The notes under the pieces were generated by a model. That model was not told the DNA's origin and ran no database searches. It was given only the letters and a program-made list of their open reading frames with translations. Shown here piece after piece: positions 1 to 12,844 of a stretch of DNA of 12,844 bases (the stretch's first letter is position 1; each line of letters begins with the position of its first letter). The translations under genes were made by a program, and so were the position numbers. The stretch is from contig JARRRI010000063.1 of the NCBI GenBank assembly GCA_037380845.1, forward strand, positions 1 to 12,844. The letters are read 5' to 3'. This DNA is from Candidatus Sulfobium sp. (GTDB lineage: Bacteria; Nitrospirota; Thermodesulfovibrionia; Thermodesulfovibrionales; UBA6898).

Positions 1-501
1 GTTGCCTTTTTTATCATTGATGAAAAATGTTGAAGAGAACATGAGAACAGCGCCCCAAAAGGCACCGGAAGAATGGAACCAGACGAAAAGGTTGTGACAG
101 TAATCAGAAAAAGCATGGAAAAAGTCAAGGATGCCCATGGAAAAGAGGGCGTAAACAAGAAAAAGAATATTCTTTTTCCCGGAAACCAGATATTCCCAGG
201 ACAATATCAGGCCGATAATGATTGCGATCAAACCGCAAAAAACTTCAATGAGGGTGTGATTTGAAGAATTTACCCAGAACATATTCCCTAACCCTAAAAA
301 CTGCTCTATAATCGGCCTGCTCGCGGATACTAATGCCACGGATATGAAGACAAAAAAAGTAAAGAAAAGGAGTTTGTTTCTGGTCAAGAAAGTACTATCT
401 TTAGTCTCATCGACATTAAAAGTAACGTAATTGAGAAAAGAGCACTTCTCAAAGGGGGGGATGAGACCCCCGATCTTTTTCAAAAAATCAGGAGGTTTCA
501 C
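1..501 (-). CDS. N-terminal MASE3-like multi-pass membrane sensor domain, probably of a histidine kinase or diguanylate cyclase; partial, runs off the left edge
   Basis: Hand translation of the minus frame is open from 501 to 1: ...KLLFFTFFVFISVALVSA...NHTLIEVFCGLIAIIIGLILSWEY...KKNILFLVYALFSMGILDFFHAFS...NLFVWFHSSGAFWGAVLMFSSTFF. It has several hydrophobic helices plus HxxxE and DxxH motifs like MASE3. The start is uncertain: GTG at 501 (overlaps the tatA stop) or TTG at 387. Confidence 0.7.
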   Translation of the reverse strand, partial: MKPPDFLKKIGGLIPPFEKCSFLNYVTFNVDETKDSTFLTRNKLLFFTFFVFISVALVSASRPIIEQFLGLGNMFWVNSSNHTLIEVFCGLIAIIIGLILSWEYLVSGKKNILFLVYALFSMGILDFFHAFSDYCHNLFVWFHSSGAFWGAVLMFSSTFFINDKKGN

Positions 502-698
502 GTTCCCGATGCCTGGTCTTTTTCCCCTGCTGCAACCCCGGGAGTTGATTCAATTTCTTCAGGACCAGACGTTGATTTTTTGAAATTTCTAATTGCCTCT
601 CCGAAGCTCCTTCCTAATGCAGGCAATCTTGTGGCACCAAACAAGATCACGACGATTACCAGGAGAATTAGCAGTTCTTGAAGGCCTAATCCAAACAT
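498..698 (-). CDS. tatA: Twin-arginine translocase subunit TatA/TatE, 66 aa
   Basis: MFGLGLQELLILLVIVVILFGATRLPALGRSFGEAIRNFKKS shows the TM helix, FG hinge and amphipathic helix ending in FK. The ATG at 698 follows GGGGGAGGAG, so it is preferred over the ORF-track start at 749. Confidence 0.95.
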   Translation of the reverse strand: MFGLGLQELLILLVIVVILFGATRLPALGRSFGEAIRNFKKSTSGPEEIESTPGVAAGEKDQASGT

Positions 699-806
699 CT
701 CCTCCCCCCTTATTGAAAAGTCCGCATTAGCAAACACCTGGAAGCTCATTCCATGGGATTTGCCTCTTTTTTTAAAGCCCTTTTCAACTCTTAAGCACCT
801 AGATAT

Positions 807-815
807 ATTTTACCA
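807..815 (-). promoter_or_regulatory. Candidate extended -10 promoter for tatA
   Basis: The minus strand reads TGG-TAAAAT (TGnTAnnnT) about 110 nt upstream of the tatA ATG. No well-spaced -35 is present. Confidence 0.4.
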
Positions 816-903
816 CAAAGTGCAAAAATCAAGGACCGCCCGTACAGTCAGCCGCTTTTCGGGCTTTACGTTACGCCGCCGTGGTCATGATGGCCGTTTT
901 GTC

Positions 904-2697
904 CTACTCTTTCATGGCGTTCGTATAATTCTTGATCCTTGTCAGCCTGTCTTTCATTTCGTCAAGCGCCTGCAGGGACGCCCCGATTTCCCGGCGTCCC
1001 CTTTCGATGTCTGCTTTGCTTCTGTTTCTCTGCGCCATCCCTTTTTCCACTGCCGTTCCTATCCCATCGATGGTCGCCTCGATTCTCTGGAGCATCTCCC
1101 ACCTGAAATCCAGCTTGCTCTTCTGGATGCGCTCATCGAAGTCGTTCCCGGACCTTCCAAGTTGCATATCGACGGCATTAGTCAGTTGCTCACACATCTT
1201 CTTATGGATAATCCTGTCGCCTATGAATTTAGGCAGAGCGAGGGTCAGGGAGGAAGCGACTATCTCTATGCCGACAGGCTGCTCTTTGAATTTATAGTAA
1301 AACCGTGATCTTGCAGACCAGATGGCCTCGGTCTTGACGGCCTCGAAAGGGATTTCGAAAAGGTCAGATGAGAACTTGAGAAGCTCATCGACAGCACTGT
1401 CTATCTTGATCACGAACCTCTTACAGATCACCTGGAATGCCCTGGCAAGCTTGTCGTCTTCCATTGCCCGCCATATATTGAAAGCCTGTCTTACACGGGA
1501 TATGATCGATTCTTCGACCGTCTTTTTGAGTTCCCTGGAGGACAGTGTTTTAGCCCGGGAGAACAGTTCTTCAAGTTGGCTCTGCTCGTGAGAAAGCAGT
1601 TCTCTCCTGAACTTCGCCATGTCCTCATGAAGTACGCTCCTGATCAGCCTCTTTGTTTCGCCGTCCAGGAGGATATCGAAATCCCGCTTTTCGAGTAATA
1701 CGTCCCTTTTTTTCGCCTCAAAAGCCGCGATCTTCTGCTGAAGCTCTGCAAGAGGTGTAGTAAGCGATTTAAGCTCCAGTTCGAGTTCAAGTCCTGCCTG
1801 AGAGATCAGCCTCATAAGGTTGTCGGCCACCGAGGTGATAAGGACCTTCCCTTTTTCTTCCATGAGGAAAGCGTTCAGCTTCCGGGAAAACTCCGGAAGC
1901 ATGCTTTTTCGGATCACGTCCGCGGCGTTGTTGAGTTCGCCGTCCAGGGCCTGCTTAGCCGAAAGCGGAAATATCCGCACATCGGAGCCGGTAGCGTCCC
2001 GGAGCACATCCTTTTGAAAATCGATGGATTCCACCAGGTCCCTTTCGTCCACCTGGTCGGCCTTGTTGAGCAGGAAAAAAATCCTGTTTGAATATTCTCT
2101 TACGTCCCTGAGAAAGTCGAGCTCCGCCTTGCTTACGGGCTGGTCGACAGACAGAAGAAAGAGAACCGCGTCAGACTTCGGCAGGTATCGATACGCCACA
2201 TCCGTGTTGTGCTGGTAGATGGAGCCGACCCCGGGGGTGTCGATCAGCCGCACGCCGTCCTTCAGGTAGTGCGAGGGGTAAGTTACTACAACCTCGTTTA
2301 CGTCCTTGGCGTTCCTGGGGTTTCCTTTCTCAGTTACGTATTCGCGCAGGCTTTCCGGATTGATCTCGGCGACTCTGCCGTCGTTGAAACTGACCTTGAT
2401 CCTCAGCGCATCGCCGTAAGTAATAATGGTCACGATGGATGTAAGCGGCACAACGGCAACAGGAAGAATGTCCGCGCCGAGCAGGGCATTAATAAGGCTC
2501 GTTTTCCCTCTCTTGAATTGGCCCGCAACGACTAGATTAAAGGCGTTGGTTTCAATCTTCTCTCTCAGTTCTTCGCACGGACAGCCCCTGATGCATTCCA
2601 TGGCGAGCATGTCATCGATGCACCGTAACAGGTCTCCCTTCAGACTTGAATAAGCCGACATTGCGGAAGATGCGACCGCAAACGTTTCTTCCGGCAT
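904..2697 (-). CDS. Bacterial dynamin-like GTPase (Dynamin_N family), 597 aa
   Basis: G1 GQFKRGKT, G2 PLT, G3 DTPG and G4 NKAD are followed by a long helical/coiled-coil region with a short hydrophobic tip (VGIEIVASSLTLALPKFIG). A strong SD (AGGAGGT) precedes the ATG at 2697. Confidence 0.93.
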   Translation of the reverse strand: MPEETFAVASSAMSAYSSLKGDLLRCIDDMLAMECIRGCPCEELREKIETNAFNLVVAGQFKRGKTSLINALLGADILPVAVVPLTSIVTIITYGDALRIKVSFNDGRVAEINPESLREYVTEKGNPRNAKDVNEVVVTYPSHYLKDGVRLIDTPGVGSIYQHNTDVAYRYLPKSDAVLFLLSVDQPVSKAELDFLRDVREYSNRIFFLLNKADQVDERDLVESIDFQKDVLRDATGSDVRIFPLSAKQALDGELNNAADVIRKSMLPEFSRKLNAFLMEEKGKVLITSVADNLMRLISQAGLELELELKSLTTPLAELQQKIAAFEAKKRDVLLEKRDFDILLDGETKRLIRSVLHEDMAKFRRELLSHEQSQLEELFSRAKTLSSRELKKTVEESIISRVRQAFNIWRAMEDDKLARAFQVICKRFVIKIDSAVDELLKFSSDLFEIPFEAVKTEAIWSARSRFYYKFKEQPVGIEIVASSLTLALPKFIGDRIIHKKMCEQLTNAVDMQLGRSGNDFDERIQKSKLDFRWEMLQRIEATIDGIGTAVEKGMAQRNRSKADIERGRREIGASLQALDEMKDRLTRIKNYTNAMKE

Positions 2698-2720
2698 TAC
2701 CGCACCTCCTCATACGGATA

Positions 2721-2758
2721 ATAAAAAACTCCTGCCAAAATGTCCTTCAGCAGGAGTC
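2721..2758 (-). terminator. Intrinsic terminator serving as the expression platform of the fluoride riboswitch
   Basis: On the minus strand ACTCCTGCTGAAG (2757-2745) pairs with TTTTGGCAGGAGT (2740-2728): 13 bp including three G-U, loop GACA, then TTTTTATT. The 5' arm is the aptamer's own GACTCCT segment. Confidence 0.88.
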
Positions 2759-2798
2759 ATCAGTCCGTGCGGACGTTTGTGGCGAACTCCATCGCCAT
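2750..2798 (-). ncRNA. Fluoride riboswitch (crcB motif) aptamer
   Basis: The minus strand reads GGCGATGGAGTTCGCC-ACAAAC-GTCCGCACGGAC-TGATGACTCCTGC. This gives P1 GGCGA/TCGCC, loop GGAGT pairing with downstream ACTCC (pseudoknot), an A-rich linker, a P2 hairpin and the conserved TRATG, matching the established crcB consensus. Confidence 0.95.
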
Positions 2799-2810
2799 AA
2801 CCTTAAAATT

Positions 2811-2839
2811 AATGTATCAGGAATTGAGAATAATGTCAA
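2811..2839 (-). promoter_or_regulatory. Sigma70-type promoter driving riboswitch and dynamin gene
   Basis: TTGACA (2839-2834), 17-nt spacer, TACATT (2816-2811) with extended TG. The predicted start near 2804 lies just 5' of the aptamer. Confidence 0.75.
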
Positions 2840-2954
2840 AATCATTCCGTTTCCCGTCAAGAAATTAAAGGCCGTCTCCCGGCGGAATTCTCCCTGTATT
2901 CAGTATTATCAACATTAATGAAAACGTTCAATGGCGGGTGTGATCCATGCAGAA

Positions 2955-2983
2955 TTGCTCCTGGGAACTTTGGGACATATAAT
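2955..2983 (+). promoter_or_regulatory. Sigma70-type promoter for the P-type ATPase
   Basis: TTGCTC (2955-2960), 17-nt spacer, TATAAT (2978-2983). Predicted start is near 2990. Confidence 0.7.
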
Positions 2984-2986
2984 TGA

Positions 2987-3077
2987 AATAAGAGGTAGCC
3001 AACTTTGATATCAATGGCCGGATGATTTTACAGCCGGTGACTACCTGTATTCAGGAGGAGCGATAATGAATCAGGTA
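2987..3077 (+). promoter_or_regulatory. Structured 5' leader with alternative pairings (candidate cis-regulatory RNA)
   Basis: CTACCT (3041-3046) can pair with upstream AGGTAG (2993-2998). Alternatively TACCTG-T-ATTCA (3042-3053) can pair with downstream TGAATCAGGTA (3067-3077), giving 11 WC pairs that enclose the SD and cover the uORF start. Confidence 0.45.
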
Positions 3078-3098
3078 CATGGGGGGAATCTCATATGA
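3066..3098 (+). CDS. Candidate leader peptide/uORF MNQVHGGNLI (10 aa)
   Basis: AGGAGG at 3053-3058 lies 7 nt before ATG 3066. The TGA at 3096-3098 overlaps the ATPase ATG (ATGA). Confidence 0.4.
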   Translation: MNQVHGGNLI

Positions 3099-5617
3099 GC
3101 AGCCACGATGAACAACAGAAACATCCGGCCGGAGCCGAAACTGCGCAGGAGGCGCAACAGATATCACTTGAGGAATTTGAGAAGCGTCTGAATTCTTCCG
3201 TGGATGGCCTGAGTCAGACGGAGGCCGAGAAACGTCTTGCAAAGTACGGGCCCAATTCTCTGGAAGAAAAGGAGGTCAACCCGCTTCTGAAATTTCTCTC
3301 CTATTTCTGGGGGCCCATTCCCTGGATGATCGAAGTTGCAGCGGCCCTTTCTGCCGTAATAAGACACTGGGTAGATTTCATTATTATCGCCGTTTTGCTT
3401 GTCTTCAATGCGGCAGTGGGTTTCTGGCAAGAGCATCAGGCGGCTAATGCGGTGGACGCCCTGAAAAAACAGCTGGCCCTCAAGGCGCGCGTAAAGCGTG
3501 ACGGAAAATGGAAGGAGGTCGCCGCTGCCGCTGTGGTTCCGGGAGATGTCATAAGACTGCGCTTGGGAGACATTGTTCCTGCCGACGTCAAGCTCGCTGA
3601 AGGCGATTATCTAAGCGTTGACCAGTCGGCGCTCACGGGCGAGTCGCTGCCCGTGGACAAGAAGAAGGAGGACGTTGCCTATTCCGGCTCCACGGTCAAG
3701 CAGGGTGAAATGGAGGCATTGGTAACAGCCACCGGAAGAGATACATACTTCGGCAAGACGGCGAAGCTGGTATCCTCGGCAAAGTCCGTTTCCCACTTTC
3801 AGCGGGCGGTGCTCACCATCGGGGATTACCTGATCTTCCTCAGCCTGGGACTCGCCGCCTTCCTCATCTTGTCCATGCTTTTGAGAGGCGCTTCCTTCAT
3901 TTCCCTGTTTCAATTCGTATTGATTCTGATCGTGGCCGCAATTCCCGTTGCCATGCCCGCCGTACTTTCGGTCACGATGGCTATCGGCTCGGTCGTACTC
4001 TCGAAAATGAAGGCTATTGTTACCAGGCTGGAGTCGATAGAGGAGATGGCCGGCATGGATATGCTCTGCTCGGACAAGACCGGTACACTGACGCAGAACA
4101 AACTGACCCTTGGAGAGCTGGCCCTCTTTGAGGCGGAAGACGCACAGGAACTGGTTCTTGCCGGTGCGCTGGCATCCAAGGCAGAAGACAATGACGCTAT
4201 CGATGCAGCTGTGCTGGCAGGGCTCAAGAATCGGGAGGTGCTGGATTCCTATAAGCAGGTAAAGTTTATGCCGTTTGATCCGGTGCACAAACGCACGGAA
4301 GCCGAGATAAAGGGCTCCGGGGGAAAATCCTTTAAAGTTACGAAAGGCGCGCCTCAGGTTATTCTCAAACTTTGCGGCAACGAGAGTAATTTGTCCGGGA
4401 AGGTAAATGACAAGGTGGACGAACTTGCACGCCAGGGTTACCGCACTCTGGGAGTGGCCAGGAAGACCGACGGCGATGGATGGCATTTCCTTGGACTTCT
4501 GCCCCTGTTCGACCCGCCGCGGGAGGATTCCAGGGAGACTATCAGAAGAGCCGGGGAGCATGGGATTAAGGTAAAGATGGTCACAGGCGATAACCTGGCC
4601 ATTGCAAAACAGATCGCTTCAACCCTCGGTATGGGCACTAAAATCCAGTCGGCTGAAGCCATGTTTCACGAAACTTCTGACGATGATTCGGTCTCTCCCC
4701 GGGAGGCATCCCGAGTTGAAGCTGCGGACGGGTTTGCCCAGGTTTTCCCGGAACACAAATTCGAGATAGTGAAAGCCCTTCAGTCCAGGGGCCACATTGT
4801 CGGCATGACAGGGGACGGGGTGAACGATGCCCCGGCGCTCAAACAGGCCAACACCGGCATTGCGGTCAGCGGAGCCACCGACGCTGCGAGGGCTGCCTCT
4901 GCGCTGGTACTGACGGCGCCCGGTCTTTCGGTTATTGTCCAGGCCGTCGTGGAGGCCCGCAAAATATTCGAGCGGATGAACAGTTACGCCATCTACCGGA
5001 TTACGGAAACGATCCGTATAATGTTTTTCGTTGTCCTGGCGATGGTAGTCTTTGATTTCTACCCGATTACCACCATCATGATCATATTGCTGGCACTGCT
5101 CAATGACCTGCCCATCATGACCATCGCATACGACAATACCTGGCTTGACCCGAAACCTGTACGCTGGGCGATGGGAAGGGTCCTTTCGGTCTCGACGGTC
5201 CTGGGTCTGATCGGGGTCGTGGAGACTTTCGGTATCCTCATGATAGCGAAGATGTTGCTTAAGCTGGACGATGCCCAGATCCAGTCGTTCATCTACCTGA
5301 AGCTGGCTGTTGCCGGCCATATGACGCTGTTTGTCGCCCGGACGAAGCGGCCCTTTTTCAGTAAACCTCGTCCTGCTCCCATACTGCTCATTGCGATTCT
5401 CTGCACCCAGGCGGTTGCGGCCATGATAGTGGGGTTCGGCATTCTGGTCACACGCCTTCCATGGATATACGTAGGTTTCATCTGGGGATATTGTCTGGTG
5501 TGGCTGTTTATTGAAGACCGGGCAAAGTTGCATGTTTACCACCACCTTGAATTGAGCGGGAAACATCACCGGGATTTCCTCCAGCGGATGTCGCAGCAGC
5601 TACATCCCGGAGCATAG
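3095..5617 (+). CDS. Plasma-membrane-type proton-efflux P-type ATPase (P3A), 840 aa
   Basis: General P-type motifs are TGES, DKTGT (phosphorylation), KGAP, DPPR, MVTGD and GDGVNDAPAL. P3A-typical segments are FWGPIPWMIE, IPVAMP, YAIYRI..TIRI and LLNDLPIMTIAYD (proton-binding Asp). Confidence 0.93.
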   Translation: MSSHDEQQKHPAGAETAQEAQQISLEEFEKRLNSSVDGLSQTEAEKRLAKYGPNSLEEKEVNPLLKFLSYFWGPIPWMIEVAAALSAVIRHWVDFIIIAVLLVFNAAVGFWQEHQAANAVDALKKQLALKARVKRDGKWKEVAAAAVVPGDVIRLRLGDIVPADVKLAEGDYLSVDQSALTGESLPVDKKKEDVAYSGSTVKQGEMEALVTATGRDTYFGKTAKLVSSAKSVSHFQRAVLTIGDYLIFLSLGLAAFLILSMLLRGASFISLFQFVLILIVAAIPVAMPAVLSVTMAIGSVVLSKMKAIVTRLESIEEMAGMDMLCSDKTGTLTQNKLTLGELALFEAEDAQELVLAGALASKAEDNDAIDAAVLAGLKNREVLDSYKQVKFMPFDPVHKRTEAEIKGSGGKSFKVTKGAPQVILKLCGNESNLSGKVNDKVDELARQGYRTLGVARKTDGDGWHFLGLLPLFDPPREDSRETIRRAGEHGIKVKMVTGDNLAIAKQIASTLGMGTKIQSAEAMFHETSDDDSVSPREASRVEAADGFAQVFPEHKFEIVKALQSRGHIVGMTGDGVNDAPALKQANTGIAVSGATDAARAASALVLTAPGLSVIVQAVVEARKIFERMNSYAIYRITETIRIMFFVVLAMVVFDFYPITTIMIILLALLNDLPIMTIAYDNTWLDPKPVRWAMGRVLSVSTVLGLIGVVETFGILMIAKMLLKLDDAQIQSFIYLKLAVAGHMTLFVARTKRPFFSKPRPAPILLIAILCTQAVAAMIVGFGILVTRLPWIYVGFIWGYCLVWLFIEDRAKLHVYHHLELSGKHHRDFLQRMSQQLHPGA

Positions 5618-5724
5618 ACTGAAGGATATCTCAGTCTCTCGTTGATACCGGGCGGAACAGAATAACCGGACATTTCCATGCCGGTAGAATATCTCCAAAT
5701 TGTGGAGCAGCAGCCTGATCCTCG

Positions 5725-5754
5725 TTGACAAAAAGTCGATTTTTTTCGCACTAT
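5725..5754 (+). promoter_or_regulatory. Candidate sigma70 promoter for the L,D-transpeptidase
   Basis: TTGACA (5725-5730), 18-nt spacer, CACTAT (5749-5754). The near-palindrome AAAAAGTCGATTTTT overlaps the spacer. Confidence 0.35.
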
Positions 5755-5929
5755 GGTAATGGCCATGGGAGTGGCTTTAAGGGGATGCCCGCCCCCGCAG
5801 AAGCCTTGCCGGGTTCCCGGACCGGGTCCAACAAAAGAGCACTGCTGTGGCAGCCTTTACATTCATCGGACCGTGTCGAAGTGGACAAGGTGATCCGCTC
5901 AGGAGATTCGGTCCGCAGGTACAGACGAT

Positions 5930-6865
5930 ATGTTGATTGAGTCGGCAACTTTTCCCGTCATCCGGTTTTTGAGGTTATTTCCAGTCGGCGTCATAACGGC
6001 AATATTGCTTGCTGCGGCAGTGGCCGGAGCGCCGAGGGCATACGCGCGCGTCTATTCCTGTGACAACGCCCTTACGGTAGTGGGTCTGGACCGGACCTAC
6101 AGGGTGCGGGATGGAGAATCACTGATCGAGATCGCGCGCAGGTTCGACCTCGGATATAACGAAATTACAGAGGCCAATCCGGGCATTGATCCTTTCGTCC
6201 CCGGTAAAGGGACCATCATTGCCCTGCCCACTTCATGGGTATTGCCGGAGACCGCATCCCGCGACGGCATAGTTATAAACCTCTCCGAAATGCGGCTCTA
6301 TTATTATTTCACGGTAAACGGGGCGCGGTACGTAAGGACATTTCCCGTGGGAATAGGCAGACAGGGAGATCTGACGCCTGTCGGCAGGTTCAAGGTGGTG
6401 GAAAAGATCGTCGGCCCGGCGTGGCATGTGCCTGAGTCGATAAGAGAGGAAAACCCGGCCCTGCCGAAGGTTGTTCCCGCCGGCCCCGGGAATCCCCTCG
6501 GATCCCATGCATTGCGACTCTCGTTGCCGACTATCCTCATACATGGGACGAACAAGCCGTGGGGTGTCGGGAGGAGGGTCAGCCACGGCTGCATACGGTT
6601 GTATCCCGAGGACATCCCGAGACTGTTTGCGCTGGTTTCCAGGGGTACGGATGTCGAAATCGTGCACCAGCCGGTAAAAGTCGGCACGCGCAACGGCAGG
6701 ATATACATAGAGGTCCACCGGAACGGGCACGGGGAAAATGTGGATTACTTCCCCGTGGCCGTCCGACTGTTGACCGACAGGGGGCTGCTGAAGCTTGTAA
6801 ATACAAAAAAATTATATAAGGCGGTTGATGCCCGGCGCGGCATGCCGGTGGACATCACGGAGTGA
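5930..6865 (+). CDS. L,D-transpeptidase, ErfK/YbiS/YcfS/YnhG family (signal peptide + LysM + YkuD + C-terminal domain)
   Basis: Hydrophobic N-terminus; LysM-like YRVRDGESLIEIARRFDLGYNEITEANP; IVINLSEMRLYY; FPVGIG; GPGNPLG; catalytic IHGT...VSHGCIRL; C-terminal VKVG...IYIEVH. The exact start is uncertain (no clear SD). Confidence 0.92.
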   Translation: MLIESATFPVIRFLRLFPVGVITAILLAAAVAGAPRAYARVYSCDNALTVVGLDRTYRVRDGESLIEIARRFDLGYNEITEANPGIDPFVPGKGTIIALPTSWVLPETASRDGIVINLSEMRLYYYFTVNGARYVRTFPVGIGRQGDLTPVGRFKVVEKIVGPAWHVPESIREENPALPKVVPAGPGNPLGSHALRLSLPTILIHGTNKPWGVGRRVSHGCIRLYPEDIPRLFALVSRGTDVEIVHQPVKVGTRNGRIYIEVHRNGHGENVDYFPVAVRLLTDRGLLKLVNTKKLYKAVDARRGMPVDITE

Positions 6866-6868
6866 AGC

Positions 6869-6894
6869 CCGGACCCGCCGATGGGCGGGCCCGG
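6869..6894. terminator. GC-rich hairpin between convergent genes; possible terminator or 3' stabiliser
   Basis: CCGGACCCGCC-GATG-GGCGGGCCCGG forms an 11-bp stem on the minus strand (one G-U). There is no real U-tract on either side. Confidence 0.5.
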
Positions 6895-6901
6895 ATGAAG
6901 G

Positions 6902-7252
6902 CTACTTCTTCTGTTGAAGTTCGAAAGCCTTCTCGGCCTTGGCGGCAGCAGCCTCCGCCCTCTTTGCAGCGGCCTCGGCTCTTTCCGCGGCGCCTTCGGT
7001 GCAGCATTTCTTTGCCTCTTCCGCCAGGGCCCTGGCTTCCTCAGCCTCTTTCTTCACCTGCTGCAGTTCAGCTGAAGAAGCCCCGGCTTCGCCGATCCTG
7101 GCCTCGAGAGCCGCAACTCTCTGTTCGAGCTTGCTTATCCTGTTGTTGAGAGGTTCCGTCTGCTGTCTGACATAGTCCTTCGAGGCACAGCCTGCTATAA
7201 ACAAAATCATTAATACGCTCATGAGGCTCAACAATGATAAAGACCTTCTCAT
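6902..7252 (-). CDS. Lpp/OprI-like alanine-zipper outer-membrane lipoprotein, 116 aa
   Basis: SD AAGGAGGT precedes ATG 7252. The signal MRRSLSLLSLMSVLMILF-IAGC has a lipobox Cys22, followed by a heptad coiled coil, Ala-rich AAERAEAAAKRAEAAAAKAE, and C-terminal QQKK. Confidence 0.85.
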   Translation of the reverse strand: MRRSLSLLSLMSVLMILFIAGCASKDYVRQQTEPLNNRISKLEQRVAALEARIGEAGASSAELQQVKKEAEEARALAEEAKKCCTEGAAERAEAAAKRAEAAAAKAEKAFELQQKK

Positions 7253-7285
7253 CACTCTCACCTCCTTCCGCACTGGACTACTTAC

Positions 7286-7314
7286 ATACTATATCCTTAA
7301 CGCGCCGTCTGCAA
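7286..7314 (-). promoter_or_regulatory. Candidate promoter for the lipoprotein gene, overlapping the end of the HEAT gene
   Basis: TTGCAG (7314-7309), 17-nt spacer, TAGTAT (7291-7286). Confidence 0.45.
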
Positions 7315-7992
7315 ATGGTACGGCCGAGAATTATCCTTCTTCCGTATCATCGACAATGCCCAAAGGGCCTCCTCCCTCAGAAGGGGATCGCGGTCATGGT
7401 CGGCTACGTCCCTTAAAGAGGGGACCGCTCCGGCATCCTTTATCAGAGCCAGGGAGCGGATGGCGCTTGACTTTATCGTGAAGCTCCCGTCTTTCAGTTG
7501 CCGGATAAGATAGGGCACCGCACTTGCGTCACCCACTCTGCCCAACGAGACAATGGACGCCTCCCGCACCAGGAGCTCCGGGTCGTCCAGGCTGCCAATA
7601 AGGGCCCCGACCACCCGGGGGCCTTCAAAATCCCCGAGGGCCACGGCGAGGCTGCTCTTGACCGCGGGGCATTCCCGATGAAAGAAAGGATCGGAAAAAA
7701 GCTGTACGAGGACATCTTTAACACGGGGCGTGTGTATCCGGCTTAATACCTGAATGCCGCGTATCTGGATTCTCCAGTTTAAACCGCGGTTCACGATCAA
7801 ATTGATGAGAGCCTCCGTCGATTGCCTGCCGGCCAATTTTTCGAGTGCGGCCTTGTTGAGGATACGGACCTGCCAGTCATCCCCCCGGAGCTTGTCCAGT
7901 ATGGAGTCGGTTTCAGAAGCGCAGACGGTTATGCCCGCCCCGACAGCTGCGGCGATGATGACAGCGATGACTATTTCTTTAAAAATTCTCAT
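7297..7992 (-). CDS. Exported or membrane-anchored HEAT-repeat (PBS lyase-like) protein
   Basis: The N-terminus MRIFKEIVIAVIIAAAVGAGITVCA is signal-like. Repeats include LDDPELLVREASIVSLGRVGDASAVPYLI and DRDPLLREEALWALSMI. The start is 7992 or 8016. Confidence 0.8.
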   Translation of the reverse strand: MRIFKEIVIAVIIAAAVGAGITVCASETDSILDKLRGDDWQVRILNKAALEKLAGRQSTEALINLIVNRGLNWRIQIRGIQVLSRIHTPRVKDVLVQLFSDPFFHRECPAVKSSLAVALGDFEGPRVVGALIGSLDDPELLVREASIVSLGRVGDASAVPYLIRQLKDGSFTIKSSAIRSLALIKDAGAVPSLRDVADHDRDPLLREEALWALSMIRKKDNSRPYHLQTAR

Positions 7993-8278
7993 GATTCGCC
8001 ATGCAGCTCCCTGCACGCCGGATGGTGTCCACGATTAGATTCTATCACCCCTGTGGCCCCTCGGCAACGACAGGTGTCAGGAAATACTGATAGGTAAGCA
8101 TTTGATAACTTTATATCCATCTATATATAGAGGCGATGGCCTGGCAACCTGACGGGCCTCACCTTGAGGTTTATGTCAGGCTTCAATCTTATAGTGCGAA
8201 GAAGTGGTGTTTAAATACGGCGGACCAAAATTCTCTTCGGGAAGCCATGGAATAAACCATGTCAGATGCAAAATGATT

Positions 8279-8306
8279 TTGCGGACAGCGTCTCTCATGT
8301 TATAGT
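8279..8306 (+). promoter_or_regulatory. Candidate promoter for the TMTC-like gene, possibly leaderless
   Basis: TTGCGG (8279-8284), 16-nt spacer, TATAGT (8301-8306) with extended TG. +1 would fall at about 8313, the GTG start. Confidence 0.5.
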
Positions 8307-8312
8307 GTTTGC

Positions 8313-9620
8313 GTGGGCAAGGCTTCAAGGAGAAAAAACAGGGTTGCCCGGGGAGTCCGGACCGATCGAGGGGGTTCAACAAGTGCAAAAGCCCTTGATG
8401 CCAGTACGATTTTCCAAAGACGACTTGTTCATATTGTTTTGGTAGCCGCTTTTGCGCTTCTTGCTTACTCCAATACTTTTCACATCCCGCTCCTGTTTGA
8501 TGGAGGACCTCAGATTGTTGATAATCCTATTATTAAAGATCTGAAGAATTTCACTTCAGACAGAAAGGGTTACAATTATAATCCCCGGCGCTTCATCGGC
8601 TATCTTTCCTTTGCCCTGAACTATCACTTCGGGGGTCCGGGTGTTGTGGGCTACCACATCGTGAACCTTCTGATCCACATAGGCAATGCGCTTCTCATCT
8701 ACTTTCTTGTAGTTCTGACCTTCAGGACATCATTGATGCGGCAATCAGCCGATTCCTCCCCTCCCGCTGCGCTTTTGATCGCCCTCTTTTCAGCGCTCCT
8801 TTTCGTTTCGCATCCTTTACAGACACAGGCGGTGACGTACGTCGTTCAGCGGTTCGCTTCCCTTACGACGTTCTTTTATCTGCTCTCCCTGGTTATGTAT
8901 ATAAGAGGAAGGCTCTCAAGCCGGCAGGCCGGCAAGCTTGCAAGCTTTTTTTGCTCTTTGCTCTCCGCTGTCCTTGCCATGAAGACGAAGGAAATAGCTT
9001 TTACGCTTCCAATAATGATAGCCTTCTATGAGTTCACTTTTTTCCGGTCTTCGCGCAGGAAGAAGCTTCTCTTCCTTCTGCCCGTATTGCTTACCCTGTT
9101 TATAATCCCTTTGAGCGTCATGCACAGCGGCAAGCCCCTGGGAGAGATATTGTCAGATGTGAGCCGACAGACGAGGATCCAGACTCAGATGCCGCGATGG
9201 GAGTATCTCCTGACCGAGATGCGGGTAATCGTCACCTATATACGGCTCATCTTTCTTCCGGTAAACCAGAATCTGGATTATGACTATCCGCTATATCATT
9301 CCCTGTTTACGCCGTCCGTCATTTTCTCAGTCCTGTTCCTTATGGCGATTTTAGGTTTGGCGGTATATCTGATCCATAAAAGCCGACAAGCTGACAGGCA
9401 GCAAGCGCCAAACGGCAAGCAGCTGTCAGCGATCAGCGATCAGCAGGAAGAAAAAACAGAACGTGACAATCCGACAATCCGGCAAGCTGACACCTCGGCG
9501 GCCGATCAGCCTTCGACCAAGCTCGAAGGTCGAAGGGCCGGTTCTTTGCCTCCAACCTCAAACCTCCAGCCAGATGCGCCTTACTATCGCCTCAACGACA
9601 GTATTAATGATTGCGGCTAA
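8313..9620 (+). CDS. TMTC-like membrane domain, N-terminal fragment
   Basis: YSNTF.IP..FD....I.DNP.I, YHIVNLLIH, LLFVSHPLQTQAVTYVVQR, AMKTKE, YIRLIFLPVNQNLDYDYP and many TM helices. Confidence 0.7.
   Translation: MGKASRRKNRVARGVRTDRGGSTSAKALDASTIFQRRLVHIVLVAAFALLAYSNTFHIPLLFDGGPQIVDNPIIKDLKNFTSDRKGYNYNPRRFIGYLSFALNYHFGGPGVVGYHIVNLLIHIGNALLIYFLVVLTFRTSLMRQSADSSPPAALLIALFSALLFVSHPLQTQAVTYVVQRFASLTTFFYLLSLVMYIRGRLSSRQAGKLASFFCSLLSAVLAMKTKEIAFTLPIMIAFYEFTFFRSSRRKKLLFLLPVLLTLFIIPLSVMHSGKPLGEILSDVSRQTRIQTQMPRWEYLLTEMRVIVTYIRLIFLPVNQNLDYDYPLYHSLFTPSVIFSVLFLMAILGLAVYLIHKSRQADRQQAPNGKQLSAISDQQEEKTERDNPTIRQADTSAADQPSTKLEGRRAGSLPPTSNLQPDAPYYRLNDSINDCG
9381..9570 (+). repeat. Cluster of short 7-8-mer tandem repeats and a hairpin inside the coding frame
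   Basis: CAGCTGT-CAGCGAT-CAGCGAT-CAGCAGG (9420-9447); GACAATCC x2 (9465-9480); CCTCCAA-CCTCAAA-CCTCCAG (9549-9569); perfect inverted repeat CCTTCGACC/GGTCGAAGG (9510-9536); CAAGCTGACA twice. Confidence 0.7.
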
Positions 9621-10635
9621 GAGACTGAGGGTCGAAAGGGTTGTTATCCCGACGCTTGTCCTTATAACACTCGTCCTTTCAGGCCTCACCTATGCGAGGA
9701 ATACTGCATGGAAGGACGGCATAAGCTTGTGGCAGGACGCAGTAATGAAGAGTCCGAATAAGCTCCGTCCTCACTATGAGCTTGGCCTGGCATACTTATC
9801 TAAAGGCCAATTGGACAAGGCAACGTCAGAATTCCAGACGGCAGTGCGGCTGAAGCCCGATTACGCGGAGGCTCACATTAATCTGGGCGTAGCATACAAA
9901 GCTCAGGGGCAATGGGACAAGGCAATTGCAGAATACCAGGCGGCATCACGCCTGAAGCCGGATTATGCGGAGGCCTATAATAACCTCGGGGTAGCGTATG
10001 CATCTCAAGGCCGGCTGGACAGGGCAATTGCGGAATACCAACGAGCGTTACGGCTGAAGCCCGGTTACGCAGAGGCTCATTATAACCTTGGCATTATATA
10101 TGAATCTCAAGGCCGGGTTGACGGGGCAATTGCAGAATACCAGGCGGCATTGCGCCTGAAGCCCGATTATACAGAGGTTTACCTTAACCTTGGCACTGTA
10201 TACGAAACTCAGGGCCAGTGGAATAGGGCGATCGCGGAATACCAGGCGGCATTACGCCTGAAGCCGGATTATGCGGAGGCTCACTATAACCTCGGGGTAG
10301 CGTATGCATCTCAAGGCCGACTGGATGAGGCAACGGTAGAATTTCAGGCAGCAGTAAGGCTGAAACCCGATTACGCAGAGGCTCACATCAATCTTGGAGT
10401 TGCATACGCATCTCAAGGCCAATGGAACAGGGCAATTACAGAATACCGGACAGCATTAAGGCTGAAGCCCGATTACCTAAAGGCCCATTATAACCTTGGC
10501 GTTGCATACGAATCGCTGGGCGAATGGGAAAAGGCAATTGCAGAATACCAAATGACATTAAGACTGAAGCCTGATTTGCACGAAGCACGCCGGCATCTCG
10601 ATGATATCGTCTCAAGACGCGCCAGGGTTCATTAA
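9586..10635 (+). CDS. C-terminal fragment: last TM helix plus eight TPR repeats (in-frame ATG at 9607)
   Basis: LVLSGLTYARNTAWKDGISLWQDAVMKSP is followed by 34-aa units of the form AEAHYNLGVAYASQGRLDxAIAEYQxALRLKPDY. Confidence 0.75.
   Translation: MASTTVLMIAAKRLRVERVVIPTLVLITLVLSGLTYARNTAWKDGISLWQDAVMKSPNKLRPHYELGLAYLSKGQLDKATSEFQTAVRLKPDYAEAHINLGVAYKAQGQWDKAIAEYQAASRLKPDYAEAYNNLGVAYASQGRLDRAIAEYQRALRLKPGYAEAHYNLGIIYESQGRVDGAIAEYQAALRLKPDYTEVYLNLGTVYETQGQWNRAIAEYQAALRLKPDYAEAHYNLGVAYASQGRLDEATVEFQAAVRLKPDYAEAHINLGVAYASQGQWNRAITEYRTALRLKPDYLKAHYNLGVAYESLGEWEKAIAEYQMTLRLKPDLHEARRHLDDIVSRRARVH
9763..10578 (+). repeat. Eight 102-bp TPR-coding tandem units
   Basis: CTGAARCC (LKP) recurs at 9850, 9952, 10054, 10156, 10258, 10360, 10462 and 10564, an exact 102-nt period. 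Confidence 0.92.
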
Positions 10636-11162
10636 CGAACAGATCTGAATAAACATCTTAGTGGCAACTCGGCTCCGGAAGCAATGTGACTGAGCCCCGC
10701 AGATCGACGAGAGATTTCAGCTTGCCCGGGTCCCCGGCCCATCGTTCCGGGATTAGGGCTGCCCGCCTGCTCGACCCTCGTGAAATGGTTGTCCCATCGA
10801 ATCGGTTGTGCCGTGGCAGGAGGCAGACGAAATTCGGAATTAGAGCGGACTTCGCCTTCAGCAATTTGCTCACAAAATTCTCTGCAAAAAAACGCAATTA
10901 TTGCCTAAAAGCAATATTTATCATAGACATACACCAAGGAAGCGGATACTTTGAGAATAAGGGCTGTCCGTGATCTCCATTAAGAAAAGTTAATTTGACT
11001 CCAGAGGGATTCAGCGGTTAGGGTAAAAAGAGTGGTTATGACAATCAAGAAGACAAATCACGTGACCGGAGTCACAGACTTCTGGACCCCGGCCGTGTTA
11101 TCGTTAGACTGTCTAAAGGAGATCTTTTCACAAACCCGTCTATAATCAGGAGGGCAACTATT

Positions 11163-12844
11163 ATGGGTAGGAAACAGCTCTTATCAATAATATTTTCGAC
11201 ATTTTTCATCTTTTGCTGGTCTTTTGCAGAGGCGGCTCCGCCGCCTTTGGAGCCGCCAAGCAATCTGACGGCAACGGCGGTCTCTTCCAGCCGGATCAAT
11301 CTGACATGGCAGAACAATTCAACCCGCGCGAAAGCCTTCGAGATCTGGCGGTATCAATCGTCCACGGGGTGGGGCGTGATCGACACGGTCGGGGCAAGCA
11401 CGACTTCTTATGCCAGTACCGGCCTGGCCGCGTCCACCACATACGTTTACATGGTCCGGGCCTGGAAGTCTGATGCCTATTCAACTTTTTCCAATAACGC
11501 GTGGGACACGACGTTTGGTCTGGCAGCTCCTCCGACCGCTCCGGACAATCTGACGGCAACGGCGGTCTCTTCCAGCCAGATCAATCTGACATGGCGGGAC
11601 AATTCCACCAACGAGTCATTCTTCGAGATCTGGCGGTATCAATCGTCCACGGGGTGGGGCGTCATAGACACGGTGAGTGCAAATACGACTTCTTATGCCA
11701 GTACCGGCCTTGCTGCGTCCACCACCTATGTTTACATGGTCCGAGCTTACAACAGTGCTGGCTATTCAACTTACTCGAATAACGCGTGGGACGCGACTCT
11801 TTCAGGAACACCGCCCCCACCACCCGCAGCGCCCTCAGTAAACACGGGGTCGGCCTCCGGCACCACTGCTACATCTGCAACCCTGAACGGCACGGTGGAC
11901 CCCAATGGGTCGACCACTACGGCATATTTCCAGTACGGCACGACAACGGGCTACGGGGGCACAACCTCGGCGCAGAACGTCGGCAGCGGGACGGCCGCGG
12001 TGGCAATCCCTGGCGGGAGCATAGGCGGGCTGACCTGTAACTCGACATACCATTATCGCGCTGTGGGAGCCAATGCCGGGGGAACGAGATACGGATCGGA
12101 TATGACGCTTACGACATCGGCCTGTCCTGCGACACCGCCGGCGGTAACGACAGGGAGCGCCTCGGGCACCACGGCGACGTCTGCAACCCTGAACGGCACC
12201 GTGGACCCCAACGGGGCGACGACCACGGCATATTTCCAGTACGGCACGACAACGAGCTACGGAAGCACTACCGCATCACAGGGTCTGGGCAGCGGGACCA
12301 ACGCCGTCAGCGCAGCAGCGAGTATCAGCGGGCTGAACAGTCAGACGACTTATCATTTCCGGTTGGTTGCGACGAACAGCGGAGGGACAACGTATGGTGC
12401 TGATTCGACATTTACAACCACGGCGGCCGGCATTTCAGTCTCCATCACAAGCCCTACTTCAGGCACTACTTATACAACGGCCCAGACAGTGACGATCTCG
12501 GCATCCGCAGCTGAAAGCGGCGGCACCATCTCCAGGGTCGAGTTCCTGGACAATGGATCGGTAGTGGCAAGTGACACAACATCACCTTATAGTTATTCGT
12601 GGGCTATCACTTCTGCCAATAACGGGACGCATAACTGGACTGCGAGGGCATATGACGCGACGGGAAATGCAGCGGTCTCGGCGGCAGTCAGCCTTATTGC
12701 GGACATAGCGCCTTCAGCCGGAAGTGGCACAATATGGGCTGAAGATTTCGGCGGAGCGCGGAACGATGCCGGTGCCAGTGTTTCGGTGGACGCCGGTGGT
12801 AACATAATAGCCGTGGGGACTTTTACGGGAACTGCGGATCTGGG
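11163..12844 (+). CDS. Large secreted/surface protein: signal peptide, 2x FN3, 2x FN3-like, bacterial Ig-like domain, start of SBBP-like beta-propeller; partial, runs off the right edge
   Basis: SD AGGAGG at 11148-11153 precedes ATG 11163, and the frame is open to the window end. Translation: MGRKQLLSIIFSTFFIFCWSFAEA-APPP; PSNLTATAVSSSRINLTW...YVYMVRA twice; SATLNGTVDPNG...YFQYGTTT twice; VSITSPTSG...ISRVEF...DTTSPYSYSW...WTARAYDATGN; WAEDFGGARNDAGASVSVDAGGN. Confidence 0.9.
   Translation, partial: MGRKQLLSIIFSTFFIFCWSFAEAAPPPLEPPSNLTATAVSSSRINLTWQNNSTRAKAFEIWRYQSSTGWGVIDTVGASTTSYASTGLAASTTYVYMVRAWKSDAYSTFSNNAWDTTFGLAAPPTAPDNLTATAVSSSQINLTWRDNSTNESFFEIWRYQSSTGWGVIDTVSANTTSYASTGLAASTTYVYMVRAYNSAGYSTYSNNAWDATLSGTPPPPPAAPSVNTGSASGTTATSATLNGTVDPNGSTTTAYFQYGTTTGYGGTTSAQNVGSGTAAVAIPGGSIGGLTCNSTYHYRAVGANAGGTRYGSDMTLTTSACPATPPAVTTGSASGTTATSATLNGTVDPNGATTTAYFQYGTTTSYGSTTASQGLGSGTNAVSAAASISGLNSQTTYHFRLVATNSGGTTYGADSTFTTTAAGISVSITSPTSGTTYTTAQTVTISASAAESGGTISRVEFLDNGSVVASDTTSPYSYSWAITSANNGTHNWTARAYDATGNAAVSAAVSLIADIAPSAGSGTIWAEDFGGARNDAGASVSVDAGGNIIAVGTFTGTADL
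11261..11796 (+). repeat. Direct duplication of an FN3 module, 285-nt period
   Basis: CAATCTGACGGCAACGGCGGTCTCTTCCAGCC occurs at 11261 and 11546. TTCGAGATCTGGCGGTATCAATCGTCCACGGGGTGGGGCGT is identical in both copies. Confidence 0.92.
11825..12420 (+). repeat. Direct duplication of an FN3-like module, 306-nt period
   Basis: TCTGCAACCCTGAACGGCAC occurs at 11874 and 12180. ACGGCATATTTCCAGTACGGCACGACAACG is present in both copies. Confidence 0.85.

Follow-up and report, generated by a model that had tools for sequence, protein, structure and literature searches.

We have found that a gene for a dynamin-like GTPase in the genome of a Candidatus Sulfobium sp. (Nitrospirota) lies directly behind a fluoride riboswitch; the sequence and predicted structure of its leader, together with the conservation of the arrangement, make it very likely that the gene is under the direct control of this riboswitch as a transcriptional ON switch. 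The broader explanation that we propose, in which riboswitch and dynamin form a single-gene unit and the dynamin is a conserved fluoride effector, perhaps serving the upkeep of the membrane or envelope, we consider probable. To our knowledge, bacterial dynamins are widespread, but what triggers most of them in nature, and what they do, is not known; here an entire family of ~590-residue dynamin-like GTPases would be linked to one defined chemical cue, namely fluoride, and its function thereby becomes testable. Literature searches pairing dynamin with fluoride, riboswitch or crcB, judged by title and abstract, returned nothing relevant (the gene lists of Baker et al. 2012 lay outside their coverage), the papers matched by crcB and dynamin dealing with eukaryotic cell biology such as mitochondria, connexins and cancer trafficking, and nothing relevant on a fluoride riboswitch combined with a GTPase appeared at the level of titles and abstracts. 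The dynamin behind the riboswitch, a pairing that recurs in most relatives of the gene, suggests an aspect of how microbes respond to fluoride that we have not found described.

The leader of the dynamin gene

The unit occupies part of a 12,844-nt stretch of DNA (hereafter: the window) and consists of the following features, all on the minus strand:

2811..2839, minus strand: sigma-70-type promoter-like site, TTGACA-17-TACATT with TG ahead of the -10 (consensus match only, 10/12 positions)
2744..2805, minus strand: fluoride riboswitch aptamer (crcB motif, RF01734), Rfam covariance-model match
2717..2758, minus strand: intrinsic terminator, stem 2758-2727 (14 pairs, loop of 4) and U-rich tail 2726-2717
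2705..2711, minus strand: Shine-Dalgarno sequence GAGGAGG, 7 nt before the ATG, read from the sequence
904..2697, minus strand: dynamin-like GTPase gene, 597 aa, BDLP/IniA class, identified as an ORF with a Pfam Dynamin_N match

A preliminary description of this DNA had read the same cassette from the sequence alone, with a canonical crcB aptamer at 2796-2750, and had proposed a covariance-model search as its check. The search returned RF01734 as the sole Rfam match within the window (54.1 bits against the gathering score of 34 bits, E 6.5e-13, model positions 1-64 of 64), so that the aptamer is significant and its alignment extends over the full length, 2805-2744. A genome-wide search with RF01734 recovered the same position and score and identified this aptamer as one of two in the genome. 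The other elements named in that description are likewise present: the promoter-like site at 2839-2811, a terminator that shares the pseudoknot strand of the aptamer, and the Shine-Dalgarno sequence followed by the dynamin start codon, an ATG at 2697. The ORF list of the window contains no minus-strand ORF of at least 60 aa between the aptamer and this ATG, in agreement with the claim that no gene intervenes. Judging from the position of the promoter-like site, transcription likely starts at the aptamer's 5' edge.

The terminator stem is followed by the tail TTTTATTATC, and the hairpin is included in the minimum free energy (MFE) fold of 2690-2815 (-45.5 kcal/mol, z -4.13; none of 200 shuffles was as stable). 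Its 5' arm (2758-2744) shares the final 15 bases of the aptamer, among them ACUCC, which, by assignment from the solved aptamer, we take to be the 3' pseudoknot strand. Because of this overlap the terminator is predicted to act as the expression platform, and the riboswitch to be an ON switch. Of 29 related leaders, 28 have an equivalent hairpin and U-run, beginning at (A)ACUCCU, in their MFE fold. The 29th leader (L036) has a hairpin and U-run that can be read by eye and are absent from its MFE fold. In an alignment of 101 aptamers from dynamin loci, which was fitted to the model, 98.3% of the cells are paired and all eight pairs vary on both sides; none of 500 shuffles matched this, and slid controls were 28-51% paired.

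Taken together, promoter, fluoride riboswitch, intrinsic terminator, ribosome-binding site and dynamin-like GTPase gene would work as a single-gene unit. Without fluoride, the 3' strand of the aptamer (ACUCCUGC...) would base-pair with the downstream GCAGGAGU, the terminator would form and transcription would end ahead of the dynamin gene. When cytoplasmic fluoride rises, the aptamer pseudoknot would close around fluoride and Mg2+ and sequester the 3' strand, so that no terminator would form and dynamin mRNA would be made. We strongly infer that the dynamin gene is fluoride-induced. The 16 sequencing runs listed as containing positions 700-3100 of the window are all DNA runs.

The dynamin-like protein

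The 597-aa protein matches Dynamin_N with 103.5 bits against a cut-off of 27 (E 1.6e-29, Pfam) and has a dynamin-type G domain whose G1-G4 motifs are intact: GQFKRGKT, T86, DTPG and NKAD. Across 42 family sequences G59, R63, G64 and K65 (G1), T86, DTPG 153-156 and the N211, K212 and D214 of NKxD 211-214 are invariant. Among solved structures the best sequence match is BDLP (2j68, E 1.9e-24), followed by IniA (6j72, E 4.1e-20), and the same two proteins head the Foldseek results obtained with the AF2 model (BDLP E 1.9e-22, IniA E 8.8e-22). The model (pLDDT 86.3, pTM 0.77) comprises a G domain followed by long helices at residues 282-446 and 490-596; a transmembrane segment is not evident in it. 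Between the long trunk helices lies a low-confidence loop (residues 447-480) with a conserved S-x-F-Y-Y-K, i.e. aromatic and basic residues, which in the model may serve as a lipid-contact loop. Lower Foldseek matches include LeoA and mitofusin structures in a "transition-like state"; such states are obtained with metal fluorides. From motifs and model, the protein appears to be an active membrane GTPase of the BDLP/IniA type with its motifs intact.

The protein was also compared with more narrowly defined families. Assignment as an equivalog of DynA, the two-headed Bacillus dynamin (NCBIfam NF052648), was rejected, as the match is partial and reaches 83.8 bits against a cut-off of 1600. The NCBIfam CrfC match is weak. 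Marker genes put the completeness of the genome at 100%, and its sole full Dynamin_N match is the gene behind the riboswitch; three others span only the first 34-42 profile positions. The family comprises 2,239 clusters at E <=1e-30 (HMMER), with members of ~590 residues.

Conservation of the riboswitch-dynamin pairing

We analyzed the linkage in three sets of loci. The first is a sample, called unbiased, of 151 genomes from the phylum of the window, and the per-phylum linkage covers that phylum. Here all 12 dynamin orthologues (in 11 genomes) have a same-strand fluoride riboswitch upstream, within ~70 nt in nine cases and ~1.7 kb upstream in the remaining three; conversely, 12 of the 87 riboswitch matches across the sample lead to a dynamin gene. 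Among the loci of relatives, nine of 11 have the riboswitch just upstream of the dynamin. In the second set, 46 loci from public genomes with upstream DNA, the riboswitch is directly upstream in 30, weak in 2, further upstream in 11 and missing in 3, and 41 of the 46 have it on the same strand at any distance. The third set consists of 77 metagenome loci with upstream DNA, of which 46 have the riboswitch directly ahead of the gene, 14 have it further upstream, 2 have a weak match and 15 have none; a same-strand riboswitch precedes the gene in 60 of them, at protein identities down to 32%. Loci are counted as lacking the riboswitch when none was found within the upstream DNA available for them. 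Re-checking of 20 distant loci with Rfam's own model placed all 20 above the gathering score.

These counts bear on the possibility that the aptamer is the relic of a rearrangement that lost an exporter gene and that it no longer exerts meaningful control. The unit is isolated from crcB in the genome and its neighbours are not conserved, as expected from such a chance or decayed juxtaposition. Against this, aptamer, terminator and spacing are all intact, the aptamer stems covary across loci, the direct pairing recurs in each of the three sets (9/12, 30/46 and 46/77 loci), and identities of 32-78% argue against copies of a single recently spread element. We therefore regard this explanation as extremely improbable: on the comparative evidence, the link between riboswitch and dynamin is not due to chance. 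The preliminary description had suggested that homologues be inspected for linkage to fluoride riboswitches or fluoride genes, and such linkage does recur, both to the riboswitch (above) and to crcB (see below). That the dynamin gene repeatedly follows the riboswitch, and does so in lineages independent of one another, marks it as a predicted member of the fluoride regulon.

Exceptions to the linkage concentrate at 43-55% identity, where 12 of 16 loci have no riboswitch. In three of seven loci examined from this riboswitch-free clade, a divergent SLT_2 lytic transglycosylase adjoins the dynamin gene, which may hint at the envelope. The carriers of the genome loci are Nitrospirota/Thermodesulfovibrionales MAGs and a few organisms labelled as delta- or betaproteobacteria, Spirochaetota or Pseudomonadota; look-alike clusters (Atlas) are commonest in Acidobacteriota, Thermodesulfobacteriota, Bacteroidota and Bacillota. 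Closed genomes consisting of a single contig and carrying the gene occur in the order to which the window belongs.

Genomic neighbourhood

Within 4 kb of the dynamin, the 47 genome loci contain crcB (22 loci), DUF190 (23), a Na+/H+ exchanger (23), Usp (24) and enolase (10). A count of partner genes by locus, for which 92 of the 127 loci, those with a whole or nearly whole match, were submitted and loci with less than 600 nt downstream were skipped, gave zinc-ribbon-HEAT proteins in 18, HAD-like proteins in 15, enolase in 14 and AAA_16 in 13, none of them universal downstream. Since the family, down to ~32% identity, is mostly riboswitch-linked and often shares islands with crcB, Na+/H+ antiporters, Usp and enolase, this comparative reading assigns the dynamin to the fluoride regulon as a conserved effector.

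The window itself is poorer in such partners. None of its 12 main ORFs matches the CRCB or CLC family, which agrees with the earlier remark that it holds no fluoride exporter; the crcB of this genome is on another contig, with a fluoride riboswitch of its own. Searches of the genome with relatives' queries found neither of the relatives' common partners, the AAA_16-type P-loop protein and the zinc-ribbon-HEAT protein, whose genes come after the dynamin there. When the neighbours of the unit in the window (H+-ATPase, TatA, a MASE3 protein, an L,D-transpeptidase and a HEAT protein) were searched against the other loci, the context proved not to be conserved, the search yielding only P-type ATPases of 27-33% identity in three loci. 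As the H+-ATPase and TatA are not conserved beside the dynamin, the local context is uninformative on function. A tatA promoter read by eye (TTGATT ... TAAAAT) was discarded; its spacer is just 14 nt and the promoter scan does not list it, and we make no claim on tatA co-transcription.

Comparison with known systems

The leader resembles the crcB-type transcriptional fluoride riboswitch of Bacillus cereus, as the aptamer consensus is matched over its full length and the 5' arm of the terminator overlaps the 3' end of the aptamer, an overlap described for the crcB motif in Weinberg 2010. It differs from that riboswitch in its target, a dynamin-like GTPase, which is neither an exporter or antiporter nor a fluoride-inhibited enzyme. 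With the classical fluoride effectors (CrcB/Fluc, CLC-F, Na+/H+ antiporters, enolase, pyrophosphatase, HAD-type phosphatases and formate hydrogenlyase) the dynamin shares the RNA sensor and, in relatives, islands containing crcB, DUF190, Na+/H+ exchanger, Usp, enolase and HAD-like genes. In contrast to them, it would be a mechanochemical membrane GTPase, of which no transport or metabolic activity is expected. The accessible parts of a 2024 review and of Weinberg 2010 do not name the dynamin class among the gene classes associated with fluoride riboswitches.

The closest relative in fold is BDLP of Nostoc punctiforme (2j68/2j69/2w6d), a member of the mitofusin-like class, which shares with our protein the G domain followed by long helical bundles. 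BDLP is ~100 residues longer (a 695-residue chain versus 597 aa), the TM-scores reach only 0.4, which is unsurprising for multi-domain proteins with hinges, and at the tip the 597-aa protein has the low-confidence loop with S-x-F-Y-Y-K. No fluoride link for BDLP was found in the literature searched. IniA of Mycobacterium (isoniazid-inducible; 6j72/6j73) is closer in size, the 6j72 chain having 606 residues; its sequence match covers residues 46-411, and identity in the structural alignment is only ~18%. IniA is made on a stress signal and not constitutively, as is predicted for the dynamin described here. The inducing signals differ, as an RNA sensor for fluoride would here take the place of a protein regulator of cell-wall stress, and no iniB- or iniC-like partner was seen.

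Possible roles in the fluoride response

IniA and DynA are stress-induced bacterial dynamins. By analogy with them, the most likely role of the protein, which we put forward tentatively and at somewhat less than even chances, would be to keep the cytoplasmic membrane or envelope intact, or to reseal it, at times when fluoride interferes with envelope synthesis and pH homeostasis. This role is a conjecture that draws on the IniA/DynA analogy and on weak hints from the gene neighbourhoods.

Alternatively, the dynamin could act in the fluoride response away from the cytoplasmic membrane, for instance in LeoA-like vesicle release, in CrfC-like tasks at the nucleoid or in division, or as an NTPase scaffold for variable partners. 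The variation of partner genes among loci, the AF2 model with no evident transmembrane segment, the presence of LeoA among the fold matches and the weak CrfC match are all compatible with such a function. Yet the best matches in both sequence and fold are the membrane-remodelling BDLP and IniA, not LeoA or CrfC, and neither of the two commonest partners turned up in searches of the genome, where the gene would work without them; we consider a role off the membrane rather unlikely.

GTPases can be held by fluoride and Mg2+ or Al3+ in a transition-state complex of the GDP-metal-fluoride type. The induced dynamin could hence replace trapped molecules, as is supposed for enolase and pyrophosphatase; the preliminary description had put forward such compensation alongside repair or remodelling of the membrane. 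Enolase does share islands with the dynamin in relatives, the fold matches include mitofusins in a transition-like state, and overexpression of fluoride-inhibited enzymes is a known logic of fluoride regulons, according to the 2024 review. However, the fact that the only full Dynamin_N match in the genome is located behind a terminator leans against such compensation: a gene that is off without fluoride leaves no basal activity to top up. The riboswitch linkage of the family is also far tighter than that of a housekeeping enzyme, and we judge replacement of trapped protein to be improbable. The same chemistry could, in a reading with a slimmer chance still, be part of the function: in this clade of fluoride effectors the GTPase cycle would also read fluoride, with GDP-metal-fluoride locking dimerised G domains, so that the protein assembles on or tethers the membrane where and when fluoride is high. 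If so, the protein itself would be a further fluoride sensor, next to the riboswitch, and would seal or reshape the membrane.

Returning to membrane upkeep as the preferred role, the known fluoride response, as outlined in the accessible part of the 2024 review, consists of exporters, of pH and ion homeostasis and of extra copies of inhibited enzymes, and a membrane-remodelling GTPase could be a third arm of it. If this is true, fluoride harms the envelope in a manner that cells specifically counter. It will be interesting to study this in the genome described here, as riboswitch and dynamin stand alone in the window, without the partner genes of relatives, and thus provide a convenient minimal experimental unit.

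The riboswitch leader

The preliminary description held that a fluoride riboswitch directly controls a bacterial dynamin-like GTPase on the minus strand of the window. Our analysis confirmed the claimed arrangement, with no gene intervening between the switch and the start codon; an ORF scan of this interval found no minus-strand ORF of at least 60 aa. The unit comprises the following elements:

2839–2811, minus strand: promoter-like site TTGACA-17-TACATT (promoter scan)
2805–2744, minus strand: Fluoride riboswitch, full-length Rfam match (54.1 bits, E 6.5e-13)
2758–2727, minus strand: terminator hairpin of 14 pairs with a loop of 4, followed by TTTTATTATC (terminator scan)
2711–2705, minus strand: GAGGAGG (direct reading of sequence)
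2697, minus strand: ATG of the dynamin gene (direct reading of sequence)
904–2697, minus strand: dynamin-like GTPase gene, 597 residues (open reading frame)

The aptamer, which scores well above the 34-bit gathering score of the Rfam Fluoride riboswitch model (RF01734), is the sole Rfam match across the 12.8-kb window and is an ordinary member of this family. The MFE fold of 2690–2815 (-45.5 kcal/mol, z -4.13; none of 200 shuffles as stable) contains both the first aptamer stem and the terminator. As had been proposed, the terminator overlaps the pseudoknot: its 5' arm includes the final 15 bases of the aptamer match, among them ACUCC, which from the solved aptamer we take to be the 3' strand of the pseudoknot closing around fluoride, and because of this overlap the aptamer and the terminator are mutually exclusive. 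Fluoride switches of the transcription-ON type typically work by such exclusion: fluoride binding would prevent termination, so that the dynamin would be made only under fluoride stress. Overlapping terminators are remarked upon for the crcB motif in Weinberg 2010. At the level of sequence, the leader thus combines an aptamer, a competing terminator and a direct link to the gene.

Conservation of the riboswitch-dynamin pairing

Among close relatives, a dynamin match was found in 13 of 41 genomes, and a fluoride riboswitch scoring at Rfam level lies close upstream in nine of the 11 loci containing the 5' end of the gene. One apparent exception (locus L007) has a same-strand riboswitch 1.74 kb upstream, beyond the locus first retrieved. 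An unbiased sample of the phylum (151 genomes) yielded 87 riboswitch matches, spread over 57 genomes, and 12 orthologous dynamin genes (58–100% identity) in 11 genomes. All 12 orthologues have a riboswitch upstream, within ~70 nt in nine (one of these at 31 bits, below the cut-off) and ~1.7 kb away on the same strand in three, and the dynamin is served by 12 of the 87 riboswitches. In two genomes, distant dynamins (24–27% identity) lack the riboswitch, which is absent from both genomes altogether.

We also searched public genome contigs (47 loci, 41–85% identity) with a covariance model of our own (R1, based on 12 aptamers). With L051, a 3' fragment, set aside, 46 loci with upstream DNA were counted, including two duplicate or near-duplicate pairs (L055/L056 and L027/L032): 30 have a match of at least 29 bits within 150 nt upstream, two a weak or partial match, 11 a same-strand riboswitch 0.9–2.9 kb upstream with intervening genes, and three no riboswitch. 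A family-alignment search gave 80 metagenome loci (32–72% identity), 77 of them with upstream DNA; here "direct" means at least 25 bits within 300 nt.

Riboswitches upstream of dynamin homologues in metagenome loci, by identity to the window protein (direct, weak, further upstream, none)
At least 56% (n = 15): 13, 0, 1, 1
43–55% (n = 16): 2, 0, 2, 12
30–42% (n = 46): 31, 2, 11, 2
All (n = 77): 46, 2, 14, 15

The counts by identity class therefore indicate one clade without the switch, whereas more distant members retain it. Metagenome loci of the riboswitch-free clade (43–55% identity, none in 12 of 16 loci) include L082–L094, L097 and L124; in the last, the dynamin gene is flanked by enolase and phosphofructokinase.

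Rfam's own model confirmed all 20 re-checked distant loci at the same coordinates and above the gathering score. Across 101 aptamers drawn from 70 of the sources, in an alignment fitted to the model, 98.3% of stem cells are paired and all eight pairs show double changes. We folded 29 directly linked genome leaders, leaving out L056, identical to L055, and a hairpin starting at (A)ACUCCU and followed by a U-run appears in the MFE fold of 28; in the L036 leader the same hairpin is readable from the sequence, outside this count. Riboswitch and dynamin are the conserved module. Together, aptamer, competing terminator and conserved linkage support the proposal that a fluoride riboswitch directly controls this GTPase gene, and, as far as sequence comparison can tell, the wiring of a standard fluoride switch to a dynamin is conserved across a large protein family.

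Some leaders (L049 at 3583–3655, and those of L052, L058, L059, L060 and L061) carry, 3' of the terminator, a second conserved element, CUCCUACCGACAGA...GGAGG, able to pair with the ribosome-binding site and absent from the window's leader; judged from its sequence, this element may add further control at the level of translation. L055 and L056 belong to a single record set, as two contigs with identical matches. The leaders of L027 and L032, labelled Spirochaetota MAG and Nitrospirota MAG respectively, are identical over the folded stretch, and one of the two bin labels may be wrong.

The link itself is unusual: an unexpected effector class behind a standard switch. A 2024 review lists, in its accessible part, exporters, Na+/H+ antiporters, pyrophosphatase, HAD enzymes, enolase, formate hydrogenlyase and chorismate mutase; the corresponding parts of other sources name eriC and crcB (Sherlock and Breaker 2020), mutS, K+ or Cl- transport and formate hydrogenlyase (Weinberg 2010), and CrcB and EriC (a 2022 survey), and dynamin is absent from these portions of all four. 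Full-text searches in which dynamin was combined with fluoride, riboswitch or crcB returned nothing relevant; Baker 2012 and its supplement, which may list the gene, lay outside them.

The dynamin-like GTPase and its possible role

The window GTPase matches Pfam Dynamin_N (E 1.6e-29) and has only partial NCBIfam matches (DynA, 83.8 bits vs a cut-off of 1600); it belongs to the bacterial dynamin-like proteins without being a DynA equivalog. Among solved structures, its top sequence match is BDLP of Nostoc (2j68, E 1.9e-24), with IniA (6j72, E 4.1e-20, residues 46–411) and the Campylobacter dynamin pair (5owv) also among the best. An AlphaFold2 model built from a 42-sequence alignment (mean pLDDT 86.3, pTM 0.77) comprises an N-terminal helix, a G domain (~50–260) and very long helical bundles, with a single low-confidence loop (residues 447–480) that contains a conserved S-x-F-Y-Y-K motif. 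Foldseek ranks BDLP (1.9e-22) and IniA (8.8e-22) first, followed by the Campylobacter pair, SynDLP and mitofusins. The GTPase motif residues G59/R63/G64/K65, T86, D153–G156 and N211/K212/D214 are invariant among the 42 sequences. Judging by the Pfam and structural matches and these invariant motifs, the protein resembles an active dynamin-like GTPase of the BDLP/IniA class.

IniA and DynA are stress-induced and have roles in preserving the membrane or envelope. By analogy, the window dynamin might preserve or reseal the membrane or envelope, a reading we put forward tentatively; the BDLP/IniA fold lends it weak support, as does a divergent SLT_2 lytic transglycosylase that adjoins the dynamin in three of seven riboswitch-free-clade loci examined (L086, L088, L090). 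Alternatively, extra dynamin could replace GTPase molecules poisoned by metal-fluoride. The assembly (3.18 Mb, 104 contigs, 100% complete by marker genes) has the window gene as its only full Dynamin_N match, three further matches spanning just the first 34–42 profile positions in ORFs of 294–467 aa. Replacement of poisoned GTPase is weakened because the window dynamin is the only one in the genome and would be gated off without fluoride. The genome contains two fluoride riboswitches, one preceding this gene and the other directly upstream of crcB on another contig.

Genomic neighbourhoods

In relatives, the dynamin lies within fluoride islands bearing several switches, composed of these units:

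riboswitch, Na+/H+ exchanger, Usp
riboswitch, crcB, DUF190 (double DUF190 protein)
riboswitch, dynamin, AAA_16-type P-loop protein, zinc-ribbon-HEAT protein, HIT or HAD-like protein, enolase

DUF6062 is also present in these islands. Searches with tblastn over the 47 genome loci found crcB in 22, DUF190 in 23, the Na+/H+ exchanger in 23, Usp in 24, enolase in 10, the HAD-like protein in 14, zinc-ribbon-HEAT in 13 and AAA_16 in nine; counts were lower in the 80 metagenome loci (crcB 8, enolase 16). No universal downstream partner emerged among the loci compared, and the two commonest, the AAA_16-type and zinc-ribbon-HEAT proteins, have no match in the window's genome. Across the whole of L023, L024, L037 and L044, two or three riboswitches occur in a row.

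Divergent from the riboswitch unit, the window encodes a P-type H+-ATPase (3095–5617, plus strand; TIGR01647, the plasma-membrane proton-efflux type IIIA equivalog, 1036.9 bits vs a cut-off of 615.5), which has no riboswitch in the Rfam scan. A proton pump next to a gene probably induced by fluoride hints at acid or HF stress. Other neighbours are TatA and a MASE3-like membrane protein; none of the three is conserved beside the dynamin in other loci, and P-type ATPases near it in three other loci are only 27–33% identical. Within 498–903 (minus strand), tatA lies downstream of the dynamin across a 154-nt gap with only a weak terminator-like hairpin (849–834); tatA, a short query, was found beside the dynamin in no other locus at E 1e-8 or better. 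A 239-aa HEAT_2 protein (7297–8016, minus strand) has no riboswitch in the window; in L058 (7602–8404, minus strand), a HEAT_2 repeat protein lies behind a fluoride riboswitch distinct from that of the dynamin (39.1 bits with our own model). Neither Pfam nor NCBIfam gave a match for the plus-strand ORFs at 8313–9620, 6862–7149 and 7221–7481 (435, 95 and 86 aa). Because the longest of these runs into the beginning of the ORF for a 390-aa TPR protein (9463–10635), one of these two ORFs probably has a wrongly assigned start.
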